A DNA stretch of 64,000 bases, taken from Candidatus Entotheonellaceae bacterium. Lineage in GTDB: Bacteria; Tectomicrobia; Entotheonellia; Entotheonellales; Entotheonellaceae. This document shows positions 1 to 64,000 of this stretch, piece after piece (the stretch's first letter is position 1; every line of letters begins with the position of its first letter). The stretch spans positions 576,001 to 640,000 of the forward strand of contig OZ250173.1 of the NCBI GenBank assembly GCA_965238075.1, read 5' to 3'. The position numbers were made by a program, and so were the translations under genes. The notes beneath the pieces are model-generated. The model was not told the origin of the DNA. It saw only the letters and a list, made by a program, of their open reading frames with translations, and ran no database searches.

Positions 1-1
1 C

Positions 2-535
2 CTGCGCACCGATGAAATCGTCCTCACCGCCATGATGGCGGTCAGACAGTGGGCAGCGTTTTCGGACCATCAGCTTGATTTCAGCACCATCGGCACCGGC
101 ATGGGACACGCCTCGGACATCGGCCTCGGCTTGGCGCTGGCACAACCCGAGCGCCGGATCATCGTCCTCAACGGCGACGGCAGCATGCTGATGAACCTCG
201 GCCAACTGGTCACCATCGCGCAGCAGGCGCCGTCGAATCTCATCCTCATGGTGCTGCACAACGGCACCTACGAGGTCACCGGCGGACAGCCCATCCCCGG
301 ACCCGCCAACCTCGATTTCGCCGGCATGGCGCGCGCCGCCGGCATCGCCAAGTCGTATGACTTCGACGAGCTCGACGCCTTTACTGCCGCCCTGCCCGAC
401 ATCCTGAACGGCCAAGGCCCCAACTTCGTCAACCTGCGGGTCGTGGCAGACGAAATTCCCTTGCCGCCGCCGTCCCGCCAGCCGCTGCCGCAGCGCGCCG
501 CGCAACTGATGAAAGCCCTGGGTGTAACGACCTGA
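2..535 (+). CDS. Thiamine-pyrophosphate-binding protein (sulfopyruvate/phosphonopyruvate decarboxylase beta-like), 5' partial
   Basis: TPP motif GDGSMLMN...LHNGTY; the frame is open back to the window edge. Confidence 0.8.
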   Translation: MRTDEIVLTAMMAVRQWAAFSDHQLDFSTIGTGMGHASDIGLGLALAQPERRIIVLNGDGSMLMNLGQLVTIAQQAPSNLILMVLHNGTYEVTGGQPIPGPANLDFAGMARAAGIAKSYDFDELDAFTAALPDILNGQGPNFVNLRVVADEIPLPPPSRQPLPQRAAQLMKALGVTT

Positions 536-595
536 CCACCAGCAGCCAGCCCTCGAGACGCTCCCTCCCCCGCGTCGGAATCGAAAGGACACCCC

Positions 596-3118
596 GTGGC
601 CGGATCGCTTGACAACGTGCGCGTGCTTGAACTCACCCGAGGCGTTGCGGGACCCTACGCCGCGAAGCTGCTGGCCGACCAGGGCGCTGACGTTATCAAG
701 CTGGAGCCGCCGAGCGGCGACGACAGCCGCGCCTTCGGGCCATTCCCGAACGACGAAGCGCACCCGGAGCGCTCCGGGCTATTCCTGCATCTGAATCGTA
801 ACAAGAAGTCCATCGTTGTCGATCCGGCCAGCCCGGACGGCGCCGAGATCATCCCACGGCTCGCCACGCGGGCGCATATCGTGCTGGAAGATTACCCCGC
901 CGGCTCGGCCGACGCCTGGGGCTGGGGCTGGCCAACATTGCAAGCAACCAACCCGGCCCTGGTGCTGACGTCCGTCACGCCGTTCGGGCAAAGCGGACCG
1001 TATCGCGACTACCGCGGCTCGGAACTCACCCTGCAAGCCATGGGCGGCCCGCTGATTACCAACGGCCACGAGGACCGCGAACCGCTCAAGCTGGCTGGCC
1101 ATTATGCCCACTACCACGCCGGCATGGTGGCAGCGGTAGCCACCCTGATGGCGCTGCGCCGCGCCGAGGCGAGCGGAGAAGGCGACTGGATCGACGTGTC
1201 GGTGTACGAGTGCCAGGCCGGTTGCCGCGACCGCCAATCCACCAATCTGACCATCGCGGCGTATACGGGTATGTCCGTGGGCCGCGGGCCCTCCGGCTGG
1301 CGCATGGGCGCCGGCGTGCGTCCATGCCGCGACGGCTACGTGAATATCATGGGCGCCGCCAACCGCCTGCCGCGCCTGCTGCGACTGATCGGCCGCGAGG
1401 ACCTCCTTGACCACCCGCAAATCGGCGCTCCCATGGGCACCGAGCCACAGGCGCTCGTCGACGCCGTCGAAAGCGCCTACGCCGCCTGGCTGGCGCCGCT
1501 CAGCAGACGTGAGGCCGTCGCCGCGGCGCAGGCCGGAGGACTGCTGGCGGGACCCGTGCATACGGTGGCAGACGTACTGCAAGACCCTCATTTCCTGGCG
1601 CGAGGCGTCTGGGACACCGTCGATCATCCCGAAACCGGGCCGTTACAATACCCCGGACGGCCGTTCGTCCTGACCCGTTCGCCGCGCCGCCAACAACAGC
1701 GCGCTCCGCTGCTCGATGAACACGCCCGCGAGCGCGATACGGCGTGGCCCTGGACAGCGCCCACACCGCCCTCGAAGACCCACCACGCCCCGCTCCCTTT
1801 GCCGCTCGATGGCCTGCGGGTGGCGGAAATCACCGTCGTGTGGGCCGGGCCGCACGTCACCCAGCTCCTGGGCGAGTGGGGCGCCGACATCGTGCGCGTC
1901 GAGCCGCTGAACAAGCCGCAACCCTACACGCGCGGCATGGAGGGCGTGCCGACCCGCGAGCAGGCGCGCCGGCTCAGCGCCCAGGGCATCCCCTCGCGCC
2001 TGGCCGGCAGCGACCCGCAACTCGACCCCTGGAACCGCAACGCCTCCTTCAACTCGCACGCCCGCAACAAGCGCTCCATGGCCTGCGATATCATGACCCC
2101 CGAAGGTCACGAGGCCCTGCTGCGCCTCGTCGAGCATTGCGACGTGCTGGTCGAAAACAACGCGCCGCAAACGATGGACAAAGCCGGTATCAGCTGGGAA
2201 ACGCTGCATCGCATCAACCCCCGCCTCATCATGCTGCGCATGCCGGCCTTCGCGCTCGACGGTCCGTACCGCAACTACCGCGCCTTCGGCCTGCACGTGG
2301 AAGCCATGATCGGCCACACTCATCTACGCGGCTATCCCGGTCAGGGCCCCGAGCTACTGAGCGAATCACTGGCCAGCGACGGCCTCGCCGGCGTGCAGGG
2401 CGCCCTCACGGTGCTGATGGCGCTGCGTCACCGCGAACGCACCGGCCAGGGGCAACTCATCGAAATGCCCCTGCCGGAAGGCTTCCTGCCGACCCTCGGC
2501 GAGTTCATCATGGATTACACCATGAACGGCCGCGACACGCCGTCGCAGGGCAATCGGCATCGCTGGCACGCTCCGCACAACGTGTATCCGTGCCAAGGCG
2601 ACGACAACTGGATCGCCGTTGATGTAGGAACGGATGCCGAGTTTGCCGCCCTGTGCGGAGTTCTGAAGGCGCCGCGTCTGGCCGACGAGCCGCGCTTTCG
2701 CACCGCCGCGTCGCGGTTGCAGAACGTCGACGCGTTGGACACAGCCCTCGCGTCTCTGACCCCGGCGCACGAAAAGGACGCCCTCTTCCGCTCCCTGCAA
2801 GCCGTCGGCGTGTGCGCCGCGCCGGTGCGTCGGGCGCTCGAAATCCTGCGCGACCCCCATCTCGCGGCACGCGGGTTTTTCGAGGAATTGCCGACCGGCG
2901 ACGAGCAGCGCCCGTATCTCTACCCCGGTTTGATTTTCCACATGGCGCGCACACCGAACGCCCTGCGCACCGGTCCCGTTCGCTTGGGCGAACACAACCG
3001 GGAAATCTACTGCGACCTGCTTGGCTACTCGCCCGCCGAGCTCGCCGCCCTGGAACAGCAGGGCCACGTCGGCACCGCCCACCCGCCGCACGTCTGGCGC
3101 CCTGAATCGGAAGCATGA
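596..3118 (+). CDS. CaiB/BaiF family (class III) CoA-transferase, tandem two-domain fusion
   Basis: Two repeats of the L.G.RVLE...AGP...GADVI.VEP and RNK.S motifs; 840 aa. Confidence 0.9.
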   Translation: MAGSLDNVRVLELTRGVAGPYAAKLLADQGADVIKLEPPSGDDSRAFGPFPNDEAHPERSGLFLHLNRNKKSIVVDPASPDGAEIIPRLATRAHIVLEDYPAGSADAWGWGWPTLQATNPALVLTSVTPFGQSGPYRDYRGSELTLQAMGGPLITNGHEDREPLKLAGHYAHYHAGMVAAVATLMALRRAEASGEGDWIDVSVYECQAGCRDRQSTNLTIAAYTGMSVGRGPSGWRMGAGVRPCRDGYVNIMGAANRLPRLLRLIGREDLLDHPQIGAPMGTEPQALVDAVESAYAAWLAPLSRREAVAAAQAGGLLAGPVHTVADVLQDPHFLARGVWDTVDHPETGPLQYPGRPFVLTRSPRRQQQRAPLLDEHARERDTAWPWTAPTPPSKTHHAPLPLPLDGLRVAEITVVWAGPHVTQLLGEWGADIVRVEPLNKPQPYTRGMEGVPTREQARRLSAQGIPSRLAGSDPQLDPWNRNASFNSHARNKRSMACDIMTPEGHEALLRLVEHCDVLVENNAPQTMDKAGISWETLHRINPRLIMLRMPAFALDGPYRNYRAFGLHVEAMIGHTHLRGYPGQGPELLSESLASDGLAGVQGALTVLMALRHRERTGQGQLIEMPLPEGFLPTLGEFIMDYTMNGRDTPSQGNRHRWHAPHNVYPCQGDDNWIAVDVGTDAEFAALCGVLKAPRLADEPRFRTAASRLQNVDALDTALASLTPAHEKDALFRSLQAVGVCAAPVRRALEILRDPHLAARGFFEELPTGDEQRPYLYPGLIFHMARTPNALRTGPVRLGEHNREIYCDLLGYSPAELAALEQQGHVGTAHPPHVWRPESEA

Positions 3119-3124
3119 GGTAGC

Positions 3125-4117
3125 ATGGACCCCCTCTCCCAAGGCGTCCTCGGGGTTACAGCCGCGCAGGCCGTAAGCCAGAAGCCCCAGGCACGCCGCG
3201 CCGCCTTCATGGGCTTGGTAGCCGGCTTGGCACCGGACGCCGACGTGTTCATCACCTCCGCCACCGATCCTCTACTGTCGCTGCAATTCCATCGCCAGTT
3301 CACCCACGCGCTGGCGTTTATCCCAGTCGGTGCCCTGCTTGTGGCCCTGTTCCTGCATCCCCTCGTGGGCCGCAACGCCCTGCGCTTCAGGACCACTTAC
3401 CTGTTCTGCCTCGCCGGTTACGCCACGCACGGCCTGTTGGACGCCTGCACCTCCTATGGCACGCAACTTCTGTGGCCGTTCTCGGACCTGCGCGTCGCCT
3501 GGAACAACATCTCGATAATCGATCCACTGTTCACCGTACCAATCCTTTTCCTGGTAACGTTTGCCATCTGGCGGAAGTCGCCCATGCTGGCTCGCTGCGC
3601 CCTCGTCTGGGCCGTGGCATACCTGATGATCGGCGTCGTACAGCGTGACCGCGCTGCTGCCATCGGCCATGGCGTAGCGGCAACGCGGGGACACGTTGTC
3701 GAACGGCTTTCGGCCAAGCCGACATTTGCCAACCTCCTGGTGTGGAAAATCATCTACGAAGCGGAAGGCATGTTCTACGTCGATGCCGTGCGAGTGGGCC
3801 TCAGCAGCCGCCACTACCCCGGCACCGCCATTGCCAAGCTGGATATCGCCCGCGACCTGCCATGGCTGCAGTCTGGTAGCCAGCAGGCGCGCGACGTGGA
3901 GCGCTTCCGCTGGTTCTCGGGCGACTACCTGGCCCTGGCCAGCGAGAATACGATCACCGATATCCGCTACTCCCTGGTGCCCAACGAAATCGAAGGTTTG
4001 TGGCACATCGCCCTCAATTCCCGCGCCGCGCCGCACGAACACGTTCGCTCCGTCGGCCGTCGTACCGTCACGGCCGGCAAATGGCAGGCGTTCAGAGACA
4101 TGCTGCTGGGAAACTGA
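3125..4117 (+). CDS. Membrane-bound metal-dependent hydrolase (YdjM/YbcI-like)
   Basis: MDPLSQ..LG, APDADV, HRQFTH and HGLLDACTSYGT motifs with TM helices. Confidence 0.85.
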   Translation: MDPLSQGVLGVTAAQAVSQKPQARRAAFMGLVAGLAPDADVFITSATDPLLSLQFHRQFTHALAFIPVGALLVALFLHPLVGRNALRFRTTYLFCLAGYATHGLLDACTSYGTQLLWPFSDLRVAWNNISIIDPLFTVPILFLVTFAIWRKSPMLARCALVWAVAYLMIGVVQRDRAAAIGHGVAATRGHVVERLSAKPTFANLLVWKIIYEAEGMFYVDAVRVGLSSRHYPGTAIAKLDIARDLPWLQSGSQQARDVERFRWFSGDYLALASENTITDIRYSLVPNEIEGLWHIALNSRAAPHEHVRSVGRRTVTAGKWQAFRDMLLGN

Positions 4118-4173
4118 ATGGCCAGCCTGGAATGCAGGGTTCAGATTGGAAACAGCACTCTGGGTGCCTTTAG

Positions 4174-4575
<402 letters not shown>

Positions 4576-4778
4576 TGACTGATTTTTTGAACTGCCTCAA
4601 AGAATGGCAAACTCTCGCGGCTGGCTTATTGGCGGTGATTGCTGCGATAGGTACGATGTGCGTTGTGTGGAAACAACTCAATTTTCAGAAGCGGCAGTCC
4701 AAGGAACGTCTTCGCCGACGCCAACTGGCATGTCGGGCCGCTTTACCAGCCGACTTGAGTACCATCATTAAAGTGCGT

Positions 4779-5693
4779 TCACTTTGATACCAAGAATTTC
4801 TCGAACTCCAGGTCGAGTTCGAATCTTGGCCACAACCGCGAGACCAACCGTTGCGGATCGGCATTGATACGATCGATGAAGGCTTTGCAGGCATCAAAGA
4901 GATGGCGCATGGAGGCATGACAGAAATTGCGCGTCACCTCTTCGCGCATCCACTTCCAGAGACCTTCAATCGGATTCAGGTCTGGGCTATAGCTTGGCAG
5001 AGCGACCAACGTGAAGCCCAATTCCGAAGCCGCCGCTTGCACACGCTTGGCCTTGTGCCACGGGGCGCCGTCCCAGATGAGTACGACCTCACCAGGCTCA
5101 TCACCCATCCAAGCGGCAACGTGGTGTAAGAATTCGATCGTATGGGCTTGGTTACAGGAGCCCTCGTTCCAGATGAAACACTGGCCGCAGGAGAAATCGT
5201 AGGCGCCATACCAGTTGATGCGTTCAGCCAAAGAGGCACAGCCGCTCAGACGCCAAGCGGGTTTGCCCTCGGGCGCCCAGGTGTAGCCCAGGTCCATATC
5301 GCGGTGCAGATGGGCTTCATCGATATAGAGCAAGCGGATATCCCGGCGACAAAGCCGCGCCAACAATTCCTGGAATTGTTGGACAAAGGCGGCACGACGT
5401 TGCGGGTCGGCCTTCTTGAGCACTTTTTGGCATTTCTTCCAACTCAGTCTTTGAGCCCGCAGGACTCGGTGCAAGGTCGTGCGGCTGCATGCGTAGCCGA
5501 TGACCTGTTCAAGCCAACGTCGCAACTTTTTCAAGGTCCAGGCATGGCCTGGCAGGCCATGGTCGAGCGGGTCGGTCTCGACGACCGTGCGGACGAGTTG
5601 ATCGAGTTGCTCTTGGCCAAAAGGGGGTGGCGGCCTCCGGTGTGACGATAGATGACGCCCGCGAGGCCGGCCAAATTGTAACGATGCACCCAA
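4779..5693 (-). CDS. IS630 transposase, HTH + DDE catalytic part (OrfB)
   Basis: YIDEAH, LIWDGAPWH and LPSYSPDLNPIEGLW motifs. Confidence 0.9.
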   Translation of the reverse strand: MGASLQFGRPRGRHLSSHRRPPPPFGQEQLDQLVRTVVETDPLDHGLPGHAWTLKKLRRWLEQVIGYACSRTTLHRVLRAQRLSWKKCQKVLKKADPQRRAAFVQQFQELLARLCRRDIRLLYIDEAHLHRDMDLGYTWAPEGKPAWRLSGCASLAERINWYGAYDFSCGQCFIWNEGSCNQAHTIEFLHHVAAWMGDEPGEVVLIWDGAPWHKAKRVQAAASELGFTLVALPSYSPDLNPIEGLWKWMREEVTRNFCHASMRHLFDACKAFIDRINADPQRLVSRLWPRFELDLEFEKFLVSK

Positions 5694-5875
5694 CTCAGGA
5701 CGGTCTCCTTGGTATGTCCGATGTGGGCTGCCCAGGTAGTCGCATTGGTTTGCTGAGAGGCGATCATGTAGAGGGCCAGGAGACGCTCGCGACTGCGTGG
5801 ATGCTGGGCGTTGACCGCGAGGCGTCGCAAATCAGCCAAGCTGTGACCCCAGGTGTTCAAATCGGGTCGAACCAT
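5531..5875 (-). CDS. IS630 transposase N-terminal HTH part (OrfA)
   Basis: HPRSRERLLALYMI...ETVLSWVHRYN...G; overlaps OrfB across a CCCCCTTTT run. Confidence 0.8.
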   Translation of the reverse strand: MVRPDLNTWGHSLADLRRLAVNAQHPRSRERLLALYMIASQQTNATTWAAHIGHTKETVLSWVHRYNLAGLAGVIYRHTGGRHPLLAKSNSINSSARSSRPTRSTMACQAMPGP

Positions 5876-6977
5876 CGTTTCCTCCGTTTTCGGTGGGGAG
5901 AGAGATACGCTTATAGATGGTTCTATCACACAGGGCCTGTCCATAGCCAAAATTCTTGGTCTCAATAGGGATCTACATTAGATATCTTGAAGATTGCTCT
6001 TGTGCAGTCACAACAGCACTACGACAAAAGTTGGAACCACAAGAAAAACGCACCGTTATCGAGATCCCCAAGCTTGAGGATCGGGTTATCAAAAATCTAC
6101 AAGACCTCATCGAGCATATCGTGGATGAACGCAATGCCGAAGCCATTGTCGAGATTCTGAGGATTTATCAAATACAATATTCTTGGCTTAGCTGGATGTT
6201 GGCTGGGTTTAATCATCCTAACAGGAATCGAATTGTAACGATAGAAGATGTCGTTCCTAGAATAGTCAAGTTATTTCTTCATGTAGAATCAGCATTCCGA
6301 TTTTCCCGCAACGAGGTAGAAACGATACCGAAATTGCAAATCCGTGAGGAAGATCTTGATCGGGCTTTTTTGGCCCTGCAATTATTCGATATCATCTCAG
6401 AGAAGTGTAAAGAGAAGTGCAAAAGGATGTGCCTTAAGGCTCAGGAACAGACCCTGCGTGATTTGGCGCACGATAAGCGGTGCTGAGTCCGGGCAGAGCA
6501 TGCTTAGAGGGTACTGCATTGCGGCGGCGGCAAGAGTCCTCCAGGTGAGTGCGGATTACCTATTAGAGCTCACTGAAAACATGACGCCAAAAATGATAGA
6601 GGCCGCCGTAGCGTGAAACCTTGGCGGGAAACCCCGCTACGGCAGTATCGCCCGCGTAACAAGTCACACGAAGGGAGTAAGGATTCTATGACCTCCCAGC
6701 AGGCAACCACAAGCGGGGCGACCGGCCTGCATCTTCGCTTGGCGAGCCTGGCGTGGCCGGACACCGCTGAGGTGGTCGGGGAAGTCCGCTGGATGGGGAG
6801 AGAACTTTAAGTCTGTACACCGAAACGCTGCACCAACCGGCCAACCTGTAATGTTTCGGGGATATCGCTGATATTCTGACAACTAAATGCGAGCGACAAT
6901 CTCGCTTATCCACCGCGCGGCTTGGTCGGGCCGCCATGCTTACACCAAGCCTAGATAACCGATACCCTCCCTTTGGT

Positions 6978-7307
6978 CTATCGTCCAAGTGCCGCCTGTT
7001 CCACTGTTTCGGTCAGCCAGGCGTTGAGGCTCTTGCCTGCGCCCTTGGCAGCTGCGGCTGCGGCCCGATGGACCTCCGGCGGGACCCGCAGGGGAATCTT
7101 CCCGGAGAAGGGCTTGTCCGGCTGACGTCCTCGCTCGGCGCAGACGGTCAGATAATCGTCGATAGAGAACCGAAATTCCTTCTGCAGTTGTTCGACGGAC
7201 GTTCCCTCAAACGTGATGACGTCCCGAGTGTCGACCACTTCGCCGTGAAAAATACCGGCCTCGTCGTCGTATACCACTGCCGCCCGATATCCTTTGTACT
7301 CCATCAT
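6978..7307 (-). CDS. hicB: HicB-family antitoxin
   Basis: MEYKGY...FHGEV....DVITFEG...KPFSGKIPLRVPPEVH with a C-terminal RHH. Confidence 0.9.
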   Translation of the reverse strand: MMEYKGYRAAVVYDDEAGIFHGEVVDTRDVITFEGTSVEQLQKEFRFSIDDYLTVCAERGRQPDKPFSGKIPLRVPPEVHRAAAAAAKGAGKSLNAWLTETVEQAALGR

Positions 7308-7558
7308 GGCTCTATCCCAGCCTCCATGAGAAATCGCCGCAGCGAATCCACCGCGCCTTTCCCTGCTTCTTTCTCAGGATGGGGCCGGTGAAAGTGACCG
7401 GCCACGTCATTCAATTCGACGTATACCCTGGAGCCCTCACGTTCCTCGACGTAGGCCCCGAGGGCATCGAGCAGCGATTCAATATCATCCCACCTGATGT
7501 TGGATTGTGTGGGCCGCTTAAAAATCGCTTCCAATATCTTGCGATGTTTCTTTCTCAT
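7304..7558 (-). CDS. hicA: HicA-family toxin
   Basis: IRWDDIESLL..LGA..EEREGSRV...FHRPHP; overlaps the hicB start. Confidence 0.9.
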   Translation of the reverse strand: MRKKHRKILEAIFKRPTQSNIRWDDIESLLDALGAYVEEREGSRVYVELNDVAGHFHRPHPEKEAGKGAVDSLRRFLMEAGIEP

Positions 7559-7565
7559 GCCTTAT

Positions 7566-7586
7566 TGATATTATCAAATAATATCA
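7566..7586. promoter_or_regulatory. Probable HicB operator
   Basis: Perfect 9-bp inverted repeat TGATATTAT-CAA-ATAATATCA just upstream of hicA. Confidence 0.65.
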
Positions 7587-7905
7587 TGATCAAGGGGAGC
7601 AGGAAAAAATCCGGCTTCTTGACAGCGCGGCGGGTCTGCATGCGCCTGGCGCTTTCGGCACCAAAGAGCCGACGCCCAATTGACGAGCGGCGAGACGAGC
7701 GCCGCCTGACGGCTTGAAAGCCGCCAACAATCAGGAGTTATTTAATGGATGGATAATTAATCAAACGGACGGCAGATGGGCGAAAGGGCCGTTCCCTCTC
7801 TGTAACCGTGACAGGGAGAATTTGATGCGACGCATGTTCGGAGCGGCATTGAACCCAAGCGACGCGATGTGCTACGGTTGCCTCATCCTTACAGCCCTGC
7901 AAAGG

Positions 7906-8095
7906 TACAGCAGTTCAAGATCGGTTGGCACCATGCAAGCCACCGTATCGTCATTCCGGCGCATGCCGAAATCCAGCGACCCCGGATCCAGTCCGGGGCA
8001 GGCTCTTTGTCACCGGAAAGCCACTCGACTCCGGCTTCCGCCGGCGTGACTCGGTCAGTTTGAACACCGTTTCTTTTCAACCTTGAATTGCTTTA
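7906..8095. mobile_element. MITE-like element with an internal REP-like hairpin
   Basis: Ends TACAGCAGTTCAAGA...CCTTGAATTGCTTTA; core GTCATTCCGGC...GCCGGCGTGAC; inverted relative at 24163-24327. Confidence 0.65.
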
Positions 8096-8128
8096 ACCGT
8101 ACATAACCAATCAGGAGGCACCCTCGTT

Positions 8129-8998
8129 ATGCAACAGCGGCAGCTCGGCGATATCCGCATCACCCGTATCGTGGAATCCACCGGCACCGATTTCCAACCC
8201 CTGACGTTTTTTCCTGAGACCGGCCCCGAGGACTGGGAAGCGCACCGCAATTGGATGCTGCCGCGGGCCATGGATACGGCTTCCGGCAATCTGGTGCTGG
8301 TGTTCCAGGCATTTCTGGTCCAAACGTCGCACCATACCATCGTCGTCGACACGTGCGTGGGCGACAACAAGCCGCGCGAGGCGCGCCCGAGTTGGCACCT
8401 GCAGCAACTCGGTACCTTTCTGCCGCTGCTGGGCAAGGCCGGGGTCACACCCGAGGACGTCGATTACGTGTTTTGTACCCACATGCACTCGGACCACGTC
8501 GGCTGGAACACACAGTTACGCGACGGCCGCTGGGTCCCCACGTTCCCCAACGCGCAGTACGTCTTTGCGCGCGGCGAGCTGGATGCCTGGGAAAAGTTGC
8601 ACCGCGATACCCCGCAGCCGCACCTGATCGACAGCGTGTACCCGATTCTGGAGGCGGGGCAGGCGAAACTGGTCGAACCCGACTTCGCGCTCGACGACGA
8701 GGTGTGGCTGGAATCGACGCCCGGCCACACGCCGGACCACGTGAGTGTGCGGCTGGCGTCGCAAGGGGCGCAGGCGATCATAACCGGCGATCTCATCCAC
8801 AACCCGGTGCAATGCCTCGAACCGGCGTGGATCATGCGGGCCGACTTCGAACCGGAACGCGCCAAAGCGACGCGGCAGAAATTTCTCGACGCGCACTGCG
8901 AGGCCGACATGCTGATCTGCGCCACGCACTTTCCAGAGCCGTCGTTCGGGCGCCTCGTACGGCGCGACGACGCCTTCTGGTTTGACTACGAAGAATAG
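8129..8998 (+). CDS. Metallo-beta-lactamase-fold hydrolase
   Basis: THMHSDHVG, PGHTPDH and GDLIH motifs. Confidence 0.9.
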   Translation: MQQRQLGDIRITRIVESTGTDFQPLTFFPETGPEDWEAHRNWMLPRAMDTASGNLVLVFQAFLVQTSHHTIVVDTCVGDNKPREARPSWHLQQLGTFLPLLGKAGVTPEDVDYVFCTHMHSDHVGWNTQLRDGRWVPTFPNAQYVFARGELDAWEKLHRDTPQPHLIDSVYPILEAGQAKLVEPDFALDDEVWLESTPGHTPDHVSVRLASQGAQAIITGDLIHNPVQCLEPAWIMRADFEPERAKATRQKFLDAHCEADMLICATHFPEPSFGRLVRRDDAFWFDYEE

Positions 8999-9010
8999 CG
9001 AATCAGCCGT

Positions 9011-10165
9011 CTATCCCGGCGGCAACCCCAGCCCGCGTGTGGCGATGATGTTGCGCAGGATGGACGAGGTGCCGCCCTGGATCGTGTAGGCGGGGGCGTA
9101 GAGGTAGGCGCGGGCGACGCGGCCATCCAGCGGCGCGCAGGGAGAGCCGGGAAGCAGTTGGCCGTAGCCGCCCATAAGCTCGCTGGCGGCCTGCGCCAGG
9201 CGCTGCTCGAACTCGGTGCAGTACGCCTTGGCGGCTGCCGATTCGGCATTCGGTACGACGCCTTGGGTCAGCAGCCAAGCCACACGGTAGATCATCAGCT
9301 TACCCATGGTGAATTCGATATGCAGTTGCGCCAGCCGGTGCCGCACCACCTCGCTGCGGTCCCTGCCGGTGTCGCGGACGTGGCGCCGTATGACGTCCAT
9401 CAGGGCATAGTTGCTCATCAGCCGCTCAATGCCGCTGCGCTCGTAGTCGAGTTGCGAGGCGATCTGATACCAGCCGCGGTCCTTCTCCCCCACCAGTGCC
9501 TCCTGAGGGATGCGCACGTCATCGAAAAACACCTCGTTGAAGTGGTGCGCGCCGGTCATGTCCACAATGGGCTTGATGGTGATGCCCGGCGTTTTCATGT
9601 CGACCAGAAATTCGCTGATGCCCTTGTGCTTCGGGCCATCCGGCGTGGTGCGGGCCACCAGATAGCAGTAATCCGCCTGGTGCGCAAAGCTCGTCCAGAT
9701 CTTCTGACCATGCAGGACGAATTCGTCCCCCTCTTGCACGGCGCGGGTCTGCAAACCCGCCAGGTCCGACCCCGCCCCCGGTTCGCTCATGCCGATGCAA
9801 AACACCAAATCGCCGGAGACGATCCCCGGCAGGAAGGCGGCCTTCTGCGCCTCGGAACCGTAGCGCAGGATGGACGGCCCCATCTGCCGGTCGCCCAGCC
9901 AGTGCGCCGCCACCGGCGCCCCATGACGCAGAAGCTCCTCGGTGAGAATGAGGCGGTCGAGGTAATTGCGACCCTGCCCGCCGTACTCGCGCGGCCACGT
10001 CAAACCGATCCAGCCGCGCGCCGCCAATTTCTTCGAAAACGCCCGGTCGAAACCGAGAATCCAGGCGTCTTCGGCCACCGCCTCCGAGGACGGCAGCGCC
10101 GCCTGCAAAAAGTCGCGTATCTCCTGCCGAAAGGCTTCTTGTTCGGGTGTGAAACGAAAGTCCAT
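9011..10165 (-). CDS. Acyl-CoA dehydrogenase
   Basis: MSEPGAGSDL, GQKIWTS, FNEVFFDDV and TIQGGTS motifs. Confidence 0.93.
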   Translation of the reverse strand: MDFRFTPEQEAFRQEIRDFLQAALPSSEAVAEDAWILGFDRAFSKKLAARGWIGLTWPREYGGQGRNYLDRLILTEELLRHGAPVAAHWLGDRQMGPSILRYGSEAQKAAFLPGIVSGDLVFCIGMSEPGAGSDLAGLQTRAVQEGDEFVLHGQKIWTSFAHQADYCYLVARTTPDGPKHKGISEFLVDMKTPGITIKPIVDMTGAHHFNEVFFDDVRIPQEALVGEKDRGWYQIASQLDYERSGIERLMSNYALMDVIRRHVRDTGRDRSEVVRHRLAQLHIEFTMGKLMIYRVAWLLTQGVVPNAESAAAKAYCTEFEQRLAQAASELMGGYGQLLPGSPCAPLDGRVARAYLYAPAYTIQGGTSSILRNIIATRGLGLPPG

Positions 10166-10183
10166 GATGCTCCATCAGGCCGC

Positions 10184-10975
10184 TCAAGGCTGGCGCTCGA
10201 AAGTGATGCGCGTACCGACCGGCGCGTTGATCTGCGCCGACGCGTTGCCCTGCGTCAGGGCGATCTCCAGGGTATCGTTGCTGCTGACGAGCGCCACGAG
10301 CTCCCCTCGCGGCTGGTTGCCATAGGTGGCGCAAAAGGGCACCGTCCAGCGTCGTTCGTCGATCGTAAACGAGACATTCTGGCCGACCTGTAACCCCGGC
10401 AGCAGTTCTGGGGTGACGTTGGTGACGGCGTTACCGAAATGGTCGACATGTACGACTTCGCCCATCGCAGCTTGGCCAACTGCGCGCGGTGGACTGACAG
10501 GGAAGGTGACCAAGTCTTCCACAGGCGGCCCGAAATCAGCCGCCGACACCCCACTGGCAAGATGTGCTGCCACCGGAGCAAAGATATCTCGCCCATGAAA
10601 GGTCGACGAAATCCGAGGCCGAAAATAGGCGCTCTCCGTCAACTCGTAAGCCTCGCGCAGCCCGTGTGCTGTCAGTACGTGCGTGAACACGCCGTTATCC
10701 GGCCCGACGAACCACCTATCAGATTGTGCCGCGCACAGCACCGGGCGCCGCGTCGTGCCGACGCCGGGATCGACCACCGTTACCACGATGCTGCCGGCCG
10801 GCAGATAGCGGCTCGACGCCTCCAGCAAATAAGCTGCTTGGCGCACGTTGAACGCCGCCACCTCGTGATTGAGATCAATCACCGTCAGGGCCGCATTGAT
10901 GCTCAGAATGACGCCCTTCATCTGCGCCACGTAAGCATCCCGCACCCCAAAATCGGTGAACAACGCAATCAGCAT
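10184..10975 (-). CDS. SAM hydroxide adenosyltransferase (DUF62; chlorinase/fluorinase superfamily)
   Basis: TDFG, VVDPGVGTTRR, GPDNG, STFHGRDIF and DHFGN motifs. Confidence 0.88.
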   Translation of the reverse strand: MLIALFTDFGVRDAYVAQMKGVILSINAALTVIDLNHEVAAFNVRQAAYLLEASSRYLPAGSIVVTVVDPGVGTTRRPVLCAAQSDRWFVGPDNGVFTHVLTAHGLREAYELTESAYFRPRISSTFHGRDIFAPVAAHLASGVSAADFGPPVEDLVTFPVSPPRAVGQAAMGEVVHVDHFGNAVTNVTPELLPGLQVGQNVSFTIDERRWTVPFCATYGNQPRGELVALVSSNDTLEIALTQGNASAQINAPVGTRITFERQP

Positions 10976-10999
10976 GTCATCCTATTGCACTCGCCCTGC

Positions 11000-11035
11000 C
11001 GCTCCCCTCGACACGGGGAGGGTTGGGGTGAGGGG
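11000..11035 (-). repeat. REP-like repeat (CCCCTCACCCCAAC family)
   Basis: Reverse complement resembles the copy at 35455-35495. Confidence 0.55.
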
Positions 11036-11134
11036 AACTATGTGAGACACTGCCTTCTTGCTGCGTGCACACGCGCTGCCGATTTGGTAGCATAGTGCCC
11101 CATCAAATCCAAAAAGTCGTTTCGGGAGTTCGTC

Positions 11135-12100
11135 ATGCAGTCTGTCTGGTGGGATTGTTGGCACCGGGTGAGCGGCTTGGCAAACCGCAGAACCCTCTTC
11201 GCGTTGCCCTTGCTCATGCTGCTTATTCTCGGCAGCGGCACGCTGAGTCTGGCGTATTTCGAGGCGCTGCCTACGGTGGGCGCCATATGGTGGCGCGTGC
11301 TCGGCGCCGTCACCATGCTGGCCGCCCTGGGCCTGTTGGCAACCGTCGGCACCTCAATGGTCGGCTTGGTGGTCAGCGCGCGCTCCGATGCCCGGCTCGC
11401 CCGACTGCAACCCTACAGCGATCATTTCGTCCTGTGCGGCTGGAATACGAAGGCGTTACAGATTCTTGAGGAGTTGAAAAGCGATCAGCGCACCGCCAAC
11501 GCCCCGGTGGTGCTGGTTGCCGACTTGCCCGAAAAGCCGGCCGAGGTGCCGCATTTCGTACGCGGCAATCTGACCCTGAGCACCATGGAGCAAGCCAACC
11601 TGGCGGCTGCCCGTGCCGTCATTGTGCTGGGCGAGTCCGAAGACGACCCCTTTTCCAGCGATGCACGGGCCATCCTGAGCACCCACGCCATCAAATCGGC
11701 GTATCCGGGTTTGTACACCTGCGTTGAGCTTCAGGATGCCAGCAACCTACCCCATTGCCGCAGCGCCCGCGCCGACGAGATCATTGTCGGCGGCGCCCTC
11801 AGCAGCGCCTTGCTGGCCCGCGCCGCCCGCGACCCCGGCGTCACCCGCATCGTCTCGGAACTACTGCGCAGCCGCCGGGGTCACGAGTTGTTCCTATGCC
11901 CCACGCCGGTCGGCGTCGTCGGCAAAACGTTCCTGGAAACCCTCGTGGAACTGAAACGGGATTACAATCTGTTGGTCGTCGGCATCCAGAGCGGCGAGGA
12001 CATCCTGCACACCAACCCGCCCGGCACCTACCAGATACGGGCCATTGACCGACTCTACATCATCGCCGCCGAGCGCCCTTCGTTCGCCCCTGTGCGATAG
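11135..12100 (+). CDS. MthK/TrkA-like K+ channel protein with RCK domains, pore/filter segment missing
   Basis: Two TM helices, HFVLCGWN RCK-N and RCK-C ending HTNPP; no TVGYG. Confidence 0.8.
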   Translation: MQSVWWDCWHRVSGLANRRTLFALPLLMLLILGSGTLSLAYFEALPTVGAIWWRVLGAVTMLAALGLLATVGTSMVGLVVSARSDARLARLQPYSDHFVLCGWNTKALQILEELKSDQRTANAPVVLVADLPEKPAEVPHFVRGNLTLSTMEQANLAAARAVIVLGESEDDPFSSDARAILSTHAIKSAYPGLYTCVELQDASNLPHCRSARADEIIVGGALSSALLARAARDPGVTRIVSELLRSRRGHELFLCPTPVGVVGKTFLETLVELKRDYNLLVVGIQSGEDILHTNPPGTYQIRAIDRLYIIAAERPSFAPVR

Positions 12101-12105
12101 GCCGC

Positions 12106-12513
12106 TCAATTCGCACTGTAATAACGCACCTCGATCCGCCGGGCCTCGGGGTCCGAAAAATAGATCGACGTGCCGTTGCCGTGCGCCCCCCAGCGCGTTA
12201 CCGGTCCCTCCTCAATTGCCACACCGTGCGCCGCCAAATGCGTCATTAAACGCGGCATGTCGTTCTCGCTCAGCACCAGGCAGAAGTGGTTGAGATCGCT
12301 GCGCTCAGGCGTTGCGTCGTCGCTTTCGGCAACAGGAAACAGGTCGATGACCGTATCGGCGCTGATCCGCACGGACGGAAATGGCGCCTCTCCACGCCGG
12401 AACTCCGCCAGCCGCTCTACCGGCAGCCCCAGCACGTCCTGATAGAAATCCAGCACCCCATCCATGTCGCGCACGTTCAGAACGATGTGATCCATAGCCG
12501 TCATACGGAACAT
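12106..12513 (-). CDS. VOC/glyoxalase-family protein
   Basis: DHIVLNVRD..FY..VLG, NHFCL, SIYFSDPE..RIE. Confidence 0.88.
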   Translation of the reverse strand: MFRMTAMDHIVLNVRDMDGVLDFYQDVLGLPVERLAEFRRGEAPFPSVRISADTVIDLFPVAESDDATPERSDLNHFCLVLSENDMPRLMTHLAAHGVAIEEGPVTRWGAHGNGTSIYFSDPEARRIEVRYYSAN

Positions 12514-12552
12514 GTTTCGATTCTCCGTGGAGCGTTCGGGGCGGGGACGGAC

Positions 12553-12774
12553 TTACTCCTCCACCTCGTCGTCGCCGGGCGCCACCGAGCGCAAGTCATT
12601 TTCCGATGCTGGGTCGCCCGGCAGTCGGTAGTCACCGGAAGCCCAGACGCCCAGGTCGATCAAGCGGCAGCGCTCGGAGCAAAAGGGGTAGGTCGTCGTT
12701 TCGGGCCACGTCACCTCGCGGTCACATTGCGGACACTGCCGGCGTAACTGTCGTCTGGCGCGGTCTTCATTCAT
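12553..12774 (-). CDS. yacG: DNA gyrase inhibitor YacG
   Basis: CPQC...YPFCSERCRLIDLG.W.SGDY. Confidence 0.9.
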   Translation of the reverse strand: MNEDRARRQLRRQCPQCDREVTWPETTTYPFCSERCRLIDLGVWASGDYRLPGDPASENDLRSVAPGDDEVEE

Positions 12775-12813
12775 CGACTGGCCTCGTTAGCGGGGGCACT
12801 GGGCAGGTTGGCC

Positions 12814-13092
12814 CTAGGCATCGAGTTGATCCTCAGCCAGCAGGGGGGTGTGCTGGCAAGCTTCCAACTGGGTACAGGTGTATTGCAGGGTTTCTTCGGC
12901 GTGTTCCAGGATGTGGTCGGCGTACTCGCTGTCGCCGTGATTGACGGCGAAGTCGGCAGCGGTGAACTGCGCCTCAGCGGCACAACTGGCGTCAACAATA
13001 AAAGTTTCCCGATGTTCGACAGATACTCGGAATCGCACGAAAATCACCTCATCTCTATGCTCTACTCCGCGCGGACGGTTGGCATCACCCAC
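12814..13092 (-). CDS. Small acidic hypothetical protein
   Basis: Protein-like ORF between cinA and yacG on the same strand; start uncertain. Confidence 0.5.
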   Translation of the reverse strand: MGDANRPRGVEHRDEVIFVRFRVSVEHRETFIVDASCAAEAQFTAADFAVNHGDSEYADHILEHAEETLQYTCTQLEACQHTPLLAEDQLDA

Positions 13093-13166
13093 CCTCTGAC
13101 GGCCCGCGTCAGCCTAGCACAGCCCTCCAACACTGTCTACGCGCTCCCTGGCCATGTCCGCACACC

Positions 13167-14444
13167 CTACCTAGCGGTTTTTTCGAAATCGATCTTCTCG
13201 TCGACCGGCAGCCCTTGCAACAACCGCCGCACGCTATCGAGCGCCATTTCAATCGCTCCCAGCCGCACCCAATCGCGCCCACCGGCCAGATAACTGCAGC
13301 GACTCGCAACGCCATTCCCCGCAACGATGGCGAGCGCAATGGTGCCCCCCTCTTCGCGGCCGTCGGCGTCCGCCTGCATGTCCACCAAGACCGATAATCC
13401 ATGCGAGGCGCCACTTTGCCGGCGCGCCGCCTGAGCCACCGATGCGGCCAGAGCCGCCGTCGGCGCCCCATCGGGCGGCGTCTCGGGCATGGACAACGCC
13501 GCGGCCAATTCTGCACCACTGTTTACCACCGTGCCGCGGCGAAACACCCTCTCGGCGCCGGGCAGCGCCACCAACCGAGCTGCTACCTGCCCACCGGTCA
13601 GCGTTTCGGCAACCGCCAAGGTCGCCCGCCGCTCAGTCAGTTGTGACAACACCACACCCTCCAAGGTTTCGTCGTCTTCGGCCAGGATGAAGTTGCCGAT
13701 GCGCCGCCGAACCTCGTGCTCCACTGGCGCCAGCTTGGCCGCCATGTCTGCCTGATCCTGTCCGCGCACCGTGAGCTTGGTCTCCAATTGCGGGTAGTGG
13801 GCGCGAAAACCGAGCTTCACGCTGCCCTCCGGCGCCAAGGCCGCCACGCCGTCGAGCAGGGCATCCACATGCGATTCCCCCAGCCCGAAGGAGTGAAACC
13901 GTTTCAGATGAATCACCGCTTGGCTACCGCTGCGTTGCAGCAGGCGCGGCAGAATTTCGTGCTCCAGCATGGGCCGCAATTCGCGCGGCACGCCGGGGGT
14001 GAAATAAAACCGCGCCTTGCCGATGGTGACGCCGAAGCCGCACGCCGTGCCTACTCGATTGTCGATGAGTTCGGCCCCAACCGGCAGCATGGCCTGCTTG
14101 ACGTTGTTCGACGACATCTCGCGTCCGCGCCGCACGAACATTTCTTTCATACGCGCCAGCCAGCCCTCGTGCAGTTCCAACTCCACCCCCGCCGCCTGTG
14201 CCGCCACTTCCTGCGACAGGTCATCAACGGTCGGACCCAACCCCCCGTTGACAATCACCGCGTCAGCCCGCTCGCCGGCAGACCGAAATGCTTGCAGCAG
14301 GTCCTCGCGGTCATCGCCGACGGTCGTCTCCCATTTGACGGACAAGCCGTGATCTTCAAGTTTCTGGGTGATGTACGTGAAGTTCGTGTTCACGATCTTG
14401 CCGGTCAAGACTTCGTCGCCTGTGCAAATGACCTCGATGCGCAT
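13167..14444 (-). CDS. cinA: CinA-like protein (MoCF-binding domain + NMN deamidase-like domain)
   Basis: GDEVL.G...NTN, VGDD, GGLGPT.DD, PGVP.E and AETLTGG; RBS AGGGAG. Confidence 0.88.
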   Translation of the reverse strand: MRIEVICTGDEVLTGKIVNTNFTYITQKLEDHGLSVKWETTVGDDREDLLQAFRSAGERADAVIVNGGLGPTVDDLSQEVAAQAAGVELELHEGWLARMKEMFVRRGREMSSNNVKQAMLPVGAELIDNRVGTACGFGVTIGKARFYFTPGVPRELRPMLEHEILPRLLQRSGSQAVIHLKRFHSFGLGESHVDALLDGVAALAPEGSVKLGFRAHYPQLETKLTVRGQDQADMAAKLAPVEHEVRRRIGNFILAEDDETLEGVVLSQLTERRATLAVAETLTGGQVAARLVALPGAERVFRRGTVVNSGAELAAALSMPETPPDGAPTAALAASVAQAARRQSGASHGLSVLVDMQADADGREEGGTIALAIVAGNGVASRCSYLAGGRDWVRLGAIEMALDSVRRLLQGLPVDEKIDFEKTAR

Positions 14445-14724
14445 GATGCTCCCTGTATGGTTCAAGTAAAGAGCGGCCTTGAAGATGCCATCTCAAGTGG
14501 ACAGGGCATTCAACTTGGACAGCCTCCCTGTCCCGCTGATCCCTCAGCTGTGCAGTGATGCCTCAAGACCGAAGAGACCAGAAATGTCTTCCCTGCTCAA
14601 CACTCGTCGGCATGTTTCCCTCACTTTCGTTCATCATGCCAAGTCCGGCCCTGCCAAGTTTCCGGCCAGTGTTTTCTCTCTGACAATCTCACTGGTACAG
14701 ACGGGTCGCCGCTTCATGCGTCCG

Positions 14725-15894
14725 CTACCCCGCCCGGCGCGCCACGACGAACGACTCGTCAGTGAACCACAGGGATTGGTGTTTCTGCAGGACGGTCTGG
14801 GTAGCTTGCAGGTAAGCGCCCTGGCTCATGGCCTGCTGCAGCAAGTCGTCCTCGATCTGGGCGACGTAAATGGCAGCGTTCCAGGCGGCGAGGAGGGTGG
14901 AGGTGCCGATGTTGTTGGTGATTTCCCAGGGCTGGGTGTGCAGGACGTAATTGAACTCGGAGCGTGCTTTGTTGTAGGGGTGGTATGTCAGGTCCGGTTC
15001 GCTCTCCTGCAATTGGCTGCGCAATTCCTTGAGCAGGGCTTGGCGTGGGGTGCGAAAGGGGTCCTCATCCGGCCACACCGCACGAATGATCTCCATGCCG
15101 GGATCGCGTCCGGTGGATTGAAAGGTCACCAGCCGGCCGCCGGGCGCCAGGCTGTGGACCAACGGCGCCAGGACGTTGCGGACCTTGAGCGGCGCGGGCA
15201 GACGGGCGCGAAAAGGCTGCGAGGCGATGACGAGGTCGTATTGATGATCTTGCTGATCCGGCTGCGGGATGATCGGATCGAGAACGAATTTGTGGTCAGC
15301 GCGGTACAGAATCAGCACCGACGGCGTCACATACAGCGGATTGCCGGTGCGCTGGCTCGTCGTGGCCTGCCAGCCCTCCCGCAGGTAGCTTTGCAACTCA
15401 TTGATCTGCTGATTGAATTCATAGGCCGTCGTACCCTGCAGGGGAACGCCCCACCAGTTCATCTTGGCTTGCATGGCCGGGTTGCGCGGGCGCAGCCACG
15501 GCGCCTCGGAGTAGAACATGTTGGTGACCACCAGCACTGTCTGCGGGTGCTCGAAAAAGCGGTCCCCCATGCGCCCCAGGCTGATGCGCACGTCTTCCAG
15601 GCTGACCTCCTTGCCGACGACCAGAAAGGGGATGGTCGGAAAGCGGTGGTGCAACTGCCGCATCACCTGGCTGAGCACGGTCGCGTCGCCCATGCCGGCG
15701 TCGAAGACTCGCAATGCAGGGGGCAACGGTCGCAGGTGCTTGAACTCCATGCCGACGCGGTCGGCAACAACCCATTTTTCGCTGCACGTGGTCACGAACA
15801 ACAGGTATTTTTCGCGGTTGTCGAAGAAGCGAAAATGCTGTATGTCAGTAGCGGTTTCCATGCGGCGCGGTCTCTCCTCGAAGGTATACGACAT
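14725..15894 (-). CDS. Conserved hypothetical protein, probable class I SAM-methyltransferase fold
   Basis: VFDAGMGDAT (motif I-like), YDLVIAS and LAPGGRL. Confidence 0.6.
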   Translation of the reverse strand: MSYTFEERPRRMETATDIQHFRFFDNREKYLLFVTTCSEKWVVADRVGMEFKHLRPLPPALRVFDAGMGDATVLSQVMRQLHHRFPTIPFLVVGKEVSLEDVRISLGRMGDRFFEHPQTVLVVTNMFYSEAPWLRPRNPAMQAKMNWWGVPLQGTTAYEFNQQINELQSYLREGWQATTSQRTGNPLYVTPSVLILYRADHKFVLDPIIPQPDQQDHQYDLVIASQPFRARLPAPLKVRNVLAPLVHSLAPGGRLVTFQSTGRDPGMEIIRAVWPDEDPFRTPRQALLKELRSQLQESEPDLTYHPYNKARSEFNYVLHTQPWEITNNIGTSTLLAAWNAAIYVAQIEDDLLQQAMSQGAYLQATQTVLQKHQSLWFTDESFVVARRAG

Positions 15895-16026
15895 GGCGGG
15901 TGGTTGTAGCGTAGGGTCGGTTCAAAGTCAACGCCGCCACGCCGCTCGCCCCTGTCTACGGGACGGTAGGCATCGAACACGTCAACAGCGTCACGCAAGC
16001 AGCCCGTCATAGTGGAGGTTTATTAA

Positions 16027-16911
16027 ATGAACGCGCATTCATTTGTAGAAGTTTTGGAATCGGGAAAATTTGTCGTCACTGCCGAGTTGAACCCGCCCAA
16101 GGGCACCAACCTCGAGCCGCTGTTTGCGCACGCCGAACGACTCAAGGACGACATCGACGCGTTCAACCTGACCGATTCGCACAGCGCCCGCATGAGCATG
16201 GCGCCCATGGGGGCGGCGTCCCTGCTGGTGCAACGGGGCATCGAACCAATCATGCAGGTCACCTGCCGCGACCGCAACCGCATTGCCCTGCAATCCGACC
16301 TGCTGGCCGCCCACGCGCTGGGGGTGCGCAACGTGCTGACGATGACCGGCGACACCCCGGCGGCCGGCGATCACCCGGACGCCAAGGGGGTGTTCGATGT
16401 TGACGGAATCGGCCTGCTGCAGGCCGTTGCCGCCCTGCAATCGGGCCAGGACCTCGGCCGCCAATCCCTGCGCGGCGCGCCTGATTTCTGTGTCGGCGCG
16501 GTGGTCAACCCCGGCGCCCCCGACCTGCAAAAGGAACTCGGCCGCATGCGCGACAAGATGGCTTGCGGCGCCCGCTTTTTCCAAACCCAGGCGGTGTACG
16601 ATCCGGCGGCGTTCGCGGCATTCATGCAGGAAGTGCGGGACGATAAGGTGTCGATTCTCGCCAGTTGCATCGTGCTCAGGTCGGCGAACATGGCCCGCCG
16701 GCTGAATACGGTGCCGGGTATTTCCATCCCCGAACACCTGATCAAAGAGATGGAAGACGCTGCCGACCCGGCGCGTCAAGGCATCGCCATCGCCGGACGC
16801 ATCATCCGGGAACTCAAGAGCCTGGCCCACGGCATTCACCTCATTGCCATCGGACAGGAGAGCCGTATCCCCGAAATCCTTGACGAAGCCGGTCTATCCA
16901 ACATGGAATGA
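16027..16911 (+). CDS. metF: 5,10-methylenetetrahydrofolate reductase
   Basis: AELNPPKG, TCRDRNRIALQS, TGD and FFQTQ motifs. Confidence 0.88.
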   Translation: MNAHSFVEVLESGKFVVTAELNPPKGTNLEPLFAHAERLKDDIDAFNLTDSHSARMSMAPMGAASLLVQRGIEPIMQVTCRDRNRIALQSDLLAAHALGVRNVLTMTGDTPAAGDHPDAKGVFDVDGIGLLQAVAALQSGQDLGRQSLRGAPDFCVGAVVNPGAPDLQKELGRMRDKMACGARFFQTQAVYDPAAFAAFMQEVRDDKVSILASCIVLRSANMARRLNTVPGISIPEHLIKEMEDAADPARQGIAIAGRIIRELKSLAHGIHLIAIGQESRIPEILDEAGLSNME

Positions 16912-17038
16912 CTGCGTCGGTTCAGCCCCCTCCCGCAATCGTCCCCTATTTTGTGCCCTGCCTTAAGCTCGTCGGAACCAGCCTGCCAATTTCCTGTTTT
17001 TCATACAGTTACAAGAAAACGCAGCAGAAATTTAAACT

Positions 17039-17083
17039 TATTGCAATTTGACGGTTGACGTTGCAATATCCGTTATGTAACTT
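17039..17083 (+). promoter_or_regulatory. Sigma70-like promoter with an overlapping inverted repeat
   Basis: TTGACG-17 nt-TAACTT (17055-17083); TATTGCAA...TTGCAATA IR (17039-17068). Confidence 0.5.
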
Positions 17084-17127
17084 AGATTTTAGGTTTAATG
17101 CAGTTTGCATTAAAAGGAATTTCCTCC

Positions 17128-17583
17128 GTGGAATACTACGACAGCCGGACGGTCGCCACCCAACTCGGCGTCCCCTATCGCACTCTCATGTACTGGGTGG
17201 AGACGGGATTGATTCAGCCGCATGCCTATTCCGGACGACGGCGCACTCCGGTACGGTTTTCCGTGGAAGACGTCAAGGAGGTCGGTCGCTTGGCGCAATT
17301 GCGAAAATTCCTCCGGGGACAGTCGCTACGAGATGTCCTCAACAGGCTGCGCACCATGGGTTCCAACCCGTTGTCTCAGGGTGATTTTCTGGTGCTGGAG
17401 AATCGCAAGGGCCAGCGCAACGTCATCAAGATCATGCAGAACAACGAAGCTATCCAATTGCTGAACGCCCAACCGGACAGTCAGTTGCGGCTCATCCCTC
17501 TCAGTGGAGACGAGGTGCAGGACGCCATTTCGGCGGGGCGGCAGGAAGTGTTGTTCAGCACGCTGGAAGACGACGTGCCTTAG
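17128..17583 (+). CDS. MerR-family HTH regulator
   Basis: VATQLGVPYRTLMYWVETGLI.P...RFS.EDV; GTG start after AAGGA. Confidence 0.8.
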   Translation: MEYYDSRTVATQLGVPYRTLMYWVETGLIQPHAYSGRRRTPVRFSVEDVKEVGRLAQLRKFLRGQSLRDVLNRLRTMGSNPLSQGDFLVLENRKGQRNVIKIMQNNEAIQLLNAQPDSQLRLIPLSGDEVQDAISAGRQEVLFSTLEDDVP

Positions 17584-17629
17584 CGTACCGAGAAGCCTGA
17601 ACGGGCAGAAATTTAGGGAAGGGCGTACT

Positions 17630-18421
17630 GTGTCTGACCTGATTCTGTGCGACGAACGTGAGCACATCGCCACCCTCACGCTGAACCGGCCAGCGAAACG
17701 GAACGCCATGTCGCCGGACCTGCTGACCGACCTGTCAGCACACTTGCGACGGCTGGCGGAGAATCCAGACATACGTGTGCTCATTCTTCGCGGTCAGGGC
17801 ACGGAGGCGTTTTCCGCCGGCTACGACATCGGCCATCTGCCCGCCCGTGAGGGCAACGAGCCCCTTCCCGACAGCAACGGCGTCGGACTGTTCCAACGCA
17901 TGCTGGAGCAGGTCCGCGCGTTCCACGCCCCGGTCATCGCCGCGATCCATGGCTTTTGCATGGGTGGCGGGCTGGAGCTGGCCGCCACCTGCGACATCCG
18001 CCTCACCGCCGACACCGGCATATTCTGCATGCCGCCGGCGCGCCTCGGCACCCTCTATTCCGGCGAGGGTCTCCTGCGTTTCGTTAACCTGATCGGCATC
18101 GCCAACACCTGCGAAATCTTCTACACCGCCTGCCGCTTCGACGCCCAGCGTGCTCACCACATGGGTTTGGTCAATCACGTCATCCCGGCAGCGGAACTCG
18201 AACTACGCACGGGCGACATGGCGCAACAGATCGTGCGCAACGCCCCGTTGGCGGTGAAAAATACCAAAACGTCCCTGGCACATGTGCTGCAGTTCCAGGA
18301 TTTTTCGCAGCACGCCGAAACTCTCAAACGCCTGCGTGACGCGTGCATGCAGAGCGACGATTTCCAGGAAGGCCGCCGCGCTTTTCTGGAAAAACGGCCG
18401 CCGCTGTTTCGCGGCGGCTAG
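17630..18421 (+). CDS. Enoyl-CoA hydratase/isomerase
   Basis: LNRP.KRNA, AFSAGYDI, GGGLELA..CD and EGRRAFLEKR.P.F motifs. Confidence 0.92.
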   Translation: MSDLILCDEREHIATLTLNRPAKRNAMSPDLLTDLSAHLRRLAENPDIRVLILRGQGTEAFSAGYDIGHLPAREGNEPLPDSNGVGLFQRMLEQVRAFHAPVIAAIHGFCMGGGLELAATCDIRLTADTGIFCMPPARLGTLYSGEGLLRFVNLIGIANTCEIFYTACRFDAQRAHHMGLVNHVIPAAELELRTGDMAQQIVRNAPLAVKNTKTSLAHVLQFQDFSQHAETLKRLRDACMQSDDFQEGRRAFLEKRPPLFRGG

Positions 18422-18579
18422 GACGGCGTGACCGGGCAAGCGCCGTCACCCCGCCTGCCCATGCCTCCTCAACCCCGCACATTCCTTCCGTTTCTCCTTC
18501 CGCAGTCAGGGGCGGGCCCCGCAGCCCGCCCTCCCCGCCGCCCGGCGTGGCGTAAGGAAGTCGGATGGAAAGCCCCACC

Positions 18580-18966
18580 CTACACGTCAGGCACGAGTCG
18601 GATGAGGACTTCGGTACCGTCGGCGAAAGCTTGGCGCAGCCGCGTCCCCAGGATCCACCACCGCAGCCAGTAACGCCGGCGATAGGTGCGCAAAAGGCGG
18701 GTCTGCAATTCGGGAATATCATCGAGGAGCTCCGCCCGGCACGACAGGCTGGGACCGCTCGGATTGCCGGCGTGCACCGTCACCCGACCGGTCTGGCGAA
18801 TGCGGCGCACCTTCAGGGTATCCCGTTGGCTGCAGAAATAGATGGCGTCGTCATCGAACCGGAACAGGACCGGCACGGTGCCGGATTTGCCGTTGGCGCC
18901 AAAGGTGGTCAGATAAAGAAACTTGGCGCGTTGCAGAGCGCGCTGAAATTCCGGAGATAACGTCAT
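18580..18966 (-). CDS. Pyridoxamine-5'-phosphate oxidase-like split-barrel protein
   Basis: YLTT....G....PV.F...KVRRIR..V pattern. Confidence 0.7.
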   Translation of the reverse strand: MTLSPEFQRALQRAKFLYLTTFGANGKSGTVPVLFRFDDDAIYFCSQRDTLKVRRIRQTGRVTVHAGNPSGPSLSCRAELLDDIPELQTRLLRTYRRRYWLRWWILGTRLRQAFADGTEVLIRLVPDV

Positions 18967-19152
18967 GTCCTCACACCCGGCCGCGTCCTGCCAGGGGCGG
19001 CTAATGATTGTTGAGGGTTCAAGTAGAGGGACAGGCCGTCATGGTATCGTAAATCCATCGCCGCTTCCCGATGGCTTCCGACCCGCCCCGCATTTGACAA
19101 TTCCCGCCTGTTCTGAGAAGGTCATGCTCGGGTATCCCCGCTGAATGCCGCT

Positions 19153-20418
19153 TTGGTTCCCAACCACCAACCTCCCCGGACGCATCCATTGAAGCTGCTG
19201 TACATACTCGTTGGCATTCTGTTTGTCAGCCCAATTCCCGTCGCGTGGTCACAACCCGACCCCGCTGCAGGCAAGGCGATCTATGAACGCCTGTGCGTGA
19301 GTTGCCACGGAGCGGACGGCCGCGGCGGTCGCATGGCGCGCATGCTACCGGTGCCGCCGCGCAACCTCGCGGACCCAGCCTATATGCAAGGCCGCTCGGC
19401 GGAACACCTGTTCGCCGTGATCAAAGACGGCAGCGCCGCGGCGGGGTTGTCCAACGCCATGCCCGGCTTTGGCAGCCAACTGGACGACCAGGATATCCGC
19501 AATACGGTCGCCTACGTACAAACGCTGGCCGAAGCGCAGCCGGCGCCGCCCGCGCAGGCCGAAGCCGAACCGCCGGCGGATCTGCGGATCGCACGGCTGC
19601 AGCTTTCCATCTGGCCGGAATATGATGACCCTCGCGTGCTGCTCATCGTGCGGGGCGAATTGGCGCCGGGTGTTGCCTACCCAACGCACGTCACGCTGCC
19701 CATTCCCAAGGGCGCGGAACTGATCGGCGCCGGCATGATCTCCGAACTGGGGGAACTCCTCCTGCATCCGCACCGCGTCATTCCCGGCGACGCCTCGGAC
19801 AGCCTGGAAATCACCCTGCCGTCGCCGGGTTTCTTCGCCGAGTTGTACTTCGACCCCTTTGAGGCTTCCGGCGACGCCAAACGATTCGGCTATACCTTCG
19901 AGGCGCCTCACCCGATAAACCAATTCGACATTGATATCCAAAAGCCTTACACGGCCAGCGAGTTCGGCACCGAGCCGCCCGCCATGGCGCAGGAAACCGA
20001 AGGCCGCGACACCACGTACCACCGCTTCGCCTACCGAGACGTTGCGGCCGGGCAACCGACGACGTTCACCGTCAGCTACGTCAAAACCGACCCGCAGCCC
20101 TCCGTACCCAAGGCCGCTAGCCCGCCGGCCGCCGACAGCCCCGCCGCCCGCGGACCGCAGGACCGCTTGCTGATCTACTTCGGCATTCTGGCAGGCGTCA
20201 CCGCCGCGTACGTGCTGGGCACCCTGCTGTGGATCGCCTACCGGCGCCGGCGTGTCGGTCCTGCATCGCCCGAAACCCAGCCCCTGCCGTTGACCGCACC
20301 GTCTGTCCCGCCACCGGTCGCGCCTGCCGCCACCAATTTCTGCAGCCATTGCGGCCGTGCCCTCGACGCCGATTACGCCTTCTGTCCCGGTTGCGGTCAT
20401 GCCGTTGGCGCGTCATAG
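19153..20418 (+). CDS. Exported c-type cytochrome fused to an unknown domain, TM helix and C-terminal zinc ribbon
   Basis: Signal peptide, CVSCHG, axial Met (AMP), TM near aa 340-364, CSHC...CPGC; start uncertain. Confidence 0.8.
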   Translation: MVPNHQPPRTHPLKLLYILVGILFVSPIPVAWSQPDPAAGKAIYERLCVSCHGADGRGGRMARMLPVPPRNLADPAYMQGRSAEHLFAVIKDGSAAAGLSNAMPGFGSQLDDQDIRNTVAYVQTLAEAQPAPPAQAEAEPPADLRIARLQLSIWPEYDDPRVLLIVRGELAPGVAYPTHVTLPIPKGAELIGAGMISELGELLLHPHRVIPGDASDSLEITLPSPGFFAELYFDPFEASGDAKRFGYTFEAPHPINQFDIDIQKPYTASEFGTEPPAMAQETEGRDTTYHRFAYRDVAAGQPTTFTVSYVKTDPQPSVPKAASPPAADSPAARGPQDRLLIYFGILAGVTAAYVLGTLLWIAYRRRRVGPASPETQPLPLTAPSVPPPVAPAATNFCSHCGRALDADYAFCPGCGHAVGAS

Positions 20419-20467
20419 GCAACGCGCGAAGACGACTCCGTTGGTCTGAACAGCAGCTTTAGTGGAG

Positions 20468-20498
20468 TGCCGGATTACGCTTCGCTACTCCGACCTAC
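20468..20498 (-). repeat. GTAG-type REP
   Basis: Inverted near-copy of 43300-43331. Confidence 0.7.
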
Positions 20499-20534
20499 GT
20501 GAAACCGCCAGCCCCCTTAGCCTCACTTGGCGAT

Positions 20535-22628
20535 TTATTCATCCCGGTCCGGAATCAGGCGGATCTGCTCGAGCCACAGGATGGCTTCGGCATCGCTGGG
20601 GGCTCGGTAATCGCCGCGCGGCGAGAGGGAGCCGCCGGAACCGACTTTGGGACCGTTGGGCACGCAGCTTCGCTTGAATTGGCTGAGTTGGAAGAAGCGC
20701 TCGGCGAACACCGTCAGCCACTGCTTAATCTCGCCAATGCCGTAAGCGTGACGCCGGTCAGTGGGGATGTCGGGCCAGCGGCCGCTGAGCACATCGTGCC
20801 AGCAGCAATAAGCCAGGAAGGCGATCTTGGTGGGCAAATAGCCGAGGCGGGTGGTGTAGTACAGGAAGAAATCGTGCAGCTCATACGGGCCGATGACCTC
20901 CTCGGTGCGCTGACTGGGCTGGCCCGTGTCCTCATCGCCCGGCACCAGTTCAGGGCTGACCTCCGTTTCCAGCACGTCGTGCAGGACGCGGCTGACGCCG
21001 TTTCCAAGTTGACCGGTTTCCGCTACCCAGTGGATGAGGTAGCGGATCAACGTCTTGGGCACGCTGGCGTTGACGTTGTAGTGCGACATGTGATCGCCGA
21101 CGCCGTAGGTTGACCATCCAAGGGCCAATTCGCTCAGGTCCCCAGTCCCCACCACCAAGCCGTTGCAATGGTTGGCGAGCCTGAACAGGTGGCTGGTGCG
21201 CTCGCCGGCCTGCACGTTTTCGAATGTTACGTCGTACACCGGGGACGGCGGATCAGGCCAAGGCTTGCCGGCCAGCGGATGGCCGAGATCGCGCAGCATT
21301 TGCTCGCAACTCGGGCGGATGTCGAGTTCGTGAGCCTCGCAGCCAATCGCCGCCATCAGCGTCTGGGCGCTGCGCAGGGTTCGCTTGCTGGTCGCGAAAC
21401 CGGGCATGGTGTAGCCCTTGATGTTACGGCGTGGAAGTCCCAGCACGTCCATAACCCGCGCCGCCACGATCATTGCCTGCGTCGAATCGAGACCGCCGGA
21501 AATACCGATCACGACGTTCTCAATGCCCGTGCTACGCAATCGTTTGGCCAGTCCCTGCACCTGGATGTTGTACGCCTCGTAACAGCGCTGGTCGCGCATT
21601 GCTGGATTGGCCGGGACGTACGGGAATCGGTCGTAGGGACGCTGGCAAAGCAGGCGTTCCCCGCGATGCGGCAGATCAACTTCAACACGCACCTCGCGAA
21701 ACCGCTCGACCTCCTCGGCATGGCGTTGCACGCTCTGGCCAAACGTCGTCTGGCGCATGCGCTCCTGCGACAGCCGTTCGACGTCCAGTTCCGCCAGCAC
21801 TAGTTGCGAGTCGGATCGGAAGCGCTCCGACTCAGCCACCAGCGCACCGTTTTCGTACACCATGGCGTGGCCGTCCCAGGCGAGATCCGTGGTCGATTCA
21901 CCCGCGCCGGCGGCGGTGTAGAGATATGACGCCAGGCAGCGCGCCGACTGGTTGGCCACCAGGCTGTGGCGGTATTCGTCCTTGCCGATGGTGACGTTCG
22001 ACGCCGACAGATTCACGAGCACCGTCGCCCCGGCCATAGCGGCAAAGCTCGACGGCGGAATCGGCACCCACAAGTCCTCACAGATCTCCGCGAAGAATGA
22101 CCACGACAGGTCACTGTCGACGCGAAACAGCAGCCGCTCTCCGAAGGGAATGTCGTCCTGATCGCAAAGGCTGACGAAACGGCGCCGGGCCGCGGCCGCC
22201 GGAGCGAACTGCCGCATTTCATAGTATTCCCGGTAGTTGGGCAGGAAGGCCTTAGGCACTACGCCCAGAATGCGGCCCTGATGCAGGACCGCGGCGCAGT
22301 TGAACAGCAGATTGTCCACTTGCAGAGGCAGGCCGACGACGGCGATCATATGGGTTTCGCGCACTGCCTGGAGCACGGTACCGAGCGCCTCCTGGGCGCC
22401 GGCGAGGAGTGTTTGCTGATGAAACAGGTCTTCGCACGAATAGGCCGTCAGGCCCAGTTCCGGGAATACCACCAGCACAGCTTTGGCGGCCTCGGCTTGC
22501 TCGATCAGCGCCACTGTACGGGCGGCGTTGAACGTCGGGTCCGCCACCCGCACCTCGGGAATACCCAGGGCGACACGGATGAAACCGTGCTGGTAAAAAT
22601 TGAAAAAATCGCCGTGTGCCTGCACCAT
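20535..22628 (-). CDS. nadE: Glutamine-dependent NAD+ synthetase
   Basis: Nitrilase domain (FPELG, ICEDLW) plus GISGGLDST, ENVQA and SQFKR. Confidence 0.95.
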   Translation of the reverse strand: MVQAHGDFFNFYQHGFIRVALGIPEVRVADPTFNAARTVALIEQAEAAKAVLVVFPELGLTAYSCEDLFHQQTLLAGAQEALGTVLQAVRETHMIAVVGLPLQVDNLLFNCAAVLHQGRILGVVPKAFLPNYREYYEMRQFAPAAAARRRFVSLCDQDDIPFGERLLFRVDSDLSWSFFAEICEDLWVPIPPSSFAAMAGATVLVNLSASNVTIGKDEYRHSLVANQSARCLASYLYTAAGAGESTTDLAWDGHAMVYENGALVAESERFRSDSQLVLAELDVERLSQERMRQTTFGQSVQRHAEEVERFREVRVEVDLPHRGERLLCQRPYDRFPYVPANPAMRDQRCYEAYNIQVQGLAKRLRSTGIENVVIGISGGLDSTQAMIVAARVMDVLGLPRRNIKGYTMPGFATSKRTLRSAQTLMAAIGCEAHELDIRPSCEQMLRDLGHPLAGKPWPDPPSPVYDVTFENVQAGERTSHLFRLANHCNGLVVGTGDLSELALGWSTYGVGDHMSHYNVNASVPKTLIRYLIHWVAETGQLGNGVSRVLHDVLETEVSPELVPGDEDTGQPSQRTEEVIGPYELHDFFLYYTTRLGYLPTKIAFLAYCCWHDVLSGRWPDIPTDRRHAYGIGEIKQWLTVFAERFFQLSQFKRSCVPNGPKVGSGGSLSPRGDYRAPSDAEAILWLEQIRLIPDRDE

Positions 22629-22850
22629 CCAATCCTCGCAATGACCTTGAATTCACGCCGCTAACGGCGCGTAGCCTGCATCACGCCCACAAAATTGTCA
22701 ACACGACCGAAACGGCGCGGCCGGCGGGTGCGAGCCTGGCCTTTCGACTTGTTCGGCCCAAGGCGCTTTGCCATAATAGCGCCTTACTTGAGACCCTTCG
22801 GCGACTTCTTCAGAGGCCAAGCTGCACTTGGCGAGCCACGAGGAAACGGG

Positions 22851-24152
22851 ATGAACGTCCACACTTGGCGCCTGGAGATCGGCACCTTCCCTGTGCGGCG
22901 CCTTGCCTTTGCCTCCCGAACCGCCTACGAAAACGGCACCCTGTTCATCGACGACGCGGAACTCCAGACCCGCATCGCCAAGCCCGCTGCTGTTGCCGAT
23001 ATCGCCGTGCATCTTGCCCACCCGGGTGAATCGTGCCGCATCGTGCACGTTCTGGATGCCGTATCGCCAATGGTCAAAGTAACCGGCCGGTCAACGGTCT
23101 ATCCCGGCTTTTTCGATTCCGCGTCGCCGGCCGGCAGCGGCCGAACCCACGTGTTGACGGACGCCGCGGTGCTGGTCAGCGGCACGTTTCCGGAACCGAC
23201 CAGCGGCGCCCTGTCGGCGGCCGAGGCCACCGTCGACATGAGCGGGCCGGCAACGGCTTGCTGCCCCTTTTCGGACACCGCCAACGTGGTCCTGGTCTGC
23301 CGCCCGGCCCCCGGCGCCAGCAATGCCGATTTCGATGCCGCCCTGCACCGCGTCAAGCTCAAAGCGGCGGTGTATCTGGCCGAGGCCACCGTAGAGCTTG
23401 AGCCGCCGCAGACCGACGTGTACGACTTGCAGCCCGTTGACGACGCCCTGCCCCGCGTTGTTTTCCTGGATCAACTCCACCAGCAGGGCCTGCTGGCGCA
23501 GACGTTCCTGTACGGCCGGCACACGCAGGGGCTGGAGCCAACCCTGCTGCACCCGAACGAAATGCTCGACGGCGCCCTGGTCAGCGGCAACTACCGGCAG
23601 CCGGGGCGCTCGATCACCTACGGACACAGCCGCAACGACGTGGTGCGCGAGCTTTACGGGCGCCACGGCCGGGATCTCAACTTCCTCGGCGTGGTGGTTG
23701 GCCGCGGCTGGCAAGACACGCAGGCGCTGAAGGAACGCCAGGGCTGCATGATGGCGCGCCTCGCCAGCCTGCTGGGCGCGCAAGTGGCCATCGTGTCCGC
23801 GGACGTCGGCGGCACCGGCGGCAACAATACCATCGACTTCATGCAGACCATCAAGGCTTGCGAGCAACTGGGCATTCGCACCGTCGCCATCATGCAGGAG
23901 GCAGGCAACGCCGACGGCAGTAATCCGACCCTCGTCGATCATGTGCCGGAAGCCGATGCGCTCGTCAGCGTCGGTGGTGTCGGCTGGGACATCCCGTTAG
24001 CCCCCGCGGTGTCGCGCGTCATCGGCGGCGCCACCGTGCAGCCGAACCGGGCGCAGGAACCCCTGGATGCCGCCGGGCCGCTGCACGTCGCGTGCTGGTA
24101 CGGTGCCGTATGGAAGCGTACGTTCCAAGGTCTGTCGGCGGTGGACGCCTGA
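22851..24152 (+). CDS. Glycine/sarcosine/betaine reductase component B alpha/beta-like subunit (GrdE/G/I-like)
   Basis: PGESCRI, DMSGP..PFS, FLYG...PTLLHPNEMLDGALVSGN and LYGRHG.DLNFLGVV; RBS GAGG. Confidence 0.85.
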   Translation: MNVHTWRLEIGTFPVRRLAFASRTAYENGTLFIDDAELQTRIAKPAAVADIAVHLAHPGESCRIVHVLDAVSPMVKVTGRSTVYPGFFDSASPAGSGRTHVLTDAAVLVSGTFPEPTSGALSAAEATVDMSGPATACCPFSDTANVVLVCRPAPGASNADFDAALHRVKLKAAVYLAEATVELEPPQTDVYDLQPVDDALPRVVFLDQLHQQGLLAQTFLYGRHTQGLEPTLLHPNEMLDGALVSGNYRQPGRSITYGHSRNDVVRELYGRHGRDLNFLGVVVGRGWQDTQALKERQGCMMARLASLLGAQVAIVSADVGGTGGNNTIDFMQTIKACEQLGIRTVAIMQEAGNADGSNPTLVDHVPEADALVSVGGVGWDIPLAPAVSRVIGGATVQPNRAQEPLDAAGPLHVACWYGAVWKRTFQGLSAVDA

Positions 24153-24162
24153 TCCTCAGGAC

Positions 24163-24327
24163 TAGAGCATTTTAAGGTTGAAAAGAATCAGGGTTCATAC
24201 TGCCCATCACTCCGGCGAAAGCCGGAGTCCAGAGGTTTTCGGACTTACAACGGCCCTGGATTCCGGCATGCGCCGGAATGACGCTACGGTAACCTTGTAT
24301 GGCGCTAATCAATCTTGAACTGCTGTA
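24163..24327. mobile_element. MITE-like element with a REP-like hairpin, between the grdE- and grdB-like genes
   Basis: TAGAGCATTTTAAGGTTGAAAAG...TCTTGAACTGCTGTA; inverted relative of 7906-8095. Confidence 0.65.
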
Positions 24328-24340
24328 AAGGACAACACGC

Positions 24341-25699
24341 ATGACTGCTGACACCACTCGGCCCTTGCGCCTGGTACATTACATAAACGCCTTTTTCGGC
24401 GGCATTGGCGGCGAGGCCGAGGCGCATCACGCCGTGCAGACGCACGCGGGGCCACTGGGGCCGGGAATGCTCTTGCAGCAATTATGCGGCGGGCAGGCCG
24501 AGGTCATCGGCACCGTGGTGTGCGGCGACGGCTACTTCGGCGAGCACGAGGAAGCCGTGGTGGAGCGGGTCCGGCAATACGTGCGACAGCAGGGCGCCGA
24601 TGCCTTCATCGCCGGCCCGGCCTTCGGCTCCGGACGGTACGGGCTAGCCTGTGGCCGGCTGTGCCTGGAGGTCGAGCGCCTGGGAATTCCCGCGCTTACC
24701 GGCCTGCACATCGAGAACCCGGGCGGCGAGGTGTTCCTGCCGCAGCACATCTTCGCCGTGAGCACCACGGCCAGCGCTGCCGGCATGCAACCAGCCTTGC
24801 AGCGCATGGCCGCCCTGACGCTCAAACGCGCCCGCGGCGACTCCCTCGGCTCGGCGGCGCAGGAAGGCTTTCTGCCGCGCGACGTGCGCCGCACCGTGGA
24901 CACCGGCCTACCGGCGGCTAGGCGGGCCGTGGACCTCGCCCTACGCAAGTGGAAAGGCGAGCCCTACGCCAGCGAAATTACCGTTGAGACCTTCGAGCCG
25001 GTGCCGCCGCCGCCGCCGCTTGCCGACCCGAGCCGCACCCGCTTTGCATTGGTCACCGAGTGCGGCCTGGTGCCCAAGGGCAACCCCGACCGCCTGCCCG
25101 CCGCCGGCGCCAGCCACTGGGCCGCCTATGCCATTGGCGACATGCAACACTTGATGCCCGGCGACTGGGATATCGTGCACGGCGGCTATGACAACACCGC
25201 GGCGCTGCTGGACCCGAATCGCGTCGTGCCTCTGGATGCCATGCGCGCCCTACAGCGGGAGGGGATCATCGGCGGGCTGTTGGACGACCTGCTGGTCACC
25301 GTCGGCAATCTTGCCAGCCTCAGCGCCATGAAGAAAATCGGCGCCGAAATGGCCGCCACCCTGAAGCAGCGCGGCGTCGGCGCCGTCGTGCTGCCGGCGA
25401 CGTGAGGCACCGGCACGCGTAGCGGTGCTACGATCGCCAAAGCCTGCGAACGCGAGGGCATTCCCACCGCCCTGGCCACCTGTCTTTACACCGTCGCAAC
25501 GCGCGTCGGCGCCAACCGCATCGTGCGCGGCGGGCGTTTCCACCATCCCTTCGGCGATCCGGAGGACCCGCCGGCGGCGCAATACGCCTGGCGCCGCGCG
25601 TTTGTCGAGCGCCTGCTGCACGCCCTGCGCACGCCGGTCGAGAAGCCGACCGTGTTCGACGTCGAACCACCGGCGCACGCCCCTGGATCACCCATCTGA
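24341..25699 (+). CDS. Glycine/sarcosine/betaine reductase selenoprotein B-like subunit (Sec at UGA 25403-25405), 452 aa
   Basis: HYIN.FFGGIGGE, CGDGYF, AGPAF..GRYG, VPKGNPD, HGGYD and DPNRVVPLD; homology continues past the UGA (GTGTRSGATIAK...VGANRIV...HPFGDP) to a stop at 25697-25699. Confidence 0.9.
25412..25438 (+). promoter_or_regulatory. Candidate bacterial SECIS element
   Basis: GGC-ACG-CGTAGC-GGT-GCTACG-ATC-GCC hairpin; G-rich loop 19 nt after the UGA. Confidence 0.7.
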
Positions 25700-25714
25700 G
25701 CAAACGGAGAACCC

Positions 25715-26086
25715 ATGATCGACGTCACCGTCTACAAATTCATCCACTTCCTCGGTATCATCATGATCTTCGTCAGCCTCGGCGGCGTCATGGTGCACGT
25801 CTTCAACGGCGGCGCCAAGGCCGACAACGTCTGGCGCAAGCCGGCGGGCATCACGCACGGCATCGGGCTGCTTCTCGTCCTCCTCGGCGGCTTCGGCATG
25901 ATGGCGCGGCTCGGCATTCCGTGGCCGTGGCCGGGCTGGTTGTTCGTCAAATTGGCGGTCTGGCTGCTTCTGGGCGGCATCACGGGCCTCCTGTACCGCC
26001 TCGGGACGAGCGGCAAGAGCCTGTGGGTCGTGGTGATGCTGCTCGGCGCTATCGCCGCGTTCATGGGCATCATGAAGCCGTTCTGA
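25715..26086 (+). CDS. Small 4-TM membrane protein (SirB2-like)
   Basis: YKFIH, HGIGL..L..GFG and W.FVKL..W; RBS GGAG. Confidence 0.75.
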   Translation: MIDVTVYKFIHFLGIIMIFVSLGGVMVHVFNGGAKADNVWRKPAGITHGIGLLLVLLGGFGMMARLGIPWPWPGWLFVKLAVWLLLGGITGLLYRLGTSGKSLWVVVMLLGAIAAFMGIMKPF

Positions 26087-26159
26087 TTGGCTATCCGGGC
26101 ACGGGATTCAACAATGGCTTTACAGGCAACATGCGGGTGATGAAAATGGATTTGGTTTC

Positions 26160-26231
26160 TGCGGCGAAAGCCGGGACAGAGACGTTCAGAGGACAGAGGT
26201 CGCAGGATTCCGGTGTTCGCCGGAATGACAT
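26160..26231. repeat. Degenerate REP-like palindrome (GCCGGAATGAC family)
   Basis: CGGCGAAAGCCG...GATTCCGGTGTTCGCCGGAATGAC. Confidence 0.6.
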
Positions 26232-26272
26232 TTCGGGGCGTTGAGCGGTCCTCTCAGTAAAGGAAATAACAC

Positions 26273-28243
26273 ATGGCAGTCGTCCAACTCGACATCTCAC
26301 AGCGCCAGCCGTTTGCCGCCGGCGAGGCGTTCGACACGGTGGGGCCGTACGAATTCCTGCAAGGCACGGCGCACTTCGCGGTGGACCCGTTACACCCGCG
26401 TAACGCCGCCATCACGGACTTGGAGTTGGCCCCGCGCCAGGCGGACGGAACAGTGGCGTTCTCGGCCGGATTCGCCATGCTGCAGCCCGCAGACGCCGGG
26501 CGCGGCAACCGCCGGATGTTTTTTGACGTGATGAACCGCGGGCGCAAAACGGTTTTGCAGCGCTTTAACGACGCGCCGGATATTGTCGATCACAGCCTGC
26601 CGCCCAGGCCGGGGAACGGCTTCCTCATGCGCCGGGGCTACACCGTGGTGTGGTGCGGCTGGCAGGCCGACGTGCCGCCGACCCCAGGTCTGATGGGCCT
26701 GCAAGCACCGGAAGCTCTCGGACGGCAAGGCTCGCTGCAAGGGCGAATCCTGTGCCAGTTCCAGGTCAACGAATCGACGCCGCAATTGCTTCTTTCCGAC
26801 CGCGAGCACACGCCGCATCCGGCCGCCGACATCAACGAGGCTGGCGCGCTGTTGCAGGTGCGCGACCACCCCAACGCGCCGGCCACCGAAATTCCGCGCG
26901 CGGCGTGGTCCTTCGTGCAGACGGAGGGCGACGCGGCACCCCATTACGTGCACCTGCACGCCGGTTTCGAACCGGGGCGCATTTACCAACTGGTGTACAC
27001 GACGCGCGGCAGCCGCATCGTCGGGCTCGGCTTCGCGGCGGTGCGCGACATCGCCTCGTTCCTGAAGCACGGCAGCGCGGACGACGGCAACCCTTGCGCC
27101 GGCCGGCTGGACTACGCCTACGCCTTCGGTGCCTCGCAGAGCGGCCGGTTCCTGCGGCAGATGCTCTATCACGGCCTGGTGGAAGATGAGTCGGAACGGC
27201 TGGCGCTGGACGGCGTCATCCCGCACGTGGCGGGCGGCATGCGCGGCGAGTTTAATCTGCGCTTCGGCCAGCCCTCAAAAGACGTTTGCTTCATCATCCC
27301 GGAGATGTTTCCGTTCACCGACACGTCGCAGACCGACCCGCTCACGGGCCGATGCGGCGCCCTGCTGACAAACCTGGAAGCGCGTGGCAAGGTGACCAAA
27401 GTCATGTTCACCAACACCTCGGCAGAATACTGGCGCGGCGACGCGGCGCTCATCCACACCAACCTGGACACGATGCGCGACCAGGCGGAGTCGCCATTGG
27501 TGCGGCGCTACCATTTCGCCGGCACCCACCACACCTCGGGGCTATTCCCCCTCGCCGGATGGCGGGCCGCCGACGGCATGCGCGGGCAACTGCCGTTCAA
27601 CACGGTCGATTTCAACCCGCTCCTACGCGCTGCCCTGATCAACCTCGACCGCTGGGCCAGCGAGGGGGTACCGGCTCCCGCCAGCCGCCACCCGTCCCTG
27701 GATGACGGCACCAGCGTGCCTTCCGACAGCCTTGCGGCGGCCTTCGCCAAGCTGCCGGGCGTGCGCTTTCCACCCCAGGTGACGCGGGCGCTGCGCCTCG
27801 ACTACGGCCCCGAAACCGAGAACGGCCGCACGGTGCGTCTGCCGGCCGGTGAGGGAGAGACGTACCCGGCGCTGGTTTCCGACGTGGATGCCGACGGCAA
27901 CGAACGCGCCGGTATTCGCCTGCCCGACCTCAGCGTGCCGCTGGCCACCCACACCGGCTGGAACCTGCGCCACGAGGCCGTCGGCAACCCGGACCTGGTG
28001 ATTGGCATTACGGGGGGATTGGCCGGCTGGACCCTGCCGTTCACCGCCACCCGCGACGACCGCGAGACGGGCGACCCGCGCCCGTCCATCGACGAACGCT
28101 ATTCATCCCGCGAGGAATACCTCAGCCGCGTACGCGCCGCCACCCAGGAGCTCATCGCCGGGGGCTACGTGCTGGCGGAGGATTTGCCCCGCATCGTGGC
28201 CGCGGCGAGCACCCGCTACGACGCCTTCAGACATGGGAAGTGA
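26273..28243 (+). CDS. Large alpha/beta-hydrolase-domain protein
   Basis: NRGRK, W.GWQ.D, FGASQSGRFLR nucleophile elbow, AEYW and DGNE..GIRLP. Confidence 0.8.
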   Translation: MAVVQLDISQRQPFAAGEAFDTVGPYEFLQGTAHFAVDPLHPRNAAITDLELAPRQADGTVAFSAGFAMLQPADAGRGNRRMFFDVMNRGRKTVLQRFNDAPDIVDHSLPPRPGNGFLMRRGYTVVWCGWQADVPPTPGLMGLQAPEALGRQGSLQGRILCQFQVNESTPQLLLSDREHTPHPAADINEAGALLQVRDHPNAPATEIPRAAWSFVQTEGDAAPHYVHLHAGFEPGRIYQLVYTTRGSRIVGLGFAAVRDIASFLKHGSADDGNPCAGRLDYAYAFGASQSGRFLRQMLYHGLVEDESERLALDGVIPHVAGGMRGEFNLRFGQPSKDVCFIIPEMFPFTDTSQTDPLTGRCGALLTNLEARGKVTKVMFTNTSAEYWRGDAALIHTNLDTMRDQAESPLVRRYHFAGTHHTSGLFPLAGWRAADGMRGQLPFNTVDFNPLLRAALINLDRWASEGVPAPASRHPSLDDGTSVPSDSLAAAFAKLPGVRFPPQVTRALRLDYGPETENGRTVRLPAGEGETYPALVSDVDADGNERAGIRLPDLSVPLATHTGWNLRHEAVGNPDLVIGITGGLAGWTLPFTATRDDRETGDPRPSIDERYSSREEYLSRVRAATQELIAGGYVLAEDLPRIVAAASTRYDAFRHGK

Positions 28244-28339
28244 ATTGGCTGGGCATTGGGAGGTTGTTTGCACGGCGTGGGTTCGTGCTTTGACAGGGGT
28301 ATTCGTTCACAACTTAGAGGCTGGGGGTAGGCTGCGGGA

Positions 28340-28474
28340 ATGGGCACTGAGGTTATCGAGAAGGATGAAGACGGCTGTTTCGTAGGGAGTGTTCCCGCCC
28401 TTCCGGGTTGTCATACCCAAGGCGTGTCTATTGACCAGTTGCTCGAACGAATGCAGGAGGCAATCGCCCTTTAG
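28340..28474 (+). pseudogene. Short HicB-family antitoxin remnant
   Basis: VIEKDEDGCFVGSVPALPGCHTQG.SIDQLLERMQEAIAL, then TAG; homologous-looking LEVEGED follows; no hicA partner. Confidence 0.7.
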
Positions 28475-28555
28475 CTTGAGGTTGAGGGCGAAGACGCACC
28501 CAGGCCGCTTAAATGGGTCGGCCACGCGACAAACTTCCTTAGGAGGTCGTAAGAA

Positions 28556-29143
28556 ATGACTGCTACAGCTTCCCCTAACGCAGACACCACCATTGTGCAG
28601 GATGCCAGCCGGTTCAACGATCAGTTTGGCGGGATGAGTCCGCGAGCCAAGGACAAGGTCAAAGGCGAGATGTCGGAATTCGTGCAGGCGTTCATCGCTG
28701 CTTCGCCCTTCGTGGTGATGGCGACGGCCGACCCGGACGGCAATTGCGATGCATCGCCGAAGGGCGGCAAACCCGGATTCGTCAAGGTAATTGACGGCAG
28801 GCGCTTGCTGCTGCCCGACGTTGCCGGCAACCGGCTGTTCCAGTCCTACCAGAACATGGACGACAACCCCCACGTCGGTCTGCTGTTCATGATTCCTGGC
28901 CTTAACGATACGGTGCGTATCAACGGCACCATAACCATCGTGGACCGCGAGGAGCTGGCAGGGCAGAAAGTGGCGTTGTCCCTTTATTGGACCGACGACA
29001 ACGCCAAGCACCTGCAGGGCGTCATCATCAACGTGGAAGAGTCCTACACCCACTGCCCGCGGGCCTACAACTTTGCCAAGCTGTGGGACACAGAGCAGAT
29101 TACGGCGAACCGGGCCCATCGGCCCATACCGCTCGCGTCGTAA
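28556..29143 (+). CDS. FMN-binding PPOX-family protein (MSMEG_1061-like)
   Basis: FI.ASPF, DASPKGG.PGFV, PD..GNRL, VGLLF.IPG and Y.HCPRA motifs. Confidence 0.85.
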   Translation: MTATASPNADTTIVQDASRFNDQFGGMSPRAKDKVKGEMSEFVQAFIAASPFVVMATADPDGNCDASPKGGKPGFVKVIDGRRLLLPDVAGNRLFQSYQNMDDNPHVGLLFMIPGLNDTVRINGTITIVDREELAGQKVALSLYWTDDNAKHLQGVIINVEESYTHCPRAYNFAKLWDTEQITANRAHRPIPLAS

Positions 29144-29151
29144 ATCGCTGG

Positions 29152-32100
29152 CTACACCCTGCCGGCGACACTAACGCCTGTCCAGTTTGGTGATGGTTTT
29201 TTCGTCGTTTCGGCGATCCGCCGGGCCGTGTCGCTGCCGTGCTGGACTTCGCCGGGCTTGACCGGGCGGCCGAGGATGGCGCCCTCGCGATACGAGAGCC
29301 ACTTCTTGAGCACCTGGTAGCCGCCGAGCCAGTAGTTCCAGATGGCAGCAGGAATGTTGCGCCAGTAGGCGCGGGCGTTGAGATACACGTCGAACGTGGT
29401 TTCGCCGAGCCCTGGCAGTGCGCCCCCCATCGCCATCCGTTCCGCCGGGGTGAAAGCCCTCTCCACGGCGCGGCCCTGTCCAGGCATCACCGCGTCGCCT
29501 GATCCGAAATGACCCCATCCCGCGGTCACCGCGAAATCCTCGCCCGTCATGTTGCGCCCGTCGGTCGTGGCGGGCACGGCGATGACGGCCATCTCCGGGC
29601 GCAGTGGCGCTTGGGTGACGCCCGGAACCGGCGTGTCGGGATTGAGGAGAGCCGCGAGTTGGCGTCCGCGCGCTGCGGATTCAACGAGCGCTTCCGCCGC
29701 CCCGTTGGCCTCGCCGTCTGGCCAGCCCGGAAGCAGGATGCGCGGCCCCTCAGCTCGCAGCGCATCGGCGTTAAGCTCGTTGTAGGCGAGATCATGGAGT
29801 ACGGCAACGACGTGGTAAAACAGGTTTTCCACGCCCGCGTCCAAACGACCGAGATAACGTTGCGCTGCTCCCGAAAGATTGGGACGGCGACTTGCTTCCC
29901 TGCTGTTGGCTCCGAGACCATCATCGGTTAACTGCACAGGGACACAATACACACCGCTGTTCATCTGATTCAGGTCGCCGATACTGGAAATAACCAGCGG
30001 TGGCGACAGGTCCGGCCGTGCCTTGTTTTGTAGGACCATCCACGCGTTCCCCTCGAAAACATGCGGCCGGTAATCGGCTCGCTTCTCGTCCAGCAGCTTC
30101 GTTTCCGCCTCCCAATAAAGCCACCGGTTGTCGAACGGCCGGTAGGCAAAGCGTACGAAACCGGTCTCATCCGGCCCGCCGCGTTTCAGCAGGGTATCGC
30201 GCACCGCTCGGGCATCAAACCGTGCTGTGGCCTTCATCGCCCCTGGATAGCGCCGCGCGATTTCCTCATGGCTCAGGCCCGCGTCGAAGTAATCGGCGAC
30301 GCGCGCCCGGAGCCGGTCCAAGTCGACGTCGACGAGAAACCCGTCACGGCTGGTCTTGACGCCAGGATACGACACCGGAAACAAATCGGGCAGGGACGGC
30401 CACTCGAACCACGCATCGCTCACCGCGGTTCGCACGAACGGCAGGCCGAGCGGCAAGACGGGCTTGACGCCTTCGTAAAGCGCGTCCGGCTCCGACTCAG
30501 CCGTTGCGATTAACTCCGCCGGCTTGGCCTGACCCCAGAGGTGCCGGAAGCCAACTGAATCCGCGGGCGCGTGGTCGGCCTTGCGCACCAGCGTCGTGAT
30601 GGCGGTGCCGACCTGAATGCCCACCGGATCGCCTGCCGTCGAGAATATGCTCGGGTCCGGCGAGCCATCCGGCGCCACCTTGCCGGTCTTGTATTTGTCG
30701 CCGTTCAGGCAGTCGATGCGGATGGCGTCGAACGCCTCCAGATAACGTTCCCGCATGCCCGTGAACGACAACCCGTCGAGCCACGAGTAGTTGGAGATGA
30801 AGCACACCACGCCCTGGCCCGTCTTGTCGGCGATGCGCCGTTCCGCCATGCGGAAGAAACGGACGTAGAGGTCGTTCAAACCCTTTCCTTCGGGGCGGCG
30901 TACTCGCTTCGTCGAGCGGTACGCTTGCGACAGTTCGCGCTCCTCGTCCATCGCCATGCCGGCAAAGCCGTTGTAGGGCGGATTGCCAAGGATGACGAGG
31001 ATCGGCGTTACCTGCTTGACCCGCTCCGCCCGGTCGCGCTCCTCCTCCAGTTCCGGGAAGGGCAGCGGCTTGGTCGTTCTCGGCTCCCAGCCGGTGAGCG
31101 CATTGGTGAGGAACACGCCGGCGCGTTCGGTTTCGTCGTCCGCCAGCGGCGCGCCGAGGTCCTGCAGGGCCAAGCCGACTTGCAGATGGGCGACGACGAA
31201 GGGGGCCGGCATGATCTCGAAGCCGAACACCCGTTGCGTCGCCGCCTGTTTCACCCGCGCGCCGGTGAGCGCCCCAAGGCCCTGCCCTTCGAGGTTGGCG
31301 GCGATGCGGCGCAGCACTTCGGCCAGATACGCGCCGGTGCCGCAGCACGGGTCGAGCACGTAGACGTTTTCCGCGGCGAGACCGTCCGGGATGCCAAGAT
31401 CGTCCTTCAGCGCCTTGTCCACGCGGGCGACCATGTAGCCGAACCACTTCGGTTGGCGTGTACCAGACGCCGAGTTGCTTGCGCAGGTCGGGATCGAAGG
31501 CTTCGAGGAAGGGTTCGTAGAAGTAAGGCACCGCCTCGCCCTCCTGGAAGCGGGCAAAGAAGGCGGGACGATCCACCCGGTCGAGCGCTGCCGCGGTCCA
31601 GTCCAGCACCTCGACGAGGCCGAGCGGCTGCAGGCGGCCGGGGTCGGAAAGTTGCTGGAACAACGCCCGCAACACGGGCGCGCGCAGATACCAGACCGCG
31701 GTGTGCCAGTCGAACGCACCGGTCGGCGGCGGCAGTTGTCGCGCCCACAACACCCAGGCGGAGAAAATGCCGTAGAACAGGGTCTGCACCAGGGTTGAAT
31801 GGAAGAAGTGCGCGCCGCGCTCTCCCTCAAACCGGACGCCGAGCGCCTCTTCCAAGGCGGAGCGCACTGCCTGGAGCGGCGCATCCCCCGCCGACTCAAC
31901 ACGGGCGAGGCCGTCGCGGGCGTAGGAAGCGAGCAGCCACGCTAAGTCCTTCGGTTCGGCCAGCGCCGCCCGGTGCGACAAGGCGCGGGCGAGATATTCG
32001 CCGAGTCCGGCGCCCACGTCACGGGCGAAGGCGCGCGGCTTATCCAATTTGCGAAGGAAGTCCTCCGCGTTGTCGGCCAGCCGGAAAGTTTCGAGCTTCG

Positions 32101-32524
32101 CGGGGCGGCCTGCTGGGTTTTCACCCACCAACACGAAATCGCGGGTGTTCGTCACCAGGATCAACCGGTAGCGGTTCCAGTAGCGCCTGACCTGATCGGA
32201 GTCCGCTGTGAGCCAGGCATCGTCATCGGCGGCCTTCACCTCGACCACGCCGCGCTCCGGCGTCTGGCCCTCGCGCGGTCGGCCCTTCTGCACCTGCCTC
32301 GCCGTGTAGAGACCGAAATCAGGATGCCCGGCGCCCTGATCGGCAAGCTCGCCGACGCAGAACACCTTGGGCTTGAGGGACTCGCCGATGGCGTTGAGCA
32401 GATTGGCGAGCGGCCCGTAGCTCGACCGCTCCCCGGTCGCGCCGCCCGATGCGCGCACCCGTCCAAGATCGCCGAAGTACGCCTCGACGGCCGCTGTCAG
32501 TTTTGTGTTCGTTGCCATCATCAT
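29152..32524 (-). pseudogene. Single-chain restriction-modification enzyme (nuclease + N6-MTase + type ISP-like C-terminal domain), frameshifted at ~31440
   Basis: PDFGL...VEVK, GVWYTP | YMVARVD, LDPCCGTG and GNPPY motifs spread over two frames. Confidence 0.85.
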
Positions 32525-32735
32525 TCCTATAGCCCGCAAGGGTATCGGGGATTGCTGGCTGACCGTTGCGGGATGCAACATTGTTGCAAATCAGCACACC
32601 CGCCAATTTTCCCGCAGATCACGTCATAAGCGACGCGATTTCAGAGAATTAGCCGCCTCCCCTTCCCTTCGGCCTCTTTCGAGCCGCTGCATTCTGCATC
32701 AGCCCGACATCCCTTATTCCCACGTATCCATGATC

Positions 32736-32892
32736 TAGAGTATTTTTGGTTCTGATTGAATCGCTCAATGCTCCAAGGCGGTCATTCCGGGCTTGACCCG
32801 GAATCCAGCGGCCCCCGAAAACCTCTGGACTGCGGCCTTCGCCGGAGTGACATGGAATTAATGTCAAGCCATTATGATCCAAAAGTGCTCTA
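32736..32892. mobile_element. MITE-like element with a REP-like core
   Basis: TIRs TAGAGTATTTTTGGTTC / GATCCAAAAGTGCTCTA; core GTCATTCCGGGCTTGACCCGGAATC...GCCGGAGTGAC. Confidence 0.65.
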
Positions 32893-33016
32893 CCGTTCTT
32901 TCGTTCAAAGGACTTATTCGTTTGCCAGGGACTTGGCACGGTTCGTGCGTTTGTAATGGAACCGCTTGGTCGGCACCAAACCGGTCGAGCTTTACGACAA
33001 TTGGAGCCATATCCGA

Positions 33017-33289
33017 CAGCAGAAGTCTGTATGGAACAGCAGAATGACGAATGACCCATCCTGCCTGAAAGAACGGCTTGGGAATTGAGCCACCCTCATC
33101 CGTGGACGACGAACGGGAATATGGTCCACCCCTCCATTTCATGCCGTCGGCACTTGCCGCGTCCTGCTTCCGGCGCCGGCATGGAATTGGCCACGTTACC
33201 CGGAAGGCCATCGCATCGTCCTTCCCGCCATTGCCCCGCCTTACTTCGTCACGCCCCCTTCATTCAGGTTCCATACAGGCTGACTGCTG
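33017..33289. mobile_element. Non-coding element bounded by ~21-bp inverted repeats
   Basis: CAGCAGAAGTCTGTATGGAAC versus GTTCCATACAGGCTGACTGCTG. Confidence 0.5.
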
Positions 33290-33524
33290 GCTTCGCGGCA
33301 AATGCGGACTGCTCTTCACTGATCGGACCTACAACTGACACCCGTGTCCGGGCTCGTAATGGCGGTGGCGCCGTCCTTAAACGGCAGCGCAATTATCGCC
33401 GGGAGGAAGGCACTGCTGGGCGGGGAGCATTAGGATTGACGGGGGAAGGAAGCACCTGCAAAGGCCGCCATCGGCGATGACGGCCTTCGGTTGGCTGTGG
33501 GCGTAGCTGTCGGTCGGAATCAGG

Positions 33525-34403
33525 CTACAGGGCGGTGCCGACCGTGGCAAACGAATCGCGCCCGCGGGCATAAGAGCGAATGTCCTGCCCCGCGTTGCGG
33601 TTGACAAACTCGCGGCCCCACATGGGGTGGCGCATGCTGCGCACCTCATGCTCAAGGGTGAATAGGACCTTACCGGTGTCGGGATGCACGATGTCCTGGA
33701 AACGGTACTGGCAGGTATCGCTTTCTTCGGTGATCAGGCCGTGCTCGTCCAGAAAGGCGTGCGGGCCGGAGAAATTAGCCACATAAACGGCGATGTGATG
33801 GCCGTCGTAGGCCGGAATGGCTTTCCGGGTTTCGCGGAAAACCAGCTTCTGTTCACAGCCGACGAGCACTTCGACGACGGCGCCGTTGGTGTCTTCCGAC
33901 AGCGTGTAGGGCGCCTGCATGACGGTCTTGTAAAACTGTCCGATGCCTGCCGCCGTGCCCCGCTTGACCGGAAACTCGACATACGGAATGCCCAGGCTCA
34001 TGTCGCCGAATTCTTCTTGGTCCGGCGCGTGGCAGCGGAACTGGTTGCCCCACGGCCCGGTGACGTTGACGTGGCCGTTTTCTTCGGCGCAGGTGAATTG
34101 CGTGTCCGTCATCTGCTCCTGAAGCGCCGTGAGACGCATCTTGAGGGCCTCGAGGTCGGGCACTACCAGGCCGATGACGCCCCGTAGCACTTGCGGCTCG
34201 CGGGTTGGCAGGTGAAACTGCTGCTGCCCGACGTTTATCCACATGTTTTCGGCACTCACCATCATGTAGGGGTCACGGGTAAAGCCCAGGCCGGAAACGT
34301 AAAACTGCGTGGCCGTCACCTGGTCGGGGGCCGTCACGTTGACGTGCTCCATCGCCAGGATGTTGCCAACGTCTTGCGATGCACGGTCGAATATCTTCTT
34401 CAT
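33525..34403 (-). CDS. VOC/glyoxalase-like two-domain protein
   Basis: EHVNV..PDQ..A..FY..GLG.TRDPY, QFHLP and YDGHHIAVY. Confidence 0.75.
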   Translation of the reverse strand: MKKIFDRASQDVGNILAMEHVNVTAPDQVTATQFYVSGLGFTRDPYMMVSAENMWINVGQQQFHLPTREPQVLRGVIGLVVPDLEALKMRLTALQEQMTDTQFTCAEENGHVNVTGPWGNQFRCHAPDQEEFGDMSLGIPYVEFPVKRGTAAGIGQFYKTVMQAPYTLSEDTNGAVVEVLVGCEQKLVFRETRKAIPAYDGHHIAVYVANFSGPHAFLDEHGLITEESDTCQYRFQDIVHPDTGKVLFTLEHEVRSMRHPMWGREFVNRNAGQDIRSYARGRDSFATVGTAL

Positions 34404-34462
34404 GGGAACCGGTCTCCTCAACATAAGCAGGAACGAGTTTGATACCGGGGGAACGCGGCGGA

Positions 34463-35401
34463 TTATAGCACAGGCGTCTCAACCGACGGTTCCGGTTCGG
34501 GCAGGGGCTTGCCCAGCACGTGCCGCAGAGCACTCTCGAGGTCTGGATAGCGAAAGGCGTAGCCCGAGGCGTTGAGCTTGGCCGGTTCCACGCGCGTGCT
34601 GGCCAGCAGCAAGGCGTCGGCCATCTCGCCGAACAGCAGACGGGCGGCAAAGGCCGGCACGGCAAATCGTGTCGGGCGCCGTAACACTCGGCCCAACGTC
34701 TTGGTAAAATCGCGATTGCTGACCGGCTCGGGCGCCACGAGATTCACGGCGCCGTGCAAGGATTCCGTGGCCAGCACGTGAGAAACGGCACCCACGACGT
34801 CGTCCAGCGTGATCCAGCTCATGACTTGGGCGCCGCCGCCAAGCACCCCGCCGAGGCCGAGCCGGAACGGCGTCAGCATCTGGCCCAAGGCGCCGCCGGA
34901 AGCGCTCAGCACCATGCCCAAGCGCAGCGACACGACCCGGATGCCGCGTTCTGCCGCCGGAGCCGCCGCTGCTTCCCAGTCAACGCAGACGCGCGCCAGA
35001 AAATCTTCCCCGGCGCGGCCCCCTTCCCGCAGCAGGCGCTCGCCGCGGTTGCCGTAATACCCAATGGCCGAGGCGCATACGAAGGTCTTGGGCGGCCTGA
35101 CGACCTGTTGCAGCGCCTCGCAGATGACCTGGGTGCCGCGCACCCGGCTGTCGTAGATACGCCGCTTCTTGTCCGCCGTCCAGCGTCCGGTGATGCTCTC
35201 GCCGGCCAGATGCACGACGGCGTCCAGCCCCTCCAGGGCCGGCGGGGGCATGCGTCCGGCCTCCGGCTGCCAGGCCACTTCTCCCCATCCCGGCCGCGCC
35301 CGCCCGCGAACCAGCCTCGTCACCCGGTGCCCCGCCGCTTCAAGGAACGGCGTTAAAGCCGAACCGATCAGACCGTTTGTTCCGCTTACGAGTATGTGCA
35401 T
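34463..35401 (-). CDS. TIGR01777-family NAD-dependent epimerase/oxidoreductase
   Basis: G.NGLIG, HLAGE, SAIGYYG, C..WE, LGLGG..G.G.Q.MSWI. Confidence 0.92.
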   Translation of the reverse strand: MHILVSGTNGLIGSALTPFLEAAGHRVTRLVRGRARPGWGEVAWQPEAGRMPPPALEGLDAVVHLAGESITGRWTADKKRRIYDSRVRGTQVICEALQQVVRPPKTFVCASAIGYYGNRGERLLREGGRAGEDFLARVCVDWEAAAAPAAERGIRVVSLRLGMVLSASGGALGQMLTPFRLGLGGVLGGGAQVMSWITLDDVVGAVSHVLATESLHGAVNLVAPEPVSNRDFTKTLGRVLRRPTRFAVPAFAARLLFGEMADALLLASTRVEPAKLNASGYAFRYPDLESALRHVLGKPLPEPEPSVETPVL

Positions 35402-35454
35402 AGCCTCTCCAGTTGACGTGCCAGACATGGCTTCATGCTGGCCTACCCTCTCCT

Positions 35455-35495
35455 CGCCCCCTCACCCCAACACTCTCCCTCCAGGGAAGAGGGGA
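35455..35495 (+). repeat. REP-like repeat (CCCCTCACCCCAAC family)
   Basis: CCCCTCACCCCAACACTCTCCCTCCAGGGAAGAGGGG hairpin. Confidence 0.55.
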
Positions 35496-35501
35496 AAGAC
35501 A

Positions 35502-36269
35502 CTACCCCAGCGAGACGATGCCCTCCGCCACCGGCTCAAGGCGTTCCAGAACCAGGGGATCGTGCCCAGGAACGATCAGGTCCGGCTTGTCGGCTAGTTC
35601 CCGCATGCGCTCGAAGCTGTCGTACATGCCGGGCAAGTCGTGCAGCACCATGAACGGCACGTCCTTCTCGATGTTGTGGTAATAATGCGACGCGTCCGTC
35701 GCGAGGACGGCCCGACCCAGGGCGGTCTGCACCGTGACGATCTGCAGGCCGGCGGTGTGGCCGCCGACCCGGTATACGTGCACGCCCGGGACGATCTCGC
35801 GCACGCCGTCAACCAGCGTCAGCCGCCCCTCGTAGTTGTAACGCACCATGGCCACCACGTCGTCCACCTCGATGGAGCGCCGGAAGGCGGCGTGGCGCAC
35901 GTACTTGCCGGTGTAGAAACGCATTTCGTCTTCCTGCAGGTAGAACGTGGCGTTCGGGAACAACTCGTAGTTGCCAACGTGATCGTAGTGCAGGTGGCTG
36001 ACGACGACGTGCGAGACGCTGGCGCAGTCGATACCCAGTTCCGCCAAACCTACCGACGGGCAGCGCAGGAACTCGCGCCCGCGGCGCGTGCCGACTGCCT
36101 CCGTGAAGCCTAGATCGACGATCACCGTGTGCCGGTCGTTCACCAGCGCCCACACGAAGTAGGACATCTTCATCGGCGTGTCGTGGTAGTCCCCGTAGAA
36201 CAATTCCGTCGAGGTGGTCTCCCGACGGGCGTATTGCACCGCGTAGATGGTGTATGGCGAGAGCGACAT
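35502..36269 (-). CDS. N-acyl-homoserine-lactonase-family MBL hydrolase
   Basis: SHLHYDHVG, GGHT.GLQ, DASH and PGHDP. Confidence 0.88.
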   Translation of the reverse strand: MSLSPYTIYAVQYARRETTSTELFYGDYHDTPMKMSYFVWALVNDRHTVIVDLGFTEAVGTRRGREFLRCPSVGLAELGIDCASVSHVVVSHLHYDHVGNYELFPNATFYLQEDEMRFYTGKYVRHAAFRRSIEVDDVVAMVRYNYEGRLTLVDGVREIVPGVHVYRVGGHTAGLQIVTVQTALGRAVLATDASHYYHNIEKDVPFMVLHDLPGMYDSFERMRELADKPDLIVPGHDPLVLERLEPVAEGIVSLG

Positions 36270-36464
36270 GGTTCCCCCCTTGGATCCTCGTTATCACCGG
36301 CCTGCATCGAGGTGCGCGTGGCTGCGTGACGTTCGTCAGTATTGTAGATTCTCCGCCTCACAGATTAAAGGTGTTCATTGCCGAATGCCACGCAGCCGTC
36401 GATTTCCCCAGGATACGTTTCAGGCTCTTTCCTCCCCGAATTCAAACACGGAGGTCACGTTGTG

Positions 36465-37214
36465 ATGCACACGGATACGCCCCTGGGTTTCGCCCTTAAA
36501 CTCGCACTTCTCACGTCGGTCCTGTTTCTTCCCGCCAACGTATTGGCGCAGGCCGAGATGACCCAACCGACCGAGCCTGCGCAGCAGATGTCCGTGGAAG
36601 AAGTGGGCATGCAGCGGCTCGACGTCATTGAAGTGACCGCCACCAAACAGGACCTGCTGTCCGTGCAGGACGTGCCGTTCTCGGTAAATGTGCAATCCGA
36701 AGTAGACCTCCAACGCCAGAATGCCGCAACGCTGGAAGACCTGTCCCGCACCGTGCGCGATGCCGACGGTAATGTCGTTGGCGGCGTGAAAGAAGGCAAT
36801 CGCTTGGCTTCCGTGCCCGAATGGCGGTTGTCGGCATCCGGCACGTACACGCTGCCGGGCATCCTGGGCGCCGAGGAAAGTCACCTGTCCGCCTCATGGC
36901 AGTATGTCGGCGATCAATACACCCAGCCCGGCGACCAGGAACCCGGCGCCGGAAGCTTCGAACACAATCTGCCCTTTGGCGGTGCCACCGGCAATGAAGT
37001 CACCACCCTGGACCTGAAGCTGCCCGCCTACAGCCTTGTCAACCTGCGGGCCGGGCTGCTGTATGGCAACTGGGAGTTGATGCTCTACGTCGACAACGTG
37101 ACGAATGAAAACGCCCTGTTGTCCTTCGACCGTGAACGCGGCGGCCGCGCCCGCTTGGGATACCGGGTCGGGCAGCCGCTCACCCTGGGCGCGACGATGC
37201 GCTGGTTTTTCTAG
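36465..37214 (+). pseudogene. TonB-dependent receptor remnant with a large in-frame internal deletion
   Basis: Signal peptide, VIEVTATK and DVPFSV (plug start) joined at ~36749 to the C-terminal barrel strands ending ...ATMRWFF. Confidence 0.75.
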
Positions 37215-37246
37215 GACGGATCGGAAGCCACCTGGCCTCTGGTGCG

Positions 37247-37378
37247 CTACGTACCGGAGGCCAACTGTTCCTTGAGAGCCTGGGAACGGGATTCGTTCAG
37301 ACCCGTGGCGGCTTCGGCGGTATCGGAGAAGACGGCGCGAAAGAGTCTGTCGTGAGGCTGGGCGATCTCGTCGGCCAT
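37247..37378 (-). pseudogene. Rpn-family (YhgA-like) nuclease/transposase N-terminal fragment
   Basis: PHDRLFRAVFSD motif; only 43 aa remain. Confidence 0.65.
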
Positions 37379-37446
37379 GGCTTCAAAGCCCCGACTTGTA
37401 AAACGCCTTGACGGTCCGCCGGCGATTCCAAGGCTGTTTTTGCCTG

Positions 37447-38643
37447 TCAGGGGCGCTCGAACAGCGCGGCGACGCCCTGGCCGCCGCCGACACACATGGT
37501 CTCCAGGCCGTAGCGGGCGTCTCGGCGCTGCATCTCGTGCAGCAGGGTCGTCAAGATGCGCGCACCGGTGGCGGCGATGGGATGTCCGAGCGAAATGCCG
37601 GAGCCGTGCACGTTCAGCTTGCTGTCATCCTCCAGCTTCCACTCCTTCACCACCGCCAGTACCTGGGAGGCGAAAGCCTCATTGAGCTCGATCACGTCGA
37701 GGTCGTCGAACGTCACGCCGGTGCGGGCGAACAGTTTCTGCACCGCCGGCACCGGCCCGATTCCCATATAGGCTGGATGCACCCCGGCCACTGACCAGCC
37801 CCTCAGAAAGGCCATCGGCGTCAGCCCCAGCTCGTCGAGCTTGTCGGCTGCCACGACGAGGCAGACCGACGCGGCATCGTTTTGCGAGCTGGCGTTCCCC
37901 GCCGTTACGGTGCCGCCCTTTGTCATCGGGCGCAGCTTGGCGAGAACCTCCAGGGACGTGTCAGGACGCGGCCCCTCGTCGGCGTTGAACACCTTGGGAT
38001 CACCACGCCGCTGCGGCATGCTGACCGGCACGATCTCGTCGGCGAACAGGCCCTGCTCCCGCGCTGCCACGGCGCGCTGGTGGCTGCGTAGGGCGTAAGC
38101 ATCCTGCTCCTCACGCGAGATGTCGTGGCGCTCGGCGAGGTTTTCCGCTGTCTCGACCATCCCGGAGATGAACCCGAAACGCTCCTCGGGGGCCACAGTG
38201 GAACGTGCCCGCGTCAGGCGGTCGTGCAGGGTCACCGAGCCCAGGCGGCTGCCGCTCCGCATGTCCGTGCTGTAGAACTCCACCCGGCTCATGCTCTCGA
38301 CGCCGCCGGCGATCACCACATCTGCGTTGCCGGTTTGGACCATCATGCTGGCGTTGAGGATGGCTTGCAGGCCCGACGAGCAGCGGCGGTCCAACTGGTA
38401 TCCCGGCACCTCGATGGGCAGCCCGGCCTTCAGGGCGCACAGGCGGCCGATCGCCGGCTCCTCGCCGCTCGCATAGCCGTGCCCCAGGATGACCTCGTCA
38501 ACCTTTTCGGGCGCCAGGCTCGTGCGTTCCAAGGCGGCTTTGATGACCGTCGACCCCAACTCGGCAGCAGACACGTCCTTCAGCGCCCCACCAAAGCTCC
38601 CGACCGCCGTGCGAACAGGGCTGACAATGGCGACATCTCTCAC
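37447..38643 (-). CDS. Acetyl-CoA C-acyltransferase (thiolase)
   Basis: RRCSSG, GGVESMS, NEAFA, GHPIAATG and CVGGGQG. Confidence 0.95.
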   Translation of the reverse strand: MRDVAIVSPVRTAVGSFGGALKDVSAAELGSTVIKAALERTSLAPEKVDEVILGHGYASGEEPAIGRLCALKAGLPIEVPGYQLDRRCSSGLQAILNASMMVQTGNADVVIAGGVESMSRVEFYSTDMRSGSRLGSVTLHDRLTRARSTVAPEERFGFISGMVETAENLAERHDISREEQDAYALRSHQRAVAAREQGLFADEIVPVSMPQRRGDPKVFNADEGPRPDTSLEVLAKLRPMTKGGTVTAGNASSQNDAASVCLVVAADKLDELGLTPMAFLRGWSVAGVHPAYMGIGPVPAVQKLFARTGVTFDDLDVIELNEAFASQVLAVVKEWKLEDDSKLNVHGSGISLGHPIAATGARILTTLLHEMQRRDARYGLETMCVGGGQGVAALFERP

Positions 38644-38824
38644 GGTGTTTCCCCTTGTTTATGAAAGGTTGTATACGCGGGTGGTCCCTGAAATATGGAG
38701 GTGAACGACTGTAGGATATTCGACGGCCGCAAGCAACCGCCACAGGGTTGACCCTGTTCGGCCCGGCGCCTTACACTGCCAACAGTAAGCAACAAGTAAA
38801 GCGCTCTACGGAAGGACGCAACCC

Positions 38825-40207
38825 ATGCAGGAAGAACCCACCAGCTTACGTATCGAGGACCCCGGCGTTCGGAGCCTGTTCTCGGAGACGGCGCGCTACC
38901 AGGCTTGGCTGGACGTCGAAGCTGCCTTGGCGCAGGCGCAAGCGGAACTCGACATCATCCCGGCAGAGGCGGCCGCGGAGATCACCCGCAAGGCGAAACT
39001 TTCCTACCTCAACATGGACGCCATCCGGGAGGGCCTGGCGCGCACCGGGCACCCCCTGGTACCGCTGGTCTGGGAGCTGGACCGGGTGTGCGACGGTGAC
39101 GCCGGCGGCTACGTGCACTGGGGGGCGACGACGCAGAACATCACGCAGACCGGACAGCTCCTGCTGGTGCGGCGAGCACACACGATCTTCCTCACCCAAC
39201 TGGCCGCCCTGCTCAACCTGCTGGCCGACCTCGCCGAGGAGACCAAGGACGCCCTGCTGCCGGGACGAACGCATGGGCAGCACGCGGTCCCAGCAACCTT
39301 TGGTTACAAGGTGGCGGTATGGATCGACGAGTTGTGCCGCCACGTGGAACGCCTGCGCGGCTGCGAGGAGCGCGTCTTCGTCGCCATGCTGGGCGGCGCT
39401 GCCGGCACCCTCGCGTCGCTGGGCGAGTTGGGCCTACCGACGCAGGCGTTGATGGCGCAGCGTCTTGGCATGACGCCCATGCCGGTGCCGTCGCGCACCT
39501 TGGGCGATCATCAGGCAGAGTACGTGAGCCTGCTCGGCCTGCTTGCCGCCACCAGCAGCAAAATCGGGCGGGAAATTTACACGCTCATGAAGCAGGAATT
39601 CGGCGAGGTCGAGGAGCCGGTACCGACGGGCACGGTGGGTAGCAGCACCATGCCGCAAAAGCGCAATCCCAAGCTGGCACAGGACGTCGTGGCGGCGGCG
39701 GCGCAGGTGCGCACTCTGGTGCCGCTGGCGCTGGAAGCCATGCAGACCGAGCACGAGGCCGACCGCACGACCAGCATCATGATGCAACGCGCCATCAGCG
39801 AGGCGTGCGGCCTGACCGGCGACATTCTGCAACGACTCATCGCGCTGTTCTCGGGCCTGCAGGTATTTCCCGAACGCATGCGCCGCAACCTCGACCTCAG
39901 CGGCGGCCTGATCATGGCAGAGGCGCTGATGCTCGAGCTCGGCAAGCAGATGGGCCGACAACGGGCGCACGACGTCATCTACGATCTGGCGCAGGCAGCC
40001 GTGACCGAGGAACAGTCATTTCAAGAATTGCTGGCCGCCGACCCTGCGGTCCGGGATCATCTGAGCGACGAACAGATCGCCGCCCTGCTGGATCCGGGCC
40101 GCTACACCGGCATGTGCCGTCATTTCGCCGAGCAGGGCGCTATCCAGGCCCGCGAGACTGCGACCGCTATCAACCGTCGCACTGTGACCGAACGACCCTC
40201 AACCTAA
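38825..40207 (+). CDS. Adenylosuccinate lyase / PcaB-like fumarase-aspartase superfamily lyase
   Basis: HWGATTQ, GRTHGQHA and GSSTMPQKRNP. Confidence 0.88.
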   Translation: MQEEPTSLRIEDPGVRSLFSETARYQAWLDVEAALAQAQAELDIIPAEAAAEITRKAKLSYLNMDAIREGLARTGHPLVPLVWELDRVCDGDAGGYVHWGATTQNITQTGQLLLVRRAHTIFLTQLAALLNLLADLAEETKDALLPGRTHGQHAVPATFGYKVAVWIDELCRHVERLRGCEERVFVAMLGGAAGTLASLGELGLPTQALMAQRLGMTPMPVPSRTLGDHQAEYVSLLGLLAATSSKIGREIYTLMKQEFGEVEEPVPTGTVGSSTMPQKRNPKLAQDVVAAAAQVRTLVPLALEAMQTEHEADRTTSIMMQRAISEACGLTGDILQRLIALFSGLQVFPERMRRNLDLSGGLIMAEALMLELGKQMGRQRAHDVIYDLAQAAVTEEQSFQELLAADPAVRDHLSDEQIAALLDPGRYTGMCRHFAEQGAIQARETATAINRRTVTERPST

Positions 40208-40225
40208 TGCAGGAGAAATTATTTC

Positions 40226-41116
40226 ATGGCCAGTTCCGAACTTACCGACATCATCACCATGCTGCGATCCAGGCCCGTGGTGGAAAATCCACCAGTGGCC
40301 GACATGCGAAAGGGCTTCGACGTTCTGGCGTCCAAATTCCCCCTCACACCGGAATTCACCTTCACGCGCATCGACGCGGGCGGCGTGCCGGCCGCCTGGG
40401 TTGAAGCCCCCGGCGCCGACTCTGGGCGCACCATGCTGTACCTGCATGGCGGCGGTTACGTCATCGGCTCCATCGACACGCACCGCGAGCTGGCCGGGCG
40501 GCTGTCGCAGGCCGCCGCGGCGCGCGTGCTCATCATCGACTACCGACTGGCACCCGAGCACCCGTACCCCGCTGCGGTCGAGGACGCGGCTGCAGCCTAT
40601 CGCTGGCTGCTGGCCAACGGCGCTGACCCGGCCCGTACGGTCATCGCCGGCGATTCGGCGGGCGGCGGCTTGACGGTGGCCACCCTGCTTGCCCTGCGCA
40701 AATCGGGCGATCCGCTGCCAGCCGCCGGCGTGTGCTTGTCCCCATGGGTGGACATGGAAGGCATCGGCGAATCCATGACCAGCAAGGCCGCCGTCGATCC
40801 CATGGTGCGGCACGAGGGACTGGTGCGCATGGCGAGCCTCTACCTGAACGGCGCCGACCCACGTACGCCGCTGGCGGCGCCCCTGTATGCCGACCTGAGC
40901 GGTCTACCGCCGTTGCTGATCCACGTCGGTAGCGCCGAAACACTGCTGGACGATGCCACTCGCCTCGCCGAGCGCGCCAGGGCCGCCGGCGTGGACGTCA
41001 CCCTGGAGTCATGGGACGACATGATTCACGTCTGGCACCTCTTCGCGCCGCTGCTTCCCGAAGGGCGGCAGGCCGTCGAACGGGTGGGCGAGTACGTGCG
41101 TGAGCGGGCGGCGTAG
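40226..41116 (+). CDS. HSL-family esterase (alpha/beta hydrolase)
   Basis: HGGG, YRLAPEHP, GDSAGG and MIHVW. Confidence 0.93.
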   Translation: MASSELTDIITMLRSRPVVENPPVADMRKGFDVLASKFPLTPEFTFTRIDAGGVPAAWVEAPGADSGRTMLYLHGGGYVIGSIDTHRELAGRLSQAAAARVLIIDYRLAPEHPYPAAVEDAAAAYRWLLANGADPARTVIAGDSAGGGLTVATLLALRKSGDPLPAAGVCLSPWVDMEGIGESMTSKAAVDPMVRHEGLVRMASLYLNGADPRTPLAAPLYADLSGLPPLLIHVGSAETLLDDATRLAERARAAGVDVTLESWDDMIHVWHLFAPLLPEGRQAVERVGEYVRERAA

Positions 41117-41129
41117 GCGTAGACCGTTG

Positions 41130-41159
41130 TTGACAGGCTTACGGACGTTCAACTAGCAT
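41130..41159 (+). promoter_or_regulatory. Sigma70-like promoter of selC
   Basis: TTGACA-18 nt-TAGCAT. Confidence 0.55.
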
Positions 41160-41193
41160 GGGCGCCCAATCAGAACCTGCCGAAACATGGCGT

Positions 41194-41290
41194 GGAAGCG
41201 TATCGGTGCTGGTGTGCCGCCTGGACTTCAAATCCAGTGACCGGGGCTAATAACTTCGGAGGTGGGTTCGACTCCCACACGCTTCCGCCA
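41194..41290 (+). tRNA. selC: tRNA-Sec (UCA)
   Basis: 8-bp acceptor stem GGAAGCGT/ACGCTTCC, 6-bp D stem with TGGT loop, CTGGA-CTTCAAA-TCCAG anticodon arm, long variable arm, 5-bp T stem, GCCA end. Confidence 0.95.
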
Positions 41291-41452
41291 TTCCCCCCAT
41301 ATCGCCGGCTTCGCATGCGGTGTATCGACTCACCTCGACGGGCTGGGAATCCGCATGACCACCGGCGGGCTTGGCCGGGACACCCTGGAACTCGGCGTGG
41401 ATGCCCGCCCCGGATCACGTTCACGAACGATGAGACCGCCGCGGAGAAACGT

Positions 41453-42244
41453 ATGGATTATGGCATCGAGGGGCGAGTCGCGCTGGTGGCGGCTTCGAGC
41501 AAGGGGCTGGGCAAGGCGTGCGCCATGGGCTTGGCGCGCGAAGGGGCCAACGTCGCGCTTTGCGCCCGCAACGACGACGAACTGCAAAACGCCGCCCAGG
41601 AGATTAAATCGGCCACGGGCGCCGAGGTGTGGGCGCAGACGGCCGACATGAGCCGGCCGGACGACATCGAGAGCCTGATCGGAGCGGCGCGGGAACATTT
41701 CGGTCGCATCGACATCCTGGTCACCAACGCCGGGGGGCCACCGCCGGGACAGTTCATGGACTTCACCGATGACGACTGGCTGGCGGCGCTGAACCTGAAC
41801 TTGATCAGCACCATCCGCCTGATTCGCGGCGTCATGCCGCAGATGCAGGCACAGCAGTGGGGCCGCATCGTCAACATCACCTCGGTGACGGTCAAACAGC
41901 CCTTCGAGGCGTTGCTGCTCTCCAACGTGGCGCGCGCCGGGGTGGTCACCCTGTCCAAGACGCTCTCCAATCAACTGGCCAAGGACAACGTGCTGATCAA
42001 CACGGTATGTCCGGGGATCATCCTGACCGACCGCGTGCGGCAAGTGACGCACAACATGGCCGAGACGCAGGGGATCAGCGAGGACGAGGCGCTGCAGGCC
42101 TACGTCTCGCCCATTCCCATGGGGCGCGCCGGACAACCCGCCGAGTTTGCCGACCTGGTGGTTTTTCTGAGCTCGGAGCGCTGCAGCTACATCACGGGCA
42201 CCGTCACCCAGATCGATGGGGGATTTGTGAAGGGGTATTACTAA
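41453..42244 (+). CDS. SDR-family oxidoreductase
   Basis: AASSKGLG, LVTNAGGP and IDGG; ATG after GGAG. Confidence 0.9.
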   Translation: MDYGIEGRVALVAASSKGLGKACAMGLAREGANVALCARNDDELQNAAQEIKSATGAEVWAQTADMSRPDDIESLIGAAREHFGRIDILVTNAGGPPPGQFMDFTDDDWLAALNLNLISTIRLIRGVMPQMQAQQWGRIVNITSVTVKQPFEALLLSNVARAGVVTLSKTLSNQLAKDNVLINTVCPGIILTDRVRQVTHNMAETQGISEDEALQAYVSPIPMGRAGQPAEFADLVVFLSSERCSYITGTVTQIDGGFVKGYY

Positions 42245-43214
42245 TGCCCTGCATGGCCTGTAGCAGCAGGGCGTAGAGCAGCGGCAGCATGATCTCGTGG
42301 TGACCGGTCAGCGTGTAGCCGCGCCCGCCGTCCTGGGTCGGGCGGCGCACGACGTTGGCGTCGGTGCGGTAATGCTGCAGCATGTCCAGGTTGACGGTCA
42401 TGAAGCGCTCGACCGCGTGGCCGGTATTGCGGCACAGGGTCAGCGCTTTGAGGAACACCTCGGGCAGGAGCACGGCGGAGCCGACGTTCCAATAGCAGCC
42501 GCCGTCGTGGAGGCCGCGCAGGAGCACGGTTAGGCGCTGGAAATCCGTATAGGTCGCGGCGCCAAGCAGGGCGGCGTCGGTACTGGGATGCATGTGGATG
42601 GTGTCGGCGCCGATGGCGACGTGCACCGTGACCGGCACTTGGCATGCATGCGCGGCGGCAAGGAGGCTGTGTGCCTTGTGCGGATAATCCCCTTCGGCGA
42701 TGGCTTGCCCCACCGCGGCGCCGATGCCAAGGCGGCCCGCGTCATGGGTTTTCAGGGCCTCGTTGATCAGGCGCGGTGTCTCCTCCACCATGCCGAAGGT
42801 ACCGGAACCGAGCCCCTGCGCCACGTCTTCGGACGTCGCGCCGACAAGCGCGACCTCGAGGTCGTGAATGATCGCGGCGCCGTTCAGGACAAGGCCGCTC
42901 AGCCAGCCACGGTGCATCATGTCGATGAGAACCGGGTTGAGCCCGCACTTGATGACGTGGGCGCCCATGGCCAGGATGATGGCCCGTCCGCGCTGGTGCG
43001 CGGCCACGAAACCATCGACAATCTCGACGATATCCAGGCCCTTCAGCAGACGCGGAAACAGGGCGCGCAGATCGCCATTGGATTGCCAAGCCTGCGGATC
43101 GACGAAATCGGCCACGTGCACCTTGTGCTGCCGGTCTCGCACCGAAACCGTGCGTACCCGTTGCAAGGCTTGCAGGTCTTCCGGCGTCACTGGACGAACA
43201 GGCGGACGGGGCAT
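42204..43214 (-). CDS. Deoxyhypusine-synthase-like fold hypothetical protein
   Basis: MGAHVIKCG, IHD.E, TSEDV, G.FGM, GSAV.LPEVFLK and GHHEIM.P. Confidence 0.7.
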   Translation of the reverse strand: MPRPPVRPVTPEDLQALQRVRTVSVRDRQHKVHVADFVDPQAWQSNGDLRALFPRLLKGLDIVEIVDGFVAAHQRGRAIILAMGAHVIKCGLNPVLIDMMHRGWLSGLVLNGAAIIHDLEVALVGATSEDVAQGLGSGTFGMVEETPRLINEALKTHDAGRLGIGAAVGQAIAEGDYPHKAHSLLAAAHACQVPVTVHVAIGADTIHMHPSTDAALLGAATYTDFQRLTVLLRGLHDGGCYWNVGSAVLLPEVFLKALTLCRNTGHAVERFMTVNLDMLQHYRTDANVVRRPTQDGGRGYTLTGHHEIMLPLLYALLLQAMQGISNTPSQIPHRSG

Positions 43215-43299
43215 CTTAGAATTGCTCCCTCACACAGGACCATATGGGGATACGGTTGCCGGGCATTATAGCAACACGGCTGCACGGTGCGTTCAGTTC

Positions 43300-43331
43300 T
43301 GTAGGTCGGATTAGCGAAGCGTAATCCGACA
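43300..43331 (+). repeat. GTAG-type REP
   Basis: TGTAGGTCGGATTAGCGAAGCGTAATCCGACA hairpin. Confidence 0.75.
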
Positions 43332-43368
43332 TTCCACTGCGTCCACCTCCTCGATAAGGCAGCGTTTT

Positions 43369-43785
43369 GTGAATCATCCCTCACAAGCAAGTGACAAGAA
43401 GCTGAAACTCTCGGCCCTCCAGCAAGCCATCCTGCACTGGCTGCGGCGGGAGCAGCGCCGACGGCCACAGCTTGCGGACGGCACCGGCATCCCCTACCCC
43501 GACTTGGCGCGCGCCCTCAGTGTTGACCGCGTCGAGTTGTCCGCCTGCCTCCGCCGCCTCATCCGCAAGCGGCTCGTCGTGGCCACCCTGCCGCGCGGTT
43601 CCTGGGTGCGCTACATCGCCCTGACTGACAAGGGAGAAGCCAAACCCCGGCAGGATACACCCACGGAGCCCAAGAAACAGCGCGACCCATCGGACCGGCG
43701 GGACCGCGAACCGCGCCGCTCGCGCCGCAAGGCCAAGACGCGTCGCCGCGATCACCGGACGCCCTTGACTGAAATGGACATGTGA
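43369..43785 (+). CDS. Winged-HTH (MarR-like) protein with a basic C-terminal tail
   Basis: LS.LQQAIL..L, LARALSV, LRRL..KRLV, ..LTDKG; Arg/Lys-rich tail. Confidence 0.6.
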   Translation: MNHPSQASDKKLKLSALQQAILHWLRREQRRRPQLADGTGIPYPDLARALSVDRVELSACLRRLIRKRLVVATLPRGSWVRYIALTDKGEAKPRQDTPTEPKKQRDPSDRRDREPRRSRRKAKTRRRDHRTPLTEMDM

Positions 43786-43786
43786 G

Positions 43787-44554
43787 ATGGAAGCTACCGG
43801 CAGCCGCAGGCTGACCCTGTTACATACGGCGGACGTACACCTCGACAACTGGCCCCGAGGCACGACGGAGCCGCCCGGCGCTCATCGTGCCTTCGAGGCT
43901 ATCATTAACCGCGCCCTCGATACGCAGGTGGACATCGTCCTCATCGCCGGCGACCTCTTCGATCACAACCGTGTTGTCGACGAGGTCATCGCCTTCGCGC
44001 AGAGCCAATTGCGGCGCCTGCACTGCCCCGTCGTCATTCTGCCCGGCAACCACGACTGCCTGCACCCCAACGGCATTTACCACCGCCACGACTTCGGTGC
44101 TGCGTGCGGCAACGTGCGGGTCATCACCGAGCTGGACGGCCAAACGATCACATTTCCCGAACTCAATCTGGTTATCTGGGGGCGGGGCATGGAAGCGCAC
44201 GAGCCCGGCTTCCATCCGCTGGCCGACATCCCCGCGCGGCACGCCGAGCCGGCCCGTTGGCACGTGGCCATGGCGCACGGCTTTTTCTACGAAGACTTCG
44301 AGCAACCCGAACGTTCGTCGCCGATTCTTGCTGCCGAGATTCGCCAGACCGGCTGGGATTACGTTGCCATGGGCCACAAACACGTCACGGCCGACCACAG
44401 CCAGGAAGGCGTTGCGGCCTGGTACCCCGGCACACCCCTACCGGAGTGGAGCGCCGCCCCGCCGGGACACGTCCTGCTGGTTGAGTGCTATCCCGAGCGG
44501 GGCATCATCGTGCAGCCGCAACAGGTCGCAGGAGCGTGCAAGGACCGCACATAA
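43787..44554 (+). CDS. SbcD/Mre11-like metallophosphoesterase
   Basis: HTADVH, AGDLFD, PGNHD, AHG and MGHKH. Confidence 0.85.
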   Translation: MEATGSRRLTLLHTADVHLDNWPRGTTEPPGAHRAFEAIINRALDTQVDIVLIAGDLFDHNRVVDEVIAFAQSQLRRLHCPVVILPGNHDCLHPNGIYHRHDFGAACGNVRVITELDGQTITFPELNLVIWGRGMEAHEPGFHPLADIPARHAEPARWHVAMAHGFFYEDFEQPERSSPILAAEIRQTGWDYVAMGHKHVTADHSQEGVAAWYPGTPLPEWSAAPPGHVLLVECYPERGIIVQPQQVAGACKDRT

Positions 44555-44936
44555 ACAGCAAGCTGCGCAAAGCGTTCATCCCCGCCATCGCCTTGGCAAC
44601 CGCAGGCTGCGAGAAGCATCCGGCACAATCGGCATTCGAACCCGACCCGATTGTCCACCCGGCCTCCGGGCGCATCGTCTTCAACCGTATATGCGCAGAC
44701 GAAAATCCTGCAGCGTCCAGGCATACGCCCGGATGGCGTCAGAAGACGACCAGGGGCGCCGGACAGCGCGTCGTGGAAGGACCGAAGGCGCGGCGCGATG
44801 TCATGGCCAGTCGATCTTGGTTCTCTGCGCCCATCTCAGGACCGCATGACGGGTCAACTCAGTGCCGTTGTCGGAGACGATCAGGGCAGGTCTGGCGCGC
44901 TTAAGGCATGCCGGCAAGAGGCTGATTCAAATGCCC

Positions 44937-45374
44937 TCACCATCCCAAAATGAACGAGTTGCGGAGCAAGGCAACGGTTTCGCCGTCCTGATTGGTCACC
45001 GTGGTTTCCCGCACCACGAAGCGCATCGTGCCGGTTCGCCCTGTCTTTTCGTAGAGGTCAGCGAGGCGGGTGGTGTAGGTCAGCGTATCGCCGGGATAGA
45101 CGGGGCCGTAGAAGGTGCAGTCGTAACCGGCGTTGATGCCGATGCCCTGGATTGCCATTTCGCGCGGGGCGATGGGTCCGGCACCATGCCAGGTGACGAA
45201 CGTGGGCAACGCGATGATGTCGCGGTAGCCCTGGCCGCGGGCCGCTGCCGCGTCCACGTGCGCCGGGTCGCTGCTTCCGAGAATGCCGACGTAGTCGAGG
45301 AGTTTCTGGCGCGTAACGTGTTGCTCGGTGCGGCTGAAGACTTTTCCCACCAGGCCGCGGTCCCAATTGGCCAT
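44937..45374 (-). CDS. MaoC/FAS1-like hot-dog-fold dehydratase subunit
   Basis: DPAHVD..AA...GY..I.A.PTF and F..PV.PGD.L...L.DLYEK.GR.G. Confidence 0.85.
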   Translation of the reverse strand: MANWDRGLVGKVFSRTEQHVTRQKLLDYVGILGSSDPAHVDAAAARGQGYRDIIALPTFVTWHGAGPIAPREMAIQGIGINAGYDCTFYGPVYPGDTLTYTTRLADLYEKTGRTGTMRFVVRETTVTNQDGETVALLRNSFILGW

Positions 45375-45393
45375 CGTCTCTCTCTTCCCGCTT

Positions 45394-46170
45394 TCACCCG
45401 TTCGGTTGACGCTGTCTGGACGCGCGACGCAGCAACACATAGACGGCGCCGGCGCCGCCGTCAGTTGCCGGCGCGGTGGCAAACGCCAGCACCAGACGGC
45501 TCAGGCGCCCGTGGGACAGCCAGAGTTGCACCTGTTCCTTGAGGACGGGGCGATTGTCTCTGGAGTTGCGCCCGCGGCCATGGATGACGCGCACGCAGCG
45601 CTGCCCGGCGGTGTGTGCCTGCGTCACGAACCGCTGTATGACAATCTTCGCCTCTTCGGCCGTGTGGCCGTGCAAGTCGCACTGCGCCTGCACGGCGAAA
45701 TCGCCGCGATGCAGGCGCTGAGCCAGGCGTTGATCGACACCCGGCGCCACGCCCTCCATGTATTCATCCGTGCACTGAATGGAAAAAGCGCCGCGCCCTT
45801 CAACGAAGTCACGTAACTCGTCCAGGGCGTCCGGGTTTTGGTAGGCGCTGACCCTGCGTTGCGGACGCGGCTTGCCCACCTGCCCGCGCGGATCCTTGGG
45901 CAGGGGCGTTACGCCGGCCATCTCGGACAGGAACAACGCCCGCTCCCGACGTGCCCGTTCGTCAGCAGAGACAGTAGCCTGCCTGGACGTGGGGTCGGGC
46001 GTTTGGCGATGCGGAGCAGGGACAGACTTTGGCGTGGATGCTGTAGAGACAGGCCGCGTTGCAACCTCGCGTAGTTTTTCCCTCACCTCACTGAAGGGTC
46101 TGTGGAAATCTTCTTCTTGCGGTGCGGTGGCAAGGATAGGAGGGCGGGTTTTTCGTCGCTTGCGTCCCAT
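45394..46170 (-). CDS. Smr/MutS2-domain endonuclease
   Basis: DLHG...EEA, VIHGRG.NS and DGG.GA.YVLL. Confidence 0.9.
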   Translation of the reverse strand: MGRKRRKTRPPILATAPQEEDFHRPFSEVREKLREVATRPVSTASTPKSVPAPHRQTPDPTSRQATVSADERARRERALFLSEMAGVTPLPKDPRGQVGKPRPQRRVSAYQNPDALDELRDFVEGRGAFSIQCTDEYMEGVAPGVDQRLAQRLHRGDFAVQAQCDLHGHTAEEAKIVIQRFVTQAHTAGQRCVRVIHGRGRNSRDNRPVLKEQVQLWLSHGRLSRLVLAFATAPATDGGAGAVYVLLRRASRQRQPNG

Positions 46171-46175
46171 GGCCT

Positions 46176-47459
46176 TCACGTCCTGTAGGCACGGTCCAGC
46201 ATCTCGATCGGGTGGAGGATTTCGGCGGCCAGTCCATGCCGCGCAGCCCCTTGGCGCAATTGCAGGAGGCAGCCCGGATTGCCGCTGACGACAACATCGG
46301 GCCGCACCGATGCAAGGTGAGCCATTTTGCGGTCGAGAAGGGCCCCGGCCATTTCCGGATGAAACAGATTGAAGGTGCCGGCGCTGCCGCAACACCAGTC
46401 GCTTTCGGGAACCTCCAAGAGTTCCAGCCCCGGCACCTGCCGCAGCAATTCCCTCGGTTGTTGGCGGATCCGCTGCCCATGCGACAGGTGACACGGGTCA
46501 TCGTACGCCACCCTTAACGGCACGGATTGCAAAGGTTTCCGCAGTGGAACAGCAGCCAACAGCTCGCTGACATCGCGCACGCGGGCGTCAAAAGTCTCCG
46601 CACGCGCCGCAAAATCGGGGTCGTCGGCTAGCAGGTGGCCGTAGTCCTTCATTAACGCCCCGCAGCCCGCGGCGTTGACCACGAACCAATCCGCCCCGCT
46701 CGCTTCAAACGCGCCAATGTGGTGCCGCGCCAGCCGCCGTGCGCTTTCCATGTCATTGGCATGTACCTGCAACGCCCCGCAGCAGGGTTGCGCCGGGGTA
46801 GCCAGGACACGGTAGCCATTCCGCGCCAGCACCCGCACGGTGGCGCGATTTACCTGCGGCAAAACCTGCGGCGTCACGCAACCCGTGAGCAGAAGCACCC
46901 GACCACGTTCCTCGCCGTGCGCAGGCGTTTCCACCGGCAGGGATTGGCGCGCCCTTGCCGGCGGAACGGCGGGCAGGAGGGCTTCCATGACGGCGAGCCT
47001 CGGCGCCAGCCGGGGCAGAAAGCCGCTCCAGCGCACGAACGCCTGCATGCCACTGATCTGGTACACGCGCAGGAGGGTCGCCAACTGATGCAGGCGGTGC
47101 GGGGCCGGCAGGATGTGTTCCATGAACAGCCGGTACAGCCAACCGCCGAGACGCGATACAGGCTGACCAACAGCCGCGGCAGCGCGTCCAACCTCCAGCA
47201 GCCGGCCGAATTCCACCCCGGCCGGGCAGGCCGTTTCGCAGGCGCGGCAGCCGAGGCAGAGATCGAGGGACGTGAAGATGTCCTGGGCTTCAAGATCGCC
47301 GTCGGCCACCGCGACCATCATGGCGATGCGGCCGCGGGGCGACGCCGCTTCACTGCCGGTGAGTTTGTAGGTGGGGCAGACGGGCAAGCAGAAGCCGCAC
47401 TTGATGCAACTCGTCTCAGCCTGCTGCAGCGTGTTCCGTAAGGCCGACGACTGCGTCAT
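46176..47459 (-). CDS. glcF: GlcF-like Fe-S oxidoreductase subunit (2x 4Fe-4S + CCG domains)
   Basis: CIKCGFCLPVCP, CLGCRACETACP, CCGAL and CCGSAG. Confidence 0.85.
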   Translation of the reverse strand: MTQSSALRNTLQQAETSCIKCGFCLPVCPTYKLTGSEAASPRGRIAMMVAVADGDLEAQDIFTSLDLCLGCRACETACPAGVEFGRLLEVGRAAAAVGQPVSRLGGWLYRLFMEHILPAPHRLHQLATLLRVYQISGMQAFVRWSGFLPRLAPRLAVMEALLPAVPPARARQSLPVETPAHGEERGRVLLLTGCVTPQVLPQVNRATVRVLARNGYRVLATPAQPCCGALQVHANDMESARRLARHHIGAFEASGADWFVVNAAGCGALMKDYGHLLADDPDFAARAETFDARVRDVSELLAAVPLRKPLQSVPLRVAYDDPCHLSHGQRIRQQPRELLRQVPGLELLEVPESDWCCGSAGTFNLFHPEMAGALLDRKMAHLASVRPDVVVSGNPGCLLQLRQGAARHGLAAEILHPIEMLDRAYRT

Positions 47460-47462
47460 GAC

Positions 47463-48482
47463 TTACAGGTTCGCCTGTGGGACAGCGTAGTTCCTGTCCT
47501 TCTTGTAGAGCTGCAGGCGACCGCGCTGGCAATCCGCCACGATGATCAAATCCCGCTCCACGTCGAACGCCACGGCGGCGGGGTAGTAGAAGCGCCATTC
47601 GGGCTCGAGGCTCTTCACCCGGCGGCGCATCTTGGCCATGTCGGGGTTGGCGTCGATCGACTGCTGGCCCCACTTGGACAGCCATTGCGCGTCGCCGATC
47701 AGAGACGTAATCAGATCCCCATCAGGCCGATAGATGCGCAGCTGGTGGTTCCCCCAATCGGCCACGTAGACATCGTCGTCCGCATCCACGGCGACGCTGG
47801 TCGGGTGGTTGAGGTCACGCGGGCCGTCGCCGGGCTGGCCGAATTGCATCATGACCTGGCCGTTGCCGTCGCGCTTTTGCACCCGACCGTTTTTCCAGTC
47901 GGCCACATAAACGCCGCCGTGCGTGTCGATGTGGATGCCCCATGGGGTGTCCAACTGATCGGGGCCGCTGCCATGCGAGCCCCAGCCCGACACGTACTTG
48001 CCATCCGGGGTAAACACCTGCACGCGATGGTTGCGGCTGTCGACCACGTAGAGTTGGTCATCAGCATCAAAGGCCAAGCCGGCGGGGCCGTCGAGCTCGC
48101 CGGGACCGGCTCCCGCCGTGCCCCACTGTTCGATGAAATTACCGTCGGCGTCAAACACGGCGATGCGGTTCAGCCAGTCGTCTGACACAAAAACCCGCCC
48201 CTGCTTGTCCAGGGCCACGGAATTGGGCCACAACGCCTGCCCAGGGTTGGAACCATAGCGGCAGAACTCGGCGAGCACTTTCTCCTCACCCGGCTCGCCG
48301 ACGAACACCTTGGTAAGCCGCGAGCCATAGTTCGTCTCGTTACCGCGACTGACGACGTACATCACCCCCTGCGACGCCGGCGCGATGGCGCAGGGGTAAG
48401 AGAACCCATCGCCGGCCGCGGCGTTACGGCCGACGGAGTGACTGAAATCATAGACCCGCCCAGCGATTACGGTAGTCAGCAT
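47463..48482 (-). CDS. NHL-repeat beta-propeller protein
   Basis: Repeated P.G.A.D....YV.D..N.RVQ.F units; no signal peptide. Confidence 0.9.
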   Translation of the reverse strand: MLTTVIAGRVYDFSHSVGRNAAAGDGFSYPCAIAPASQGVMYVVSRGNETNYGSRLTKVFVGEPGEEKVLAEFCRYGSNPGQALWPNSVALDKQGRVFVSDDWLNRIAVFDADGNFIEQWGTAGAGPGELDGPAGLAFDADDQLYVVDSRNHRVQVFTPDGKYVSGWGSHGSGPDQLDTPWGIHIDTHGGVYVADWKNGRVQKRDGNGQVMMQFGQPGDGPRDLNHPTSVAVDADDDVYVADWGNHQLRIYRPDGDLITSLIGDAQWLSKWGQQSIDANPDMAKMRRRVKSLEPEWRFYYPAAVAFDVERDLIIVADCQRGRLQLYKKDRNYAVPQANL

Positions 48483-48494
48483 GGATGCTTCCTT

Positions 48495-49628
48495 CTACGC
48501 CTTGGCGATGAACGCCGGACTCTCAAAGGTGCCACCGACAATCGACGGGGCATCCAGTTCCAACCAGTCTTCCAGTAGCGTGGTGTACACCCCACGGAAA
48601 TCCTGGTTCGGCATCAGGTCGCCTTGCGTCAGGTCCTCGGCCTTCAGCGACGGGTATTCGCTATACATGCCGCCCTTGACGGACCCGCCAATGGCGAACG
48701 CCACGCCGCCGGCACCGTGGTCGGTACCGGAGCCGTTGTCGTGCACCCGGCGCCCGAACTCGGTGAAAATCAGCATCGCGACATTGTCAGCGGCATCGTG
48801 CTCGCGCAGGTCGGTGAAGAAAGCACTAACGCCTTCCGAAACCTCGCGCCACAGTTTGGCATGCTCGCCGCCCTGACTGGCGTGCGTGTCAAAGCTGCCG
48901 TGGTCCAGATAGAAAATGCGGGTGCCCACCTCGGCGGTGTGCACCTGCGCCACGCCGCGCAGCTTGCGGGCCACCTTGGAGTCGGGGTACGTGACGCTCG
49001 ATTGGTAGCGCTGCGGCGCCGCCTTGAGAACGTCCGCACCGGCCATGGAATCGAGGCCTGTCTGGCCCATGTAATCCATCACCGCGCCCAGACCGATGGC
49101 CGGGGCGTAGGCGTTCTTGAAGCGCTCGAGCACCTTCAGGCGCTGCTGTCCCTCGATTCCCGGCAGCATGCCGTAGGTCTCCAAGTCGCCGCTGACGCAG
49201 GCCACGGGGACACCGGGCAGCGCCATGGCGCGGTACATGCTCGGGCCGAAACTGACACCAGTCACCACATTTTCCTTGTTGGGGTCGATGTCCCGCAGGG
49301 CGCGGCCCAGCCAGCCCTCCGTGCCGATGGTATCCGGCTCGCAGGTGTGCCAGATGTCCATGGAGCGAAAGTGCGAACGCGGCGAATTGGCGTAGCCGAC
49401 GCCGTGGATGACGGCCATGTCACCGGCGTCGTAAATTGACTTCAGGGCTTCCATGCTCGGGTTGAAACCCAGGGCCTGATCAATCGGGATGATCTGATCC
49501 TCGGGAATACTCACCGCCGGGCGGTTGTCCCAGTACAGCGAATTGGCGTACGGGATGATCGTGTTCAGATAGTCATTCCCGCCGCTCAACTGCAACACGA
49601 CCAGAATGGGTTCTTTTTTCTCTGCCAT
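48495..49628 (-). CDS. DUF1501 protein
   Basis: LVVLQLSGGND.LNT, RSHF, FDTH, EFGRR and GTDHG. Confidence 0.9.
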   Translation of the reverse strand: MAEKKEPILVVLQLSGGNDYLNTIIPYANSLYWDNRPAVSIPEDQIIPIDQALGFNPSMEALKSIYDAGDMAVIHGVGYANSPRSHFRSMDIWHTCEPDTIGTEGWLGRALRDIDPNKENVVTGVSFGPSMYRAMALPGVPVACVSGDLETYGMLPGIEGQQRLKVLERFKNAYAPAIGLGAVMDYMGQTGLDSMAGADVLKAAPQRYQSSVTYPDSKVARKLRGVAQVHTAEVGTRIFYLDHGSFDTHASQGGEHAKLWREVSEGVSAFFTDLREHDAADNVAMLIFTEFGRRVHDNGSGTDHGAGGVAFAIGGSVKGGMYSEYPSLKAEDLTQGDLMPNQDFRGVYTTLLEDWLELDAPSIVGGTFESPAFIAKA

Positions 49629-49682
49629 AACTGAATCTCTCCCCTGTTACGGTTCAGGCGTGACACACGCCTTAGTGGCTGG

Positions 49683-51092
49683 TTAGTTGAATTGATACTC
49701 GCGCATGGCGACGATCAACTGCAGCATCTCGCCGACCCGCGCTACCGATGCCTCGACCTCTTCCGCCGTGTCCCAGGCCAACAAGCCGCCCTCGCGGGCC
49801 TGCTCCAGCAGCTCCTGCCGGGTATCCGTGCCCACCTGGAGCGGACCCATCAGGTCCAGGCAGCTATCTACGAAGGCATCGGGATCGAGTGGACCCTTGG
49901 TCCTGAGGCGACCGATCATGTCCTGCACGCCAGGCAAATCGGTGCTGCCGACCATCTCGGCAACGAAGTTGATACGGCTCATCAGCGAACCGCTGTTGAT
50001 CCATTCCTTGCCCGTATGCCACCCCTCCACGCTTGGCGGGTTGAGCAAGTCCTGGCCCATGTAGGTTGGCTGCAGGGCCACCTCGCGGCCGTAATCGGGA
50101 CGCGGCAACTCGGCGCCACCGACCAGCCGCAGAGTGCCGACAACCAGCTCCGCCGGGCTCTTCACCTTCGTGAAGTAGGCTTCCTTGAAGAAGTCGGAGG
50201 TGAACAGGGTGGTCAGCATCGCTACCATATCGTAGCCCGACTCGTGGAAAGTGTCGGCCAATGCCGCCACCGCCGCCTCGTCGCGTGGCGGGTTGATCTT
50301 CCAGCTCGGCACCTGCGGCTCGTCGGCCACGAAAAAGTTGTACAGGTGCCGCGCGATGAAGCGGCCGCAGGCCGGCTGCTGCACGACGATATCGATGATG
50401 TCCTCGCCGTTGAAATTGCCGGTGTGGCCCAGGAACTCCTTCTCACCGCCGTCGTGGTCTTCCGCAACGTACTCGAACTCCCAGGGAAAGCGGCCGTACG
50501 GCAGGCGCGGAATCTTGACCGAGAACGTCCAGCCGGTGAAGGCGCGCGACGCCTCACGCACGTCGTTCTCGGTGTAATTCCCCTGTCCCATGGTGAACAA
50601 CTCCAACAGTTCCCGGCCCCAGTTCTCGTTTACGGCGTCCTTGTGGTTCTCGTTGTTGTCCAGCCAGTAAATCATCGCCGGGTCCTTGGCCAAGGCCACC
50701 AACAGGTCGCGGTAATTGCCCATGCCGCGCCGCCGGAACATGCCAATCTGCGCCAGCAGTTGGTCGTAATTGTCCACCTTGGAATTGCCGGTAGCGAAGA
50801 CGTGGTGCCAGAAGAGCGCCATCTTCTCTTCAAGGGGCCGCTGGGTATTCACCATATGGAACATCCAGTTGACGTTCCCCATCGGCGGCATACCGCCCGG
50901 CAGCAGAGCGGCCGGCTGGTAGCGCAGCAGGGCGTATTCGTCCGCCGGCTCGCTGTTGTCGGGGTGAATCAACTCGTGCACCGTCGCCTCGTACCCTTCG
51001 GCGGCGCGGCGCTCCAATTCCTCACGGGGAGCCCCGAAACCGGCCCGGCGCATCAAATGGGCCATCAATCCGACGTCGTGATTGTCTACCAT
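49683..51092 (-). CDS. DUF1800 protein
   Basis: HL.RRAGFG, EKMALFWH, NENWGRELLELFT.G, RAFTGW and PPSV.GW. Confidence 0.9.
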   Translation of the reverse strand: MVDNHDVGLMAHLMRRAGFGAPREELERRAAEGYEATVHELIHPDNSEPADEYALLRYQPAALLPGGMPPMGNVNWMFHMVNTQRPLEEKMALFWHHVFATGNSKVDNYDQLLAQIGMFRRRGMGNYRDLLVALAKDPAMIYWLDNNENHKDAVNENWGRELLELFTMGQGNYTENDVREASRAFTGWTFSVKIPRLPYGRFPWEFEYVAEDHDGGEKEFLGHTGNFNGEDIIDIVVQQPACGRFIARHLYNFFVADEPQVPSWKINPPRDEAAVAALADTFHESGYDMVAMLTTLFTSDFFKEAYFTKVKSPAELVVGTLRLVGGAELPRPDYGREVALQPTYMGQDLLNPPSVEGWHTGKEWINSGSLMSRINFVAEMVGSTDLPGVQDMIGRLRTKGPLDPDAFVDSCLDLMGPLQVGTDTRQELLEQAREGGLLAWDTAEEVEASVARVGEMLQLIVAMREYQFN

Positions 51093-51173
51093 TGCTCTCT
51101 CCTCCTCACAGTGTTGACATTCTCCCACACATGGATTCCCGCTGGCTCGAAAGCGGCAGGGACACGCGAGTCG

Positions 51174-52619
51174 TCAATCCCGCGCCAGCCGAAATCTCGA
51201 TCGCCTCCTTCGCCTCTTATGTCTGAGGTACGCGATGCACAGCCGCCCGATAATAAGGACCATGGCAACCACAGCCGCCCATATGAAGAGCTTCTTCTGC
51301 TTGCGGTCCAGCAAATGGAAACCATGGGCCAGCACCTTTGCAAGGCCTGCTCGTTCAACCGAGCCGCCGGTGATGAGCGGTATGGATGCCAGAGGCCTGC
51401 CCTGCAGCCCCACGACGTATTCGCCAACCACCTGTTGGTACTCCACCGGGGCAATCAGGTACTCGGGCAACGTATCGCGGCGCTCGAGCTTATCCTTGAA
51501 TTCTACAGGCACGATGAGCATCGGATTGCGCGCCGCCACCACGCCGATGCTGTCTTCTTTTCCCTTGAATACCGGAATCTCGAACACCGCGCCCGGCTCC
51601 TGGAACACGTCGAGGAAGGCATAGCGACGGTAGCCGTAGTTGAGCAACTTCGCCGACTCCACCGTGCGCACGGTGGGGTTGGTCGCTCCCATGAGGACGG
51701 AAATCAACCGGCGCCCTTCCCGTTCGGCGGTGGCCAGCAAGTGATAGCCGGATGCGGCGGTGAAGCCGGTTTTCAGACCATCGACCGAGTCGTCCCTCCG
51801 CAGCAACCGGTTACGGTTATATTGGCGTATGTCGGAGAAGGTGTACTCCGAGAGCGAGTGATAATGCAGCGCTTGTGGGAAATCTCTCAAGTAATGCATG
51901 GCCAGCAGGGCCATGTCGTAGGCCGTGGTGAGTTGCCCACTGCCCGGCAGCCCGTGCGCATTGACGAAGCGGCTGTTCATCATCCCCAATCTGCTGGCCG
52001 TCTCGTTCATGACCTTGACGAACGCCTCCTCGCTGCCGGAGAAGTGCTCGGCTACCGCCACGCAGGCGTCGTTGCCGGACACGACGGCAATACCTTTGAT
52101 CAATTCCTCCAACGGCACTCTATCGCCCTCCCGCACGAACATCTTCGAGCCGCCGGTTCTCCATGCCTTCTCGCTAATGTAGACCTCATCGTCGAGTCGT
52201 GCCTGACGCTTTCCAATGAGATCGAATACGACGTACAACATGAGCATCTTGGCAAACGAGGCAGGGGGAATTTGCTCGTCCTTGTTCTGCTGCTGGAGGA
52301 TCCTGCCACTGGAATACTCCATCAGCACGGAACTCTTGGCGCGGACCGACGGGCTGCTTCCCGGCTCGAGCATCAGGTAGGGTTCAGGCATTTCAGCCTT
52401 GGGCCTTTCGCCGGAAGCTGTGGCGGAAGGCTCTGCAATTTCAGGCTCGGTCGTTTCCGTGGGAGGCGCGGGGGTCGGTGTCTCGTCCTGGGCGTGTAAG
52501 CAGCCGAAGAAGAAAAACACGAACAAGCCGCTTAGTAACAATAGCCGCGTGACACGGCGATTCGAGGAGTCAATCACGTGCAATTCCTCTGTCGGGTATT
52601 CCTTGCCCTTCGCGTGCAC
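51174..52619 (-). CDS. dacA: D-alanyl-D-alanine carboxypeptidase (PBP5/6)
   Basis: SxxK (SFAK), SGN and KTG motifs; C-terminal TM; start uncertain. Confidence 0.9.
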   Translation of the reverse strand: MHAKGKEYPTEELHVIDSSNRRVTRLLLLSGLFVFFFFGCLHAQDETPTPAPPTETTEPEIAEPSATASGERPKAEMPEPYLMLEPGSSPSVRAKSSVLMEYSSGRILQQQNKDEQIPPASFAKMLMLYVVFDLIGKRQARLDDEVYISEKAWRTGGSKMFVREGDRVPLEELIKGIAVVSGNDACVAVAEHFSGSEEAFVKVMNETASRLGMMNSRFVNAHGLPGSGQLTTAYDMALLAMHYLRDFPQALHYHSLSEYTFSDIRQYNRNRLLRRDDSVDGLKTGFTAASGYHLLATAEREGRRLISVLMGATNPTVRTVESAKLLNYGYRRYAFLDVFQEPGAVFEIPVFKGKEDSIGVVAARNPMLIVPVEFKDKLERRDTLPEYLIAPVEYQQVVGEYVVGLQGRPLASIPLITGGSVERAGLAKVLAHGFHLLDRKQKKLFIWAAVVAMVLIIGRLCIAYLRHKRRRRRSRFRLARD

Positions 52620-52623
52620 CGTG

Positions 52624-53046
52624 TCACCCCGTTTCCTCGGCAAAGCGAACCTGCTCACCGTACGTCTCGACGAACGACTCAAAGCGGGCGACGTTGTCGG
52701 GTATGAGGCTCTTGCCCTGGCTCCAATCATAGAAGCTGGGGAAATACCAGACCAGCAGCGGGTCACCACAAGGCTCGCCAGTTTTGAAGAACGCCAAGTG
52801 CGGCGTCTGCCCTTCCGAACGACATACCGTGGCCGCTTGCAGGGTATGCCGTTTGAGATGCAGATGGCTGCGCGCTTCGGGCCTCTCGGCGTTGGTGTGA
52901 TACACCGTCAGCCACTCCTCATAGGGGTGCAGATACATGTCCTGCCCGCGCAGTTCCATGGAGCCATGCTCATTTCGCAAGATGAAGGTGCCGCCCATAT
53001 TGATCAGCCGCTCCAGGAAATCGTGAAGCGTCGCGGATTTTGCCAT
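52624..53046 (-). CDS. Hypothetical protein, possible HutX/ChuX/HemS-like haem-binding fold
   Basis: ILRN..G.ME, HLHL and LAFF pattern; strong RBS GAGGAGG. Confidence 0.55.
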   Translation of the reverse strand: MAKSATLHDFLERLINMGGTFILRNEHGSMELRGQDMYLHPYEEWLTVYHTNAERPEARSHLHLKRHTLQAATVCRSEGQTPHLAFFKTGEPCGDPLLVWYFPSFYDWSQGKSLIPDNVARFESFVETYGEQVRFAEETG

Positions 53047-53163
53047 GCCACACCTCCTCAAGGAGCCACGCTACGACGGCGCCTCAAACAGCTTGGGACC
53101 CGCCAGCACGTGGCTCTGCCAGTGCTGCCAACTCAGGAGATCCTCCCCTGGCAATTTGCATTG

Positions 53164-53580
53164 TCAGAAGGTCGCCGCCTGCTCAAAGAAGGCGACGTCG
53201 ACCCGCACTGCACCCTCCTGCCGGGCCTGCTCAGCGACTTTCTGAACCACCATCTGGCGCACAAACGGAATGGGGATGCGCCCAACACGATGCACCACGT
53301 CTTCGGTACAAGGAACCGAGGTGCCGGGCAAATATGGGCCGTCCGCCGCCGCCGGCTCGTCGTCATGCTCGCAGGCGTGCGGCACCAATTCCTGCAGCCG
53401 CAGGGAAACGTAATCCGTCACCCAATGCTGGATGCCCTCGGTGACCTTACCGGTATCGACGCGCTGTTGCTCAAGCTGCTGCGAAAAACCGACCAACAAT
53501 TCCTGCACGCGCGTCAACTGCTCCTGCATGGCGTCCAGACGGCTTTCAAGCCCCGTGGCCTCCGTGCTCGGCATGTTCAC
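53164..53580 (-). CDS. Coiled-coil protein with a C-terminal PCP_red-like domain
   Basis: Heptad-rich N-terminus; RIPIPFVRQMV..KVAEQARQEG...V. Confidence 0.7.
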   Translation of the reverse strand: MNMPSTEATGLESRLDAMQEQLTRVQELLVGFSQQLEQQRVDTGKVTEGIQHWVTDYVSLRLQELVPHACEHDDEPAAADGPYLPGTSVPCTEDVVHRVGRIPIPFVRQMVVQKVAEQARQEGAVRVDVAFFEQAATF

Positions 53581-53637
53581 TGTCTCCTTATACGGGGAAC
53601 TCTGTCTATCGCATGAAACAATAACGGGTAGCGATGC

Positions 53638-54975
53638 TCACGACCGTTTGGGACGGAATCGCGCACCCCACGTTTGGCGAATCTGGGTCAACAACTCAGA
53701 AGTTATCTCCCGGTAACCCTGCGAGCGAGCATAGGCTTCTACACCCTTCACCACCATACCGCGGGCGAATGACGGAATCGCCTTCAGCCGCTCGCGGGCC
53801 GCCGGCTGCCAAACCAGTTCCTGCTTCACCTCCAGGCCGAACGTTTGCGATGCCGGAAGCTCGATCACCTCACCACCGTGCTGACCCGGCTGGTAGGCAC
53901 AAGCGGGGTCTTCGGCCAGATAATCGCCATAGGTGGCGTAGGCTCGGCAGCGGCAGCCGCCACAGATTTTGCTGAACTCGCACGGACCGCAGCGCCCGCC
54001 TAGTTCCGGCTCCCGCAGATTCTGGAAAACGTCGGACCCACCCCACAGATCGGCGAACGACGTCTGACGCAGGTTGCCCGCCACGACCGGCATATAGGGG
54101 CACGGCGTCACATCGCCGCTCGGCGTAATACGGCAGTAGTATTTGCCGGCCGGGCAGGAGCCGTGGGCGTAATTCTTGAGCAGCGGCGAACTGGGATCGA
54201 GCTCCCAGACAATGCGACGAAAATGGGGGGCGCACTTGGCGCGGATGAGGAGCTTGCCCGCCGCGCCGACCGGCATGCTCCACGGGTCTTCCTGCTTGCT
54301 GAAAACCGATGTCGCCTCAGTGTCGCCGTCTTCGCCAACCCCTTGGGCACGCGCCAAGGCCGTCAGGATCCCCTCGTACTGCTCAGCGCTGATATCCGTC
54401 AGGTTCTCGCCCCGCCCGGTTCGCACCAGAAAGAAGAAATTGAGCACGTTGGCGCCCAGGTCGTTCGCCAGATCGACCATCGCCGGAATCTCGTCGACGT
54501 TCCAGTCGGTCACCGACATGTGCAACGAGAAGTCCAGGCCCTCGTCCTTCAAGACCCGTGTCGCCCGCACGGCACCCTCCCAGGACCCGGCCTGATGGCG
54601 AAAGGCGTCATGTTTGTCGGCGCGCGTGGAATCCAGACTGATTGAGGCGCCGAGGACGCCGCTCTGCCGCATCAGCTTGGCCTGCTTCTCGCGCAACAGC
54701 ACCCCGTTCGTACCCAGAACGACCGTGAAATCCCGTTCCGCCCCGTAAGCCGCCAAGTCAAATATATCCTTGCGCAACAGCGGCTCGCCGCCGGTAAGGA
54801 TGAGAAAGATGCTGGGATTGACGCGGGCGATATCGTCCATCACGCGGTAGCACTCAGCCGTCGTCAATTCGTTTGCAGCGTCGGCGCCCGCGGAAGCGCT
54901 GATGTAGCAGTGCGCGCAAAAGAGGTTGCACCGCTGCGTGAGATTCCAGGAAACCGAATAGGCTTTATAGACCAT
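53638..54975 (-). CDS. Radical SAM/SPASM protein (AhbD/NirJ-like) with a C-terminal PCP_red domain
   Basis: CNLFCAHC, TGGEP, FFLV.TGRG, CAPH, CGPC...CGGCR; W...A.ERL..IP.FAR.MV...VE.YAR..G..IT. Confidence 0.88.
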   Translation of the reverse strand: MVYKAYSVSWNLTQRCNLFCAHCYISASAGADAANELTTAECYRVMDDIARVNPSIFLILTGGEPLLRKDIFDLAAYGAERDFTVVLGTNGVLLREKQAKLMRQSGVLGASISLDSTRADKHDAFRHQAGSWEGAVRATRVLKDEGLDFSLHMSVTDWNVDEIPAMVDLANDLGANVLNFFFLVRTGRGENLTDISAEQYEGILTALARAQGVGEDGDTEATSVFSKQEDPWSMPVGAAGKLLIRAKCAPHFRRIVWELDPSSPLLKNYAHGSCPAGKYYCRITPSGDVTPCPYMPVVAGNLRQTSFADLWGGSDVFQNLREPELGGRCGPCEFSKICGGCRCRAYATYGDYLAEDPACAYQPGQHGGEVIELPASQTFGLEVKQELVWQPAARERLKAIPSFARGMVVKGVEAYARSQGYREITSELLTQIRQTWGARFRPKRS

Positions 54976-54993
54976 AGGGCTATTCCGTGTTGC

Positions 54994-57087
54994 TTAACGC
55001 TCCTCGCCGAAATGTTTCAGGTCTTCGGAGCCTTCCTGGGTCACCACCATGCCCTCGCCCTGGACCATTTGGCGGACCGACTCCACCACTTCGGGGTTCG
55101 CCAGTGTGGTCACGTCACCAATATCCATGGTATTCGAGATTGCCGCCAACACGCGGCGCATGATCTTTCCGGAGCGCGTCTTGGGCATGTCCGGCACGAT
55201 GTACACGTGCTTCGGACGGGCGATCTTGCCGATGATCGTCTCGATGGCCTCGATTACCTTGGCTTCGATGACCGGACCGGCGTCAAAACCGGGTTTCAGA
55301 GAGACATACATGTCCGGCACCCGCCCGCGAATGTCGTCCGCAACCGGCACGACCGCCGCCTCGGCGATCTCCTCGACAGTGAGGCCGGCGGATTCAAGCT
55401 CCTTGGTGCCCAGGCGGTGGCCGGCAACGTTGATCACGTCGTCGACGCGGCCCAGGATGCGATAATAGCCGTCCGCCGCCTGCATGGCGCCGTCACCGGT
55501 GAAGTACGGCCAATCGCGCCACTCCTTGCTCTCGGGGTTCCTGCAGTACTTGCCATAGTACGTTGACACATAACGTTCCCGGTCGCCCCAGATGGTTTGA
55601 AAGCCACCGGGCCAGGGATTGCGGATGCAGATGTTCCCGGCCTTGCCCGACCCCGCCGGCACCTCATCGCCGTTTTCGTCGTAGATGACAGGATGAATGC
55701 CCGGCACGCTAGGCCCGGCGCTGCCCGCTTTCATGGCCTGCAGAGCCGGCAGGGTGCTGCACAAGAAACCGCCAGTTTCGGTCTGCCACCAAGTGTCGCA
55801 GATCACGGCCTCACCTTTGCCAACCACGTCGTAGTACCACTGCCACACCTCGGGTTCGATGGGCTCACCAACGGTGGTCATGTGCTTGAAGTGATAATTG
55901 TATTTCTGCGGTTCGTCGGGCCCGGCTTTGCGCAGCATGCGAATGGTGGTGGGGGCGGTGTGGAAAATGTTGACCGCCAATTGTTCGGCGATACGCCAAG
56001 CGCGCCCGGCGTCGGGATAGGTCGGAACGCCCTCGTACATGACGGTGGTGGCCGCCAGAGACAACGGGCCGTAGACAATGTAGGAATGCCCGGTGATCCA
56101 GCCGATGTCCGCCATGCACCAGTACACGTCCTCGGGGTGAATGTCCTGCACGTACTTGGAGGTGCCTGCTACGTATGAAAGGTAGCCGCCGGTACTGTGC
56201 TGGCAGCCTTTGGGACGCCCGGTCGTGCCACTGGTGTACATCAGGAACAGCGGGTCCTCGGCCGCCAGCGCCACGGGCTCGATTCTGCTGCCGGCGTAGG
56301 TCTTCAACTCGTTGTCCACGAAATAGTCACGCCCGTCCTGCATCGGCGTCGCCGAATGGTACTGGCCAGGATAACGCCGCCATACCAGGACTTTATCAAC
56401 GACTTGGCCTTCCTCAGCCGCCTTTTTCACGGCCTCATCCGCCTTTTCTTTGTGATCCAGAAGTGTGCCGCTGCGATAATAACTGTCCATCGTGATCAGC
56501 ACCCGGCTGCCGGAATCGGCGATGCGGTCCCCGCATGACTTGCCGCTGAAGCCGCCGAACACCACCGAATGAATGACGCCCAACCTGGCGCAAGCCAGCA
56601 TGGCCACCGGCAGTTCCGGCACCATCGGCATGTGAATGGTCACCCGGTCGCCTGCCTTGACACCAGCAAAATCCCGTAGCACGGCGGCGAATTCGTTCAC
56701 CCGCACGTACAGTTCCTGATAGGTAATGGCAACGTGAGCTTCATCTTCCGGTTCCGGCACATAAAGAATGGCCGCTTTGTTTCTATACTTTGTTAAATGA
56801 CGGTCGACACAATTGTAGGAAACATTAAGCTTGCCACCAACAAACCATTTCCAGCACGGGGCATCACTGGTATCCAGCAGGGTATGCCAATACGCATACC
56901 AATCGAGGAGATCGGCGTACTCTTTGAAACACTCAGGGAATCGGTCAAGCCCAAAGCGATCGTGAACGTATGGATCGGTCATACTCGCCTGCGCGATGAA
57001 TTGCGCCGATGGCTGAATATAAGCCTCCTCCTTCCAATGCACGGCGATCTGCGCTTCACTCGTCGCCACAACCTCTGGTTCGCTCAT
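54994..57087 (-). CDS. acs: Acetyl-CoA synthetase
   Basis: YTSGTTG.PKG, DTWWQTETGG and PKTRSGKIMRR. Confidence 0.95.
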   Translation of the reverse strand: MSEPEVVATSEAQIAVHWKEEAYIQPSAQFIAQASMTDPYVHDRFGLDRFPECFKEYADLLDWYAYWHTLLDTSDAPCWKWFVGGKLNVSYNCVDRHLTKYRNKAAILYVPEPEDEAHVAITYQELYVRVNEFAAVLRDFAGVKAGDRVTIHMPMVPELPVAMLACARLGVIHSVVFGGFSGKSCGDRIADSGSRVLITMDSYYRSGTLLDHKEKADEAVKKAAEEGQVVDKVLVWRRYPGQYHSATPMQDGRDYFVDNELKTYAGSRIEPVALAAEDPLFLMYTSGTTGRPKGCQHSTGGYLSYVAGTSKYVQDIHPEDVYWCMADIGWITGHSYIVYGPLSLAATTVMYEGVPTYPDAGRAWRIAEQLAVNIFHTAPTTIRMLRKAGPDEPQKYNYHFKHMTTVGEPIEPEVWQWYYDVVGKGEAVICDTWWQTETGGFLCSTLPALQAMKAGSAGPSVPGIHPVIYDENGDEVPAGSGKAGNICIRNPWPGGFQTIWGDRERYVSTYYGKYCRNPESKEWRDWPYFTGDGAMQAADGYYRILGRVDDVINVAGHRLGTKELESAGLTVEEIAEAAVVPVADDIRGRVPDMYVSLKPGFDAGPVIEAKVIEAIETIIGKIARPKHVYIVPDMPKTRSGKIMRRVLAAISNTMDIGDVTTLANPEVVESVRQMVQGEGMVVTQEGSEDLKHFGEER

Positions 57088-57284
57088 CTCTCACCCCTCT
57101 GACCTAACAGACCAAGCTGATTCTAAAAGTCTGAATCAAGCCTCCGTGCCCTTTCCAGCCTCACAATAGCGAGGCATGGTAATGGATTGCCAAGAGGCCG
57201 TCAACCGCCGGATTGTGCGCCGAAAACGACGCGCCACCACTCCCTGCAAGCTGTCCACAGGGCTTTTTGAACCGCGGTAAATGC

Positions 57285-57313
57285 TTGACTTTCAGAAGCT
57301 TGCTTGCTAAGTT
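57285..57313 (+). promoter_or_regulatory. Sigma70-like promoter of rel
   Basis: TTGACT-17 nt-TAAGTT. Confidence 0.55.
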
Positions 57314-57369
57314 CGCCGTCTGTCGATCTGTGAACCAAGACACACCTTTATTGAACCATAGACGACGAT

Positions 57370-59541
57370 ATGATACTGACCATTGATTCAGTTATCGCCG
57401 CTGTTGAGCAATATCACCCACAAGCGGACACGGATCTGGTTCGCCGCGCCTATTTTTTTGCCGCAGAAGCCCACAAGCATCAAAAACGCAAATCCGGCAT
57501 CCCCTACATCTCACATCCCTTGGAAGTCGCGTCCATTCTGACCGAGTTGCAAATGGACGCCATGACCATCGCCAGCGCGTTGTTGCACGACACCATCGAA
57601 GATACCGACGCTGGCGAAGAACAGATTGCGTCGACTTTCAGTCCCCAGGTCGCCGCGCTTGTCTCCGGCGTCACCAAGCTGGGCAAGCTCGAGTTCTTCA
57701 GCCAAGAGGAGCGGCAGGCGGAAAGCTTCCGCAAAATGCTGGTTGCCATGGCCAAGGATATCCGGGTGATCCTGGTCAAGCTCGCTGATCGGCTGCACAA
57801 CCTTCGCACCCTGGAACACATGGCGGGCCACAAGCAACGCCTCGTCGCCCGCGAAACGCTGGAGATCTACGCGCCTCTGGCCCATCGTCTCGGTATTACC
57901 TGGATGAAGGCCGAGATGGAAGACCTGTCCTTTCTCTACCTGCACCCGCGGGCCTACCGGGAAATCGAGACACAGTTCGCAGGCGAGCAGGACGCGAGCG
58001 AGCGTTACTTGACACAGGTTCAGGAAACGGTAGCCAAAGAACTCGTGCAGATGAGCATCAGCTGCAGGCTTTCCGGACGGCCCAAGCACTACTACAGCAT
58101 CTACCAGAAGATGCAGCGCCAGCAACTGCCGTTCGAGGAAGTCCACGACCTGCTGGCCGTTCGGGTCATCACCGACACCGTGCGCAACTGCTACGCCATC
58201 CTGGGCATCATCCACGCCCTCTGGAAGCCCATCCCCGGACGCTTCAAGGATTACATCGCACTCCCTAAGTCCAACATGTACCAATCCTTGCACACCACCG
58301 TGCTGGGTCCCGAGCGCCAGCGCGTTGAGTTGCAGATTCGCACCGAGGGGATGCACCGCACGGCGGAGGAAGGTATCGCGGCGCATTGGCATTACAAGGA
58401 ACGCGGCTCAACCGAAGAGAACGAGGAGTATTTCGCCTGGCTGCGGCGACTGATGGAATGGCAGCAGGATCTCAAAGACCCCATCGAGTTCATGGAAACG
58501 GTCAAGATCGACATGTTCCCGGAGGAAGTCTACGTCTTTACCCCACGCGGCGAGGTGAGGACATTCCCGCGCGGCGCCACGGCGGTGGATTTCGCCTATT
58601 CCGTGCATACCGACGTGGGTCACCAGTGCACGGGCGCCCAGGTAAACGGCCGCATGGCGCCACTGCGTTATCAATTGCGCAACGGGGATACTGTCGAAGT
58701 CCTTACCTCCACCTCCCACGTGCCGAACCGCGACTGGCTGCGCTGGGTTGTCACGTCGCGCGCTCGGACGCGCATCAAGGCGTGGCTCAAGTCGGAAGAC
58801 AAAGAAAGAAGCATCGCCTTGGGCATGCGCAGCCTGGAACACGAAATCCGCAAGTACACGCCGAATTCGCAGCCCTATGTGAAGACGGACGTCCTACTCG
58901 CCGCTGCCCCGACGTTCGGCTGCCACAGAGCGAATGATCTGCTGGAAGCCGTAGGTTACGGGCGCGTGTCAGCCCTGCAAGTCGCGCATCGTTTGCTGCC
59001 GTCAAACTTAATCAAGGAGCAAAGGAATCAGGGCAAGGAGGTGGCACCGTCCGGTCGACAGCAGCCACGCAGTGAGGGGGTGAGGGTGCACGGGCTTACC
59101 GACGTCCTCATCAATTTCGCTCGCTGCTGCAGCCCCCTGCCCGGCGACCGCATCGTCGGGTACGTCACGCGTGGGCGCGGCGTCAGCATTCACACCACGG
59201 ACTGTGAAAGCACGCGAAAGCTGGAATACGACGCAGAAAGGCGCGCCTCGGTGTCGTGGGACGATGCCGGCGAGACCCTGCACTCTGCAGCAATCGCGCT
59301 TGTGACGCACGACGAACAAGGCGTTCTGGCAAGCGTGAGCGCCGCTGTTTCAGCGTGCAAGGTGAATATCAGCCGGTTCAACACAACGACCACCATTGAC
59401 AAGAAAGCCTACATGGATATGACGGTCGATGTCCGTGACGTGAACCATCTGAACGAGGTCATTCGCCGGATTGAAGGCGTACGGGGCGTGCTTTCGGTAG
59501 AACGCGCCAGGAATGTCAGGCGAGGCAATTGGCATACGTGA
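57370..59541 (+). CDS. rel: Bifunctional (p)ppGpp synthetase/hydrolase
   Basis: HD motif (LLHDT.ED), KLADRLHN, RFKD, YQSLHT, TGS and ACT domains. Confidence 0.95.
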   Translation: MILTIDSVIAAVEQYHPQADTDLVRRAYFFAAEAHKHQKRKSGIPYISHPLEVASILTELQMDAMTIASALLHDTIEDTDAGEEQIASTFSPQVAALVSGVTKLGKLEFFSQEERQAESFRKMLVAMAKDIRVILVKLADRLHNLRTLEHMAGHKQRLVARETLEIYAPLAHRLGITWMKAEMEDLSFLYLHPRAYREIETQFAGEQDASERYLTQVQETVAKELVQMSISCRLSGRPKHYYSIYQKMQRQQLPFEEVHDLLAVRVITDTVRNCYAILGIIHALWKPIPGRFKDYIALPKSNMYQSLHTTVLGPERQRVELQIRTEGMHRTAEEGIAAHWHYKERGSTEENEEYFAWLRRLMEWQQDLKDPIEFMETVKIDMFPEEVYVFTPRGEVRTFPRGATAVDFAYSVHTDVGHQCTGAQVNGRMAPLRYQLRNGDTVEVLTSTSHVPNRDWLRWVVTSRARTRIKAWLKSEDKERSIALGMRSLEHEIRKYTPNSQPYVKTDVLLAAAPTFGCHRANDLLEAVGYGRVSALQVAHRLLPSNLIKEQRNQGKEVAPSGRQQPRSEGVRVHGLTDVLINFARCCSPLPGDRIVGYVTRGRGVSIHTTDCESTRKLEYDAERRASVSWDDAGETLHSAAIALVTHDEQGVLASVSAAVSACKVNISRFNTTTTIDKKAYMDMTVDVRDVNHLNEVIRRIEGVRGVLSVERARNVRRGNWHT

Positions 59542-59544
59542 GGA

Positions 59545-59739
59545 TTAAGCGGGCTTGCGCACCTTGCCGGAACGCAGGCAGCGCGTACAGACCTTCATGC
59601 GTTTGACGTGGCCGCTGGCCGTCTGCACCCGCATCGGCTGCAGGTTGGGATTCCAGCGTCTTTTGGTGAGATTGTGAGCATGGCTGATATTATGGCCAAA
59701 TCGTGGTCCTTTGCCGCACATGTCACAGCTTCTGGCCAT
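59545..59739 (-). CDS. rpmB: 50S ribosomal protein L28
   Basis: C..CGK...G..ISHA...TKRRW.PNLQ...CTRC. Confidence 0.95.
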
Positions 59740-59862
59740 GGCTGCTTCCTTTCATACCCGGAACCGTCCGTTGTCTTTGCTAATCCCGAAAAGCGAGCGC
59801 CAAAGCTAGCACATTCTCCCTGGGGCCGCAACAACGCACCGTGACTGCCACGTGAGCCTGCA

Positions 59863-62313
59863 ATGACGGACGTCCGTAACCACTTGAGCCGTCTCGACAA
59901 ACCCCTTCAATACGCCACGCGCAATGACTTCGCCGACCTGCCCAAATTGCGCGACCTGGAATCGTTCGTACAGCATCAGATCCAGGTTTTGCAGTCATTG
60001 CCGCTGCCAGCATCGATGCCCGGTGTGTTAACGCAATTGGCGGAAACGGTACTGGGATTCGACGATCTGACGCTGACCGAGAAACGCCAGCGCGTGCAGC
60101 AGGCCGCGCGGATTCTTTCCCGCCTGCACACCTTGGCGGACAAGAGCGACGCCCCGACGCCCAAACGGGCCGCCACGCTCGCGCCGGCATCCGCCGCCGC
60201 TTCCGAAGATCCACTGGCCCAGCCGGTGCAATTCCTGCGCGGCGTCGGGCCACGCCGCGCCGCCCTGCTTGCCAGACTATCCCTGCACACCGTGGGCGAT
60301 CTGCTATGGTGCCTGCCCGGGCGCTACGAAGACCGCCGCAACATCACCCCCCTGGGCATGCTGCAGGCCGGTACCCGGCAGACGTTCTACGGCACGGTAA
60401 CGGCCTTCCAACTGCACCCCATGTCACGCGGTAAGTCCTTTGCGACCCTGCGCCTGGAGGACTCCAGCGCCCCGCTCACCTGCAAATGGTTCCAGCACCG
60501 CGGCCTTGCCCTGCAGGAGCGCTTTCCCATCGGCGCGCGTGTGGTCGGCAACGGCCTCATCACCTTCAATCGCTATGACGGCAGCCGCGAAGTGGTTCAT
60601 CCCGACCTTGAAGCACTGGAAGAGGACGACGCCGAGCTGGTTCATTTCGGCCGCTTGGTGCCGATTTACCCGCTGACCGCCGGGCTGACCCAGAAGAGCA
60701 TGCGAAGCCTGATGCACAGCACCGTGGAGACCTTCGTGCCACTAATTCGCGAGACGCTGCCGCATTCAGTCTGCACCGCTCACCGGCTGCCCGCACTGGC
60801 ACAGGCCATGCGCGGGGTGCATTTCCCGTATGACGACGCCAACCTTGAAGCTCTCAATGAGCAGCGAACCGCCTTTCACGCGCGGCTGATATTCGAGGAG
60901 TTCTTCTTGCTCGAACTCGGTCTCGCCATCCGCCACCGCGAGGTCCGCAATACACGCCGCGACAAGCACTACGACCAGCCGAACCACCTCGGCAAGGCGC
61001 TACTAAAACATTTGCCGTTTCAGCTCACTGCCGCCCAGCAGCGTGTGCTGGACGAGATTCTCACCGACATGCGTCGTCCTTTCCCGATGAACCGCCTCAT
61101 CCAGGGCGACGTCGGCAGCGGCAAGACTATCGTCGCCCTGCTCGCCATGCTGCTGGCGGTATCCAACGGCCAGCAGGCCGCCCTCATGGCGCCGACGGAG
61201 CTTCTCGCGGAGCAGCACTTGGCAACGTTGCGTACCCTGCTACAGCATCTGGACCTCGAAGTGGCGCTGCTCACCGGCACGGTCAAAGGCCGCAGCCGCC
61301 GAAAACTCCTTCAGCGCATCGCCGATGGCGAGGTATCCGTGCTGGTCGGTACCCACGCCCTGTTGTACGAGAACGTGCAGTTCCACGGCCTCGGTATGAT
61401 CGTCGTTGACGAGCAGCACCGCTTCGGCGTCATGCAGCGCGCCGGCCTGCGGCAGAAGGGCCTCCGGCCCGACGTGCTGGTTATGACGGCCACGCCGATT
61501 CCACGAACCCTGGCCATGACGCTGTACGGCGACCTCGATCTCTCCATCCTGGACGAACTGCCCCCTGGCCGCCTGCCGATCAAAACCGTCCTGCTCAGCG
61601 AAAAACGCCGCGAACATGCTTACGAGGTGGTGCGCCGCGAGGTCGACAAAGGCCACCAGGCCTACATCGTCTACCCGCTCATCGAGGAATCCGAAAGCCT
61701 CGACCTCGGCGCCGCCGCGGTCATGGCCGAGCACTTGCGGCACACGGTGTTCGCGGAATACGAGGTCGGCCTGCTGCACGGACGCCTGGCCGCCGAGGAA
61801 CGGGACGCCATCATGCGGGCGTTTGCGGAAGGACGGCTACAGCTTCTGGTGTCCACCACCGTCATCGAGGTCGGCGTCGACATCGCCAACGCCACTGTCA
61901 TGCTGATCGAAAACGCCGAGCGGTTCGGCTTGGCGCAGCTCCATCAGTTACGCGGCCGCGTCGGGCGAGGCACGGCGCGCGCTACGTGCCTGCTGCTGCC
62001 TGGTCAGAAGCTCAGCCGCGAGAGCCGCCAGCGGTTGAAGGTCATGCAGGAAAGCACCGATGGGTTTTACGTGGCCGAGCAGGATTTGCAGATTCGCGGG
62101 CCGGGGGAATTGCTGGGGACGAAACAGTCGGGACTGCCGGAATTGCGCGTCGGCAATATCCTGCATCACGGCGTGTGGTTGGAACGAGCGCGGCAGTCGG
62201 CGTTCGCGTTGCTGGACGAGGACCCCCACTTGAGCCGGGAGGAGCATCGCGCCTTGTTGCAGGCCGCGCAGACCCGTTGGGGCCGCCAGTTCGAATTGGC
62301 GACGGTCGGTTAG
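59863..62313 (+). CDS. recG: ATP-dependent DNA helicase RecG
   Basis: GDVGSGKT, DEQHRFG, TATPIPR, QLRGRVGR and DL.IRGPG. Confidence 0.96.
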   Translation: MTDVRNHLSRLDKPLQYATRNDFADLPKLRDLESFVQHQIQVLQSLPLPASMPGVLTQLAETVLGFDDLTLTEKRQRVQQAARILSRLHTLADKSDAPTPKRAATLAPASAAASEDPLAQPVQFLRGVGPRRAALLARLSLHTVGDLLWCLPGRYEDRRNITPLGMLQAGTRQTFYGTVTAFQLHPMSRGKSFATLRLEDSSAPLTCKWFQHRGLALQERFPIGARVVGNGLITFNRYDGSREVVHPDLEALEEDDAELVHFGRLVPIYPLTAGLTQKSMRSLMHSTVETFVPLIRETLPHSVCTAHRLPALAQAMRGVHFPYDDANLEALNEQRTAFHARLIFEEFFLLELGLAIRHREVRNTRRDKHYDQPNHLGKALLKHLPFQLTAAQQRVLDEILTDMRRPFPMNRLIQGDVGSGKTIVALLAMLLAVSNGQQAALMAPTELLAEQHLATLRTLLQHLDLEVALLTGTVKGRSRRKLLQRIADGEVSVLVGTHALLYENVQFHGLGMIVVDEQHRFGVMQRAGLRQKGLRPDVLVMTATPIPRTLAMTLYGDLDLSILDELPPGRLPIKTVLLSEKRREHAYEVVRREVDKGHQAYIVYPLIEESESLDLGAAAVMAEHLRHTVFAEYEVGLLHGRLAAEERDAIMRAFAEGRLQLLVSTTVIEVGVDIANATVMLIENAERFGLAQLHQLRGRVGRGTARATCLLLPGQKLSRESRQRLKVMQESTDGFYVAEQDLQIRGPGELLGTKQSGLPELRVGNILHHGVWLERARQSAFALLDEDPHLSREEHRALLQAAQTRWGRQFELATVG

Positions 62314-62321
62314 GATTGGCT

Positions 62322-62825
62322 TCAACCGCGCGCGATATGAGCCATGTGCGCCAGCTCGGGCAGAATAAGTTTTTCCATGGCCAAGCGCACCGCGGCGCTC
62401 GACCCTGGCATGGAAACGATGACCGTGCCACTGGCAACCCCAGCCGTGGCCCGGCTCATCATGGCCGCGGCGCCGATCTCGTCGTAGCTCAGGTAGCGAA
62501 AGAGCTCGCCGAAGCCCGTCAACTCCTTTTCCAGACAATCCCGCACCACTTCGTACGTGCCATCGCGCGACGACAGGCCCGTGCCGCCGCTCAGTAGAAC
62601 GGCGTCGGTGTCGGCGTCCTGGATGTGATGCCGCAGCAAGCGTCGGATGTCGTCGGGCTCGTCTCTGACGATGCAGTAGGCGTGGACGGCGTGGCCCGCC
62701 TGTGTGAGAGCGTCCTGCATCAACCGTCCGCTGGTGTCGGTTTCCGGCGTGCGGGTATCGCTGACCGTGATGACCGCACAGCGTATACCCTTGGCGGCCT
62801 GCTGCCGGTGTTCCTGGTGGCTCAT
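62322..62825 (-). CDS. moaB: Molybdenum cofactor biosynthesis protein B
   Basis: ITVSDTR, GGTG...RD, GFGELFR, A..SRA and PGS. Confidence 0.9.
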   Translation of the reverse strand: MSHQEHRQQAAKGIRCAVITVSDTRTPETDTSGRLMQDALTQAGHAVHAYCIVRDEPDDIRRLLRHHIQDADTDAVLLSGGTGLSSRDGTYEVVRDCLEKELTGFGELFRYLSYDEIGAAAMMSRATAGVASGTVIVSMPGSSAAVRLAMEKLILPELAHMAHIARG

Positions 62826-63337
62826 GATCGATTTCCGTCTGCAAAAGGGGGGAAAGGGCCGAGGTGCGTCACATCGCCCTGATCCGGCAACGCGACGATG
62901 ATGTGGCGGATGGGCTCGCCCGACGGCAAATGCAGATGCGGTTCAAGCTCGCTGAGGGGAACGAGCACGAACAGCCGTTCGCTCAAGGCTTTGTGGGGAA
63001 TATCGAGAACGGGCTTGTGCACCTCCAGGGCATCGTAGAGCAGGATGTCGACGTCGATGACTCGCGGACCCCACCTGATTGCAGGCTCGCGCCCCAACCG
63101 GCTTTCGACGGCCTGCGTGATGGCGAGCAAGGATTCGGGGCCCAAGGTGGTGTGCACCCGCGCGACGGCGTTCAGGAAGGCGTCCTGCGCGGTAAGGCCG
63201 ACCGGGGCGGTCTCATACAGCGACGAGACAGCCTGCACGGCGATGGCCGGATGCTGGTGCAAAAGGCCGCAGGCGCGCACAAGGTGCTGCTCACGGTCGC
63301 CGATGTTGGAGCCTAATCCGAGATAGACGACTGCCAT
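62822..63337 (-). CDS. folK: HPPK
   Basis: LGSN.GDR, FLNAV and WGPR.ID.DIL. Confidence 0.95.
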   Translation of the reverse strand: MAVVYLGLGSNIGDREQHLVRACGLLHQHPAIAVQAVSSLYETAPVGLTAQDAFLNAVARVHTTLGPESLLAITQAVESRLGREPAIRWGPRVIDVDILLYDALEVHKPVLDIPHKALSERLFVLVPLSELEPHLHLPSGEPIRHIIVALPDQGDVTHLGPFPPFADGNRS

Positions 63338-63705
63338 GATTCCTGCGAGCGTTCGATGTCGACGCCGACATAGTCCAGCACGCTCCCCTTCAGCGACACG
63401 TGCGGCTTGCGAACGCAGATCCGCAAGCCGTCGGGAGCAAACTGCTTGCCGATCTGCATCGCCAGCGTCTCGGCGAGTGCCTCGATGAGGTCGAACCGCT
63501 CCTCCTCGACGATGCGTTTCACCAACTTGTAGACCTGCGCGTAGTTGATCGTCTGTCGTAGGTCGTCACTCAACCCCGCCGGGCGCGCGTCCACTTGCAG
63601 CACGACATCGACTTCGAAGCGTTGTCCAAGGGTTTTTTCTTCGGGATTGACGCCGTGATAGGCGTAAAACTGCATGTTGCGGAGGTGGATGGTGTCGCGG
63701 CTCAA
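63313..63705 (-). CDS. folB: Dihydroneopterin aldolase
   Basis: FYAYHGV..EE..LGQRF, SDDL..T.NY and RKP; probable TTG start. Confidence 0.93.
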   Translation of the reverse strand: MSRDTIHLRNMQFYAYHGVNPEEKTLGQRFEVDVVLQVDARPAGLSDDLRQTINYAQVYKLVKRIVEEERFDLIEALAETLAMQIGKQFAPDGLRICVRKPHVSLKGSVLDYVGVDIERSQESWQSSISD

Positions 63706-63733
63706 CGGGTTGTCTCGACGTGAAGGGAGGGCA

Positions 63734-64000
63734 TCAGCGGCTGACGACCAGCGACATGAATTCACTGCGGGTGGCCTGATCGGTCTTGAACGAACCGCGC
63801 ATGGCCGAGGTGACCATCAGCGAGCCGGGCTTCTTGACGCCACGCATGGTCATGCAGGTGTGGGAGGCTTCCACGACGATACCAACGCCGTGCGCGTCCA
63901 ACTCGTCAATCAACAGGTCGGCAATTTGCGACGTCATGCGTTCCTGCACCTGCGGACGGCGCGCGAACACTTCGATGACACGAGCAATTTTGCTGAGCCC
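63734..64000 (-). CDS. folE: GTP cyclohydrolase I, 5' partial
   Basis: GLSK..R, RR.QVQER and H.CM.MRGV; runs off the window edge. Confidence 0.93.

Follow-up and report, generated by a model that had tools for sequence, protein, structure and literature searches.

Textbook accounts place Grd-type selenoenzymes in strict anaerobes that ferment amino acids. In glycine reductase, the selenoprotein GrdB is encoded together with the partner subunit GrdE. Our canonical comparison set comprised 51 metagenome GrdB sequences. The 45 of them that score above the equivalog cut-off for glycine-reductase GrdB all carry cysteine at both positions after selenocysteine (Sec), 44 as UGTCTRC and one as UGSCTRC. 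The partner reads SGN-CVS[A/S]C-DKN in 41/41 metagenome loci whose GrdB reads U-G-T-C-T-R-C, in agreement with the canonical motif that a first-pass annotation of the present DNA had assumed. According to PMC10838667, the partners GrdI and FarE are unprocessed, and the fluoroacetate reductase FarB/FarE from Cloacibacillus porcorum is reported to feed GrdA. Sequence motifs for GrdB and GrdF were taken from the Methods of Nobu et al. 2022 (PMC9751293).

The gene pair considered here lies in a 64-kb stretch of DNA (hereafter the window, meaning the whole stretch that was analysed). It represents a branch of the glycine-reductase family that is widespread, conserved, and not previously characterised; no paper on this clade was found in a search of the literature available without subscription.

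The gene pair and its selenocysteine codon

Table 1. Positions of the gene pair, its recoding elements, and the genes that follow it in the window.
Feature	Position	Strand	Remarks
Partner subunit, GrdE/GrdI-like, 433 aa	22851..24152	+	PF09338, 339 bits
Spacer between the two genes	24153..24340	.	Copy of a dispersed repeat of ~80 nt
GrdB-family selenoprotein	24341..25699	+	452 aa, U355 in PAT-U-G-T-G-T-R-S
In-frame UGA read as selenocysteine	25403..25405	+	Same-column TGA in 38/38 related loci
SECIS-type hairpin CGUAGC-GGU-GCUACG	25417..25433 (core stem 25418-25432)	+	Fold and covariation
Small 4-TM membrane protein, 123 aa	25715..26086	+	Starts 15 nt after the selenoprotein stop
Abhydrolase_10 alpha/beta hydrolase, 656 aa	26273..28243	+	PF20091, 139.9 bits

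The open reading frame at 24341-25405 ends in TGA and its frame runs on to a TGA stop at 25697-25699, giving a readthrough product that reads ...LPAT-U-G-T-G-T-R-S-G-A-T-I-A-K... around U355. This product matches PF07355 at 381.7 bits (cut-off 22) and TIGR01918 at 386.4 bits (cut-off 65.45). These scores, the position of the UGA with its SECIS element, and the adjacent PF09338 partner place it in the GrdB/GrdF/GrdH/PrdB superfamily. The first-pass annotation had reported U-G-T-G-T-R-S in the selenoprotein instead of U-x-x-C-x-x-C, and SGN-YRQPG in the partner, and both motifs are present as it described them. It had also raised the possibility that the changes were unique to this copy and a sign of decay, which the related loci contradict: all 38 of them (33 counted as distant and five as closest relatives) keep U-G-[T/S]-G-T-R-S. 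Across the aligned sequences, then, both cysteine-motif changes are conserved and do not represent decay.

The hairpin has 6-7 bp with a GGN loop and begins 14-15 nt 3' of the UGA. Among 31 distinct sequences, pairing holds in 98.2% of cells, and three of the seven base pairs have substitutions in both bases (18 cells), while none of 500 shuffles matched the observed pairing or covariation. When compared with the paralogue L007 of the same genome, a Cys-to-Ser codon change in the 5' arm (TGC>AGC) is offset by GCA>GCU in the 3' arm. The 97 codons 3' of the UGA are conserved in frame in 38/38 loci, and the clade signatures of the selenoprotein are Cys381 and F-H-H-P-F-G-D-P (residues 400-407), the FHHPFG columns being invariant in the clade alignment. 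Moreover, the Sec machinery genes selA and selB were found in the window's genome. Judged by this comparative evidence, the UGA is a genuine selenocysteine codon, beyond chance.

Public annotation gives a different picture of these genes: it commonly ends them at the UGA and names them either "glycine reductase" or "betaine reductase", and neither name passes the membership test. The best 120 database homologues listed in a whole-protein search all end at the Sec position (323-357 aa), C-terminal queries gave 1 and 9 matches, none of them usefully named, and no solved structure was found for either subunit. RNA-library contigs from two studies span both genes and the UGA; DNA carry-over is possible in these libraries, and strand, ends, and level are not readable from them. 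Their depth spikes at the spacer, which has 45 further blastn matches in the genome at ~82% identity. The intergenic gap is only ~27 nt in most Entotheonella-type relatives.

At the processing site the partner reads ...DGALVSGN-YRQPGRS, and the Cys self-cleavage site is absent. This column is occupied by Tyr, or by His/Phe in two relatives, and no Cys, Ser, or Thr occurs there in any of 40 aligned clade partners. From its predicted sequence, the partner cannot undergo self-cleavage at a Cys. Since it has no cleavable residue, an unprocessed and pyruvoyl-free protein B, as the first-pass annotation had proposed, would be the natural reading.

Relation to known protein B subunits

The related loci come from metagenome-assembled genomes labelled Ca. 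Entotheonella/Tectimicrobiota, Nitrospinota, Dehalococcoidia, and Acidobacteriota, and the partner gene lies upstream in 37 of the 38. In a tree of 71 rows, 42 fall on one side of a single branch (SH-aLRT 99), and when the two motif positions were masked and labelled GrdB references were included, 20 of 64 rows did so (SH-aLRT 98). The U-G-T-G-T-R-S sequences form a single clade with strong support that is distinct from genuine glycine-reductase GrdB, while the separation of this clade from characterised GrdH, GrdF, and FarB, none of which is in the trees, is indicated by HMM scores only. The published motifs point in the same direction. The full GrdB motif from the Methods of PMC9751293 is matched by none of 44 clade rows as against 52 of 53 UGTCTRC rows, with the window sequence matching two of its six elements, and the GrdF motif from the same Methods is likewise matched by 0/44 clade rows. 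The two cysteines that follow Sec in the textbook enzymes are evidently dispensable in this clade. It is conceivable, although speculative, that any protection they provide is supplied here by Cys381, a residue specific to the clade.

With glycine reductase GrdB/GrdE, the pair shares the fold family, the Sec position, the SECIS placement, the gene pairing, and, in relatives, the GrdA/GrdC partners. It differs in lacking both UxxCxxC and SGN-C and in belonging to a separate clade, and the selenoprotein scores 355.2 bits against the glycine-reductase GrdB model TIGR01917 (cut-off 602.2). The scores against sarcosine reductase GrdF/GrdG are also below the cut-offs (NF040794, 407.1 bits against 800; NF040793, 255.4 bits against 780); GrdG is, together with FarE, the best NCBIfam match of the partner. 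For D-proline reductase PrdB/PrdA, the score is 81.2 bits (TIGR04483, cut-off 300).

The window's genome also encodes two UxxCxxC paralogues, L007 (1.388 Mb) and L008 (2.597 Mb), which are 40-41% identical to the window selenoprotein and have the same SECIS architecture. Their partners likewise lack the Cys site. Unlike the window selenoprotein, these paralogues retain U-G-[T/S]-C-N-R-C and H-V-C-G-D-P, and one of them, unlike the window pair, adjoins grdC and grdA.

Linkage to GrdA and GrdC and a candidate function

Pfam and NCBIfam searches of the 54 ORFs in the 64-kb window found no GRDA, GrdC (DUF5940 / NF040746), grdD, or thioredoxin, which confirms the absence of grdA, grdC/D, and trx genes from the flanks that the first-pass annotation had described; the nearest PF00085 match in the genome is ~50 kb beyond the window. 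An adjacent grdA or grdC is also missing from the five closest relatives and from four Dehalococcoidia loci, and a layout unlinked as in the window is seen in a Dehalococcoidia genome as well. Among the 33 distant loci, grdA adjoins the pair in 26 and grdC does so in 23, usually in the order grdC-grdA-partner-GrdB-like. In 4/4 genomes of this kind, the U-G-T-G-T-R-S gene is the sole full-length GrdB-family gene and adjoins the sole grdA.

The window's genome carries exactly one grdA, containing one TGA (Sec) and matching PF04723 at 197 bits and NF040748 at 206.6 bits, and a grdC that matches NF040746 at 604.9 bits (cut-off 450). Both are located at 1.385-1.387 Mb, ~790 kb from the pair and beside a UxxCxxC paralogue. 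Each of the six pair-carrying genomes tested (G000 to G005) has one grdA. In contrast to these genes, grdD (NF040747, cut-off 350 bits) gave no match at E<=0.001 in the window's genome (G000, 93% complete) and was above the cut-off in none of the six genomes, with G001-G005 scoring only 18-31 bits. Of the full grdACD locus that the first-pass annotation had considered possible elsewhere in the genome, grdA and grdC were therefore found and grdD was not. Without grdD the textbook protein C is incomplete, so the pathway may end differently. Because its relatives adjoin grdA/grdC and the window's genome carries both elsewhere, the pair is not a stand-alone new system. The link to GrdA/GrdC is drawn from gene order in the relatives, and we infer that the pair in the window's genome uses the distant GrdA.

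We therefore favour, with a probability of roughly 60%, a substrate-specific and unprocessed protein-B module that feeds GrdA/GrdC and whose substrate would be an acetate derivative bearing a good leaving group. FarB/FarE is a published precedent for a B subunit lacking CxxC that works with GrdA alongside a partner lacking the cysteine. In this reading, the partner would stay uncleaved and carry no pyruvoyl group. With no pyruvoyl group there would be no Schiff base, and with no Schiff base the substrate would not be glycine or sarcosine; an acetate whose C2 bears a good leaving group (an onium group or a halide, for instance) would be a plausible candidate. By analogy with GrdB, Sec355 would attack C2, expel the leaving group, and become Se-carboxymethylated. 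The carboxymethyl group would then pass to the Sec of the GrdA encoded ~790 kb away, and, if the known systems are a guide, GrdC would convert it to an acetyl thioester and the thioredoxin system would re-reduce the oxidised GrdA. Across 12 annotated loci, no transporter or catabolic gene other than grdC/grdA is conserved that would hint at a substrate, and the neighbours vary (SSF, ABC, TctABC, SDR, PrpD, CoA-transferases, and hydantoinases).

A bolder proposal, which we consider less likely than not, is that the clade with GrdC and GrdA and no GrdD constitutes a cysteine-poor Grd-type selenoenzyme in its own right, belonging to marine, sponge-associated, and soil bacteria that are mostly aerobic. 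This enzyme would reduce a non-amine/onium acetate (e.g., a haloacetate or a sulfonium/arsonium betaine), the acetyl group would be released other than as GrdD-made acetyl phosphate, and Cys381 would replace the lost CxxC.

It is rather unlikely that the pair is instead the lineage's glycine-betaine reductase, with GrdH/GrdI function, releasing trimethylamine and feeding GrdA/GrdC. Betaine is abundant in marine and sponge-associated settings, and record titles and run labels place the hosts in such settings. An unprocessed partner is a published hallmark of GrdI (PMC10838667), and the pair would share with betaine reductase a carbonyl-free partner and a B module that uses a common GrdA/GrdC. 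However, the selenoprotein scores 362.2 bits against the GrdH model (NF040795, cut-off 775), against which five true GrdB sequences score 586-599 bits, and by this HMM score the nesting within betaine reductases that the first-pass annotation had weighed against its own reading was not seen. The clade lacks both cysteines after Sec, and the neighbours of the pair, both in the window and in the 12 annotated loci, include no BCCT/OpuD-type or other linked betaine transporter. Some database homologues do bear the JGI name "betaine reductase", but these names alternate with "glycine reductase" and thus look automatic.

The first-pass annotation had preferred an orphan selenoenzyme without GrdA/GrdC, in which Sec is the sole nucleophile and is possibly resolved by a partner other than GrdA; the 4-TM protein would be one candidate for that role. 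We regard this as improbable. It would fit the absence of grdA, grdC, and trx from the window and the unlinked layout of the five nearest relatives and of Dehalococcoidia, and the 4-TM gene and the large alpha/beta hydrolase gene do follow the pair as that annotation had described (Table 1). The linkage of grdA in most distant loci, the pairing of a sole protein B with a sole grdA in 4/4 genomes, and the single grdA in 6/6 pair-carrying genomes all argue against it. The neighbourhood conservation that might have tied these two genes to the pair did not materialise, as they are linked in only 5/38 related loci, namely the five closest relatives, and are absent from 33/33 distant loci; a functional link was accordingly rejected as lineage-only synteny. 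The 4-TM protein itself has a weak SirB match (PF04247, 20.4 bits, cut-off 30.9), and the atlas clusters closest to it are hypothetical, DUF2878, or SirB-like.

A haloacetate reductive dehalogenase module of the FarB/FarE type is very improbable, even though a halide requires no Schiff base and the pair shares with that system, as FarB and FarE are described in PMC10838667, a Sec subunit without CxxC and a partner without processing cysteines. Against the FarE model NF053623 (cut-off 675), the window partner scores 151 bits and the other clade partners examined score 137-149 bits. Neither the window nor any of the 12 annotated loci has a farA antiporter or farC radical-SAM gene next to the pair, and the host phyla differ. 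Going by profile score and gene neighbourhood, the pair is not an orthologue of FarB/FarE. Finally, a decaying or split pseudogene in which the UGA is a true stop would agree with gene callers, which end the product at 354 aa, but was rejected as having next to no chance in view of the 97 conserved downstream codons, the invariant FHHPFG columns, the covarying SECIS hairpin, and the presence of selA and selB.

Meaning for Sec-dependent reduction

The favoured reading, a protein-B module feeding GrdA/GrdC, concerns a conserved branch that keeps selenocysteine and lacks three hallmarks, namely the CxxC that follows Sec, the partner cysteine from which a pyruvoyl group would form, and GrdD. As this is the only protein B in four genomes tested, its substrate would explain why those organisms maintain two selenoproteins together with the Sec machinery. 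The identity of that substrate would extend the chemistry of Sec-dependent C-X bond reduction and would also show which residues near Sec are needed for hand-over to GrdA. If the bolder proposal of a distinct cysteine-poor enzyme were true, it would mean a new class of reaction and would give Sec enzymes a new ecological role beyond the anaerobic fermenters.

The gene pair and its neighbourhood

The genome behind the window is a single contig of 3.35 Mb with 62% G+C. The selenoprotein gene and its partner gene are co-oriented, and an NAD synthase gene lies upstream of them on the opposite strand. A single TGA breaks the frame of the selenoprotein gene, and its readthrough gives ...LPAT-U-G-T-G-T-R-S-GATIAK; the partner reads ...DGALVSGN-YRQPGRS at the site where glycine reductase proproteins are cut. 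Both altered motifs had been described in the first-pass annotation, together with a four-transmembrane (4-TM) protein and a large alpha/beta hydrolase downstream and a lack of flanking grdA, grdC or trx genes, and since the ORFs, motifs and flanks agree, that observation is confirmed in every particular. GrdA, GrdC, thioredoxin and BCCT transporter genes were not found among the 54 ORFs of the 64 kb by Pfam scan (eight ORFs were also compared with NCBIfam), and all thioredoxin-family matches of the genome fall outside the window.

Features of the gene pair, its surroundings and related loci of the same genome (window coordinates unless a locus is named)
Feature	Position	Strand	Description
DDE_3 transposase	4782-5693	-	
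HicB antitoxin	6981-7307	-	
SAM hydroxide adenosyltransferase family gene	10187-10975	-	PF01887/PF20257; 12 kb upstream of the pair
Partner subunit	22851-24152	+	433 aa; PF09338 (glycine/sarcosine/betaine reductase component B subunits), 339 bits
Spacer, partner/selenoprotein gene	24153-24340		copy of dispersed repeat of about 80 nt
GrdB-family selenoprotein	24341-25699	+	452 aa; PF07355 381.7 bits; TIGR01918 386.4 bits (subfamily model, cut-off 65.45)
In-frame TGA	25403-25405	+	Sec355
Clade-specific Cys381	about 25481-25483	+	
F-H-H-P-F-G-D-P	about 25538-25561	+	residues 400-407
4-TM protein	25715-26086	+	123 aa; four hydrophobic segments; begins 15 nt past the selenoprotein gene stop
Region after the 4-TM gene	26087-26272		weaker relative of the spacer repeat
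Abhydrolase_10 protein	26273-28243	+	656 aa
Type ISP restriction-modification enzyme	29152-31902	-	
Reductive-dehalogenase-like gene	L008:13651-14898	+	near the third GrdB paralogue (2.597 Mb); TIGR02486 113 bits (cut-off 160)
Short PrdB-like ORF (2.3256 Mb)	L009:7426-8433	+	in-frame TGA; VPA-U-PVC
Short PrdB-like ORF (2.9479 Mb)	L010:7151-8347	-	in-frame TGA; TPT-U-PLC

The 4-TM protein is similar to uncharacterised membrane proteins of SirB- or DUF2878-like type. A conserved neighbourhood built on this gene and the hydrolase gene, as raised in the first-pass annotation, did not emerge: the two are linked to the pair in only five near relatives among 38 loci, and they provide no functional clue. 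Elsewhere in the window, G+C is lower (54-56%) in the 4-8 kb segment, and the SAM hydroxide adenosyltransferase family includes fluorinase and chlorinase.

Metatranscriptomic libraries from two studies contain contigs that match the locus at 95-99% identity. Two runs each gave a 3247-nt contig over 24224-27457, and shorter contigs bridge the UGA (25307-25945 and 25232-25685). DNA carry-over is possible in these libraries, and the contigs are a hint of transcription only. The spacer repeat has 45 further matches in the genome at approximately 82% identity (blastn), and RNA-library contigs break or jump between the repeats of this type.

Selenocysteine codon and motif conservation

On comparative evidence, the UGA of the window gene is a selenocysteine codon. 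A hairpin (CGUAGC-GGU-GCUACG) begins 15 nt past it, in an architecture common to the window gene and both paralogues of the same genome. Across 31 distinct sequences, 98.2% of the cells of the 7-bp helix are paired, and double-sided changes are seen in three helix pairs (18 cells). Neither the observed pairing nor the observed covariation is attained by any of 500 shuffled controls, and sliding the helix register leaves no more than 55% of cells paired. The hairpin and the codons of the former CxxC overlap, and the Cys-to-Ser change UGC -> AGC in the 5' arm is offset by a synonymous GCA -> GCU in the 3' arm. The selA and selB genes lie together at 1.025-1.029 Mb, and the best 120 database homologues are all 323-357 aa long, having been ended by gene callers at the Sec codon. 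Two short PrdB-like ORFs in the same genome are candidate small selenoproteins, and four of the five other genomes searched (G001, G002, G004, and G005) have comparable partial PF07355 matches.

Scanning the prokaryotes with one genome per species gave 38 loci. Five, from MAGs with the titles Candidatus Entotheonella or Tectimicrobiota, are 88-95% identical and keep the gene order of the window; the other thirty-three are 42-51% identical, with MAG titles of Nitrospinota, Nitrospinaceae, Dehalococcoidia, Acidobacteriota, Tectomicrobia or simply "bacterium". In all 38 the TGA occupies the same column; 36 continue with G-T-G-T-R-S and 2 with G-S-G-T-R-S. The partner gene lies upstream in 37, the remaining locus being interrupted by a contig end. 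At the processing column, the 40 aligned clade partners read N-Y (38), N-H (1) or N-F (1), and Cys, Ser or Thr occurs in none of them. F-H-H-P-F-G is found in 42/42 clade rows, at a position where the two UxxCxxC paralogues of the window genome and their closest relatives have E/P-H-V-C-G-D-P, and Cys381 is present in 38 of the 42 clade rows and absent from all 25 rows of the Cys-keeping classes (UxxCxxC type). Decay, by which the motif changes would be unique to this copy, is contradicted by the retention of U-G-[T/S]-G-T-R-S in every locus; as judged by these alignments, the changes are conserved.

The partner and selenoprotein genes are 0.5-2.5 kb apart in several loci of Nitrospinota type (L036, L044, and L054, with gaps also in L041, L045, L049, L050, and L053). 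The inserts in the first three, which were annotated, are DNA-methylase- or PIN-type genes or ORFs without a family match; the pair tolerates splitting.

Placement within the GrdB family

The window selenoprotein falls below three model cut-offs: 355 bits for GrdB (602), 407 for GrdF (800), and 362 for GrdH (775). Against the GrdH model, five of the true GrdB sequences reach 586-599 bits (no other GrdH scores are among the matches listed), and thus the window protein is further from GrdH than these five are. A metagenome scan added 80 loci, and 51 of their 54 distinct full-length sequences were scored (all but L087, L140, and L155). The GrdB cut-off was passed by 45 of the 51 at 638-789 bits, and the GrdF or GrdH cut-off was reached by none of the 51. 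These bona fide GrdB proteins carry U-G-T-C-T-R-C (44) or U-G-S-C-T-R-C (1), and their partners read SGN-CVS[A/S]C-DKN in 41/41 loci. The GrdB motif, as given in the Methods of Nobu et al. (PMC9751293), is matched by 52 of 53 bona fide GrdB rows; the window protein has two of its six elements, and none of 44 clade rows has the whole motif.

The suggested GrdB phylogeny with motif mapping gave a separate grouping. Two maximum-likelihood trees agree on it, both made by quick search, unrooted, and without characterised GrdH, GrdF or FarB rows. In the first, the U-G-[T/S]-G-T-R-S rows (42 of 71) lie on one side of a branch with SH-aLRT 99. In the second, thinned for redundancy to 64 of 133 rows and with two motif positions masked, the clade comprises 20 rows on one side of a branch with SH-aLRT 98, apart from the GrdB-equivalog group (28 rows, 99), the U-G-T-S-T-R-[S/C] group (4 rows, 98), and a U-x-x-C-N-R-C group that holds the two other paralogues of the window genome.

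Within the phylum of the window genome, family members occur in 16 of the 17 species genomes searched, all with one TGA, in three motif classes: U-G-[T/S]-C-N-R-C, U-G-T-G-T-R-S, and U-G-T-S-T-R-S. The last (S-T-U-G-T-S-T-R-S in L055-L058) lacks both cysteines and forms its own clade, joined by the metagenome locus L098 (U-G-T-S-T-R-C); the partners of L055-L058 score 139-153 bits on the FarE model, below the cut-off.

Searching all of 1.84 billion representatives with the partner gave 1076 relatives (E<=0.001). Among 176 rows (the best full-length representatives and the analysed loci), 104 have Tyr at the processing column and 16 have Phe; Cys occurs in only 7, and therefore a Cys-less partner is the common state among these relatives. 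The Cys-less site is also common to the partners of both UxxCxxC paralogues in the window genome.

Association with GrdA and GrdC, precedent, and proposed mechanism

The claim that the pair is an orphan acting independently of GrdA does not survive comparison with the 33 distant loci: by tblastn, grdA with its own TGA lies beside the pair in 26 and grdC in 23, usually in the order grdC-grdA-partner-GrdB-like. Of the seven loci with no grdA hit, four come from Dehalococcoidia and three lie on contigs too short for a verdict. Four of the grdA-linked loci were traced to their genomes, and in each the U-G-T-G-T-R-S gene is the sole full-length PF07355 match and adjoins the sole grdA. In one Dehalococcoidia genome both of two U-G-T-G-T-R-S pairs are unlinked and the only grdA adjoins a third paralogue, a layout that mirrors the window genome.

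The window genome encodes three full-length GrdB-family paralogues. After the one at 1.388 Mb (U-G-T-C-N-R-C) come the gene for its partner, then grdC (604.9 bits against a cut-off of 450) and grdA (206.6 bits, with one TGA). Of the genes sought genome-wide, grdA and grdC were thus located, but GrdD (NF040747, cut-off 350) was not found in this 93% complete genome and reaches at most 31 bits in the five other clade genomes (G001-G005). All six carry GrdA, GrdC, and the clade without GrdD above cut-off, so the textbook protein C is incomplete throughout this lineage. The layout fits the pattern described in PMC10838667, in which several substrate-specific B modules share one GrdA and protein C. 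Near the 2.597 Mb paralogue, a luciferase-like monooxygenase and an alpha/beta hydrolase adjoin the reductive-dehalogenase-like gene.

Leong et al. 2023 (PMC10838667) describe a fluoroacetate reductase in which FarB lacks the CxxC and FarE, like GrdI, lacks the processing cysteines. Both departures are exactly those of the window pair, and thus a Cys-poor, unprocessed B module is already in print. The window partner scores 151 bits and other clade members 137-149 against the FarE cut-off of 675, which rules it out as FarE. The literature searched contained no account of the U-G-T-G-T-R-S clade.

The sequence data show that both proteins belong to the family, that the UGA is a Sec codon, that the partner has no residue at which it could be cleaved, and that genomes associate the pair with grdA and grdC. 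The mechanism is predicted by analogy with Grd enzymes, from Andreesen's scheme as summarised in PMC13188914 and PMC10838667. Under that scheme, a Schiff base could not form without a pyruvoyl group, and the substrate should therefore bear a group that leaves when Sec355 attacks C2 directly; the Se-carboxymethyl group would then pass to GrdA and on to GrdC. The CxxC is assigned a role in protecting Sec from oxidation in the fluoroacetate paper (PMC10838667), and a review has GrdA likely interacting with it. Speculatively, Cys381 or the His-His loop might take over its role. Neighbouring genes vary among 12 annotated loci, in none of which is a betaine transporter linked to the pair. The pair is not a new GrdA-independent system; it is real and conserved, and belongs to a cysteine-poor protein-B clade within the Grd family that has yet to be characterised.
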